Assembly: GCA_001179505.1 (NCBI GenBank)
Contig: CDMY01000265.1
Location: 78,455 to 142,454, forward strand
DNA length: 64,000 bases
DNA from: Vitrella brassicaformis CCMP3155
Lineage: Eukaryota > Protista > Chromerida
Direction: 5' to 3'
Notes under the pieces: model-generated
Told to the model about the DNA's origin: nothing
Seen by the model: the letters and a program-made list of their open reading frames with translations, nothing else
Database searches by the model: none
In this document: piece after piece, positions 1-64,000 of the stretch
Numbering within the stretch: the first letter of the stretch is position 1
Layout of the letters: every line of letters starts with the position of its first letter
Made by a program: the position numbers and the translations under genes

Positions 1-76
1 CCCAAACATCAGAGAGGTTCGTGGTAAGATGAGGGAATGAAGGCACAGTGCATTCATTCACGCGGCGCGTGTTTTC

Positions 77-577
77 CTACTTGCATGCTCGCTCGGAGGA
101 GCCTTGATTGGGTGTCGAGGGACTGATGTGGCAGGCTCCAGGCTTCTCGTCGTTGCAGACGGTCTTTAGCCACTGGGGCGCATTGCAATCGCCCAAGGTG
201 AGCCCCGCGTCGATGAAACCTGTAGACTCATAAAGAGAAAGAAACTTGGGAGCTGCATTTGCGCACCGGGCTGACCATGATGGTTGAGGGATTGATTTGC
301 CAGCACAGCTCCTTCCACAGACGCGAAGAGGCCTCGGGTTGCTTGGAATAAGAGAAGAACCGCCCACAACCCGGAAGGCTTCATTATGAAATTGAGCGTT
401 GCAGACTGGAGACGGGTTGTGGGGGCCGTTGCGCATGCGGCCAGAACAGTCGGCCAGGCCAGAACAACCGCCAGAAATCACACGCTTGCAATTGCCACCC
501 GATTTGTCCACAATTAGATAGTAGGTATGGAATACACACGTGATCACTTGCTCTGAGCATCTACTTACAATTACCAC
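77..577 (-). CDS. Possible intronless Cys-rich hypothetical ORF (166 aa)
   Basis: Open frame in microsatellite-free sequence with about 11 Cys; no recognised motif and no independent support. Confidence 0.25.
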   Translation of the reverse strand: MVIVSRCSEQVITCVFHTYYLIVDKSGGNCKRVISGGCSGLADCSGRMRNGPHNPSPVCNAQFHNEAFRVVGGSSLIPSNPRPLRVCGRSCAGKSIPQPSWSARCANAAPKFLSLYESTGFIDAGLTLGDCNAPQWLKTVCNDEKPGACHISPSTPNQGSSERACK

Positions 578-758
578 ATAATATACTACGTACAGTCTGA
601 CAGACTGTCCTCACTCGCTGTCTGTCTATCTATCCAGGCTGCCTTACGTACGCACATGATGGATGCCCTACGATCGATCGATATCAACATACGTACACAT
701 AACATCACAAATAGGATGCATACGCATCATACGTATCACATATGCATCGCATCACACG

Positions 759-3292
759 TCACCAGTCGGGCGGCTGGCCCAAGCAATTCAAGATTGGTAG
801 CGGTCCTTCGCTCGAGTTGCGGCCACCCACCGCCTCGTCGCCTCCTGACGGCACCTTGCTGCTGCCCGCGTCGATGTCGCTCTCTCCCTCAGTGACAATG
901 ATGTTGATGGTTTCGTCGAAATACTGAGGCACGTGTGTGTCGCTCGCCTTGGGGCACTGTGCGTCATCAAATCGACCGACGCGACGGCTGCCAGACACCT
1001 GTCCGTACAAGCAGCAGCAGAGGCAAGGCATATGAACTTCTCTTCCCTCTCTCTGATGCGATGGCCCGACTCGCTTGCTTATTGCTTACATGGAATGATT
1101 TCTCTGACGAGTCCAGCTGGCTGTCCGCCAAATCGCCGTAGTTCGCGAGGCAGAAGAAGGTGGCGGATATGTCTCGCGGCGGCAGCTCACTGGAGAACAA
1201 CTTGACATTGGCCAGCTCGAGGGCGGAAAGATCGCTATGGCGCCGGCCCAGGTGGAGCTTGGCATCACGCGGAAGCGACCCGCCGGCCTGAAGAGAAACA
1301 CAAACAGCCGGCCTTTCAGAGGCACGTGTGGCACCAAGACGACCATACCATGAAGTTTATTTCTTGCACTTGTTCCGCATCCCGGTATGCCACCAGCCGC
1401 CCGTCGATCGCCCGCCACGACAATGCGAGATGCACCCACCCACTGTGCCGCCCGCCCCCCTCATCCGAGGAGCCAAAGGGCGAGAGGAAATCGTTCGCTG
1501 GACAGCATGAGTCTTCCCTCTCTCGGGATGTCTTGGCCTCCCAGAAGCGGGCGAACTGGACGTCATTGCCGTCAAGCGTCACCATGAGGTGAGGTCCCGT
1601 GGCCGCAATGCCGATCGACACCAGTGCCGGCTCGTCTGCCCGTGTGTAGCTGAGGTACTCGAGTCGATCGGGTGTGGGGTCGTGGCGTACCCACAAGGCG
1701 ATTGTCATCTCGTGGAGGCGGGAGAAGGACGGATTGACTGCGGAGAGGGGGAGGGGACAGCTTCTGGGGGAGAAGGGATGGCTGAACGAGGGTGGTGGGG
1801 GTGGGGCATTGTTGTCTGTCATGGGATAGTACATGGGATCTCTCACGGGCGTGCTGCCCTCCTGAGCCCACGCATCTCGCTCTCCCAGCGGCCCAAAGGA
1901 GAACCTCACGCCTATCACGCCAGAGATACATGAACACACTGCGCTGCCGCCTGTCTGTCATTACCATCGTTTGGTCGGTAGACTCGGAAGTAGTCGACTT
2001 TCAGGGTGCCGGGCAGGTTGCTCTCGCTCATGCAGTGAGTGATGTGCTCGGTGATGATGGCAGAGAGCCAGTAGTGCATCGGCATCAACTCCTGAATCTT
2101 CAGAGCAGACCAGTCCCCAGTGCCGACGACCTCGCCGTCCAAGAACACTCTCGATTGGATGGGGGTGTGCTCCAGCCCCCAGACGTGCCAGTCGTCCGTC
2201 AATCGCCAGCCTGGATGCAGCCGCCGTCCGGCCACGTACATGCGTGGGGGTGGCCACCACTTGATGTGGTTGTACTGGTAGCTGTTAACGCCGCTGTTGA
2301 TCTCGAAGACGTCGATTTCCTGTCGTGGATGGTCGGTGTTGTTGCACACTGCACACTTGGTCTTGTCGATGGAGTTGGCAGTGGCCGCCCAGAAAGACTG
2401 CCAGTCGAGAGACAAGTCATCGCAGGCAGACACACATAAATGAATGGCACGTTGGTCAGTTCCTGCGTGTGTGTGGTCAGGATGTTCACACGGTGATGCC
2501 GACCCGACGGCAATGTTTGCCCACTGGGTGTGCACACACTCACTTGCCAGAAGCCCGGATACGCCCACGACTTGATCCGCGCCTCGAAATAGCCGAAAGG
2601 AAGAGGCTCACGGGTGATCAAGCCGCCCTGAGTGCCGGAAACCAACACACGCACACTGTTGCACCTGCCCAGGACCAATTGGTCTCGTTGGTCCGCTCAC
2701 CCCTGCGTATCGGACGAGCTTGTCCTTCATGTACCGTGGGTACTGCAGCCTGTCCATGTGCACCTGAAGCGCACCATCCCTGACCTCAACCTGACGACAC
2801 AAACACCACGCAAAGGGAACAAATGCCTTGTGTATCCGCAACCGGCGTCCCTCGGAAGCCGACTGACTTGTGAGGCCATCTGGCAGCTGGGCGCGAAGTC
2901 AGGAGAACACTCGTCGCGATACATCCATCTGCAGTAAAGATTGCTCTTTCATCTGTGCCTGTACGTATGTCTGTCTGTCTGTCTGTCTGTCTGTGTCTGT
3001 GTGTGTGCGTGTTTTGGTGCTTGGCTTGACGTGGTCTCGTTGACTCGGGACGAGTCAAACTCGTCCGACCAAGAGAGGTTCTCATATCCCGCCGGCACAT
3101 ATGGAGAGTGACCCACGGGCTCAGCAGCCACGCCACCCCGGAACACACCTGCAGACAGACAGACAAACAAACACCCATCCCAAGCCTTTCCTGCTTCAGT
3201 GTCCTCCCACCTGACACGACGGCCACGAACACGGCAAGGCAGCCCATCCGCCAGGCACTGCAGCACGACCGCCTCTTCCGCTTACGACGCAT
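759..3292 (-). CDS. Multi-exon glycoside hydrolase family 16 protein with C-terminal LamG/pentraxin-like domain
   Basis: Spliced segments LSWSDEFD, GGLITREPLPFGYFEARIK, SFW, catalytic EIDVFE (2302-2319), WHVWGLEHTP, LKVDYFRVY; then LamG-like MTIALWVR...WVHLALSWRAIDGRLVAYRD. Hydrophobic leader MGCLAVFVAVVSGG (alternative ATG 3247). Confidence 0.88.
2960..3012. repeat. Intronic (TGTC)n/(TG)n microsatellite, representative of many in this window
   Basis: tgtctgtctgtctgtctgtctgtctgtgtctgtgtgtgtg; similar tracts at about 20398-20420, 32101-32160, 37620-37660 and 41697-41722, nearly always in introns or UTRs. Confidence 0.9.
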
Positions 3293-3495
3293 TCGAGAAC
3301 ATTCGCTGTACCACCACACCAAACCGCGCGAAATCCGAAGACGTTGGAGAAACGGCGGGCCAAGTTTCACGCGATATACGCTCTAACCGCACCTTGGGAC
3401 GGCTCCTTTCTGCTCCTCTTGACTCATTCATGCACTGGACGTGACGCTCCTGATACTTCTGTTGCCTGTTTTGATGTCGTAATTGTCGCCAGTAG

Positions 3496-5425
3496 ATGCG
3501 GTCGTGTGGCTATCAACCATTCCGCCGGCTGCAGCACTCCCCGGCCCACAGCATGACACTCTGCAGCGGTGCCCCGCCCACTCTTCTGCAGCTCAAGAAC
3601 GGGCTCATCAGTCCTCATCGCAAAAGTCACAGCCACCAGAACGGCTTTGCAGCCAACGGCTTGGGTGTCTGCAACGAGCAGCAAAAGCGATATGTGCAGC
3701 GGAGTGGGGTCGGCAAGGGGAGGGGGAGGCCCACGAGTGGACAGCCTCACTATGGGGACAGTGCGAGAGCCGAGTTCCCAGAGGCCGACTCTGTGCATGT
3801 GATCTACGACAGCGAGAGTGTGCTGGTCGTCTCCAAGGTGAGAGAAGACAAGCAGGAGGGAGGGAGGCAGGGAGAGAGGGAGGCAGGCACACCGACCGAC
3901 ACATATCCATTCAGAGTTTGCTTGTCTGTGCTTATGTATGCAGCCGTGTGGCGTTCACCCGTCCCTCAATTTGGCCCCCTCCAGTCGGCGCTCCCCCGAC
4001 ACCAGCGACTCATCCCCCTCGCCCCTGCCCTCCACCGCCGACCCCAGCAGCCCCACAGAGCACGCCAGCTCGGACACATCCACGCGGGAGGAGAGCAGAA
4101 GGGCCTCGCCGCTCCGCCGCTCGAGAGCCAAGGTCCCCTCATCGATGCTGCCCTGCGTGGGGCAGCTGCTGTGCCGATGGCACGGCAAGCTGGGGCTCGA
4201 TGGCGAAGTCAAGGGTGGGGACCGGCTGCTGAATGTGGGCGAGCCGCTGGAGAGCGGGGTGTCGGGCATTTACGTTATAGCCAAGGGGAGGAGGTGAGAA
4301 AGAGGCGATGGGTGGGCGATTGGGCGATTTGCGTGATGCCAATATGGTGCTGTCTGTGGCTGTTTGCGCTCGTCAGGTCACAGATGGAGGTCGAGTACTT
4401 CTGGGCAACCCGTAGAATCAGTCGGGTGAGCTGGGCGTCTCGTGTCTTGTGCATCCATGGTCCGTGCAAGTGTAACACATGTGCCCGGTTGATTCAGATC
4501 TATCTGGCTCTGCTACATGGACATGCGCCTCTGACGTTTGTGCATTGCCGCACGCCCATCTGCAAGCCCACAGAGGGATGCGAGGAGGGGAGGGTCGCCA
4601 ACACGCAGATTGAGGGAAAGGTGAGTGACAATGGCCTCGCTGTGTGTGTGAACGTGTACGTCTGTGATGCCTTCCTTATTCACTGTGCGTGCAGTTGGCG
4701 TCGAGCCTGATCCTTCCCTTGATCCACGGCGAGTATCTGGGCAGCCCCGTCACTCTCGCGGAGCTGAGGCCAATCACTGGTACCCAAACGAACAAAAGAA
4801 GGAAACTTCTCTGTGGATGAGTGCGTGTTGTTTGTGTTATCCTCTCTGTCAGACCGTCGGCATCAGCTGCGGCTCCACACGATGGTCATCGGACACCCAA
4901 TCGGTGAGACGAAACACCCACAGCAGCATGTCCGCTGGTTGCTCTTCCCACTTGTGTGTGGTCCGGTGTTCAGTTGGCGATCGTCTGTATCTGAAGGACA
5001 GGCGTATCGAAGGTAGGTACAGCAATCCCCCTGGCTGCCCACGGCTGATGCTCCACTCGTGGCGGCTGCGTCTCCACCTGCCGCCCTCCCCGTCCCCCTC
5101 CCTCTCACACACCGACCTCCTGTCGGATCACCCCATCGACCTCATCTCACCTGACCCCCTCTCGCCCTTCATCGGCATGCCCATCCGCCAGTCGGCCGAC
5201 TGCCAGTTGCTTGCATACCATGACCCGGATGGGTGGTTCCCATTCTATGAGCAGCCTGAGGGTCTGCTGATGGACGGCGACACGGGGGAACGGGGCGGGG
5301 AGGTCGGTGAGGGCGGGTGGTGGAGGCGGTACGTGCCGCGACAGGAGGGGGTGCACGAAAGGGATCTAAGGTATTCCGATCATCACACTATGTTCGATCA
5401 TATCGAGAAGAGATCATACAGATAG
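3496..5425 (+). CDS. RluA-family pseudouridine synthase-like protein (catalytic motif degenerate)
   Basis: Motifs in the expected order across exons: VIYDSESVLVVSK, EPLESGVSGIYVIAK (HRLDxxTSG position), YLALLHG, TDRRHQLRLHTMVIGHPIVGDRLY, RLMLHSWRL. Confidence 0.85.
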
Positions 5426-5896
5426 ATCGGATAGGCTTTTTTTTCGCACGTCCTTCGCTCCACATACACTTGCAATGGATGTAGCTCTACGGGGGGCGAC
5501 ACACTCTTGCATGGCATGTCTGTTGGATGTGCTGCATGGCGTAGAAGAGCAAGGTTTGTCCTTGCCAGCGGCAAATGGACAGTCATGTACGTGTGAGCAT
5601 CGGGTTGTCACTTTTTGCCATTCCGCGGCATGGATGTTTTACAGCCTTACATGTGTGTGTGCGTGTGTGTGCATTGACACACACATCCTAGCGCTCATGG
5701 AGAGACCGGATGGCGGGAGGTAAGGGGTGTGTCAAAATGACAGGGCTCTGCTGCTCAAGTTTTGTGCATGCATGCAAAGCGATCGATCGCCCCCGGTGAG
5801 AAGCAAAGCGGCTCCTCCGTGCATTTTGGCCATTGTTGCAACACTCAACAGCACCTTCCTTGCTCCACAACTCCACCCGACTCTGTCTGCTGTGTA

Positions 5897-6233
5897 ATGA
5901 GCATGGCGTCGAGGCCCGAGGAAGGGTTCTCTCGCCGTCTCCGGGCATCCATTCGCATGGGAAGCGGCCGCATTGTGTCGAACATCCGTGCTGACGAGGG
6001 TGCTGTGCGCGTGCCGCCTGCTGTGGTCGCTGCGGATCCCGTGGCCGCAGTGCAGCGGACTCCCGACACCAACACTGAGAGGTCGCGGCGCGAAAGAAAT
6101 TCTGCATGGCATGAGCTCGAGCGTCACAGCCTTTCTCATTTGTCTCTGCAGGGCTTCGCAAGGGGACAGGACCGCGCGTCAGCAGGTAGACAACCAGCCG
6201 GAAGAGGAGCCGAAGACGAAGAAAGAGGAATAG
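5897..6233 (+). CDS. Small hypothetical protein, probably two exons
   Basis: MSMASRPEEGFSRR... segment and a charged terminal segment ...QVDNQPEEEPKTKKEE* after a ctgcag acceptor. Confidence 0.35.
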
Positions 6234-6889
6234 ACGCGATGATGAGTACAACAGGTCAGCACAACCGGCAGACAATTCTATGCGTGCCTATCTTGTGTCT
6301 GTATATGGGATGTGATACGCAGGGAGTGACTGACTGGCGTGTTTTGTAGTGAGTGAGTGGCACCCTTCGTGCATGGTGAGTGCTGGCGGCTGACGGTCCG
6401 GCGTTTATCTTTTGAGATAGACGAGTACAGGAGACGAATGTCGGAGAGAGAGAGAGATACGAGACAGAGAGGGTGACAGGCTGAGGGCACCAGAGACCAA
6501 ACCATGAATGCATGCCATGCCGGTCGTTTCGTGTCGCACATTATACATAATTGAGTGACAGCAAAGAAAAGGAAAGAGAAGAAAAGAGCGAGACACTAAT
6601 GGGTCAGAACAGAAGCTCACGAAATTCAATCAACAGGTGAAACCGGCCAAGGAAATAAAAGCGTAGGCAACCATAGAGACACACAAGGATCGTATTCAGT
6701 AAGTACATCTCCTGTTCCCTTGCTGAATAGCCAGAGTATCATCATCACCATTTCTACGGCAGCTCAGAAGCACTCATATTCCCTGATGATGTCAGAAACA
6801 AGGAGAGAAGACAGACAAATTGCCCTGCATGTCTCGAACCATTTGTCCAGCACCCTCGGGCGTGTTTCAGGCTCTCGGTGGCCGTCTCA

Positions 6890-7649
6890 TTAGTGTGTTC
6901 TCCTTGGGTCCTCCCCCATGCTCCTCCTACCTGCGTCTCGGTTTGCTCCGCGGACGTATGGGAGACAATCACATACCATTACCGGAAACAAAGCAGGAAT
7001 GCATCTACAGCGACACCCATACCAAGCAGAGCTGCCGTCTTTCAGCGACCTCTCGGTGCAAGCGACTGCATGTGGGGTTGGCCGAATGGACTCTTGCGCG
7101 GCTACATCCGGTCCGGGAGGTCCGCCTCTCGCTGATCGTAATGAGCAGGCCCCGCAGTCATCCCGTCGCCGGCAGCAGGTACAGAACTGGCAGTGCCGTG
7201 AAGAACTGGACAGCACCTTCCCTTGACGAACCCACACGCCCAGAAGCCAAAGATGTTGGACGTACGCAACCTCCGATGCGGAAAGAGGCCCTCAGACGAG
7301 GCCGGTGCCTGTCCTTCTCCTCGGCACCGGTCCATTTGTAGCTGTGTGTGTGACAGTCGACATGATGTACCTGACACACCAGAGAAGAAGAGGACCGTCA
7401 CGGGTCACTGCTGCAGCAAAAGGAAACGCGCAGGCAGCCCCCTGATGATTGCAAATGAGGAGTGATTACCTCCGTGCTCAATGCACTGAGGACGTGAGGC
7501 TTTCCCTGCGAATTGGCGGGAGAAGGAAAGTATTCCCGTCTCGGCGGTTCACTGGGGGCGGCCCCCAGTCCGTGCGTCTTTTGTTTGGCAGCCTGAGCAC
7601 TCCGCAGTTGCTTGAGTAGTGATCCTCCAATGAGATCATCCTCCCCCAT
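6890..7649 (-). CDS. Possible hypothetical gene divergent from GH97-1
   Basis: Protein-like first exon MGEDDLIGGSLLKQLRSAQAAKQK...STE ending at a GAG|GTAATC donor; downstream exon frame unresolved. Confidence 0.3.
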
Positions 7650-9871
7650 TCAGCTCCTTGTCATCTTCCTTCCTGTTGCCAGCCTTCTCATGGCATCATC
7701 GTCCGATGCCTCCCCCCAAACGCCCACCGCCTTGTCGGTCATGCACTCCCCTCCAGCCCCAGGATGGCCGTCCTATACTGTCACACTGTCAGTGGATCAA
7801 TCGGGGCGACTATGTTATGCTGCGGATGTGCTTCGGCCTTCTCTTTCCCTTATGTTGCCCTCTGCTCTCGGCATCTCGGTGGACGGCACTGATCTGGGGA
7901 TTGATGTGGAGCTGGTCAGCAAGGAGGAGCAGCAAGTGAGGAAGACCTATGCGACTCGCGGCAAGCACGACGTGGCTGAGGCCCACTACAGCCATGTCTC
8001 ATTCACCCTCCGCCATCGCCCAACCACGCGTGTGTGGCACCTCCACTTCCGCCTCTTCCCTGATGGCCTCTCATTCCGCTACTCTTTGCCCGCAATCAAC
8101 GCGACATACGAGCCCCGCCATGTGATTCAGGAGACTTCACAATTTTCCTTCCCCTTCACGGCCGACGATGCGGCGTGGTTTTTCGAACGCGACAAACTCA
8201 GCCATTATGAGTTGCTCTCGTACGCCGGCGTGTTTCGGACGGCTCCGGCCAGCTCTCTCTCGTCTCGCCCGAGGAGTAGAGGGCCTTTGTACGGCGCACC
8301 ACTCATCTTCCATGATGTCTCGGCGGGTGCCGGCCCTTTCCCCTATCGGCTGCTGACCGAAGCTGCCCTGTATGAGTACCCGGGGATGCGCTACATAGCC
8401 CTCCCCGACAACAACACATTTCGTGCCGATCTGGCCGACGAGACTGTCGCTCTTTCCCTCCCACTCCCCACCCCATGGCGCGTCATCCTCCTCGCCCGCA
8501 CACTCGACGAGCTGATCAACAGTGACGTCATCACGTCGCTGAACCCCGCACCCGACCCTGACCTCTTCCCTTCTTACCTGTCCTACGCCAAGCCAGGCCG
8601 CTCCGTGTGGCGATGGTGGCGCTATGACACGGGCACGCCAGAGGAGGAGAAACAGTACATTGACGGTGCGGCTGGCCTGGGATTCGAATACACGACGATC
8701 GACGACGGCTGGGCGGACTGGCCCGACAAGTGGGCCACGATGAAGGCGGTCTGCGACTATGGACGCGAGAAGGGGGTCGGGGTCATGCTGTGGGAGGACT
8801 GTGCCAAGGTCGAGGATACAGCGGATGACTACGCCGACCTCAGACTGTTTCTCGACAATGTCAAGGCGACAGGAGCCGTCGGTGTCAAGTTCGACTTTTT
8901 CAACAAGTAAGGCAAATTGCACATAGTCGTGGCCTCCTCACCCAGAAACACCTTTTTTGTCTTGCAGTGAGACAGTCTCCCGAGTTCGCTTGCAAACGAA
9001 GATGCTTGTTGAGTCGGCCAAGAGAGACCTGTTTATCAACTTCCATGGCATTCAAGTAGTGGAGCCACGAGACGACATTCCGAGCGATAAGCACTCCATG
9101 CCTCTGGCTTGTCTGTATCCATCAGAAACCGACTGGTGAGACACGGAGGTTCCCCAATGAGTTGACAAGAGAGGCGGTGTGGGGCATGGAGATCAACAAG
9201 ATGTCAGATGACTATCCACCGATCGAGTCCTCCCACAACGCCGCACTGCCATTCACGAGGTTTGTGTTGGGTGCGGCCGACTACACGCCACTCGCACTGG
9301 CCAAGGAGTGGCGAGGGCCGACCACTGTGGTGAGAGCGCCCATACCAACGAGACACGGACGACTGAGAGGAGACACGATGTGTGCTGCTGTCTTCAGGTA
9401 CATCAGATTGCCTTGCTGGTGTTGTTCGACTCGCCCCTCACGACCATTGCAGAAGATCCATCCTTCATTCTCGACCCCACGCAGCCGCACGCGGCCGCCC
9501 TGGACGTCATCAAGGCCATCCCCACCATATGGCAACATACACGAGTCCTGCCGCCGAGCAAGATAGGCGAGCTGGCCGTCATGGCACGCAAAGCCCACAG
9601 GGGAGACATGTGGTTCCTGGCGGCCATCAACGGCAAGAGCGAGACACAGACAATTGATGAGATTCCGGTTCATTTCCTGGACAGTGAGAGGGCGTATGAG
9701 ATGGTCATGATCTACACAACTGAGACAGAGGGAGGGGAGGGGGGGCAAGTGAAGAGGGAAGAGGGCAGGTGGGACCCCGGCCAGCAGAGAGCATTGAAGA
9801 ATGTGCGGCTGCTGGGGGGTGATGGGCTTGTTGTCATGTGGAGGCCTCTTGGTGGTGACCAGCTCACATGA
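7630..9871 (+). CDS. Glycoside hydrolase family 97 (SusB-like alpha-glycosidase), copy 1, with signal peptide
   Basis: GH97 motifs DGLSFRY, TPWRVI, KPGRSVWRWW, YIDGAAGLGFEYTTIDDGW, GVKFDF, FHGIQ|KPTGETRRFPNELTREAVWGME, LPFTRFVLGAADYTP, HQIALLVLFDSP. Introns 8907-8967, 9056-9125, 9330-9397. Confidence 0.93.
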
Positions 9872-11365
9872 GGTGTGCTTTAGTGGAGTGGCATGCATCG
9901 AGGCAGCGAGGATGCATGCCATGCAACCATAAGGCGAGGTCCGTCCGTACGTACGTACCCACTGTCGGTTGGTCAGGTCTCTAGAGCACATTGTACAACA
10001 GTATTTGCTCAATTTTCTGTACTGTCTGTCCCTCCGCCCACACATCACATACTGCACTCTTCGCTCTACATACACGACGCCGCTGGCTGGCTGTTCTTCC
10101 TTCACACAGCTTGACGAATGGCGGTTTCAAGCTGCGGCGGCTGTCTTTTTTCTTACTGGATAATCAATTCCTAATAAGACGGGAGTTTTCTTACAGTGTC
10201 TGTGCATCTGTCCTGGTGCTATTTTGTAAGTATCCATCCAACTCGCTAGGAATGTCGGTCTTAATGCTCATGCTTCAAATGCCGCGACCGAGCCATTTTT
10301 TCCCGGGGAGGAAGAGCCATTTGGCTTCTTTTGCTGTGAGTACCGTCAGTTTTTTGATGAATGAAGAAGGACGAGAGAGGGACTGGGTGCATGCTGGTTG
10401 GGGTTTTAGAATGGTGGTGGCTAACAATGAGTTGGCAGGGGGTGGGAGTTCAGCGACCAACAATGGCGTGCTTGTGTAAGTGTGTCCCGGTGCATTTGTG
10501 GATTGGCGGTGGACTCGGGCGATGCATGGTGAGGGTGTCGGTGAGAGTTCAAACGCTTTTAGTCTCTCTGTGTATCAATGTGGGAGAATAGAGATGATCC
10601 ATCAACCTCCATCAATCAGTCAGTCATTTTATGCACCATCCAGTCCACGGATGCACATAAAACCACGAGACACGGATGGATGCGTGAAGGCAGGCCTCGA
10701 GAGGGCCGCACGCACGCAGTCCTCACGCACAAGCAAAGGCATGGATACACACACCTCGCAAGAGAGAGCTCAAAGGGCCGACAGATGCATGTCTGCTGCG
10801 CTGCTGGCTGTGTACGTATGGTGTGGTGTGAATAGTCGCTTCACACTCATGTATGTACATTCCTGCCCTCCACTTAGCTGTTCAGTGACTGTCCTCTGAT
10901 GGATGGACCTATCTCGTGTCTCATTACGTTGTGCTGATGGTGCTTTGGTGGTGTGTGCGCGTGTGGGGATCTGCCGATCCGGCGTCGCCCCGCAGCCTGC
11001 ACAGACACCATCCACGCAGCGACTAACAGCTTCGTCGATGCAACTTCGCCGATTAGCTCGCGGGAAAACCGCTACCATCCTAAGTGTGTGTCAGGCGAGG
11101 GAGTCTGTGCTAGTGAGTGGGTGACAGGCTAGAGGGAATGGCCAGCTAGGGGTGGGCAGGCCGGCGGTGTTCTCAGCGGACGGTGCACATCACAACACAA
11201 ACGACGCTACCTAGAGGCAATCCAGCCAGGCAGGCAGGAGAAAGGGCGAGGAAGATAAGGGAAAAGACGAAGAGCGAGCAGGCAGACACCGACACCCCAT
11301 TCCCCTCCCTCCCTTTATCTCTTTCCGTCTTGAGTTCCCCTGTTGAGTTCCCCATTGTCTCCCCA

Positions 11366-12341
11366 TCAGATTCCGTTGTTGTATTTGGCGTTGGCGTGTT
11401 TGTTGTTGCACACCACGCTGGGGCCGCTGTTTTTGATTTTCTCCGCCTGCATCCACACGACACAGGAGAGTGATAGGTGGATGGATGGATAGATGCGTGC
11501 AGGAGGTGCACATATGAGTACCAGCACCGATGCCATCTTTTCAGCCACCGGAGCCCTTGCCATGGGCAACTCGTGCTCACGCAACGTCACACGCTGCAGT
11601 CGGGAGGTCTTGTTGCGGCTCACGCTCGCCGACGCACTGGCTGCAGCAGCCGACGATGAAGCACTCTTAGAGGCGTCGTGAGGCAGACCAACCTGCATGC
11701 ACAAAGAAAAGAGACGTCACATTTGTGTCCATTGGCTTGGGTATCGCTCGCTTCCGGATCCTCACCTTGCTGCCCGTGGTGTCGTTCTTTTTGTCCTGGT
11801 TCCCATTGCTGTCGTCCGGGGCCACCTGCCCACCACTGGCGGTCCACATGCGACGCACACTCGTCTCGTCCCGGACGGACCAGCCCACATGTGCATCGCT
11901 GCCGCTTGCACTGCTAGGCTCCTGCTGTGGGGCTGCTGCAGCACCCTGCTCTTGGTCCATGGCGCGGTTCCCCTGACCTCGAGCGGGACGTCGCCGGCAT
12001 GTGGGCTCTTTCTTGGTCTTGACGTACTCCTCTGTCATGGGCTGCGGCAGGGGCATCATATCGGGATTTTGAGCCCCCATCACGTAGGCGAACCGCATGA
12101 GGAAGAAAAATGCCTGGGGCCAGGCGTGGAAACTCTGCGGCATGATGACGGGAGGATAGTTGTCCTTGGTGACGGCGACAGAGACGAGATGAGACGATGT
12201 CGCAACGATGCGACTGTAACAGTTGAAAAGAGCGCTTGCAGTGCAAACTCGAAGCCGAATAAAGCTCTTGCGGACCTCTTCAGCGTTTTTCAGCGAGCTC
12301 AAAATGGGGGCCCTGGCCCCACTTCCGATCTCGGCATTCAA
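11366..12341 (-). CDS. Multi-exon hypothetical protein
   Basis: Long open exon 11720-12341 (MPQSFHAWPQAFFFLMRF...), then Ala/Ser-rich and terminal exons after cag acceptors; start uncertain. Confidence 0.55.
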
Positions 12342-12380
12342 CCCCTTCCCCGTCTTTATCTCCCCTGGGAATAGACCATC

Positions 12381-15300
12381 ATGAAGCCATTCATGTTCTG
12401 CATCGCCACTTTCTCCCTCGACCTGAGGCTTGTGTTGGGTCAGGCGGGGGATATCCCTGGCGCGAGGGAGCGCCTCGTCGGCCTCGAACCCCGTGTCCCA
12501 TCCTTCTTCCCACCCCGAGCTCCCTCACTCATCGACAGGACAGAAGGGGAAGATGCGGCAGCCAGTGTTCCCTGGGGAAGCGGTCTGTTGCAAACCACGG
12601 AGGAGGAGGTCCAGAAAATGGGCCAGTGGCCTTCAGTGGGAGCCATCCGTGTCAGCGAAACGGGAGGTATGTATGTATGCAACCACAAACAACCACAAAC
12701 ACACATTGATGTTTTGGTTGTGACGTCTTTGTGTTTGTGTGTGCGCATTCGCTCGCCATCAGCGGACTGGCGTGAGGCCATGAGGCCCCCCCCCTGGGCT
12801 TTTGATTCTTTCTTGAATGCAGCGCAATCAGGAGGGGAGGGGGAGAGGGAGGGCGTCGAGGTTGACCAGGACTTCGAGGGCCAGCTGCGCCGGGCCATCG
12901 TGCTGGGCACGCCCCTCAAGCTCGAGTATCTCATGCAGCTGGAGGACTTCCAAGGATATGACCCAGCTGTCCTTCCAAAAGTAGAGGAATATCTGCAGCT
13001 CGGTCAGTCGGTGGGGCCGTGCATGCATGCATGCGACACAAGGCAGGACGGCTCTGTGTGTTTTGTGTCTGTCCGATTCCTCAGTGGTGGCTAAATCACG
13101 TGCGGCGATTCGTGACGGGAGTTACCCTCCCGACAAGGTGTGGTCCTTCCTGGACTATGTGACAGTCCGTGCGGCTGAGAAAGCCCGGAACCTCCCGCCT
13201 TACTTTTTGAAGTCGGGAAGCATTGAGGAACAACTCAAGTTCGACAGCGACATGATCATCAAGGTATGACACACACTCTCACACTCTGTCTGTTCCAAGG
13301 GCGTGTTCGGATTCCCTCTTTATTTTGTGCCTACGCAGGACGGATTGGCTAAAGTGAAGAGCGTCCCATCCTCCTTCCCTGGAGCCAGCGTGGAGATGAA
13401 GGATCTTCTGGAAGTTGATCTTCTCGGGCTAGGTCCCAAAGGCTGGCTGCTCTATGCGCCGTCAGCTGTCTCCTTCGTGCCTGGCGAGAAGAGGACAGAA
13501 GACGACCTCACCAAACTCGTCAAGGTCATGCGCAGAGGACAATATACCAATAGAGAGCGGTGTGTGCATCTACGCATTTATCCCCTCTCTTTGTACATTT
13601 CAGGGGTCTCTCAAGACCAGGCAGCCCATCAAGAAGGAGGACCTGAAAGTGATCTATCCGGCGGTCGTCGACACCAAGTTGGAGCCCCTGCAGATGTTCA
13701 TCAACAACCAGGTGGGGGCCAAGTACGACGACGCCAAGACTGAATGGATGACCAAGATCACCAGTGAATACAAAGGCTATGGCGATGCGTTTGATGAGTT
13801 CGTCGCAAGAACGGCGGCCAAAGGTACACATAGGCGGATTGAGCATGGGAGGACACCATTGTTGACCGTTTCTTTTGGGTCTGTCAGAGTCGGAACTGTA
13901 TCTCAAGTATAGCGAGGAGCTCAAAGACCGACTCCTCAGCAGCGACCTGACAACGTACTTCGACAGCATCTCAAAGTCGCTGTTTGAAGACGCCAAGGCC
14001 CGCATCCCCACATGTGACCGATATAAGGACGGCTCCTTCGACAAGACCCTGTGCGAGCTCTTCTACCAGCAGACCTTCCCAAAACACAACAGCAGACGGC
14101 GCCTGCTGTATGACCCCAACAACCCCAGCCCCTCGACGGCTCCGGGGTTCATGTCCATCACCCAGCTGCAGGCAGAGCCCACAGCTGCGGCGATAAAGGC
14201 GAAGCCCATTCTGTTCGACGACCTGAAGCCTCTTGCGGACATGTACCAGAGGGATCCCGTGCCCAAGAAGATTGAGTACACTGACGCAGAGCTGCAGACA
14301 TTCCTCCGGACAGAGGTGGTGCCCTTCATGGCGGCCATGCAGAGGCTCGCCGACACCTACAACAGCATTCTGGCTGGCGGAGAGCACGTGTGTCTCCTGG
14401 CGGAGTGCAAAGACGAGAAATACCTGTTTGAGAAGCTCATGAGCGCCAAGGCCGTCGAGGGGTTCTACCTCTTGCAGCCAGCTGCTGCATACGAAAAGAG
14501 TAGGCAGGCGCTCAGACATAAATGAGAAAGACATGCGCCTTCTCATGTCTCTTTGTTATGTCTCTTTCATCTTGTGTCTTGTGTCTGTAGAGGTGACCCC
14601 CGAACTGGTTCTGTACCAGGATCGCTTGGCTCGGCAGCTCTACACTGAGGCCAAGGCCTACGCGGAAGACTTCCCCAAGAGGCCCTATTTGCCCAAGCGA
14701 CCCCCACAGGTCCCCGACCTCAACGCACTCACGGCCCTCAAGCAATTGGATGACCTTGCCAAATATCTCCTCGTGAGCGGCTCGACAATGCCTGTGAAAC
14801 CTGGTGTGCGCACGAAGGACATTCTCTGGCGTCTCTGTAATGATGTGCAGGATAAGCTGGTCAGCAAGGTCGATGTCGTCGCATCTGAGCTGCAGGCCTT
14901 CTTCAAGACGGCCCTTCCCAAAACCCTGCAAATCCTGCCGAGCTTCTACAAGGAGGTCAGGGCTGCATTCGAGCCGGTGCACGAGAAGCTCAAGGGCACC
15001 GACTACGGCAAGGCATTCGACAACTTCGTCGCATACGAGGCTGCCAAAAGTAAGGCGGACGTCGAGACACCAACACAGAAGAGGCAGAAGCAAGTGAAGT
15101 CTGCTGGTTGTCATTCAGTGACCCGCGAGTTCCGTCGCTACTTCGACACGGCAACTCTTGTCGACGAGGCGGTCCGCAGCAAGTATCTTAAGGAGGTGGC
15201 GGCTTCTATCGTCAAAGACGGCGAGCACCGGCTGCCGTCCATCGATCGCTACGACAAGGACTTCGACAAGAAGCTCTACACTCTGTTCCAGGAGGCCTTC

Positions 15301-18300
15301 AAGACAGGCTCCGTCATCACGGCATCGGTGTCCGTGCCGGCAGACTGTCCCCTCGACGATCCACTCTGCACGAGTGTATCCCAATTGCCCACAGTCAGTT
15401 TCCAAGACGTCAAGCCGGCCTGGGCGACCACAGCCCCAGACGACTGGACCCACTTCCTGGACAAATTTGCTGTTCCCTTTTTTGAGACCCTGCGGCTAAG
15501 CGGAGACAAGTATTACAAGGACGCGAGTGAGGAGAAGAAGAAGGTGTTCAGGGACTACCTTCCGACACTGGCGGTAAGGTAAGATTGGTGGCAGCGCTGC
15601 CTGCCCCTGCATCATCCATCCCCTGATCTCACCTGGTCTTTCCCATCAGGTCGATGGCTACTACCTGCTGATCAACGTCGCGCGGCAGCACACTTCGCCT
15701 GATCTCGGGGAAACACCCATCCGCCGGCGCCTGATGCTTCAAGCCACCCCCGAGCACCTGAGTGCAATGCAGGTGAGAGAGAAACAGGTGCACCTAAGTG
15801 GGTGAGTGTCGTGTGTTCTGCAGAAAACCACTGCGGAGGGGGCGGACCTGTATATTACTCAAGTACAGCCCCCCGAAGTGGTCACCCCCCCAGCCGCCCT
15901 GCTCACGGAATCCGAGCAACTCATTGTCAAGATGAGCAAGGAGGCTGTCGAGGCGGCCAAGCAGTACGGTGACGCTTTCGTCAAGCTGCCCCTGCTGCCG
16001 CCCCTGCTGCCCTGGGGCTACCTGCAGCCCGCCATCCCCAAGGCCCCAGCGGCCTTGCCATTCGTTCCCTCATACAAGCCATATGGCGCGGCATCTTTGG
16101 TCACAGAGGGGGAGTCGATGGTGGTATTCCCCACTCTACGGCAGATGACGCCGCCCAGCGTTGGGGTGCCGGTGTATGGCGGGTCGAGTGAGGCGGTCAA
16201 CATGGTGTTTGTCAGGGAGTATCGGGCCATCCTCTATACGAGGGAGAGGGAGGTCGACCTCACCGACGCGTGGCTACGGAAATTTGATGAGTTTAAGACA
16301 CTAACCAGAGAGGTGACAGTCTACGCCAACTCCTTCCTCAAGGCTGTCGCCGTCAAGGTACTTAGGCAGACGATATCAGATCTCTGTGGCGCTTTCGATA
16401 CTCTCGATTGATGCCATTCCTCTTATATCGTCAGGTGTACGCCAAGAGGCCTTCCTTCGACGGTGAGCAGTACAGCGCGTACGTCGATCTGGTCGCGATG
16501 TATGCTTACGGAGACCTCAGAAAGGTAGGTGCAGAGAGACAGAGACATGTACCAGATTCGCCCACTCACCCCGGCGATGTGATGTGCACTTATGGTATGT
16601 GAGCAGCTGATCGGCCACACGAGGGAGTACAGTGACCTGGGCAGCGACGAGGCAAGGAGGGGCATCGAGGACTACATTGACAACATCCTCTACCGCACAA
16701 GTACAAACTGCAGCACACAGGTTGCACATCGCCCATGCTTTCGTTCATGTGTGTCTGTGTCTGCGTGATTTTCTCAGCCGAGGAGCCCCACACTAACGTC
16801 ATGTGGATCCGCCCCGAGCTGCTGGGCGTCAGTCTATATCAGCTAGAGGAGTTCAAGAACCCGCAGTACACCGACTTTGAGAAGCTGGTGAAAGACACCA
16901 TCATCAAGGAGGACATCAAGTCTGAAGACGCGGACAAGGTGATCAGGGCGATGCCCGGGCCCATCGTGATGCCAGGTGACAGTGAGATGGGGCCCGACGT
17001 CTTCAGAGACAGAGCCACGGCATTCTTCGACGCCATTGCCAAGGAGCGCAGCAGGCTTGGGGCTGACCCAAAACGGCGGAGACTGCAGGCTGGAAGGGAC
17101 CCACTCGCTGTCGTGGTGAGCTGGATGGCGATCATTCACAGAGAGCGATCAATACCGGCTCATTGGCCCGCCCGTGTGTGTGTGTTCTGTGTGCTCAGGA
17201 CCACTATCTGGTGCGTCGAACGGAACGGGCGCTTCAGGCCCTGGCAGTCCCTATGCCTGCTTTTGTTCCGGGTGGCATCCCGGCTTCGCCACCTCTTTCA
17301 TCCCCCGAAGCGGGAGCCGCGGCCGCTCTCAAACTCCTCCAAGAGGCCGATATCTTCTCCACGCAGCAAGGGCAGCCCCAACCCGACATGCTGATCCCCG
17401 GCCTCGATGAGGGCCCTCCTCCGATGTTCGCACCACCTCAGGCCAGTCCCTTGCCGGGGCTGTTGGGTCCGCAGCAGACCGGCGTCCCTGCTCCCCCGCC
17501 CCCACCCACCCCACCTGTCGGCCCAGGTCCACCCCCAGATCCCCTTTCAGCCATGTCCCCCGCTGGTGCGACCCCCATGGCCGTGCCGCCCGCCCCAGGG
17601 GGACTGGTGATGGGGCCTCCGACCGACGCGCTGACACCGATCGAGACAGCCTTCATCGTGCAATTCTACCTGCAGCCATCATCAGGCGCGCCCCAGCCGC
17701 CGTTGGGGTGGGCCGGACCGGTTCCAAGCAAACTGGATGATTTCAACTGGTCGGGCAGGAAGCAGGAGCTGGGGCAGATGGTCGACGCATTCGTGGCCAC
17801 GGTTGCCACAAAGAAGGCCGAGGTAGGCATGGCGTGGCATGGCATTCGCGAGACATCCATCCATAGCGCGAGACGTGTGTCTGCCTGTCTCTCAATCGCT
17901 GCACAAATGTCTGCCCGTCTGTCTGTCTGCCCTGCAGTATGCTGCCCAGTATGCGGACGACCCCATGAGAGTGCAGACCTTCAACGACTGGCTTTACAGC
18001 CGCACACTCATCGAGGCCGGCCGCGTGGCAAGCTTCGTGCAAGGCGAGTCCGAGGGCTACATCGGCACCATAGCCGTGCAGAGATTCATCAAAGAACGGG
18101 TCAGTCGCCCGACTGGCCGGCCCGGCAATGCCTAGACAGAGACACGTCTCACCATGTCTCGTGTGGCTGGTGGGCGATGGTGTGCAGGCGGACAAAGTGT
18201 ACAACGAGGGTGTGCAGTTCATGGAGAGCTGGAGCACCCCCCTGTTCTCCACCAGCAGGCTCTTCTACAGCCAGCCCGATTGGCAGCAGGTCGACAACGG

Positions 18301-18382
18301 CCCCCCAGCACTCGGCCTGGAGGTCATCGCACAGTCGGCCGCAGAGCTGGGCGGAACCATCCAGGGGCTGTTGCCTGTATGA
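12381..18382 (+). CDS. Large (about 1,600 aa, about 15 exons) secreted hypothetical protein with degenerate internal repeats, Pro-rich linkers and RRRL motifs
   Basis: Leader MKPFMFCIATFSLDLRLVLG; the junctions I checked are GT-AG and keep the frame to TGA at 18380-18382; internal repeats YGDAFDEFVARTAAK/YGKAFDNFVAYEAAK and RIPTCDRYKDGSFDKTL/RLPSIDRYDKDFDKKL. Confidence 0.8.
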
Positions 18383-19248
18383 TGACATCCGATGATAGTC
18401 GTTAGGCAGCAATGTCTTTGCTCTTGTATGGCTCTGTGGGCCGCACCACGGTGTAAGCATTAAGCCGTCTTTGTTCGTTCGTCTTTCGGCTCTGTGGACG
18501 TGTGACACGAAGGGACGTTGCTTAAGCCACTTGCGCGTTCGTGTGTGTGTGTGTGCGTTTCACTTTGCTGACGGGTGCATATGTGCATATGTATGTGGCA
18601 ACATTTTCGGTAACATGTTCAAGTCAGTTCGGGGCAACAAAGTCTCTGCCTCCCCCTCCCTCCCTCCCGCCACCGCTTTTGCAAGAGGGAGTAGGTACTT
18701 GTTGGTGAAGAAGGTGTTGACGTACGAAATGAGCCATCGTCTGCCCACCTACAAGTACACCACCACCACGCCCACACCCACTTGCCCACCTGCGGCCAAC
18801 CCACACGCACGCATCACGCCAACCTGCCTACACCCATAGAAAATACCAATACGAGTGAGTATGCACATATACGGCCGAGACTGGATGACCTAATCAGTCA
18901 GCACGACAACCACACACACACATACATACCTACGTGTATACATACCTACATAGCTACAGAGGAGTGAGTGAGTGAGTGGGTCGTGTACGAATGCGAATAC
19001 ACGGGCGGCACATGCTCAGAATGACGCCATGCATGGCTGTCTGTCTGTCTGTCCATAGAGACGGGACGGAAAAACAAAGTCAGTCACTCAGCCCTCCATC
19101 CAGATCGATCATGTGTTGATCTTGGGCGGGGCGTAGGTGCCGTCGATCGCCTTCATGTACAGCTCCAGACGGGGGGAGAGAACCCTACCGAAGCCGTCTT
19201 CGGCTACCTGCGAACAATCAAACAGTGATCGGGTGAATTGTTCAGACA

Positions 19249-20572
19249 TCAGCCGCAAAGCAGCAGAGTTGTGCATACGCCTCTGGCCATCTCCAGGTAT
19301 GTCGTGTCGCTCCCCGGGGGGACTGTGGCCATCGTCAGCACCACGGCAAACACCAACACGGCCTCCTCGGCTGCATACCGACACAGACAGGTCGTGTGTG
19401 TCATGAATGGTCTGTCTGTCTGTCTGTCTGTGTCTATGTGGGTACTTCCGAACACAATGTAGCGCTGTCCATCGCCATGTGCGATCTGCTGCAGCACCGT
19501 CTCGACAGCAGGTGTAAGTTGTGCGAGTGGGGCGTCGGGAGGGCTGGGCAGCAGCACCATGTCGCCCACAACCTGTGGGACACCACACCCCAGACAAGCA
19601 TAGAAGTAAGCGCCTTCCTGCTCGCCTCGCACGCCCTACATACGTGTATGTTGCTGCTGCTGAGATTGATGTATGTGTAGGGCTTGACGGCTTTGTCTGG
19701 AGGGAAGACCGAGTCCACCTGACTCCACACACACGCACACCCACTTCCACACACACATGCATGCATTCGATGGTCGCTTGCTTCGGGTCTGACCACATTC
19801 AAGTACGGTGTGGAGATACAGAAGCACCAGCGGCCACCTTTGAGTTCGACAATGTGCATAGGGGTCCGCTGGGCAGACAACCTGCATGCCATGCAATTCA
19901 TGTGCAATAGATCAATGAGGCAGAAACACAGACAGACACGAGGCGCGCCCACTCACAAGTAGGTGTCCTGATACTGAGCGTGGCTCTTCTGCACAGCACA
20001 AACAGACAGAGGGGGAGGGACACACGACACCCAACCATTGCACACTCACCCACTCACCCACCGCCCTACCTGACGAATCTGTGCTGTGATGACGTCCTGC
20101 TGCTCCTCCTGCACACACACGCACGCCACCATCATCAGCACACCAGACCATGCAGCCCATTCGTGTCATCGCTTCTGTGCAGGCCGACCGGTGACAGGCC
20201 AGTGGGGATCGCCTGAGGCGACGTCGACTCGGGCTGCACAGACACAGAAACAAAGCGGCAAGGGAATCGCCTGTCCCATGCCCTCCCATGCGGCTCGTGA
20301 TCTTACTTCGGTCACCGGCTGTGCGGCCTGAGAGCAGCTCACACGTGCACCACGCACCACACAAACCACACACACCCACGTCAGCACACCCCGGCAGACA
20401 GACAGACAGACAGACAGACAGCCCGGCAACGTACAACAAGAAGGGACGGGAGGACGACTGGCTGACAGCCCGGCAACGTACAACAAGAAGGGACGGGAGG
20501 ACGACTGGCTGCGAGGCATCTGTGTACCTGGCTGGTGTCAGCAGCAGCGGCAGCAGCCTGCCTATTCCCCAT
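19249..20572 (-). CDS. Unknown N-Gly protein, family member A (many micro-exons)
   Basis: Exons MGNRQAAAAAADTSQ|AAQPVTE|PESTSPQAIPTGLSP|EEQQDVITAQIRQ|KSHAQYQDTYL|...CFCISTPYLNVV|VDSVFPPDKAVKPYTYINL|VVGDMV...RYIVFG|TEEAVLVFAVVL; matches the gene at 53.5-54.8 kb exon for exon. Confidence 0.7.
20418..20511. repeat. Perfect 2 x 47-bp tandem duplication in an intron
   Basis: acagcccggcaacgtacaacaagaagggacgggaggacgactggctg at 20418-20464 and 20465-20511. Confidence 0.95.
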
Positions 20573-20898
20573 TCCGTCCGAGAAACAAAACCCAATCGGA
20601 AACACGCGGAGGGGAGCCGCTCTAAGCCTTTTCGGCGGGTTCCTCGGTGCAATGGAGCGGAAAGAATTGCAATGGAATTGCAATGGAATGGTTTGGAAAG
20701 ATCCACATCACATTATCATCCATGCACACATGAAACGAAAAGGGACAGCACTGCAGCCACTGCAGGAAGCCAACCCATGCACCATGCGTTATCTACACAT
20801 GCCCCTCCCCTGCTGTGCTTCTTACTCAACCACGCACGCACGCACGCACATGGATCCGTCGGCTTCAACCAACTGTCCATCTGTGTGTGTGTGTCTAT

Positions 20899-22765
20899 TC
20901 ATACCGGCTTGGGCCCACCACACACGTCACACCTGGCCGCCATGGGGGGGTTGTACGCGAACGTGCAGCGGTCACACCTCCACACGGCGGCGAGGGCAGC
21001 AGCACCGTCGTGCACCCGGCGCCGCTTCACACCGCCACCATTCCCCTCCCCCTGTCCCTCCCCCTGCCCGTCCCCCAACTCATCGCTATCGCTGTCGTCC
21101 AACACAATCACGTCGTCACTGATGGCAGACGCTGCTGCCTCGCCGCCACCCTCACTCGGACCCTCCTCCTTGACGGCCACGCCAGCCGCTGCAGCAGCCG
21201 CTGCTGCTGCAGCTGCAGGTTCGCCCCTGTCACGGCCGTCGTGAGGTTCGTGTTCGTCTTTGATGGCGAGACGGGCGAAGAGGTCGGGGAAGGCCTGCTC
21301 TGCCTCCTCCTCCTGCCAGGCGTTGTCCTGGGGGGCCAAGGCTGGCTGGGCGTCGTCCTGACCTTCGTCGGTGGTGAGGTCGATGATGAAGTCGACATCT
21401 TCCTCATCGCCCACGGCTGCGATGCACCGGCCGTCCTGATGATTGGTGGATACATCCATCAATCAGGGAGGGGTGGGTGGGTCGGTCTGTCTGTCTGTCT
21501 TTCTGTTTGGGTGTGTGCGATGTCGTATGGCTGCTTGCTTACGTCTTTGGCCGCCCGCTCCCTCTCTGCAGCAGCAGCAGCGGCCAACTCGCCTGGCTTC
21601 AACGCTGATGGGCAAAGATGAAATGGGAGAAGCAATGTGTGTGTCGCCAATATGGTGATGTGTGCGTGTGCCCGCTATCCTACCTTTCATGAGGTCCGCA
21701 TCGCCTCCCAGCCGGTTGCCGCCCTTGGGCATGAGCTTCTTGAGGTGGTTGCGCCGCTCGGCAGCCTGACGACCCAACACCAACACACACGTGGAATGGA
21801 ATGTATGTACAGCCTCATGGCACATGCCAGTCGGAGTGTTGGCGAGCGTACCATCTTGGCCTTCTTGCGCTGGTCGTCACGGGACACGGGATTGTGCATA
21901 GCACCACCCAGCCGCTTGCCTGACATGATGCGATACACAACACACCGATGGATGATGCACACCGACATGACATACACGAGTGCTCCACCACCAGATGTGT
22001 AGGTGTGTGGTCCGGCATACCCGTGCCGAGGAAGAGGCTGGTGTCCATCGCACCACTAATGCCGCGCCGAATCAAATCGCTGCACTCCTGCACCCATCCA
22101 TCCATGCAGAAGGAAGATAGAGTCACATGAACATGATGCACACACATTCCCTGCACCCCCGCCCACCTTCTGCAGCTGTGCCCAGAGTTTGTAGAAGGCC
22201 GCGTCGTGTCGTGGGATGTCGTTGTGCGCCAACTCGTGCGTCAAGCAATACAGCACTAAGCGATACGAGTAGGTGATCCCACTGTTCCTCGTCTGACGCA
22301 GCCGCAACTGATGGCCACCCACCACCCACACACGCAACACGCAGGCATTCAGTGAGGTATTGCGGTGCCTTCCCTCCTCACCGCTTACACATATTTTGTG
22401 CCCTTGGTTGACGTTGAAGCCGCCCACATTTGGGTTTCTGGGTATGCCTTCGTAGAGCAACGGAACTCGCCACTTGTACTTGTACATCAATGGCTGCACA
22501 CCACACCAGGAACGGAGCACACATGGTCACTCACTAGAACACCAGCAGCCTTTCGTGCCGCATTGTATCGCAGCGACGTACCTGCACCTGTGCAGCGGCT
22601 CTCTCGAGCATCCGCCGCGCCTCCTCCTTCTGAGGCAGATTCAACACTCGAATCTGCACACAACACACACAACGAACGAACGGTATGCAGCAGAGGTGAT
22701 GATGATCTGTCGTTTGTGACCTCTTGGAATCGGTATTTCTGTCGGTTTATCTCCTCTATAGACAT
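20899..22765 (-). CDS. WSS1: Wss1-like WLM zinc metalloprotease with SHP/VIM/SIM-like motifs and C-terminal RanBP2-type zinc finger
   Basis: Spliced IRVLNLPQKEEARRMLERAAAQVQ|PLMYKYKWRVPLLYEGIPRNPNVGGFNVNQGHKI|LRLR...LTHELAHNDIPRHDAAFYKLW; GKRLGG and GNRLGG; ELAAAAAAERER; FIIDLT and VIVLDDSDSD; WRCDRCTFAYNPPMAARCDVC. Confidence 0.88.
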
Positions 22766-22992
22766 GGCGGATACTTGTGGCTGCAGAACGCCAAAGAACT
22801 GACGCAAGGTAGGCGAAAGCCGCTGGGAAGGATTCAGAAATAGAGCGGAGTGGACGGCGGGCCAGGCGGTGGATGCCACCGTACGTGGGATGTGACACCT
22901 GTCCTAATCCGCCATCAAAAAAAGGCTTCAGTTTTCGAGGTCGAGCTCTTAGGGAAAGTTTGAGGGGGAGCGGACCCTGGGCTGGGGGCTGC

Positions 22993-25900
22993 ATGTCCGT
23001 CTCAGTTGCCCCCCCATCCCACACTGGGTAGTGTTTCTTCTCCGCAGACCTCCGGTTCTCTCATGTCCTGGCAGATGCACAAGCCGCTGGACGAGGTGGA
23101 TTCGGTACGTCGCTTCGTGTGATCTTCTTCGGTTGCTGATCTTCGCAGGTAAGACAGCAGATGGATGGACAAGAGGCGATGCACACTCATTGGGGGGACG
23201 ACAGACAGTCTACGGGCAGCTTCCACATTGCAGAATGTCCTGTTTTCCCTGTGTGTGGATGCCATGACAGGCGAGTCTCAGATCCGAGACCGACAGGCAT
23301 TCGGTGCTCAAATCTGCTCTGACATACCGCCACAACCCCTTCCCCTCTCCATTGCCTGGGATTCAGCCCTTGTCGGTCGCTAACACCACCTCATCACGCC
23401 CATGGAACCCCCATCAGGTGGGCTGCACCGTCAGGGAAGATAGACTCAGCACACACTCACTGTGCAAATGTCTGTTATGTCAGAGCTCCCCACGGATCCG
23501 ACGGAGCGTCGTCGTCTCATCGACACGGTGCTCGACTCCATCGGCAGGAGGACATCGGGCACAACGCAGAGGGCACACACGCACGCTGAGGGATGGCAGC
23601 CGAGAGAGGAGCGCGACACCACCGGACCACACTCAGCACCTGCACGAGCGCACACTATGGAGGCGAGCCCAGCCAGTCGGGGAGGTATGGTGATCCAGCG
23701 TGCGACCGAGACGGGACCGCAGCACCAGCCGCCCCACGAGCATGACATGCAAAGGATGCAGGAAACACACGACAAACAGGCACAGGAGATACAAAAGGTT
23801 GGTGCCTGGGTGGAGCAGGAGGCAGGGAGGGACCTGGCTGGGTGTGGTGTACTTCACGTGCTTACATCTCTCTCTCTCTCTCTCTCTTGCTGTCCCTCCC
23901 TATGTCTCTATGTATGTCTCCTTGTCTGTGACTGACAGGGTCGTGAGGCGTGCACCAAGCTGTCGATAGAGGTCCAGAACCTGGCTGTTCGTATGCGTGA
24001 GACAGAGGACAAGCACCTTGGGGAGATCCGTCGCCTGGAGGGCTTATTAGACCAGGCGCACCAGGACTTGGAGAAGGAGCGCCGCGTCAAGGCCGAGGAA
24101 GACCAAGGGACCGTGAAACACCGGATGGAGGCCAGACTGCAGCCGCCCCCTGGTGCTCCGGTGCTGTCATGCCCCACGTCTCCCTCCCTCCCAACCCCCA
24201 CACCCACACCTGACGCGAGAACAACACTTGCCCGGCGGCCGCCAGCAACACACAAGTCCCATACCATGCCGGCAGACGTCGAGGCCTCCCGGCCTGCCCA
24301 TTCTGGAATGGAGGTGGCCTACAAGCGGCGGGCGACCCACCCCATGACGAGAGAGGAGGAGGAAGAGCGAGCCTTTGAAGACATCAAGTACGGCCCTGAG
24401 AAGTACAGGCGGGGCTACACTATGCCACCACGGCTGACCGAGAGCCCCTACACGCTGCACGAACTGACGCCGCCCAAGAAGAGCCTCACCATGCCGGTCG
24501 GACCCCCTGCCGCCGATGCACACCCGTCGACCCTTGTGAGCATCTCACCTGACCGTGGCATCGTCGCCCCAAAGACGTCAATCGCCATCGGGCCAAAGCG
24601 CGACCTCACCACACCAACAGTCACAGACACCGCTTTAGCCAAGACAATGCCGCTTCCGCCTCCGCCGGGGCAGCAGGTCGGGCAGAAGACACGGCCCAGT
24701 CCAGCCCGCTGGCGGTCGACCCCGACGATTGGGTTCACATCGCCGTCACAGGTGCGTCTCCGCGAGGCCAAGACGGATGGCGGTGATGTCATGGGCAGCG
24801 TGCTGTACAACGGGCCAGAGGAGGTGGAGAGCAGCATGCTGTCGCCTCCTGAGGAGGGGAAGATGGAAGAAGACAAGACAAAGACAGAGACAGAGAGGAG
24901 GGAGGTGGGCGCTTACGAGCCGACAGTGGAGCCGGAGACATTTGAGAGCTGGCGGCTTCACGCCACCCCCAGCCCTTACACCTTCGGCACGTCTGTCAGC
25001 CGACCGCCCCCAAAGAGCCCCTACACCACGCGGCCCTCATTCCAAGCTCGTGTCGATGCGGCAGCCGCAGAGGCGTGGACATCACAGCCGACGACAAGAT
25101 ACGGCGCTGTGCGGCCCTCGGCCGACTTCCTCTCACCACCACCTGCCCCGTCCTATACGTCGGGGGCTTACTATGACAGAGAGAGGGAGACGGGCACTCG
25201 CTTCCGGTCGCTGTCGCCCTCCTCAATGCCGCCGCCTCCACCGTGCTTTCTGTCGGAGCGACTGAGAGACGAGAAGCCGATCGACATTCCCCCCATAAGC
25301 GATTTCTATCCGCTGTCGACTCCGCGCTCGTCCCCACTGGACCGTCCCACTCGCCGGCCCTTCCAGACCGAGCCTCTGCTTGGAGGGTCGACCTACACGC
25401 CCGTCCTTCCCCCGCCACGGCTGCCACCCCGCCAGCCATTCGACTTTTCATCGGCCATGAGAGACGATCCCGGATATGAGCTCCCCAGATACAGGGACAG
25501 ATGCCTCCCCTACTGCCCCCGATCCTCCTACCTGTCGTCGATGCCCTTCCCGTCGCTGCCCGAAGACCGGCCCCTCCGTGAGTACTACGGAGGTGGCGGG
25601 CCTCTCAAGACCTCCCGGCCGCCATTCGACTACACTTTCGGGGGCGGCTTGAAGGAGCCCGCCACTGTCAGCGGTGTCAACACGGAGTCGCCCGATGGTG
25701 CCTCTCCTGAGATCAAGCCAGACGACAAGGAAGCGGCGGGTGGCGTGCCAAAGTTAGAAGGCGGCGAAGGGCAGCCTGTGCAGGAGGAGAGGGAGGAAGG
25801 GGAGGAACGTGAGGCTGAGGGTAAGCCCGATCAGGAAGAGACGGCCGCTGCGGAGCAGGACGACGGGTGCCTGGGGCTCGGCTACCCGATCACAGCCACA

Positions 25901-28900
25901 CAGCGGCTAATCAAGTGGGATGTGTGTGCCGTCGGGCTGACCCACACGCGGACTCTCACCGTGCAAAACAACAGGCAGGCCAAGAGAAAGACGCAGATCG
26001 ATACACATCGACGCACCAACATGAAAAATGTCTTCTCTTACCTCTACGTGCAGCTCCCAGCCCGTGTTGGTATATCCGGAGGTGTGGACGGTGTCAGCAC
26101 TTGACGATCCCCCAGACCCCACCGAGCCCCCCACCCTCGCGCCTTGCTCCCCATTCCGCGTCCCCAGCAGCCCCGTCACCCTGCCGCCATACGGCACGGC
26201 CCACCTGCCCATAGCCTTCACACCCACGCTCAACAAGTGCGACCGTGTGCAGCCGCCCGCCCGAGGGGAGAGGGGTGCAGAGGGAGAGAGGAGCGACGAC
26301 GGCGTGCCGCTGAATTGGGTGGGGGAGTACGTTGCACAGCTGAAGCTGATCACGGCCACCAGTGTGTGTGTGGTGGGGCTGGAGGCGCATGCCGCCGTGC
26401 CCAATATCGAGGCAAGCCAGGCCATACGACTTGGGCACTTGTGTGTCGATTGTATCCTTGTTTGGATCAGATCACGCCTTCCTCTCTCTGTCTGGGGGCG
26501 GTGTTTCCCTTCGGCGAGAGGTGCCGAGCAGTGACAGTCACCAACCGAAGGTCGCACATCACCCAGTTCACTCGCGCATGGCTGATGGTGCGCTGCCTGT
26601 GTCGCTGTTGTAAGTGTGTTTGGCGTAGCCATCAGCCCGAAGGTGTCCTATGGCGGTGCTGACGTCTACAACCCCTGCACAGACGCCAACAGAGGCCACC
26701 CCACGTGGAGCATCCTCATCGACAAGGACGGCCCCCTGAGCAATAAGGAGGGCCGCATGGTGGTCTTGACCCCCGTGGCCGATCGACGCGAGGGGCGGGC
26801 TCTGGTGCTGCCGCCATCAACCAGCAAGACGATCTGGATCAAGTGAGACATGGAAGAAGATAGATGTCTCACGATAGATCCATGGTGTGCGTGTCGTGTG
26901 TTCTGGTGGTAGGTACCGTCTCCCTCCCACCGCCCCCCGCCCTGCACACGCGGGTCCATCACTGGCCGACATCCTCGACAGCCCCGCCGCAGCCCCCCTG
27001 CCCCCACAGCGCCCCGAGTGCTCCACGGCATTCCACCTGGTGCCATCACCAACAATCACGGAGACAACCCCATTCCTCACCGACTGCCTCGGGGCACTGG
27101 AGAAAGATACACCGCTCTATGACGCCCTTGCGCTGCTGAATCTCCCATCTGAGAGTGCCGGAGGTGCTGGTGTGGGCAGGAATGATGTCATCGAGGGTTC
27201 TGGTTTGCCCGTGGTGGTTGGCGTGCTGCAATCTTTTGTGGACGTCGTGGCGCTGCAGGTGCCACACCCACTGCAGGCGGAGGGCATCGTCCTGCAGCCA
27301 AAAGAGTCCCTACAAGCCCTGATGTGCGGCAGGGCTGACTGCAAGAGCAAGAGCGACGGGGCGCTTGCCCCCGTTCGACCGGATGGGGCCTCCTTAACGC
27401 GCGTGGCCGACAGCAGGACCACCCGCAATGGTCAAGGTGACGAGTATAATGGCTTTGTCCGGCTGCATGCCTGGGTTAAAGTGCGCTATGACGGCACTTT
27501 CCCACGAGTTGTGCTGAAAGGAGCCCTGCTGCATCCAGCAGTGCACAAATCAGCCGGTCTTGTGTCTCCACTGGAGGCGCTGCTGAACCCTTTGGTTGGA
27601 TGGGACATTCGCGTGGAGCCCATGCAGCTGGAGCTGGCCAAGGGGCAGGCCGGAGCGATCCACATCATCGCCGACAAGGCCACCGACGCCCTGTTCGACG
27701 GGCCGCTGCCGTCACTGCCTGTTGTGCATCATGTCTCTGGCGGCAAGCCCACTACCACTTGTTCCTACGCCCTGGAGTTGCGTCTTGCCCTCCCCAATCC
27801 CCCCGATGCCGCCGTTGACGCGAATGCCGTCAGCCATGCCTTCACACTGCCCCTCGTCCTCGCACCCCCACCGCCCTCCATGCCTCTCTGGACAAGCGCC
27901 AAGCGGCTCGTGTGGGGCGAGGCCGCACCCTTCATCCCCACAGCACGAACACTGTTTCTGGCCAACAAGGGCGAGTGTCCTCTTCTCATCCACATGACGT
28001 GTCTCGTCGAGTACCCCGTCGTGGCGCCGACTTTGCCGCCGGCACGTGAAGGCAGGAGGCGGTCCAGTGCCTATAGCGACATGGGAGGCCAGCACAGCGT
28101 GTCATTTGACGTGCACTTCATCAGGGGTCCGGGGTGCTGCTTCAGGCCCCTTGTGTCGGAGCGGGAGGGCGGCAAGTCGGGAATGGTCATGGGCGAGTGG
28201 GAGCTGCTGCTGCCGCCTTATCGGTACTGCGAGATGGCCGTCGACTTGCAGTACTCCCCAATCATCACCCATACAGAGGTCAATCACTTCGCCCCTTCCC
28301 GTCTGCATTTCTCTTTCGCGCACAAGCAAGAAAGCATCACCTCATGACATGCGTACCTTGTGTGTGCTGCAGATTCCTCTCGTCCAGGGCAGCCTCAGGC
28401 TACACTGCATCAACTCACCCAACAGGAACGGCCCCTCAGACAGCGACCCATCCACATCTGTGCGGCTGCTGGCATGGCGAGGGATCGGAGGCGCACTCCT
28501 CACAGACGACCAAGACCGCACTGCCCTCTGCTTTGACCACGGCGTGCAGCCATCACAAGGCCCGTCCAACAGCCGGCTCTTCTCCCTCCATTGCCGCAAC
28601 CCATCCTGGACAGAAAGGAAGACAGCGCGGACAATGGATGCCGCCCCCACCGATTCCTCCGGCTGTCGACTTATGGCAGCGCGGGCGCAGAACGGGCGAT
28701 CTCATCGGCAGCCGTCTTCTTTTGAGAGGGCTGATGGCGCCACGTTTGTGTGGAGTGGCGTGCCCCGACTGCCAGACGGCCTGAGATGTGTGCCTGATTC
28801 GGTCACTCTGCACCACGAGGACGACATGCTGATCCAGCAATGGCAGCTGGACCCCATCAGCCACATGATGATGATGTCCCACCTGCAGTCGCCACCAGCC

Positions 28901-30706
28901 TATGCGCCGAGGCCGCCGGCGACGTTTGGTGTGGGGACAGACGTCGAGGGAAGCTACCACATCAGTTCTCAGGTGGTGTCCGTCTGGACGGGGTCGCAGG
29001 CCTTCCTGCGGTTCATGGAGGATGCGCAGGAAACGAGGGGTGGGGCAGCGGGAGGGTCGATCGAGGCCCTCATGGACGCAGCTCTCAACAAGCCGCTGCC
29101 GCACTGCCCCGGCTGGTGTCAGCAGCATGAGGAGACACGACTGGACCAGACGGCGGGCGAAGGCCAGGAGGGTGAAGGAGACGGAGAGGGAGAGGGAGAG
29201 GTGGTCGCTGCAGTGCCGTTCATCAGCAAGGACGACCTCAAGGCCCTCACACAGGCTCACATCCGGTCGGTGCCCCTCTTCTGTGTCCGCCTCACCCCCA
29301 CCGGCGCCCCCAGAGTGCCCCTGACCCCTTCCACCCCTCTCAAGACCGTCATCCTGGGCCCCTTTGACCTCTCTGAGTTGAGAAGCACCATGCACCGCTG
29401 GAACATGGCCACCGAGACACTCACCCTGCAGTCGCCCTTCGCCGACCATTCGGCACATTTCCGCATCTTCCCCGTGACGCGGCCGTCCCTCTCTCACAGC
29501 CAGGACGGGGCGAGACACAACCGATGGCTGCCGGCCATTGCCTTCGAGGCAACACCGAGCGATGCTTATGAGGGCGAGGATGAGGTCTTCCTGTTTTCGG
29601 AGATGGAGGGTCAGCTGTCCGCTGGTGGGCAGAAGGAGGTGGGCATCGAGGCCAACCTGGCGAAAATGCTACCACTCATGGTGACGACGAGCAAGGCACG
29701 GCAGGTGCATCACGACACGAGAGATGGCGGCCCCGTGACGGTGGAGGCACTGATGCAGAGAGAGGAACAGCACCTGCAGGAAGGCAGCAGGGGCAATGCC
29801 ATGGGTGTGTCCCTCTCTGATGCGATAGAGGTGCGGCCGGAGTGTGTGCTGATGATGTCTCAGTACTATGTGGTTGAGTATGGCGTCGATGGCTCGCGTG
29901 TGTGCCAAGTGCTGGGGCTACACATGTTCGGACGGACGGACGGGACGGGCCGGGCCGTCGTGGGGTGGATGGACGAAATGTGATGGGGGCGTGGTGTGGA
30001 TGGGCGCGGGGCTTTTTCAATCGCAGAAAGGCTGACTGGCTGATGAATGAGTGCGTGCCTGTCTGTCTGTCTTCCGTAGGCCGTTTCCCGCTTTGGGCGG
30101 GCCGCGTTCTGGCTGGCTGGCTGCGTTCCTTCGTTCGAATCTGCATGTGTGGGTGCGTGCCTGTCTGTCTGTCTGTCTGTCTGTCTACGCCGGTGTGGAC
30201 GTGCAGTTTAAGCCTGAATGGCGCCATAAGCGGTACTGTACCCATCATCGACCCGCCCGCCGTCTGCATCACCATTGACACATTGACATATCTCTCGCGG
30301 GCTTTGTCACTTGCACATGCAGACTATGTATGTCTGTCTGTATGTATGGTACACAACACCAACACTGACACCAACACCGACACATACACATACACAAATA
30401 AATAGATAGGCACTCAGACAGACAAGTGCCTGCATCACACACACACACACACACACCCAGCCACGAAGAGGCCATACTCTCTCTCTCGTATGCACTGCAC
30501 TCAGTCAGCTCCCTGCCCCTCGATTAAACAGTGGGACGCTCAACCACGTATAAAGGGCCCACCAGCCAATCCACAGTCACGTGGGTCGACTGACTGGAAG
30601 TACGGCGACGGAATCGAATCAAAGGGCGGGAAGGTTAGGCCGATCTGTCTGTCTGTCTGTAAGGCTTCCATTTGAGCCTTTCCAGGCCACGGGTGAATGG
30701 TTCTGA
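22993..30706 (+). CDS. Very large protein: coiled coil, Pro-rich disordered region and tandem ASH/PapD-like Ig domains (centrosomal or ciliary type); ends approximate
   Basis: About 2-kb exon with coiled coil then Pro/Ser-rich sequence; ASH-like starts LIKWDVCAVGLTHTRTLTVQNN, ITPSSLCLGAVFPFGERCRAVTVTN, RTLFLANKGECPL, ETLTLQSPFADHSAHF. Further spliceable exons run to about 30706. Confidence 0.62.
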
Positions 30707-31113
30707 GCGGGTCAAACGAAAGCCTCCAGACAGACAGACAGACAGCATGTGGGTCGACGCTGTTCAAGGCAGGGAGTCGCGGTGCAACCAATTCGAGTAC
30801 ACCCGTCCACACAGACAGACAGACAGACAGACAGACAGGGATAAAGCAAGTGCCTGGCCTGATTCGATTCACTCGCTGAGACGATTGGTTGGTCAAGCTA
30901 GCTAAGAGAGACCGAGACAATCGATCACATCGATCATGCACAACTATATATATACATTTCATATCATACACACTCTATCTATCGGCCCCTCTCTCCCCTC
31001 TCTCCCTCCCACCGGTACACACACGAGAGATCACTGCGCCCTCGCCCCCGTCCTCACACGAGTGAATGCGGTGCGTCGACTATGCGCGTGTGTTGTGTGT
31101 TGTATGTCTCTAT

Positions 31114-32977
31114 CTATTTGTTTGTGACGTTGTCGAGGAGGCCGTGGACCACCCACTTGCGCTCGCCCCGGGTGTGAAACTCCTGCAGGCACCACATGCC
31201 AACCCAACAGTCACTCGTGACGGCTCGATGGATGTTGCTTGGACATGAGTGTGAGTGTGTGTGTATGGGTGTGGTGTGCCCCAGCCAGCCACCGACCCAT
31301 GCGACTGCGATGCTGTCTTTGTAAACGATGTAGTTGCGGCCCTGGATGAAGACCGGCGTGTGGTGGACTGACATGACACACCAAGCCAAGCAGAGAGAGG
31401 CATAGCGACCGACGATGAGTGCAGTGCAAGGGGAGCCGTGCCGTCCTGTGTAGGTAGGTACCATTTTGTGTGAAGTACATGCATCGTCCGAAAGTGCGGC
31501 CGTTGCCCCACGCACTCGTCGGCGGCCCCTGGAAACGATGGTGCCTGCACACAACACAACACAACACAACACACACATGGCCATCCGACTGCCGGTTCCC
31601 CCCTCCGTCCCCCTCTCTTCTCACCAGCTGTGGTAGAGTGCGTGCCGCTCATAGTTGTTGTCCAGCTCCACGCCGTACCTCACGTCGCCATCCGTCTCCA
31701 GGAACCTGGCCATCCCACCCTCAAACCCCTCCAGCCCACCCAGCTTCACCTTCTCCACAAAATGGTAAAAATCGTACGTCGGCTCCCACTCGATGCTCAG
31801 GTCCGTCTCGCCGTGCAGCTGCTGGTCGGCCGACCACACCTGCACGCGGCCTTTGTAGTGTGTGGGGTAGGGGGGGATGACGTAGGGCTCCTGGCTCTCG
31901 ACCTCCTGGAACTGGAGGAACTCCTCGATGCGCTGCTGAGTGGCGTTGGTGGTGTCGGTGTAGTAGCTGTCGTCCCGCTGGTAGATGCCGCAGGTGCCGG
32001 CCTCCATGTTGGGGCCGACGAAGAGCACGTTGGTGTAGGCCTGCGTGATGTTGTCGGGCATGATCTGAACCCACACATGCAGGTTCTGCTTCCACGCCTA
32101 CACACACACACACACACCCCCATCCATCCATCCATCCATCCATCCATCCATCCACACACACACGTGTGTAGCCCCTTGTCGCCCGACTCGGCTCACGTGG
32201 TTATAGACGTTGCCCAGCAGTAGGTTGCCGTAGGGCACCCCATAGCCATAGAGGTCTTTGCCGAGGTAGACGCGGCAGTCGCCCTTGTTGGCGGTGCGCA
32301 GCTCGATGCCGCCGAACTCCAGCGCCTTGCCGCGGTTGGGCACCATGTAACGGTGGAAGAACTCTATGCCGTCGGCCTCGCTCTTGCGAACCGCCTTGAC
32401 CAAACCCTGAAACGTGCCCTGACAGACCAGACCGAGGTAGGGGAGACAGTGGGGGTGTGGGGGTGTCATATATATGGTTCTGTGGTGTGTGTGTGCTGTG
32501 GGTGCATGCGGACTTCTCTGTCGAAGATGGCCGGGCGGCCCCACCAAAGGCCGCCTGCGATCCGCTGCCACGCATCAGCTGAACGACAGACACACGAGCA
32601 CAGCAACAACAGACCACATGCATGTCATGTGTTTGCAGGTGTGGAGTGGAGTGCGGCTTCCGGACTGCCCTCCTCCCCTCTTTGTCTGTGGCCACCCTCC
32701 CACCGCCCACATGCGCACCTTTGTCTTCCACTTTGCCCTTGACAGCCTCGTCCATCACAGCCGACGCACGCAACTGCAGCCGCTCTTGCAATCTACCCGC
32801 CTGGTGCTTGTTGGTCACTGGCCGCCTTATCACAGAGCTGGGTCCGCCCATCGTGGCGAAGGCTGCCTTGTCTGATCCAGGGCCATGTGTGAAAGGAAGA
32901 TGCCTCGGCGGAGGCGAGAATGCGATGCTGCCGGGAAGCAGGAGGCTCAAGGACAAGGCGAATGTGATGGAATTCAT
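31114..32977 (-). CDS. Plastid-targeted hypothetical protein (bipartite leader)
   Basis: MNSITFALSLSLLLPGSIA|FSPPPRH...: signal peptide, Phe at +1, then a Ser/Thr/Pro/Arg-rich acid-poor transit-like stretch; globular exons such as GIEFFHRYMVPNRGKALEFGGIEL and IMPDNITQAYTNVLFVGPNMEAG. Confidence 0.72.
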
Positions 32978-33138
32978 GGAAAGGGCCAGAAGGGAAGAGA
33001 TCTGCACCTCTTTCAAGCTCGCAGTCGCCAAAAGCGGTTCGGGGTGAGCCTTTCCCACGCCCTTTACATTGCACCTGGATTGGCTGCATGAATCGGTAGT
33101 GCTGTTTGCGGGAGCGAGTTGCGAGTGTCGTTCGTAGC

Positions 33139-34873
33139 ATGGCAGTGAGTGCAAATGGTGGGTTCCATCCCATCAACTTGGATGACTATGAGGCGACGGC
33201 TAAGGAGAGGCTGACCACACAAGCGTGAGGGGACAGAAAGCGAACAAAGATCTGCCTGCGCCATTTGTGTGCATGTGGATGTGTCTGTGTCTGTGCGTAC
33301 GCTGCAGTCATGGCTACTTCTCGTCTGGTGCAAATGACCAGTGGACGCTTCGCGAGAACCGCGAGGCGTTTAACCGCATTCGGCTCCGGCCACGAGTCCT
33401 CAATGACGTCAGCAAAGTCAACCTCAACACATCCATGTGTGCAACAACACACACGCACACTCAGCCACTGCGGATCGGCATCTGGTTGCTGTGTGGCTGT
33501 GTGTCTGTGTGTGCAGTCTGGGTCACACGAGCACGATGCCCGTCCTGGTGGCGCCGACAGGTATGCAGAAGCTGGCGCACCCCGAGGGCGAGACGGCCAC
33601 TGCCCGGGCGGCCAGGGAGGTCGGTGTCCCCATGACCCTCTCAACCATGTCCACCACACCTCTCGAGGAGGTCGCAGAGAGTTCGGGCAAGGGACTCAGA
33701 TTCTTCCAGCTATACGTCTTCCAGTAAGGCAACAGACAGACAAATGGACCGAGTGAATGAAAGTGATGGACCTATGCGCGCGCGAGTGTGTCTGTGTGTG
33801 TTCAGGCAGCGTGAGTTGACAGTGCAGCTGATCAAGCGTGCCGAGGCCGCAGGGTACTCGGCCATCGTCCTCACCGTGGACGTACCTGCAATGGGTCGGC
33901 GGGAGGCGGACCTGCGGAACCACTTCACCCTGCCCCCCCACCTCACACTCGCCAACTTCGACGAGGAGACCCATGGCGCCACGAGGTTGTGCGGGGCCAG
34001 AGAGGCCGCCAGGGACGGCAGTGGGGGCGACTTTGGCTTAGCCGACACCAAGTCGGCCCTCAGCGCCTATGTCAACTCCATGTACGACGGCTCCCTCACC
34101 TGGAAGACGTACGCACGCACACGCACTCCAGCCACGGACAATGCACAGCAATGGACACTATGCATGATGTTTCATGCCTGCCTGCCTGCCTGCCTGGCTG
34201 GCTGCCGATAGGATCGACTGGCTCAAGTCGATAACGGCCCTGCCCGTCATTGTCAAGGGCATCATGACGCCCGAAGACGCCCTTTTGGCGCGCGAGCACG
34301 GCGTGTCTGCCATCTGGGTGTCCAACCACGGTGGCCGGCAGCTCGACGGCGTGGACGCCCCCATCACGGTGCTGCCGTCCATCAAGCAGGCCCTGGCTGA
34401 GAAGCCCGTCATGGAGTCCCACTTCAGGATGCCCACACGCATGGCCATCTGGGTTGACGGGGGAGTCAGAAGGTACGTACGGTGTGGCCGCACACACACG
34501 CCTACATGAGCAGACATCCTGGATCTCTCTCGCTGTGTGTGTGTGTGTGAAGGGGTTCGGACATCTTGAAGGCGCTTGCTTTGGGTGCTGACATGGTGGC
34601 CGTCGGGCGGCCCGTGCTGTGGGGCCTGGCGTGTGGGGGGCAGCAGGGGGTAGTGGACGTCCTGTCCATGATCAGGGAGGAACTCACACTCGCCATGAAA
34701 CTCGCAGGGTCAGTGGGAGCGGGGGCAGCCAGCTTGCAAGAGAGACACGAGACACACACGCGGGACCGGAGGCAGAGCTGGCACGCTACGCTACGTCTGG
34801 GTGTGTGTGTAGGTGCAATGACGTCAAGAAGGTGTCGCGGCAGCTCGTGAGGCTGGCGCATGAGCCTGTGTGA
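33139..34873 (+). CDS. FMN-dependent (S)-2-hydroxy-acid oxidase (glycolate oxidase/HAO family)
   Basis: [85 protein letters not shown]. Confidence 0.95.
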
Positions 34874-35523
34874 TGGATGAATGGACGGAGGTGTGTTCAG
34901 CACACACTATGCATAGAGAGAGCCGTTTATCTGTGTAGAGGGGGAAGTTGACCGCTGTGTCGTGTGTGTGGTTTGTTGGTGTGAGAGTCTCTCTGAGTGA
35001 GCGAATCTGTGCTCATAAGTTTTTGGGTACCTACCTACCTAGCTCAATCGATTCAATCACGCCGTCTTTTCCAGTCCGTCCGTCCGTTGGGTTCGTTGGA
35101 TGTCCATGTGTTTGTATGTGTGGGGGCATTCAGGCCACTCCCTGTCCGTCACATGGTGGTGAATCTGTGCGCCTGTGCCCGAGACAGACAAATAAATCGC
35201 ACACGTCGCCTGCCCATGAATCAATCGGCCTTCCCTCAAACTCTCCTCCTTTGGATGTTGTAGTGCAAGGGCGCCCAACAACACGTTGCAGCCGTGTTGC
35301 TGGGCCATCTTACACGACGAGATCCAAAAGAGGGGAGTTTGAGGACAATGTGCAAGAGATCTGACTCCCTCCCTCATGAGGGCTTCTCTACGTGTGTCTG
35401 ACATCTACGCGTGTAGAAGCTCTCACTTGACGAATGGCTGACCCACGCAAGGCATGAACCAAACAAGAAACACGACGCACTGACTGACACGCTCGTCCAT
35501 CCATCACATCTGGCCTAACCTCC

Positions 35524-36929
35524 TCAGTCGCCCCCCTTCCCTCTCCACCCAGCCCAGTGATGCTGCCTGCGGCCTCCAAAGGCCCGTGTGTGTGATGGGA
35601 TAGGGCGAATAACAACATACTGTCGCATGTAGCCCGCACCACCGTCACAGTCGTCGCCTTGGTGCCTGTCTTCGCATCTGACGACCATGCCGCAGCCCAG
35701 GAAGAAGCCGAAACTCACGGCACCGCCAATCTGCACCGGGAAAAGGCAATGGGGCGACGAATGAGTGCATGCCGGTTCCTGTTCGCATGCGTACCACAGA
35801 GAGGGGGAAGAGGAGGATGTTTCGCTGCACGATTGACGCATACACGCCCGTCAGAGCACCGAAGATGCCGCCCACCATCGCACCCTAAACAAACAACAAC
35901 ACGGCCAAAAGACAGATTGAATCGCGGCATACCACAGGCAGGCAGAGGGCTCCCTCCCTCCCTCCCTCGCTCCCTCACTGACCATGTTGATGCCCATCTT
36001 GATGCTCTCGAGGCACGCCAGCACCCTGCAGTCACAGGACAGGCGCCAGGCAAGACACGGCCATTTCCTCGTGTGATCCATTCTGTTGGTTCGGCGGTGC
36101 GGTGGTTGCCTGGGGTTGGTGATCCATGGTTCCCTCCCGCCGTGCATGGCCGCCCGCCTCTCCCGCTCCAGGATGGCGTCGTCACGCAGACCATCAGACT
36201 CCACCACTGGGGAACTGATTGATGCACACCGTACCAGTGACACACAATGGAACGCTCGTGTGTGTGTTGATTTGTTTGGTCTTGGCCTGTGCGATGCGAT
36301 GCGGTTCGTACAGGTATCTGGAGAAGTCTTCTTTGGCGTACTCGTCCTCCCCCGTGGGGCTGCTCTTGCGGCCAAACATCGGGATGAAACTGAACACACA
36401 CACACACACGCACGCACGGAACAACCACAGCATGCACAGTAATGCATGGACAAGACCTCCCTCCTCTCCCCGTAGCTACCTTGTTGGCGGCTTCAGCGAA
36501 GTCGCCAGCCCCCCAGCAGCAGGAGCCTCTGCTGCGGCGGCTGATTTCTTGGTGTCTGTCGACGCGATGGGCGGTGGGCTGAAGCCTTTGAACTCCCCCA
36601 CAGGGGGCGCCAAGTCGCCGGACAGACCCTTCCATGAACGAGGAGGCTCTGGGGCAGACAGACAGACGTGCAATGACGCCCATGCATCTATCGCAGACCA
36701 CGTGCTCAGGTGTCTTCCTTCGTTAGTTACCTGGCGGCGGTGCGAGAGGGTTTCCTGCGGGCGGCGGTGGCACGAACGCATCGAATTCACTCGCCTCCTT
36801 CTTCTCCTCCTTCTTGCCGCCGCCAAACCTGCGCCACACACAACACGCACAAACACACACACTCACACACACATCCATAAATGAATCATGTGTGCGTCTG
36901 TCAATCATCTCCCCTCCTGACCACGACAT
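35524..36929 (-). CDS. ROMO1: Romo1/Mgr2-family mitochondrial inner-membrane protein with N-terminal extension
   Basis: MSW|FGGGKKEEKK... start; C-terminal CLESIKMGINM|...MVGGIFGALTGVYAS...|IGGAVSFGFFLGCGMVVRC fits the Romo1 pattern (C..xKMG...FGxFxxxGxxxRC). Confidence 0.8.
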
Positions 36930-37069
36930 GCTGCTGATGCAGATCTCCAACAACAACTCCTTAGCTGAGCTGGCAGGCTTTCCCCAGCTCGCACCTTTTT
37001 GGGGTGTGGTTTGCGCTGTTTCCGGCTGCAAGGGCATTCGGCCTGCGCGAAGCGCTTCCCTTGCCGACA

Positions 37070-39328
37070 ATGTCACAGCCGCAACCCTCTTCTGTGCCCT
37101 CGTCTTCGGCGGAGCCGCCGCACCATTCGTCGAAGCGACACAGAGCGACAGAAATGTACAGGAGAGGGCTTATCCTCGAAAACAGAGGCCGCCTGACGGA
37201 TGCCATCGGATGTGAGGACACACAAAGCCACACAGCAACACAACACATTGCGAAGCACGTCCTCATTCGGTGCGTGCGTGTGTGTGTGTGTGTGTGCGTC
37301 TTGTGTGCAGGTTATCGTTCAGCGCTCAAGATAGACCCCGACTTGGACGAGCGGACCATCGTTGTCGACGACGACGAGGCCCTCCAGACGGAGAGGGAGG
37401 ATGACCCCTTCCTCGACAGCATAGACGTGAGGGCCGACAGGGAGCCCCCCGCGCCGGCCGACGGGTCATGGTCGCTGATTCTGTCGCTGCCGATAGAAAT
37501 GGTGGGCAGACTGCCCCTCTTTATGGGACCATATGACCTAGACAGGTAACTGCATACGTGCGTTCGTCAGCTGCCGAAACACACTCACAAAACATGCCGA
37601 ACACACACCACTCTCTGCTGTGTGTGCGCGTGTGTGTGTTTGTGTGTGTGTGTGTGTGTGTGCAGGTTGTCGGGTAGCTGTCACACGATGAGGGCTGTCT
37701 GCCGGCAAAGCCGCGTATGGCAGCGCCTGTTCTTCAAGACGCTCCCCAAGTACTTCCCGCACCTCTCACTCAGCATGGCCACGCCGCCCGGCCCCTCCAG
37801 CAAGAGCCCCACACCCGCCGCAGACAAGATGAGCCGCCGCGCCACGGCTGACGAAGACGCCGACGGCGAGGCCGAGAATGAACTACAGGCAAGTAACGGA
37901 CAGACACACAGATGGATTTGTCCTTGTGCTGACCTGACGCATCCGTGGGTGCAGCCTCTGTTTGAGTCGGTGCTGCACGCGGCCCCGCCGCCGCGGTACC
38001 TGCGGGGCATGATGCGCAACGACCGTGACAATGACGACTACCACCACTGGCTGTCGGTGCCAGCCAGGTACCAGCAGAGCATGCCGTCGGTCTACAACAG
38101 CATCATTCAGGACCTCAGAAGACACGGATATGACTGGAGAAGGTATCAAGACGGAGGGAGGGAGTCAAGAGGCCAGAGAGAGCTCTGATGGTTCGCTGCG
38201 CTGTCCGTCGTGTGTGTGTGTGTGTGCAGGTTGTATTTGGAGAGCCGCCGGCCCCGCTGCGATGGCGTGTACATAGCCAAGTGCATCTACTTCAGACGTA
38301 AGAACAAGGAAGCCATCAGCACGCCCGCGCCGCGCACACCAACACGAACGATTCGACAGACAAACAGACTGGTCATGTCATTGCCCTTTTTGTTTATGTG
38401 TCAGGTGTGCGTGACATGGGCAATGTTCATCTGCCAGACCCCTCCAAGGGCCACCACCGCAACCCGGTCCTGGCCGTCACCTACTTCAGATACCTCAGGT
38501 TCATCTGGGGCACCAGGAAGGTGCTGGTGCTCAGGTCAGAGGTCGACCAGAATGCCGCCGTCCGCGCACTCAAGCAATTCGATTTCCGCCACCCACAACA
38601 CACCGGCGAGGGGACAGCCGCCACCAACACCAGCAGTAGTAGCAGCAGCAGCAGCAGCTCATCCTCATCGTCGAGCACTGCCAGCGGTGCGTCGTCGTCG
38701 AGCAGTGCTGCCGGAGGGGGTGTGGTGGGCCTGAAGGACAGGGGCGTGGACAGGGGCGCTAGAAGCCTTGACGTGGGAGGGGAGGAGGGGGCCACCAACG
38801 TGCCGCGGATCATTCAGGAGATCCATGTATGTGTGTGAGGCGGGAGGGACGGGAGAACAACGTGGACGGACACCTGTACAATGCCTCCCGTGATGCTAAC
38901 CTTCGCGTGTGTGTGCAGGTAGGAGTGTATGAGCTGAATGGGTCGGCGCTGAGCATCCGCTATGTCGACCCGAAGCACAACCCCAAATACTCAAACCAGG
39001 TGCGCTGACCGAGCGACCGACCGACGCCAGCACTGCAGGGGAGGACCATGCATGCCGATGTTATTGGTCCGTCAGATGCGTTTGGAGATCACCAACGCCC
39101 CCCGCGGCCGATGGAACTCGCGGCTCAAGTGGACAGGTGTGCATGACACACCCTCACACATACACACCGCCCTCTCGCATCATGTATGTATGTGCGTGTT
39201 GGCTGCCCGCAGGGTTCACAGTGTCCGTGTTGGGAACCGATCGCGAGCCCACGGAGCTGCCTGTGGGTGACGACCACACCCGCCCCTTCCTCTTCAACCG
39301 CATCAGGGCCTACGAAGACCTCTTCTGA
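37070..39328 (+). CDS. FBXO9: F-box protein FBXO9/Hrt3-like
   Basis: TPR-like ATEMYRRGLILENRGRLTDAIGC|YRSALKIDPDLD, F-box ILSLPIEMVGRL...CHTMRAVCRQSRVWQRL, and the FBXO9 signatures RPRCDGVYIAKCIYFRR and VTYFRYLRF. Poly-Ser insertion at about 38632-38710. Confidence 0.82.
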
Positions 39329-40219
39329 CTAACACAACACACAACACCACACACCCACAGAGAAAGATGTGCCTCGTAGTTGAGTTGAAATGTACCATAG
39401 CCTTGCAACTGCTGCCTTACGGCCTGCCTGCCTGTCTGGCCCCGTGTGTGCCTGTCAGAGTCTCTTCTGCACCGACTGCAGGAGGAGACAGCGCACACAA
39501 GCGGGCTTGGCGATCGCTTGACACTTAGCCTACATAGCCTACATGAGTGCGTGAGCGTCTTTTTCTCCTCCCATTGCTGCTGCTGGATGGCTGGATAACA
39601 CAACTGACACGGGAGAGTGAGTGAGAGAGGCTGGGTGGACGGGACGGGAGGGGACGGGAGGGGCGTCTCTGCTCTGCTGATGCAGATGCACACGCCGAGG
39701 TGGGGCTCTGGCGGGTTGCTCACACACAGACACACACACACACACGCACGCACACACATACACGCACACAGAGGTGGCTAGATGGCTGGCTGCACATCTC
39801 ATTTTGGCATGGTTCATCGACTGCGCTGCGTACTTTTTTGTGCGTGGGCTGTATGTCTTTCTGTACAAACACACACAGCACGAGCCAACTTTTTGAGGTG
39901 GATTGGATCATGTTGGCAGTGGTGGCGAGAGACACACGGACCTATATATATGTTATATATGCACCGCACCCATCTTGTGCAGCATTGGCTGGCTGACTGA
40001 TGTCAGCCATGGCATGGCGGCCACCCATCCACCATCGATTCACCCACGCGGACAGACACGGTACGGACTGACATCCTATGCACACAATCTAATCGGCACA
40101 CACAGCGCCCCTCCCGCAGTCACACAGAGGACAAAATAGGCGGCGGGGCACCCACGCACTCTTCCCTCCTTCCCTCCCTCGTGCTTGTACCTGTCTTGTC
40201 TATCTATCTAGCTATATGT

Positions 40220-43200
40220 TCATCTTTTGAGCTGCCGCAGCTCCCGCAGACTCGACCGCACCTGACACACAGACACACAGATGGATCGGTGGCTGGATGG
40301 ATGGATCAATGTGCTGCGCGAATCGCAGCCACTGACCCTGGCGATGGTGGCGTCGAGTTCCATCTGGCGTCTCTCGAGCTCCATCCGACGCTTTCGCTGA
40401 GCTACCGTCTTACCTGCACACACACACACGCACAGGCCACAAGAAGCATACAACAAGCCAGGTGGCCATTCTGCCGCCACACACTCCACTCCGACCTGCG
40501 CTGCCCGATGGGAACTTGCTGAGCTCAGAGTCGATCATGGCATTCTCCATGTTCAAAGTCTGTGTGAGACAACCAACCGACGAACAAGAACGAATGCGTC
40601 AGTCACCTGCCGCGTGTATAGCAGTGTCACCCCCTTTCATGCTGACTGACTGACCAGCAGCTGTTGCTCGAGGCTCTGCAGCCTCTCGCCCTGCTCCTTG
40701 ACCTCCCCCAGCCCCATCCCCTGGTTCAGAGCCGCACCAACGCCCGTCGCCCTCCCACCCAGATTGGCACCCGCATGGGGACTGCTGCCGCTCAACTCCC
40801 CAGACCACCCACCAGCCGTCGATGGCCTCACACCACCACCACCACCGGGCTGCTGCTGTGGGGGCTGCTGGTACACACTGGCGATGGGTGGTGGCGTGAC
40901 GGTACTGGTGTTGACCTGGTGGCCCATCACGCCGCCGTAGTCTGGTGTGGGCGGCTGTGAGGGGTATGGGTTGCCGTATGGTGGGGATGGCTGCTGATGA
41001 GCCAGGGGTGGTGGTTTGGAGGGCTGGAAGGGGGAGGGCTGGGATGGCGGTGGGAGGGGCGGGGAGCGACCCACATCACGATACAGAGATGGGTATGCCG
41101 GCTCAGCTGACAGACGGCCCTCTGCAACACGGAATGCTTGCAATGAGGTTGTGTGTGCATTTGTATTCCATGGTACCTTGTCCGGACAGCTGTGTGACGT
41201 ATGGGCTCTGGGCCATGGCTGGTCCGCCCACAGGCGGGCTCTGTGGTGGCTGTGCCTTCTTGAGTGCGTGCAGCTGCTGCCTGAGGTCGAGCAGCTCGTT
41301 GGACTGCTCCTGCAACTGACGCTGGGCCTTCTCGTGCTGATCCCTACATATATGCACACACATACACCAATGGAGTCCCGTGCTCACTCCTGCACCCACT
41401 TGCACCCACCCCACCCACCCGCGGACCCACCTGTATCTCTGTGCGTCGCGCATTGCAGTCTCATTCTGGGCCGCCAACGAAGCCGACTTGCGCCTGGGAC
41501 AGATAGGGAGACAAACGGAGAATACCGTAGACTTTCAATCAACGAAGCAAACGAGCCCACCCCACCCTCTTGACTCACTTTTCGTTTTCTAGTTCTCCCT
41601 TGGCCTTCTGCGACTCTTTGCGCATCGACTCGCTCTCCTGCATCGTCTGAAAAGACAAGAGAAACAGACAGCAGCGGCATGGCCTTTGCAACCCACGTCT
41701 GTCTGTCTGTCTGTCTGTCTGTAGGTTTGTATGTGAGGTGGTGGGTGAGTGGATCAGATCACTGGACCTACCTGTGCCATTTGTGCGAGTTCGTGTTTCC
41801 TGGTTTTGTCTCGGTCCTTCATCTGGTCTATCAGCGTCTCGTTCTTCGACTGCAACTCCTCACTGTCAGTCGAGTCAGTCAACCAACGGCAGCCACACAA
41901 AGAGACAGACACCCATCTTCGATGATAGATAAGTGCGTGTGTGAGTGAGTGAGATGGGCGGCTTGCGTCATTTGCTCGCTTAGATACCATCTCTTGGCTT
42001 CCTCCTCAGCTTTCTCCAGGTCAGTCTTGAGCTTCTTGGCCTCCTTGCTCAAACTCTCGTACTCACCCTCAAGCTAACACCAACACACGCCCACACACAC
42101 ACGCGGAGAGACACCATTTGGGTCCCGAGAGAGTGCGAGAGGGGTGTGGTTTGATGTGATATAGACAAGCACCTTGTTGAGGCTCTGTGTGGCGGTTTGG
42201 TGTTTGGTCTGGAGCTCCTTGAAGTCGGCCTGCAGATGCTGAATCTCACGCTCCTGCGTAGTCTGACAGACAATGGCATGCTCGAGCACAGTGTTGCTTG
42301 TAGGAGAGATGGCTATCTGTCTGTCTGTGTGTCGTCCCTCCCTCCCTCCCTCCCTCCCTCGTTCACCTTGGTCTCCTCTAGCGACTCCACCTGCCCCTGA
42401 AGCACCTTCTGCACACACGTACCAGGCCAGGTGGGTGCACGCACACGGCTCGCTCATTGGATGCCCCACTCTCCCCCCACCTTTGTGTGTGCGAGTGCGG
42501 CGCAGTTGGCCTGGACGTCCTCGTTCTCCTTCTCGAGTCGTCGCACGGTGTCCTTGTGTGCGGCGAGCAGTCGCGTGGCCTCCTCATATGTCTCTTGCAG
42601 CGTCTGGACAGTGCGCATGAGCTCCTCCTTCTGCTGCAGCGTCTCGTCCAGCCGCTTCTCCAACTGGTTCTTGCGCAACATCACCATCTATAGAGAGGGA
42701 GAGAGGGACACAAAGGAGCAAACGAATCAAGGACTGGCGCACTCTTCATGTCTTGTTTTCGCTGGCTCTCTGACCTCGTTCTTGGCGCTGAATTCGGTGA
42801 CTTGTCTGTTTGCCGCCTCCAGGTTGGCCTGCAGGGACGACACCTTGCTGTCCAGCTCACGGGAAGACGACTTGGACTCACTGCATCCGCAGGGAGGGAG
42901 GGGAGAGAGGTGTGGAAGTTTCCTTTGCGTATCGTCGTGTTTACGTGGTCTCTTTGGCGGCTTCCTTCTCGAGTATGCGCATCTTCCGGTCGCACTCGGC
43001 CTTGACGTTGTCGATCTCCGCCTGGGCCTGCCGACGAAGCTGCACATGCACAGAAGCACAGAGACACGCACGTCCATTCACACAGAGAGAAGTGTGTTGT
43101 CTTTTGAAACATAACCCGCACACACACCTGCTGTATGCGTTGCTCTAACTGCTGGGTGTAGAACTCCCTCAGCCGGGCCTCGTGCTCTTTCTCCTTCTCC

Positions 43201-44847
43201 TCCAGCCAACTCTCAAGCTCCTCCTCACTCTTGGACCCACCTCCTACCCCACCCAAGCCGCCACTCCCACTGACACCCACGCTACTGCCCACATCAGGGG
43301 GCGACCGATCCTCCCTCCGAGGCCCACCAACACCAACACCCGCACTCCCCCTCTCGCCCCACGCCTCACGCGCCCCAGCCGATCCCCGACCCTCACGTGT
43401 GCGCAAAGGCGGCGCACGGGGCGACCGACGGCTGGGCTCTCCTGGGGACGGTGAGGGCGGCAGCCGTCGGCCTGCGGGGTGGAGGGGAGGTGAGGGGGGA
43501 TGAGAGGGCATGCGGCCGCCGTAGCTGTACGGCATCTCCTCCTCCTCATAGGATGCATAAAGGTCATAGGCGTACTCGTCCTCCATCTCCGGCGAGGAAC
43601 CGTAGTAGTCATACGACGAGCCGTAGCGGTACTCCTCCTCTCTCGGGCTCCGCCGGTACTCATAGATGGGCTCGTTGTAGTCGACTACAGGGTCAGAGAT
43701 GGTGTGGTGGGGGTCCCTCCCCCGCCCCCTGCCCGGCGAGAGCCGTCGTGGCTGCTCGTGCGGTTGGAAGTACGAGGGTGGCGGGTAGAGGTCACGCTCG
43801 CGACGGCCGGTGGGCGGCAGGCGCGCAGGGAGGGGGTCCTGGTACCTGGGAGGGGGGCCGATGGAGGGGTAAGGCGACTTCGGCCGGAGAGCCGTCTCGG
43901 ATGCTGACTTGCCGCTGCCCAGAGATGGCTCTGGTTGATTGGTCAACATAACAAAGATGGGGCCAGACAGCGATTGAAACTGGGCCTCTCCGTGTGTATG
44001 TGTCTCACTTGGTCGAGGTGGCCTCTGATCACTGCGATGGCCGGGTGGCGGCGCTGGCACTCTGTCAATCATGTCTAGAATGAGGTCCACGTCCCTCTCG
44101 TCCCTCACTGCAACCCTCTCCCTCTCCCGTGAGACCCGCCTTCTGGTGTCCCCATTATAGGTCTCCTCAGGGTGATCCTCCTCCACAGCTACGCCCACAT
44201 GCTCCTGCTCCGCGGCTGCACAACACACACACACGGTCAGCAATGAAGGCGAATCATTATGTCAGCTGATCTTCTGTGGTCTCAGTCGCCTACCTTCGCT
44301 GGATGCGCCTCTAGCGTACTCCCGCACGTCCCTCTCCACATCCCTTTCGTCGTCATCTATGATCTCGTCCCCCTCATCCATATCAGCATACTCCAGCCCC
44401 TCAACATCGTCTCCCACCTCCTGCGACCTTCGCCGCTCATCGGCCTCGTAATGTGCGATGTCCTCGCGTGGCAACGTGTCGGTGTGAGATCTCTTGAAGG
44501 GCCCGAAGTTCGACGGTAGGCGGTCAAGGGGGCGGGAGGAGGGGCGGGGATGCAGGGTGGGGTCCAGCGAGAAGGCCCTCTCGGGCAACGGACGAGGGAA
44601 GGGGTGCCCTGCACCACACACAGCAACAGATGGACAATTTCTCATGTCTGATCCATCGAAACGACTCCTTGGTGTTCTCTTGCCGAGACCACCACCATTC
44701 TGCCTCTGTATGTGCCCTGCTCTTGCCATCTTCCCTCGCCCTTCTCTCCCTCCGCGCCCGTGGCCTACGTGAATTGGAGAGGCCTTCCGTGTGACTGCGC
44801 GTGTATGGCCGCTGAGCCTCAAGGAAGTCCGTCTTGATGGACGTCAT
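40220..44847 (-). CDS. Large multi-exon coiled-coil protein with disordered Pro/Tyr-rich N-half and an MPHOSPH9/enkurin-like C-terminal motif
   Basis: Many heptad exons (LEKRLDETLQQKEELMRTVQTLQE, EGEYESLSKEAKKLKTDLEK); C-terminus IDSELSKFPSGSAGR|KTVAQRKRRMELERRQMELDATIAR|VRSSLREL. Confidence 0.72.
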
Positions 44848-44936
44848 GACCTCAAACAAACACTGAGGCCGCGGGACTCCCTGCGGGTACGGGTTAGAGA
44901 GCTCTCCTTCCGTGGACGAAATAACGGTACATTGAA

Positions 44937-47735
44937 ATGAGGCGCTGTGTTGTGTTCCTTTGTGTCGCTGCCGGGGTGCTCACACAGGCGAGCAGAGGTG
45001 AGGTCTCCACTCCTCCCCCCGCTGACGACACGAATGAGGCTGCCGACACGCCTTCCCTGCTGTTCGGTGGCCCCTACACTCCTGCCGGTCTCGGGGAGTT
45101 CTCTCTTCATTCCTACCTGAGCGGCATCGAGAAGGCGGCAAACGAGCCGGCCACCTGCACAGACTGCGTCACCCTCGACACAACCCACGACCCCGGACGA
45201 AAGGGACAGCAGACCGTCACAGAAGTGACGGACAACAAGGTGCCGCCTCTGCGGCCTCCCCTTGTGCACCAGGGGGACAAGGCCACCTATGAGGTGCAGA
45301 TCACCGTGTCGGCTGCTGGGGAGCTGACGTATTCGGTGCACGAGACGGATGGCGACGGGCGGCGAGGGAATCAGCTGCTGCGGGAGGCGGCATTGGGGAT
45401 CACTGTGGATGGGGTTGACCTGGGGCAGGATGTGCACATCACTTCAGTGGCTCGGCAGCCGATTGAGTATCGCTATCGCACACGAGGCAAACACAACGAG
45501 GCTTACAACCACGGTGAGCCGACAAAGGGAGAGAGAGGCACCTGCGTGATGTACATTCCTGCCTGCCTCTCTGCCTGCCTGTCTGTCTGTCTGCAGGCAA
45601 CGAGTACACAGTGACTGTCAAGAACAAGCAGGCGTCAACAGACTTTCTGGTCACCTTTCGTCTGTACGATGAGGGGATGGCATTCCGATACAGCCTCGCG
45701 GACGGCCAACGCAAGCACAACAAATCGGTGCAGATTAACGGCGACAGCTCCTCATTCGCTGTGCCGAGGGATGGCATCGTTTGGTGAGCAAAGTGCCGCA
45801 TATGCCATGCCGACCAACTCACGGGCATCTTGTCTGTGTGAGGGACGTTTGGTCAGGCACTTCTATCGCGACCTCAACTACAGCCGTGAAGCCAAGAAAA
45901 AGAAGAACTTCAACTACTCGGGCCCCTGGCAGTCCCACCCCGTCAGCAAGGCCGGCAAGTCCATGCCTGTGTACGGCCCTCCAATCCTCATCGACACGGC
46001 CGACGGTAAGTGGGGTTCGGATGAGCACTACAAGTACCTCCTCATCACCGAGGCAGCGCTCTACAAGTTCACGGGCATGCGCCTGGAGCCGGAGCCCGAC
46101 GGTGTGTTCCGCGCCGATCTGACCGAGAAGCACCTCGACGTCCCAGCATCCTTTAAAACGCCCTGGCGAGTCGTGGCCATGGCGAGGAATCTGGACGAGC
46201 TCGTCAACACGGATATCATGACGCACCTCAACCCGCCGCCTGACCCCAGGCTCTTCGCATTCCGATACGGCGACGTGCAGGCCGGGGCGGCGGATGGGCG
46301 GAAGAGGCGGGCCGTCTACTATCCCTCCTGGATCAAACCTGGCCGCTCTGTCTGGTCATGGTGAGTGCTACCTGCGATCGCTGGGATTCTCTCCGTTTTA
46401 CATCTCCCTCCTCCTTGTCTGCTTGCCTGCAGGTGGACCAAGGAGACTGGTACGCCCAAGCAGGAGCGGGAGTTCGTCGACTATGCGGTCAAGCTGGGGT
46501 ACGAGTACACGACACTCGATGTGGGCTGGGAGCGGTGGTACGCCGACGACGCCATGTTCCCTAAGCCCAAGAAGCCCAGCAAGGCCTATCCCCACAAAGA
46601 CCCCAGGGAGGCCCTCGCGCCAGTGCTGCTGCCCCTACCTGAGGCAACCGGCAACAGAGAAGACAGTCGGCCCACAGCCCAGCACAAGTTCGACTTCGAG
46701 CGGCGAACCAAGGCCCGCTGGCCCCTTCTTCGTGACTTCTGCGAGTACGCCAACGACAAGGGTGTGAAGGTCATCGTGTGGAAGATGGCGGACGAGCTGG
46801 CCATCCCGGGCAAAGACGGCAGCTACTCGAGGATGGACAACTTCTTCGACAAGGTCACACAGCATGGCGCGTCGGGCGTCAAGATCGACTTCGTCAGCCG
46901 CGAGACACTCGACAGGGTGGAGTTCGAGACGGCGACTTTCATTCTGGCCGCCAAGCACCATCTCATGATCAGCTTCCACGGCGTGCACAAGCCACACGGT
47001 GAGGCCCGCCGCTTCCCCCACGAGGTAGGCCGGGAGGCCGTGTGGGGCAACGAGATCGAGAAGTTCGTCAAGCACAACGGGGCCGATGTGGACCACATCC
47101 CGGCCAGCCACAATGCCGCCCTGCCATTCACCCGCTTTGTGGTCGGCCCGGGCGACTACACCCCCCTCGTCCTGCGGCCAGATGCCAGGGGGCAAACCAC
47201 AGCGGTGCGGTGCGCTGCGCTAGCCACTTCCACACAACCATGCCCACACTCGTGCCGTGCCCGCCATCTCTCTTGATATCATCTGTGCCTGCAGGTGCAT
47301 CAGATTGGCACGATGGTCTTGTTGGATTCGCCCATCATGACGGTGGCTGAGCACCCAGAGGTGATCCTCGACGACAAACGGCCCCATGCCCGTGCCGTCG
47401 ACCTCATCAAGGCCATTCCCACCACATGGGACCAGACGCACGCACTCAGGCAGAGCAGAATCGGACAGCTCGCCGTCCTGGCGCGTAGGAATGGTGGCAC
47501 ATGGTGGCTGGCGGCGCTGAGTGGACTCAATGAAGAGCAGACAGTCGAGAGCATCGACACGTCCTTCCTGGAGCAGGGGCGGGTGTACCGTGCGGTGATT
47601 GTTGGGACCAAGTGGGCAGAGGGGAAGGGGGAAGAGCTGTACAGGCGAGAGGAGGAGTGGAGCAAGGGCAAAGGGCTGACGAATGTGCGGCTGCTGCGGG
47701 GCGATGGACTGGTGGCACGATTTGTGCCGAGGTGA
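44937..47735 (+). CDS. Glycoside hydrolase family 97, copy 2, with signal peptide and N-terminal extension
   Basis: MRRCVVFLCVAAGVLTQASRG leader; TPWRVV, KPGRSVWSW|W, EFVDYAVKLGYEYTTLDVGW, GVKIDF, FHGVHKPHGEARRFPHEVGREAVWGNE, LPFTRFVVGPGDYTP. Introns 45514-45596, 45784-45856, 46361-46432, 47205-47294. Confidence 0.93.
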
Positions 47736-48275
47736 TTATGGTGACGGAGCCGGCCGTATGTGTGTTGCTATTTGTTCACTTTGTGTTCGTATTTGTCCCT
47801 CTGGAGTTTGCGATGGCTATCTAAGTGCTTTGGATGCGTTCTGTACTCGACCCTTTTGTTGGTGTCACTTTGTGCGGGCACGGTTTGTGTGATGATAGGG
47901 CAGAAGGTCATGCACGATGTGTGTCATTTGTTGGCGAAGTGTCTTTTGTGAACACCAAGAGCACGGTTGAGTATCGAGAAGGCGGTTCATGTCCGCTTCT
48001 TCGCACCAATGTCCAGCCACCTTACATGAATTGAAAGGGAAAATGAAGCCAATGCACTGCAGCAAAATAAGGGGCCCCGGCTGGCTGGCTGGCAGCCCGT
48101 ACACACATACCACAGCACCCCGACTCTCCCTCGCCCGTCTCTCCACATGTGACCACACCCACAGCCATGTCTCCCACCCCACTGGTGAAGCTGCCGATGT
48201 TGACAAGGGAAGAAAAATGGATACTAATCGAATGCGTCTTTGCTGGACGGGGGGGACGACAGAAGTTGAGAACAG

Positions 48276-48377
48276 GACTTACGATATAAAATGTAGACAA
48301 CGATGGCGCCAACGCGGCCTGTCTGGCTGCTGTTGAGGCTGCGGTGCTTAGGTAAGAGACTCACGATATAAAATGTA
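48276..48377. repeat. Two 20-bp direct repeats containing TATAAAA
   Basis: gacttacgatataaaatgta (48276-48295) and gactcacgatataaaatgta (48358-48377), one mismatch. Confidence 0.9.
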
Positions 48378-48414
48378 AGCAGCAATGAGTGGCTCCCCCA
48401 CGATGGCCGAACCA

Positions 48415-49235
48415 TCACAGCCCAAGACACATGTCGACTCGCCCCTCGCCTGAGGCCCTCGGCCTACCGCACACGAAGACGAATGCGCCATCGGCCATCT
48501 CGTGCAGGCTGTTGGGCGACTCGTGTGCGACCTTGATCACCACCAAGGCGAAGACGAAAACCGCTGGCCGGCCTGCACTCAGTCACACACAAACACAACA
48601 CAAGACGTCTGTACGTATGTGTGGGTGCCTTTGTCGGCTCACTGCTGCGTTCCATCTTCCCCCACCCTGCTTACGTGCAACAAGTATCTCTTTCTTGGCT
48701 TTGCTGCTGAGCACCTCAAGGACCGCCCTCTCCACCTGGCGAAGGTTCTCCGTCAGGTCGTCGGCGTACTGACCAACACACACATGTCAGGCAGACGTCC
48801 ATCCATCCATTCGAAGCATACATACGGTGGTCTTTGTGTGTGCCCCATTCCCACCACCACACCCCAGCCCCCGCCCACGTACGTGCAGGCCGTTGCGTGC
48901 AAGGCTGATGACATTCGCCTTGCTTGGGGGCGTGAGGTGGATGCTGGATGCGCCGGGCCGCCAGCTCGTCCAAGCAGAAGGTGAGCCGCTTGTCGGGGGT
49001 CCACGCCAAACGAGTCACGCCTTGTGCGGACACACACACACAAAGGGCAGCAGCCATCCCATCCATCCATCCATCCATGCAGTTCATTGAGCAGAGGACA
49101 TCCATCTATCCATTCATTCAAGGCGTGCATTCGTGTGCTGGCGCTCTGTATGAGCTCACCTCCTGTGTGCAGTCTGTGTTGTGCGAGGCTGATGACGTTC
49201 ATCTTGGTGGGGGCGGTGAGGTTGACTCTTCTCAT
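48415..49235 (-). pseudogene. 5'-truncated, partly duplicated member B of the unknown N-acylated family
   Basis: Last exons YADDLTENLRQVERAVLEVL...KEILVA|R|RPAVFVFALVVIKVA use the same phase-1 final intron as members A and C; upstream segment present twice; no N-terminal exons and frames do not join cleanly. Confidence 0.45.
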
Positions 49236-50953
49236 GGGGGTTGGCGCTTTCTGAAGGTGAGAAATGCCACCAGACGCCGCCACATAGCCCGCAGCCATGC
49301 CACAAGGGGGCAAGCTGCAGGCTGGCCGATGTCGTCATCGAGGCTGCCCGGGGGACAGGGCGGGGCGGTGTCGGCGGCTGGCTGGCGGCATGGCTTCCAG
49401 AACCCCTCCCACCCCCTTGCAAACCTGACAGATGAAATCAGGGAGACAAAGGGAACAGGAGCCGCTGATTGGATCGATGAATGAGCCGGAATTCAACCCG
49501 TAGCGTACCACGGGTACTGCAGAATCTCGTCGTACGTCAGTGTGTGCGGCCGGCGGGTCATACGATCATACAGATCGTACGCCGCGGGGCTTGCATCAGC
49601 CCCCATCACCGCACGCGCCGAGACCACCGTAAAAGGGAATCTGGCCGCACCCTTCTCCCATTCCACAGGCTGCTCCGTGGTATAGAGGTAGGCTGTGGCA
49701 CCAAGGCGCGAAGTGTCGATAATGATGTGTATCGCAAATGGCTGCCTCCACTGGTCGTCACTCAGCACGATCATGCGGTGTATGTCGCGCTCTAGCAAGG
49801 GGGCGCTGAGCAGATAATAAAATGGCACAGAGAGGCCAGATGAGGCAGCCGTGACCCATGAAAGACACAGACGCTTGTTTGTGCTTACATTGAAATGTGT
49901 GAAGCAGCCTCGCCGCTTTGGCGGACCGTACAACAGCTCCCCTATCAGATGCCTGTGAGAGACATCGAAGAATATAAACAGACAGTCTCTCAGCCTGCGG
50001 TGAGCAGCTTTTGACTTTGTGCTCACCCCAGTCCACAGATGTCGTCTTGTATTGCCCGTCGTGCGCCGATGCCCTTTAGCTGCTCTTGCGTCTTAAATGG
50101 AACAACACAAATGAGACACAAACATGGAGTGGACTTAAGAGCATCGAACAAAATGAATAGCCGCTTACGTCGGCAATAGCAGAGTTGCCGAAGTCAATCA
50201 GCTTCAGAACAGCGCCCCCCTTCTCACCGTCGACCATTGTATTGCCCGACTTGATGTCGCTGTGAGTAAAACATGCGTCACGAGACAAGAAGGCATGGAA
50301 TGAGAGGAGCACTGACTGTCAGCTTTCTCTCTGTCGTCTCTCTTCACCCGTGGAGGACGCCGGCTTTGTTGAGGAGGTCTCTCAAACAGACGACGAGCGG
50401 GAAAAGGAGGTCCCTGGCCTCCTGCTCGTCGATGAGAGACCTCCCGAGGGTGTCCTCCTGGCGCAAGTTCTCTTGGTAGACGTCCATCTCCAAGAAGACA
50501 CCCCCGGTGGCCGACGGGGAATCGCTCTGGCGGACGCGATACGTCTGCAGCAATGCATATATAGCACAGACCCATGAGCCCCATCAACTCAAGGATGTAG
50601 CATTTGCTGACGCTCTTGACTCTCGCGATATTCGGCGAAACGATGGCCATGGCGCGGCGAAGTGCGAGAATCTCCTGGTCGGCGTGCTCTTCGACAGGCC
50701 CTAACCTCTTCAAGGCGCGCATCGCCCCTGGCCACACTTCGGCGGGTTGCGTGTTGGTTGAGGCCGAGCTGGCGAAGCTTATGACGGACCTAGTGTCCTG
50801 TGTGCTGCTCTGTGGGAGGAGGCACTACAGCACACTCGGGCGACGTCTCCACACCCTGCTCAACGGCTGGTCTTGGTCACACACAAAGACTTGGTGGCTC
50901 TCTGTTGGTGAGCCTGCAGGCAGACGCCTGAGGCTCGGCCGATGACAGGGCAT
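49232..50953 (-). CDS. Atypical protein kinase K1 (possibly frame-disrupted)
   Basis: MRALKRL, VLHG|DIKSGN, LKLIDFG, DDICGLG|HLIGELLYG, AAYDLYDRM...EILQYPW|FARGWEGFWKP; paralogue of K2 with matching intron positions. Confidence 0.7.
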
Positions 50954-51820
50954 CAACTCAGGCCGAGAACGTGCGGACAGGGAGGACATACACACGAGGA
51001 AGGGAAAGCAGAACCAGAACTGCTTTGTGGACAAAAAGAATCGTGGATAGAGGACGTCTCGTCGAGAAATCTCGCCGTCGACAAATCTCGCCGGGAAGCT
51101 CACAACTGGTGAGACGGCGGTGCGCGTGACAGCCGTTGACCGTTACCTGATTTGCATTCTGCTGAGAGCACGAAGACTTATGAACCCGTGAATGGTTGAC
51201 ACGTTGGTTGACAAGTCCTTTGGTGTATGTATGCAAAACTGAGGCGTAAAAAGGGCGGCCATTGTGTTCCAGCCAAAATGGTGGCCAAATTAAACCGCAC
51301 TTGGAAAAGCAGAGAAAGAGAGTAAGTGTAGTGTGTAAGTGTACACGTATTGGGAGTCACGGCGGTGGCGAATGTGGCACGCGGAAAATGTTATCTCTCC
51401 CCTCTCCCACCCACCCTGCCTCACTACATATGCTGCGCCCATGCTCGTTGAGCGCCTGGTGCAAAAAGAGAGAAGGTCAGTCAGTCAGTCAGTCAGTCGA
51501 TGGTCCGCCCATCCATATGCATCAGAATGAATGATAGCCTACAGCCTCTTCCCTCTCTTCCTGCCTTCTATCTGTAGGCTCCCACAGAGCGAGTAGAGCA
51601 CCACAGGACAAATGGAAATCACAAAAAAGTCGTGGTCAAAGGCTGGCTGCTGATTGATGGTCACAGAGAGATGTTGCTCTCACATTCTCCCGTCCTCCCA
51701 CTCAGTCAGTGGCTTAAAAAGAAGCGAGCGGCACATGGATTATATGCCCATCGCATCTGTCTATCTCTCTTGCGAGAATTGCCCTTCTGTCTGCTGCCTT
51801 CCTGACATACTATTAACCAC

Positions 51821-52413
51821 TCATCCCACGGGACAGTCCCCCATTGCCGAGCCTACGTACCATGCACCCGTCGTAGTCTGGTATTCGTCGTCGCTGGCTC
51901 GGGTGCTGCATGTCGATGTGCGCCTTGTGTCGGAGAGCCGGATCGTGTCGCGGGACGTGTCACGGGAGGCAGACCGTTGAGCACGCTGTGGCTTGTATGG
52001 AGTTGGCGGGCGACGGTCCGCGTATGCGCTGGACGACACTGAAAGCAGAAGCCGTCAGCAACAGCATGGAAATGAGATCATCCTCTCCTGTCCTGTGTCA
52101 TTCCTCCCTCACTTTTGATCCCGATAACGATGGGTTTGTCTTGAGTGTCGCCCATGCCCCTCAGCGACTCGCCCACTGGTGCGCCGCCTCCGTGAGCCTT
52201 GACCCATCTGCCGTCACTCCGAAGCAGGCCCTCCTCACGAGTCTTGGCTCCTGTCGCCTCGTTGACAAGGCTGGCGAACTCCCGCGTTGTTGTGCTGGGC
52301 TTGCAAACGATGCGATGCACTCGCCCATCCGCCTTGGTGTTGTTGACGTTCACCTGCACGAACTTGGTGATGTCATCGTGGCTCGACGAGGCAGAAGAGG
52401 ATACGCACCCCAT
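51821..52413 (-). CDS. Small protein with MGCxxS dual-acylation N-terminus and a possible ubiquitin-like domain
   Basis: MGCVSSSASSS... then FVQVNVNNTKADGRVHRIVCKPSTTTREFASLVNEATG...LLRSDGRWV; downstream exons uncertain. Confidence 0.55.
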
Positions 52414-52853
52414 GGTGTCTTGCGGCCTGCAATGCAGGTACAAAGGCAGCACATGGATACCCCGTGCTGTTTCGGGAGAGAAGGCTGCATACCTCGTCTT
52501 CTGACGTATCTGGCATGCAAAGGCGGTGGTGGGGCGTCAGTGTATCTGTGTGGGTGTGTATCGGTGCTCCTCAGCGGCCGCGTGTGGCATTGAACGGCAG
52601 AATAGGAGAACGCCTTAAAGCACAGCAGCAGCGGTTTCAGGGAACACCCTAGGCGGCCTGGTGCAATTTTGTTGTATTTGTGCATTTGTGCGCAGCCAGG
52701 GACCAACTTGTGTGCGCATGAATGACTGCTTCACCCCAGTCATCAATCATCCCGCGTTCACAGAAAGGCTCGCCTGTACATAAACCTGTTCACAAATACA
52801 CACACGTCCACCCACTTTCCCCGCACCTGCCGACTCGCCCCCCCCCCCCCCCC

Positions 52854-53153
52854 NNNNNNNNNNNNNNNNNNNNNNNNNNNNNNNNNNNNNNNNNNNNNNN
52901 NNNNNNNNNNNNNNNNNNNNNNNNNNNNNNNNNNNNNNNNNNNNNNNNNNNNNNNNNNNNNNNNNNNNNNNNNNNNNNNNNNNNNNNNNNNNNNNNNNNN
53001 NNNNNNNNNNNNNNNNNNNNNNNNNNNNNNNNNNNNNNNNNNNNNNNNNNNNNNNNNNNNNNNNNNNNNNNNNNNNNNNNNNNNNNNNNNNNNNNNNNNN
53101 NNNNNNNNNNNNNNNNNNNNNNNNNNNNNNNNNNNNNNNNNNNNNNNNNNNNN
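52854..53153. other. Assembly gap (300 N) flanked by poly-C runs
   Basis: Directly visible. Confidence 1.
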
Positions 53154-53500
53154 CCCCGCCCCGCCCCCCCCCCCTCCCCTCCCCTTGCAACAAGCACCTG
53201 TGGACGCCTTGCACTGATCTCTTCGTGTGTACATGTGCATCGGCACCGAACAGCCAACATCACATCAAACATGGCATGAACGACCTAAGCATGAGCAACC
53301 GACCCGCACGTACAGGATAAAGCGAATGCAAATTCACGGCACTAGATCAGGTTGGCAGACACGAGAATCGCACCCAGTCAGTTAGGGTAATGCACACGCA
53401 ACGGACAGCCAGACAGCCAGACAGACAGATGGACAAATACATACGTGAGAGATAGAGAGAGATATGACATTCATTCAGCGTTGTTGTGGGTCGAGAGCCT

Positions 53501-54782
53501 TCATGGCCCGCTTGACATCTTCCTCGAGCACCACTCCCCAGCTCTCAGCCAGCTGCAAGCAAGGCCAAACACACAACCGGTCCAACCGCTCTCCACAACA
53601 AACCGTCCTCTTGGTTGCCGTACCTTGGTCGCTTCTGCCATGTATGTTTGCGTACCACCGTCCGACTGCTCACGAGCCTTGATGGCCAGCAGCACGGTGA
53701 ACACCAACACGGCCTCCCGAACTAAGTGCTTGACACGCACACACACACACACACACATGTGAGAGAGGCCTCTCTCTCGGTTGTGATGGCCTGCGTACAG
53801 CCGAAGACGATGCAGTTGTCGGTTCCGTGGAGGACCTTGCTGATCACCTTCTTGGCGGCATCTGTCACCTTGCCCACACCTGTCACCTGATTGACCTCCA
53901 CCAAATCACGCACCACCTGACGCATCCACAGACGAAGCACTTGCCGTATCTTCTGCACACATGTCGATGAATCGACCCCTACGTGGATGTCGTGCTGGTG
54001 GAGCTCGATAGACGTGTACGGTCCAACTGTTTCTTGAGGGTACAGCGAATGCACCTGACAGACACACCACACACATGGACAGACGATGGAGTGTGGTCGC
54101 TCGGTAAAGGGAAAGCTGCATGGCTGACCACATCGAGGGAGGTCGTGTCGACACACGTACAGTCATGCCGGCCGAGGTCCATGCTCGTCTGGAGGGGCTC
54201 CGACCGGTCAGGCAGTGAGGGGCTGCAGTGTGGCACACCACTGAAAGATGCATTGGCCCTGGTGTTCCCTTTCAGCTATGCCGATACCGGAAGAACTTGT
54301 TGAGCTCGGCATACGTGCGCTGCAGACAGACACACACGGATCAGAAGAGAACAGTCAGCACTGCGACAGACCCACCTGGCGCGCTTCTGCAGTTTTCATC
54401 TCCTGCTCTTCCTCCTGCAAACACCATCACCATGGCCAGCAGCAGCACAGCACCATGGTCCGCTCACCGACCGGCGACATTCCAGCATCGACCTCGGGTG
54501 GCGTCGACTCAGGCTGCACACGCACAATGAAGGAACACACATGCATGAGCAGGGCGCCTCGGATGAGCCGCGTATTCATCTCCTCACCTCGCTCGCATCC
54601 TCGGGAACCTGCTCGGGCTCTGCCGGAGATGCCTCCACCTGGTCACACAAAGCACAGACGCCGATGGAGAGGTGGCTGCCGCACCATTGGGCACTCACCT
54701 GTGTGTCGGGAGCGTCATCACTGGCCCCTTCTCCTACTAGCGGGACTGCAGCAGATGAGGAACATGTGATGCAGCCACCCAT
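53501..54782 (-). CDS. Unknown N-acylated protein, family member C
   Basis: MGGCITCSSS...DTQ|VEASPAEPEQVPEDASE|PESTPPEVDAGMSP|EEEQEMKTAEARQ|RTYAELNKFF|...CTCVDTTSLDVV|VHSLYPQETVGPYTSIELHQHDIH|VVRDLV...NCIVFG|FREAVLVFTVLL; 3' end uncertain. Confidence 0.7.
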
Positions 54783-54923
54783 GTCCACCAGTTAAGACGC
54801 ACGACACACCACAGCAGTTTTGCTCTGTTTCAAGTAAGAGATCTCAAGAAGGATCTTGATGGATCTGATTCATTACTTCCGCTTCTTTCGTCCATCGCTG
54901 TTGACGTCAAAGCCCTGGAGATC

Positions 54924-57006
54924 ATGACACAGCAGCCGTTTGTCGTCAACATTGAGCAAGGCTCAGCAGAGGCGCCGAGCTGCAAGCTGCCAGTGCCCTT
55001 AGACAAGCTATCCCTGCAGCACATCCTCTCCGCGGTCAGCTGATGGCAGACGAGCAGCATCACATTCGTCTTCTGATTCGTCAATCGTTTGTCTGTGGTT
55101 GGTATTATGCAGAAGCCTGGGTCTGGTCGTGGCTGGCTGAGTGGCGCACAGCTGACGTACAAGGCCTTGGACAGGGGATCGGGCGGTGCGGTATTCGCCA
55201 AGGCCATCCATTGCGCAGATGAAGGGAAGAAGGCATCGGCGAGGGCGGTGCGCAACGCGCTCCTGCGGGCCGTAGACAAGGAGCCGTGCCCATACATCGC
55301 TCTGCAGCATTTGCACGCTAGTGCGACACAGCCTGGGTCGATATGGGTCAGAATGGAAAGAAGGGGAGGATCGATGTGGCGCTCTTATGTGTGTGTGCAG
55401 ATTGTTGAGAAGTGGTCCACCGCCACGCTGCGTCAGTTGGTGGGCAAGACAGCCGTCAGCGAGGAGCTGCTGCGGTTCGTGGCTTGCGAAGCCCTCGCGG
55501 CCATTGAGCGCCTGCAAAAGCACAGGATTGTGCACGGCCGCGTCACTACCGCCGCCTTCCTGGTCGACGCAGATGGCCACCTGCAGCTGAGTGAGTGGCG
55601 ATGAATGACACGGCAGACCACACTGATGGATGACGGTCACTCTCTCTGTGTGTGTCCTGTTCCTGCGTGTGGATGCAGGCGGCTGTGGTGAGGCGGAAAT
55701 CTGCATGGACGGACAGCAGCTATCGAAAGAATCCCTAAGGGTACGATATCGCAGCCATGTGATCGATCGTTTCCCTCTGTGTGACGCCCTCCGTCAGGCC
55801 GACAGCCGTGCTGTGGGCGCCGTGTTGGCTGAGTTCGCCTTGGGCGAGCCCGTCGGCAGCGACATGAACCGAGCCGAGGTCAGACTGCCATCTGATGACT
55901 GCATGGATATGTGTGCTGATGGTGCTTTCTGGTTTTTCTGCCTGTCTGGTTCCAGGTTGCCGCGTTGCTGCGCGATGCCGTCGACCCCTCAGCGGACGGC
56001 TGTGAGGCTTCGAAGGTGGTTCAGAAGCTGCGGCAGAAGGGCTGCCCGCAGCCCTTCATCGACGTCATTGAGAGGTCGGCGACCCACCACTGAGCGGAGG
56101 GAGGCCATTCACCTGTGTGTGAGGATTGTGTGCTGGCCTCAGGTGCTTCAAGCTGCGACCCGCGCGGGAGATCCTGGGGTTGTCATTCTTCGCCAATCGC
56201 CCGACGCCAGACACCAGCCCACTGAAGTACGTATGTGTGTGTGTGTGTGTGTGTGGATGCATCGAATCGGCTCATTCGCTCCTCTGTGTATGGCTGTGTG
56301 TGGATGTAGAGAGGTTGTGTCGTTTGATGAATCGGGTGTGGCTGGTGACGCTGGTGCTGGTGCATCCACACTGTCCAGCCCGTCGCTGCCCGTGCTCAGC
56401 CCGCTCGACGTCGTTCACGGCATGATCTACACGCCAGTGGGCCAGACGTGCCTGGTCCTGGTCGATGCGAGGAGCGAGGAAGAGAAGAGCGCGGCACGCC
56501 TGCTGGTGGACTCTCATCCGCCTGCCTTGCAGTATTTCGAGAAGAAACTCGCGCAACCACATGTGGTAGGGGGAGGACTGGGGAGGACTGGGGACAATGG
56601 CCAATGCATTGACTGAATGCAGTTTGTGGACGAGCGGTTTGTGAACGAGGTTTCAGACTTCCTCCAGTGAGATTCCGGCAGAAACCGATCTCTGTGCAAG
56701 TGTGTATGTGTGTATGCTGCAGGCGTCAGGATGATGACCGTATGTCGCTGTGGGTATTCGTGTGCAACGGTGATGGCACTGGCAGAGACGGCGTCCTCCA
56801 AACAGTCAAGCACATACTGGCAAAACAGATAGAGGGTAAAAGCAGAGACGCAGGATGGACAGTGTCGATTGCACTTACCATCCTGTTCTGCCTGTGCGTG
56901 TTTGCTTGCAGGTGTATCAGAGGCGAACTTCGCCCTGCTGCACGGCGGCAGGGAGGGCCTCAACGCAGCGATAGCCGAGCTACTGACGAGCTGTCGCCTC
57001 TACTAA
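54924..57006 (+). CDS. Pseudokinase fused to a C-terminal rhodanese-like domain (TBCK-like but no TBC domain)
   Basis: LTYKALDRGSGGAVFAK, IVHGRVTTAAFLVDADGHLQLS|GCG, DSRAVGAVLAEFALGEP, RPAREILGLSFF; then LVLVDARSEEE, WVFVCNGDG, ALLHGG. Confidence 0.75.
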
Positions 57007-57233
57007 CGGATGTTGACCGGTTGTACTGCTGTTTCATCGCTGACTGATCAGTCACAGCACGGATTCATGATCGTTCATGATTTGAGTGACTGATTCACGC
57101 TCTTTTCCGTCATACCGTGAGTTGAGCGTCCACCGTCACTCAGTGACGGTCACCCGTTGTGAACCGAGAGCTGCATGCACGGGAATGCTAGCTTTGACCC
57201 GACACAGCCCCCACTCAGCCCCCAGTCTTCGAC

Positions 57234-58976
57234 ATGCACTCCGTTCGCCGGATTTTGCCCGCCGCACGAGCCACCGGCTCCTTCAAGAGAACCACAATCG
57301 ACTTGCTGCCCGCCACGGGCACCTTCAACGGCGAGCCATTCCCCCTCCACATCCATCAGCACTTCCACCACGGGTGTGGATGCGCCGGCTTCTTTTCCCC
57401 GCCAGCCGACCGCCCCCGCCTCGATGGAGGCAAATCCGTCAGCGGAGCCGCGGTAAGGTGGACACCGGATGCGACACGCGCTGTGACGCACGCACAGATG
57501 AGGCTGTCAAAGATGTCTGGATGTCATTGAGTTGTTCTCTCTCTGTTGCTGTTTGTTCTTGGAGTGCAGGTCTTCCAGGCGCAACAGCGCATCCGCCTCC
57601 AGCCCTCTCTCGCCAGCGCGGCCGCTTCGGCCACCACGCCGCCAACCAACGTCCGCGGCGAGATGAGGGCTTTGAAGAGGCTCGGGCCGGTGCGCGCGCA
57701 CATCCAGATGGAGACCCTCGCCCTCGAGCGTGCCATGGCCCTGAACAGCCCCAGCATTGCGCCCGTCAAGCAGGTAAGTGGATTAACTGCACTTTTCTTC
57801 GTGCCTTGACTCATTTTACGGCTGGTGGGATGGATTTCAGAGCTTCTCCGTCCGACAGGACGGCTCCCCCCCCGGCAGCGACGTCTTCATGGAGATGGCG
57901 GTCTACCGCCAGAACTTGCGGCAGTATGCCGCCGCCAGAAGGACCATGTCGGGGAGGTCTCTTATTGACGAGCAGGAGGCTAAGGACCTCCTCTACCCGC
58001 TCGTCGTCTGCCTGAGGGACCTCCTCGACAAGTGCGGCCTCATCCACGGGTAAGAAGAGAAGAGAAATAGATGCTGCAGTCGGTGCCCTTCGCGTAGCCG
58101 ACGGATTGTTATCCTACGCTGTTCGATTCGTAGCGATGTGAAGTCGGCCAATGTGATGGTCGATGGGGAGGATGAGGGGGCCGTTTTGAAGTTCATCGAC
58201 TTCGGCAACGCTCACGTTGCTCATGTAAGTGGCTGGCTGCTATAGAGACCGCATGAGTCTGTTTTCACATGTGTCCCAGCACACTGTTCTTTCTGTCTTT
58301 GGCCAGGCCGACAAACGAGAGGCCCTCAACAGCAAGGGGGCACAAACGCTGATACAAGACGATATCAGGGGATTGGGGTACGTGACATACATACACAATA
58401 CTTAGCATAAGGTCACCGTGTTGTGTGTGTTCGTTTGCTTGTTTCTTTGTGGCTTTTTGTGGCTCAGTCACTTGCTAGGGGAGCTGCTGTATGGGCCGCC
58501 ACGGAGGAGGGGGTGTTGCACGCACTTTAATGTAAGCAGACAAACAGCTCTGCGTCTCTCAATGGTCGGTCCTTGTCTCGTCTGTCCTTTCTGTGTCATG
58601 TCCTTATCTGCTGCAGAGGCCACTCGCCAGCGCTGCCGCCTACGACCTGTACGACAAGATGATGCGCCGCCCCCATACACTAACTTACGAGGACATTCTG
58701 AGCCATCGATGGTAGCCACAGAGGCGAATTCTGATTATTCAGTGGCCGCACTTCCTGTCTGCCTTATGCGTATGGTTGGTCAGGTTTGCTCGGGAATTCG
58801 AGGGCTACTGGAAGCCGCCCCGCCAGCCGGCCGCCGACCAGGCCCCTCCGCCCCCTCCGGCGACACTGGAGGACCACCCGGCCGCCCAGCCATCATGGCT
58901 GGAGCGGCTGCGGGCCTGGTGACGGTGGCTGCTGAGCTGTTTGTCGTCGCCCTTCATGTGCTGCCGGCGATCCTGA
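57234..58976 (+). CDS. Atypical protein kinase K2 (paralogue of K1, opposite strand)
   Basis: MRALKRL, LIHG|DVKSAN, LKFIDFG, DDIRGLG|HLLGELLYG, AAYDLYDKM...EDILSHRW|FAREFEGYWKP; in-frame TGA at 58920-58922 lies 18 codons before a second TGA at 58974-58976. Confidence 0.75.
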
Positions 58977-59364
58977 GGTAATAGCATGGAGGCGGGCAAA
59001 ACACACAAATGCACACGATGATGACGGTCACTCTTCCTTTCTTCCCCGCCCTCTGTCCTCTGCTCTCCATCCACCTCTTTCTTTGTGTATGTCAGTTTCG
59101 CTCTTGTGCCCACCCCAGCTGCTCACAATTTTGCTGACGCCTTCGCGAGTTTTTGTTTTTGCTCACTCTACTTCAAGGGCGAGGGGGTCAAGGGTCTTTC
59201 GTCTATCCGGGGGGAGAATTCGGCCCTGTTCGATCACAATATTCTCACGCTCACCTTTCCCAAGGCTCTCCGTCTGGACGAGTTGAAGCAGGTTCAGCGG
59301 ACGGCCATCAGCAGGAGTCGTGGGAGCAGAACATCCAGCGGATCATCATCAAGCAGTTCGAGAG

Positions 59365-62084
59365 GCAAGAATGGCGGCCAAAGGTACACATAGGCCGATT
59401 GACAATGGGAGGACACTGTTGCTGACCGTTTGTTTTGGGTCTGTCAGAGGCGGAACTGTATCTCAAGTATAGCGAGGAGCTCAAAGACCGACTCCTCAGC
59501 AGCGACCTGACCACGTACTTCGACAGCATCTCAATGTCGCTGTTTGAAGACGCCAAGGCCCGCATCCCCACATGCGACCGATCCAACCACGGCTCCTTCG
59601 ACAAGACCCTGTGCGGGCTCTTCTACTGGTAGACCTTCCCAAAAGACAACTGCAGACGGCGCCTGCTGTATGACCCCAACAACCCCAGCCCCTCGACGCC
59701 TTCGGGGTTCATGTCCATCACCCAGCTGCAGGCAGAGCCCACAGCTGCGGCGATAAAGCCGAAGCCCATCGTGTTTGACGACCTGAAGCCTCTTGCGGAC
59801 ATGTACCAGAGGGATCCCGTGCCCAAGAAGTTTGAGTACACTGACGCAGAGCTGGAGACATTCTTCCGGACAGAGGTGGTGCCCTTCATGGCGGCCATGC
59901 ACAAGCTCGCCGATACGTACAACAACATTCTGGCTGGCGGAGAGCACGCGTGTCTCGTGGCGGAGTGCAAAGACGGGAAATACCTGTTTGAGAAGCTCAT
60001 GAGCGCCAAGGCCGTCGAGGGGTTCTACCTCTTGCAGCCAGCTGCTGTATACGAATGGAGTAGGGAGGCGCTCAGACATAAGAGAGAGACATGCACATTG
60101 TCATGTCTCCTTGTCATGTCTATTTCATCTTGTGTCTTGTGTCTGTAGAGGTGACCCCCGAACTGGTTCTGTACCAGGATCGCTTGGCTCGGCAGCTCTA
60201 CACTGAGGCCAAGGCCTACGCGGAAGACTTCCCCAAGAGGCCCTATTTGCCCAAGCGACCCCCCCAGGTCCCCGACCTCAACGCACTCACGGTCCCCAAG
60301 CAATTGGATGAGCTCGCCAAATATCTCCTCGTGAGCGGCTTGATGATGGCTGTAAAATCCGGTGTGCGCACGAAGGACATTCTCTGGTGTCTCTGTAATG
60401 ATGTGCAGGATAAGCTGGTTAACAAGGTCGATGTCGTCGCATCAGAGTTGCAGGCCTTCTTCAAGACGGCCCTTCCCAAAACCCTGCAAATCCTGCCGGC
60501 TTCTACAACGAGGTCAGGGCTGCCTTCGAACCGGTGCACGAGAGGCTCAAGGGCACCGACTACGGCAAGGCATTCGACAACTTCGTCGCATACGAGGCTG
60601 CCAAAAGTAAGGCGGACGTCGAGACACCAACACAGAAGAGGCAGAAGCAAGTGAACTCTGCTGGTTGTCATTCAGTGACCCGCGAGTTCCGTCGCTACTT
60701 CGACACGGCAACCCTTGTCGACGAGGTGGTCCGCAGCAAGTATCTCAAGGAGGTGGCGGCTTCTATCGTCAAAGACGGCGAGCACCGGCTGCCGTCCATC
60801 GGTCGCTACGACAGGGACTCCGACAAGAAGCTCTACACTCTGTTCCAGGAGGCCTTCAAGACAGGCTCCGTCATCACGGCATCGGTGTCCGTGCCGGCAG
60901 ACTGTCCCCTCAACGATCCACTCTGCACGAGTGTATCCCAATTGCCCACAGTCAGTTTCCAAGACGTCAAGCCGGCCTGGGCAACCACAGCCCCAGACGA
61001 CTGGACCCACTTCCTGGACAAATTTGCTGTTCCCTTTTTTGAGACCCTGCGGCTAAGGGGAGACAAGTACTACAAGGACCCGAGTGAGGAGAAGAAGAAG
61101 GTGTTCAGGGACTATCTTCCGACACTGGCGGTAAGGTAAGATTGGTGGCACCGTTGCCCGCCCCTGCATCATCCCCTGATCTCACCTGGTCTGTCTCATC
61201 AGGTCGATAGCTACTACCTGCTGATCAACGTCGCGCGGCAGCACACTTCGCCTGAACCCGGGGAAACGCCCATCCGCCGGCGGCTGATGCTTCAGGCCAC
61301 CCCCGAGCACCTGAGTGCGATGCAGGTGAGAGAGACACAGCTGCATGTGTGTGGGTGAGAGTTGTGTGTTCTGCAGAAAACCACTGCGGAGGGGGCGGAC
61401 CTGTATATCACTCAAGTACAGCCCCCCGAAGTGGTCATCCCCCCAGCCGCCCTGCTCACGGAATCCGAGCAACTCATTGTCAAGATGAGCAAGGAGGCTG
61501 TCGAGGCGGCCAAACAGTACGGTGACGCCTTCGTCAAGCTGCCCTTGCTGCCGCCCCTGCTGCCCTGGGGCTACCTGCAGCCCGCCATCCCCAAGGCCCC
61601 AGCGGCCATGCCATTCATCCCCTCTTACAAGCCATATGGCGGGGCGGCTTTGGTCACAAAGGGGGAGTCGCTGGTGGTATTCCCCACTCTACGGCAGATG
61701 ACGCCGCCCAGCGTTGGGTTGCCGGCGTATGGCGGGTCGAGTGAGGTGGTCAACATGGTGTTTGTCAGGGAGTATCGGGCCATCCTGTATTCGAGGGAGA
61801 GGGAGGTCGACCTGACCGGCGCTTTGCCAGAGACACTGACTAGAGAGCTGACGGTCTACGCCAACTCCTTCCTCAAGGCTGTCGCCGTCAAGGTACTTAT
61901 ACAGACGAACTCTCTGTGGCTGGCAGTTTCTTTCCATACTCTCTCTCGATGCCATTCCTCTTATATCGTCAGGTGTCTGCCAAGAGGCCTTCCTTCGACG
62001 TTGAGCAGTACAGCGCGTATGTCGATCTGGTCGCGATGTATGCTTACGGAGACCTCAGACAGGTAGGTGCAGAGAGACAGAGAC
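59365..62084 (+). pseudogene. Pseudogenised 2.7-kb partial duplicate of the secreted repeat-protein gene (source about 13805-16546)
   Basis: Colinear exon and intron similarity; CAG>TAG stop at 59630-59632, 1-nt deletion near 60499, net 18-nt in-frame loss near 61820; both gene ends missing. Confidence 0.92.
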
Positions 62085-62419
62085 CTCAGGTGGGAGGCAC
62101 ACAAAACACGCACACGCACCGCCAGCCTTGCACTCGGCAGTGCCCATCCCTGCAGCTTGACTGTTGGCGCCACGGGATGCAGCGACTGACGTCCATCATT
62201 TAGCAGCTGTCTCTGCTGTCTCGCACCTCTGTCACTGAGGTGAGGGAGGCCCGAGATAGGGACCGCAGCTCTATCCAATGATCTTATCTCCGTGTGTGGT
62301 CCATCCACTTTAGGTGACCCACAATGAGGCGTTAGCCGAGGCTTCCCAGATGGTATTCAGCACGCTAAGAAGGTGAAAGCCTATCAGCGCACACCTGTCT
62401 GCGATCGATCAATGAAGAA

Positions 62420-62950
62420 TGATTCACGCACGCCACGCCACGCCGATGTGTGTGTCCTCTGAGGTCTGTTTCCTGTGTATGTGCTTCTGTTGTGTGCATT
62501 TTTCAACTCGTGTCTCGTGCAAAAGGCATGTGTATGTGCTGGTGTTGGCTCTTTGTATGCGCGTTGTCGTGCACTCGTTGTTCTTTTTCGTTGGTGTGTG
62601 CTCGCTGCACGGGTGGTGGTGGGCCGTGTGCAGGTAGTCGTGCACTTGTTATGTTTTGTGTGTTGTGTGTCGTGTGTCGTGATGCATGTGTGCGTGTGGT
62701 ACCTGTTGGTGGTGGTAAGTGTGCTCGCCTGCACCTATGCACTGAGTCGTGGTTCTTTTTCGTTGCCGTGGTGGCGGGTTGGTTTTTGTGGTTGGTTGAA
62801 TGCGTGATCGTCGGTGTCGTATGTGTTGGTTTTGTGTGCTCGCCTGCACTTACATATGTATGCGCGCGTAGTCGTGCGGCATCGTGTGCTCGCTGCACAA
62901 AGGGGGTATGTAGTGCGGGTTTTGTTGTGGTGCTTAGGGCCATGATGAAT
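62420..62950. repeat. Degenerate G/T-rich strand-biased repeat tract
   Basis: GTGTGCTCGC(C)TGCAC at 62596, 62719, 62834 and 62884, and GT(A/T)GTCGTGC variants at about 62563, 62634 and 62868. Confidence 0.65.
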
Positions 62951-64000
62951 GAATGAGCAAGCTGGGGGGTCTGTCTAACGCAGAAAATGGGTTTACTGGT
63001 ATAGCAAGCAACTGGCTGGCGACAGAGTGTTAGTGCGCTAGGGACCGACCCACTCACACACACAAGCTGCCTCGATTGTAGGTGTGCAGTGGATCGGTTA
63101 GGCTGACCGGGTGAGTGGGGGCGGGGATAAGGGGGAGGGCGGTCAACTGGCTCACCACACAGTGACTTCCGCCGCCAGATGCCACGGCACTGGCTGGCTG
63201 GGGTCTGGCTGGTTGGTTGACTGGCTCCCTGCCCACCCATTCTATAAACACATACATGCTGTTCGCGACCTCATTTTCTCTCCCCTGCATACCCTACGTA
63301 CATGTCAGGCCTGGTCATCTGCCAGAGACACACAGAGGCACACAGGTCATCTGCACGCACTGACACGGGAGGCATTCCTCCGTTTTCATGTCTCTATGTG
63401 TTTTTGTGTGCAGCGGACCCAGATGGCAGTTCTCACAGTACGGACAGACAGCGGATGTGTATCGCCAGAAGTCGCACATGCCCTTTTTGGTGTGGTGTGG
63501 TGTGCCGTTGGTTGTGCGTACGATCATCTCAGCACATGGAGAGTTTCCGTTTCCACCGATGTCATCTTGTGACCAGGCCACTGACACTTGTACTGACAAA
63601 GGTATGTATATGCCTATGTACACACGACCCGCACACAATCTGACTAGTGTGCAGCTGATGTGTCAATGCTGCGTCTTGGTCCAGGACATTGTGTCCGTGA
63701 GGCAATGAAGGAAAAATGATCCAGCGAGAGACACAGAGACACACAAAGGTGATATATCACGACTTACAAGCTTTTCTTTCTCCCCTTCATAAGTAAGCCG
63801 TGCATGTGTATGCATGTACAGATGCGCCGAATGGAGTATCCCAGTGAATGTACGGAAGGAGAGCAGAGCAGCGTGAGTGTGAATGTCTTTCATGCTTCTG
63901 TGCCAATGCACAGGACACGCACGTCAAACTGCCACTTTCGCACACCACCTCCGCGAGCAAGCGAATGATGTTCCACGGAAGGTAGGCGCGTGATTTGATT

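Follow-up and report, generated by a model that had tools for sequence, protein, structure and literature searches.

Introduction

Plasmodium MSP1, a protein of ~1,600-1,700 aa, bears a signal peptide, is largely helical and is, once secreted, cleaved into a small number of fragments. In ciliates, themselves alveolates, the matrix precursors of extrusomes (the trichocyst matrix proteins of Paramecium and the Grl proteins of Tetrahymena) belong to multigene families; they are acidic, helical proteins of the secretory route, about 40-60 kDa, from which proteolysis yields structural subunits. Protist genomes commonly encode secreted repeat proteins that are orphans. Among free-living organisms, chromerids are the nearest relatives of apicomplexans, have secretory organelles in common with them, and serve as a reference for the abilities of the ancestor of the malaria and Toxoplasma parasites. 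One of them, Vitrella brassicaformis, is a coral-associated alga. Toxoplasma ASP5 is reported to cleave RRL motifs in dense-granule proteins, at N- and C-terminal positions alike (PMC4764566), and the tree of PMC8540915 takes in Vitrella aspartyl proteases.

We analysed a 64,000-nucleotide stretch of the V. brassicaformis CCMP3155 genome (the window), in which positions 12381-18382 of the forward strand are one expressed gene, here called gene A. Its sequence is already public as that of an uncharacterized protein; the novelty lies in the family and its function. What we describe is a well-defined orphan family, rather than a demonstrated new mechanism.

Results

The 17 exons of gene A encode a protein of 1,572 aa (about 175 kDa, pI 5.1), deposited as CEL98214.1 in GenBank and A0A0G4EMK9 in UniProt under the label "uncharacterized". 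Raw reading frames at the locus are split into many pieces, and three introns (12667-12762, 14773-14850 and 15050-15118) are crossed by the raw reading because they are in-frame and open. The original prediction of a product of roughly 1,600 aa was right in proposing one long protein; the locus codes for 1,572 aa, rather than about 1,620. Every intron has GT-AG borders, the phases are consistent, and an in-frame stop lies immediately upstream of the ATG. Building the cDNA recovered the full frame: the spliced transcript contig L024 (6.5 kb) carries 1,572 codons without interruption, matches the 17 exons at 100% over 12339-18382 and agrees with the splice model at every base. Its bases 1-42 also match at 100% the 5' UTR (12339-12380, to the limit of the contig). 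An independent, transcriptome-derived protein (P0005) agrees with every exon and every split codon, and the annotated protein of the genome (P0006) is identical in length and sequence to that of the splice model; residue numbers of P0006, the full protein, equal those of P0005 plus 18. When P0002 and P0004 were used as tblastn queries, 12786-18352 of the window was covered in order. A gene-model artefact, in which several genes or a non-coding stretch would have been read as one protein, is refuted by the transcript evidence and we regard it as exceedingly improbable: beyond the fragmented raw frames nothing is left in its favour, while a spliced transcript covers the full length, the introns are regular throughout, and three paralogous loci, among them those of 1,545-aa and 1,493-aa proteins, are collinear with this one.

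A conserved N-terminal domain (~280 aa) is followed by modules 1 and 2 (~300 aa each), a degenerate module 3 and a C-terminal region with a module remnant, all connected by proline-rich linkers. Every exon is placed by both P0005 and L024. Exon 1 (12381-12666) opens with the start codon at 12381. The N-terminal domain takes in exon 2 (12763-13002; GT-AG borders, exact substring of P0005, transcript alignment) and exon 3 (13085-13263), the best-conserved exon, 76% identical to the paralogue CEM00975.1, and ends in exon 4 (13339-13524). Module 1 starts in exon 5 (13604-13823) with block (a), YGDAFDEFVARTAAK; its remainder, with blocks (b), (c) and (d) and four cysteines invariant across the family, lies in exon 6 (13888-14499). 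Module 2 starts in exon 7a (14591-14772) with a predicted helix and then the proline-rich motif FPKRPYLPKRPP, continues through exon 7b (14851-15049), where block (a) reads YGKAFDNFVAYEAAK, and exon 7c (15119-15573), with blocks (b) and (c), and ends in exon 8 (15650-15772) with block (d), AVDGYYLL. A predicted helix and the KLPLLPPLLP motif appear again at the start of module 3 in exon 9 (15824-16357); the module runs through exons 10 (16435-16524) and 11 (16607-16700) and ends in exon 12 (16778-17115). Exon 13 (17199-17822) carries a proline-rich linker and then the block (a)-like LGQMVDAFVATVATK. The C-terminal domain follows in exon 14 (17938-18099) and in the 17th and last exon, labelled exon 15 (18188-18382), which ends with the TGA stop at 18380-18382. 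By composition, proline-rich sequence occupies about 15824-16200 in exon 9 and about 17223-17720 in exon 13; the predicted linkers are real, since proline reaches 14.3% in residues 895-1020 and 26.5% in residues 1255-1420 (the exon 13 linker) versus 9.0% overall.

Modules 1 and 2 are clearly homologous by profile comparison: hhalign aligned 217 columns with a probability of 97%, E 1.2e-10 and a score of 76.6, compared with 32.2 for the best of 25 reversed controls and about 21 for the best column shuffle, so that the self-alignment of the protein is significant. All peptides quoted in the original prediction as recurring blocks are found in the encoded protein (in P0005 numbering, block (a) lies at 338, 669, 1067 and 1419; (b) lies at 391 and 721, (c) at 491, 796 and 1191, and (d) at 541 and 835). 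The first and second copies of all four blocks are borne out, falling in order within this single profile-profile alignment. Plain BLASTP between exon translations gave E values of 2.5e-5 and 1e-3. For blocks (a) and (c), the proposed third copies, YSAYVDLVAMYAY and FRDRATAFFDAI, stayed within chance in a shuffle test and received no in-register placement from hhalign. Module 3 itself is a probable third, degenerate copy, as it aligned to module 2 with E 1.3e-4 to 6.7e-6 and scores of 39-45 (controls <=32). The fourth copy of block (a), LGQMVDAFVATVATK, is significant, scoring 57 versus a shuffled maximum of 46 and beating 300/300 shuffles of the C-terminal 678 residues. The suggested count of two clear and up to four repeats is thus a fair one, with two clear, a third probable and the fourth a remnant only.

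Besides gene A, the Vitrella genome has three full loci and, within the window, a degenerate partial duplicate (copy B), so that the family comprises four full loci and a single decayed copy that is partial. The paralogues are CEM00975.1 (1,545 aa), P0004 (1,493 aa) and CEL99986.1 (annotated at 838 aa), labelled "unnamed protein product" or "uncharacterized protein"; they are 43-47% identical to gene A (43% over >1,400 aligned residues) and 63-81% identical among themselves. Since both modules are present in every paralogue, the internal duplication predates the gene family. Copy B (59365-62084, forward strand) was identified by DNA alignment to 13805-16546 of gene A and corresponds to the last part of exon 5 through exon 10, at 93.4% DNA identity, introns included. 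It is devoid of the 5' and 3' gene parts and is annotated as CEL98229.1 (684 aa). It carries a TAG at 59630, has lost 1 nt opposite position 14941 of gene A and, in its counterpart of exon 9, has deletions that total 18 nt; for its counterpart of exon 6, dN/dS is about 1. Searches outside Vitrella yielded no relative, whether at HMMER level with an exon 6 profile against 1.84 billion representative proteins, in two word searches (the less sensitive method by which the other domains were covered) or in a metagenome scan. No Pfam entry matched at E <= 1 and no PDB sequence matched, so the modules correspond to no known family among Pfam, PDB sequences and non-Vitrella proteins. Among the databases searched, the family is found only in V. 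brassicaformis.

The gene A protein starts with a signal-peptide-like N-terminus: MK, a 10-residue hydrophobic core with Asp and Arg after it, and then a VLG/Q junction. Guided by the paralogue N-termini, we place a putative 20-aa signal peptide at 12381-12440, ending in VLG and followed by Q. Beyond the predicted cleavage point the sequence is acidic, which distinguishes it from a plastid transit peptide. No other Kyte-Doolittle window exceeds 1.6, and the protein has no retention signal or GPI-type tail. Judged by hydropathy only, its N-terminus is less hydrophobic than those of the paralogues and stays below every 19-residue threshold, which, together with LPxLPPxxP-type motifs that we take to resemble cytosolic SH3- or profilin-binding sites, could favour a helical repeat protein of the cytosol or cytoskeleton whose hydrophobic N-terminal stretch is no signal peptide. 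We consider this very unlikely, however, since the N-termini of all three paralogues look like classic signal peptides: they are clearly hydrophobic (Kyte-Doolittle 1.8-2.4) and end A/Q at the homologous place, where -1 is a small residue and +1 is Gln. A further reason is that the cysteine pairs of module 1 are conserved. The gene A protein has 7 Cys in total and 1 N-glycosylation sequon (0 in the paralogues), and SPPP, as a mark of Ser-Pro3-5 repeats, occurs 0 times in P0006, P0002 and P0004. With few cysteines, almost no sequons and no Ser-Pro3-5, the gene A protein is therefore unlike all classic wall-protein types, which counts against a wall role.

Two AlphaFold models have low confidence (mean pLDDT 43 and 51), so fold searches with them are uninformative. 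DSSP assigned helices only in both; the modules are apparently helical, and given the low pLDDT the models speak weakly for this fold and for exposure of the RRL motifs. As neither Pfam nor the PDB sequences gave a match and DSSP gives helices only, we infer that the gene A protein is non-enzymatic and all-alpha.

RRL occurs at residues 441, 879 and 1234 of P0006, each time within an RRRL motif (site 1, 14094-14105, exon 6; site 2, 15722-15733, exon 8; site 3, 17074-17085, exon 12), and three RRRL motifs compare with about 0.02 expected from composition. At these sites Arg-Arg is followed by Leu without exception. Site 1 does not vary among four genes that share only 43% identity overall; it starts a ~45-residue, non-helical insertion, modelled at low confidence and absent from module 2, which is loop-like and rich in Pro, Ser and Lys. 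At site 3 RRL-Q is kept with variable flanks, and RRL is present in both full-length paralogues. Because RRL is conserved at two sites (1 and 3) in all full paralogues, its conservation suggests proteolytic maturation. The strict PEXEL pattern RxLx[EQD] fits site 1 of gene A only and is not conserved. It could instead be that the protein is secreted and left uncleaved, an intact, large soluble or luminal scaffold in which RRL serves as a structural or binding element. In keeping with that, the three motifs are not found at corresponding module positions (sites 2 and 3 alone line up with each other, at module ends), and the insertion that holds site 2 is confined to copies A and B. We nevertheless judge it quite unlikely, given three RRRL in one protein, far above chance, an invariant site 1 that opens a loop-like insertion, and an RRL at site 3 that is kept while its flanks diverge.

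Discussion

We give an even chance to the reading that this is a lineage-specific, non-enzymatic secreted matrix or wall precursor that is cleaved at conserved RRL motifs. After entering the ER, the gene A protein would leave the cell or fill a secretory compartment, where it would serve, without enzymatic activity, as a building block of a matrix or wall; if it is cut at its conserved RRL motifs, the pieces would measure roughly 440, 440, 355 and 340 residues. Less probably, it might be stored in a secretory organelle with regulated release, of a microneme-, rhoptry-, dense-granule- or extrusome-like kind, and be discharged by zoospores or settling cells as an adhesive or effector, rather than form part of a wall or matrix constitutively. 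Chromerids do have secretory organelles of the apicomplexan type, the family is fast-evolving and expanded in one lineage, and the decay of copy B fits birth-and-death turnover; RRL is moreover reported as the ASP5 cleavage motif of Toxoplasma dense-granule proteins (PMC4764566). Our searches, however, detected no homologue of the family in any apicomplexan or other alveolate and no adhesive domain of the typical micronemal kinds, and we hold this to be a minority possibility.

The precursor reading could take a more specific form, which we consider doubtful: a polyprotein-like precursor that an ASP5/plasmepsin V-type protease of a free-living chromerid would cut at RRL into ~40 kDa helical subunits, which would then assemble into an organelle matrix or the wall of the cell or sporangium. 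If it were true, RRL-directed maturation of secreted proteins would have arisen before the apicomplexan lineage turned parasitic, and its first use would have been ordinary secretion, with host-cell export coming later. Whatever its processing, a putatively secreted multigene family with no relatives elsewhere indicates how much of the extracellular biology of Vitrella, with its laminated wall, sporangia and contact with corals, is unexplored.

The nearest comparison is with the Vitrella paralogues, which share with gene A collinearity, the position of the putative signal peptide, the N-terminal domain, modules 1 and 2, the four cysteines and RRL sites 1 and 3. Gene A is the most divergent member of the family: unlike these paralogues it has an extra RRRL insertion after module 2 and a weaker signal-peptide-like N-terminus, and its linker is strongly proline-rich where the paralogues have a Gly/Leu/Ala-rich stretch. 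Extensins and other hydroxyproline-rich wall glycoproteins are built on repeated Ser-Pro3-5 motifs, which are absent from P0006, P0002 and P0004. Like MSP1, the gene A protein is large, apparently helical and signal-peptide-like at its N-terminus, an analogy at most, as it has no MSP1/EGF Pfam match, hydrophobic GPI-type C-terminus or sequence similarity. The ciliate extrusome precursors resemble the Vitrella family as alveolate, multigene, acidic and helical proteins of secretory type, but they are far smaller than the gene A protein, and no similarity to them was detected in our searches. Substrates of the TEXEL/PEXEL route, which clade-D aspartyl proteases of the Golgi or ER (ASP5 in Toxoplasma, plasmepsin V in Plasmodium) cleave after the Leu, differ in that the Vitrella family has no sequence homology to any known one of them and does not conserve RxLx[EQD]. 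They are, however, RRL-bearing secretory proteins, as predicted for the Vitrella family; ASP5 substrates are reported to carry the motif, in some cases, far from the N-terminus (PMC4764566), and the Leu after Arg-Arg is invariant in Vitrella. The conserved RRL motifs thus offer a concrete substrate for asking if TEXEL/PEXEL-type processing preceded parasitism.

Gene model and transcript

On the + strand, the raw reading frames of window 12300-18500 are split into numerous open pieces, the usual picture for an intron-containing eukaryotic gene. We derived a GT-AG splice model for gene A (window 12381-18382) by hand, guided by the sequence itself and by paralogue conservation. It comprises 17 exons, all on the + strand: exons 1 (12381-12666), 2 (12763-13002), 3 (13085-13263), 4 (13339-13524), 5 (13604-13823), 6 (13888-14499), 7a (14591-14772), 7b (14851-15049), 7c (15119-15573), 8 (15650-15772), 9 (15824-16357), 10 (16435-16524), 11 (16607-16700), 12 (16778-17115), 13 (17199-17822), 14 (17938-18099) and, as the 17th and last, exon 15 (18188-18382). 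Intron lengths range from 51 to 115 nt. Three introns (window 12667-12762, 14773-14850 and 15050-15118) are stop-free with a length that is a multiple of 3, and an ORF-based reading adds 32, 26 and 23 false residues there; because these introns are in-frame and open, the raw reading gives ~1,620 aa versus the true 1,572.

Three independent sources confirm the model, from which we conclude that the locus is one expressed gene. The transcriptome-derived protein P0005 (UniRef, A0A7S1NZW7) contains all exon translations in order, with all predicted split-codon residues; the genome annotation CEL98214.1 (A0A0G4EMK9; the 1,572-aa protein P0006) is identical to the model; and in the transcript contig L024 (JGI 3300017297; 6,467 nt) the reading frame is uninterrupted, with 100% alignment to exactly the 17 exons, from 12339. 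The original prediction of one protein at 12381-18382, rather than several genes, therefore holds, since this 6,467-nt transcript spans the whole frame. Exons were queried singly, and full-length analyses were based on the public proteins P0005, P0006 and the full-length paralogues P0002 and P0004.

L024 also extends past the stop codon to 19576 and then into spliced pieces at 19632-19719, 19792-19881, 19955-19991, 20070-20109 and 20188-20233 (whole extension, window 18383-20233, +); these pieces overlap the minus-strand ORFs 19109-19798 and 19912-20706. For this extension there are two readings: a long 3' UTR that overlaps a convergent gene, or two convergent transcripts joined into a chimera during assembly.

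Internal repeats

BLASTP among open stretches linked exons 5 and 6 to exon 7 of gene A (E 1e-3 and 2.5e-5). With the family alignment, hhalign matched module 1 (280-556, P0005 numbering; add 18 for P0006) to module 2 (557-876) over 217 columns at a probability of 97%, E 1.2e-10 and a score of 76.6, while the best of 25 reversed controls scored 32.2 and the best column shuffle about 21. The recurring peptides that had first suggested a repeat, blocks (a) to (d), all lie in register inside this alignment. Module 3 (877-1228, P0005 numbering) matched module 2 with E between 1.3e-4 and 6.7e-6, varying with the segment cuts; most of the signal comes from two places, the opening helix with its F/xKLPxLPP motif and the RRRL stretch at the close, and judging by these sequence matches module 3 is probably a further copy of the repeat.

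The additional block copies fared unevenly: the proposed third copies of (a) and (c) did not beat shuffles, and the fourth copy of (a), LGQMVDAFVATVATK, was better than 300/300 of them. Another match, which resembles (c) and lies 82 residues downstream of LGQMVDAFVATVATK, stands at about the 95th-97th percentile of shuffles; taken together, these two matches suggest that the C-terminus may keep a module remnant. The N-terminal domain, considered as an extra module, scored 30-33 against M2 or M4; a first set of controls stayed at or below 26 and a second reached 32.2, and as the second set extends into these scores we do not count this domain as a module. The proline enrichment of the predicted linkers is real in both. 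Self-BLASTP of the paralogues gave no off-diagonal matches: the repeat is detectable only in gene A by BLASTP, and by profiles.

A small family in Vitrella

The window corresponds to C265:78455-142454, and its encoded proteins are filed under Vitrella brassicaformis CCMP3155. Searching the genome assembly (72.7 Mb, 1,064 contigs) gave four full family loci, gene A and those on contigs C303, C613 and C293, plus a 2.7-kb partial duplicate within the window (copy B). Gene A is the outlier, with 43-47% identity to the other members, which are 63-81% identical among themselves. As every member has modules 1 and 2, the internal duplication predates the family. The CEL99986.1 locus (C293, about 60000-79000; L020, L023) is collinear with gene A in tblastx to the equivalent of window 18072, so that its public 838-aa model looks truncated; by sequence, this locus is probably full length. 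A head-to-head partner gene was considered and rejected, as the four loci have nothing in common over their 3 kb of upstream sequence.

No relatives outside Vitrella were found with the exon 6 profile, word searches, a metagenome scan, or Pfam and PDB sequence searches. Built from four paralogues and compared with 1.84 billion representative proteins, the exon 6 profile retrieved just three, each of them a Vitrella protein (full HMMER sensitivity applied to exon 6 only); a scan of metagenome contigs with the same profile found no relatives, and word searches retrieved Vitrella proteins only, whether the query was the paralogue CEM00975.1 or the family profile. Exon translations and full proteins hit no Pfam family at E <= 1 save a chance match to DUF2524 (E 0.07), and PDB sequence profiles gave chance matches only (E > 0.6), in keeping with the earlier view of the module as one not recognised. 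A word search with the 323-aa exon 7 read-through found nothing, in part owing to its length window. By features in the ESM Atlas, this read-through was poorly recognised and the full protein had no usable match; the exon 7 queries contained 49 false intron residues.

We predicted the structure of two CEM00975.1 segments, residues 22-815 and residues 816-1545, in AlphaFold2, supplying the family as the alignment. Only helices were predicted, at low confidence (mean pLDDT 43 and 51, respectively); a helical bundle at the C-terminus and parts of the modules were modelled best. The 22-815 model was too poor for fold searches; with the 816-1545 model, Foldseek found no match in the PDB at E <= 0.001, shape matches in the ESM Atlas stayed at TM <= 0.3, and a wide VIA-align search returned generic helical bundles only (Z <= 10, below the meaningful level for helical models).

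Copy B (window 59365-62084, +) duplicates gene A from the end of exon 5 to exon 10, introns included, with 93.4% DNA identity and without the 5' and 3' parts. A TAG stands at 59630, one deletion removed a single nucleotide and others 18 nt in all, and its exon 6 equivalent shows a dN/dS of about 1; it is nevertheless annotated as CEL98229.1 (684 aa), with splices that bypass the defects. We regard copy B as a probable pseudogene. Position 64000 of the window is the end of the contig.

Probable secretory route and RRL motifs

P0006 is an acidic protein (pI 5.1) of about 175 kDa; Pro makes up 9% of it, and it contains 7 Cys and a single N-glycosylation sequon. Paralogue N-termini are classic signal-peptide-like, ending A|Q; that of gene A has a shorter hydrophobic core, with VLG|Q at the homologous place. 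We reject plastid targeting: an acidic stretch follows VLG|Q, after the putative signal peptide, and this speaks against a plastid transit peptide. In P0006 no hydrophobic segments were found beyond the N-terminus, the C-terminus is neither KDEL-type nor GPI-type, and Ser-Pro3-5 repeats are absent. We infer that the protein may be a secreted, non-enzymatic precursor of matrix or wall; the main rival reading makes it a cargo protein for a regulated secretory organelle, and both would fit the present evidence. Sequons number one in P0006 and none in P0002 or P0004, in about 1,500 residues each, despite the apparent ER passage of all three; sparing use of Asn may account for this scarcity, or glycosylation may be selected against.

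RRRL occurs three times in P0006, against about 0.02 expected from composition: at residues 440 (window 14094-14105, +), 878 (15722-15733, +) and 1233 (17074-17085, +). The first site, RRRL[LM]YDP, is invariant in all four genes; at the third, RRLQ is kept in both full-length paralogues despite differing flanks; the second lies inside an insertion common to gene A and copy B only. The precursor would probably be cut at these RRL motifs.

Literature searches by accession number found no relevant paper, and a general search on the Vitrella secretome or wall found nothing specific; the gene A sequence is already public, though uncharacterized, and is an orphan at the family level. Its anatomy is established: one expressed gene, whose product combines an N-terminus of secretory type with degenerate modules in tandem, linkers and conserved RRL, and which is restricted to a single lineage. 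As a kind of protein (internally duplicated, lineage-specific, secreted, with basic processing-like motifs) it is not a new principle. If RRL processing proves real, the family will be useful for chromerid and apicomplexan evolution. At the RRL motifs Arg-Arg is always followed by Leu, and this invariant Leu would fit RxL-type recognition better than a plain dibasic site. RxL-type recognition is reported for Toxoplasma ASP5 (PMC4764566).
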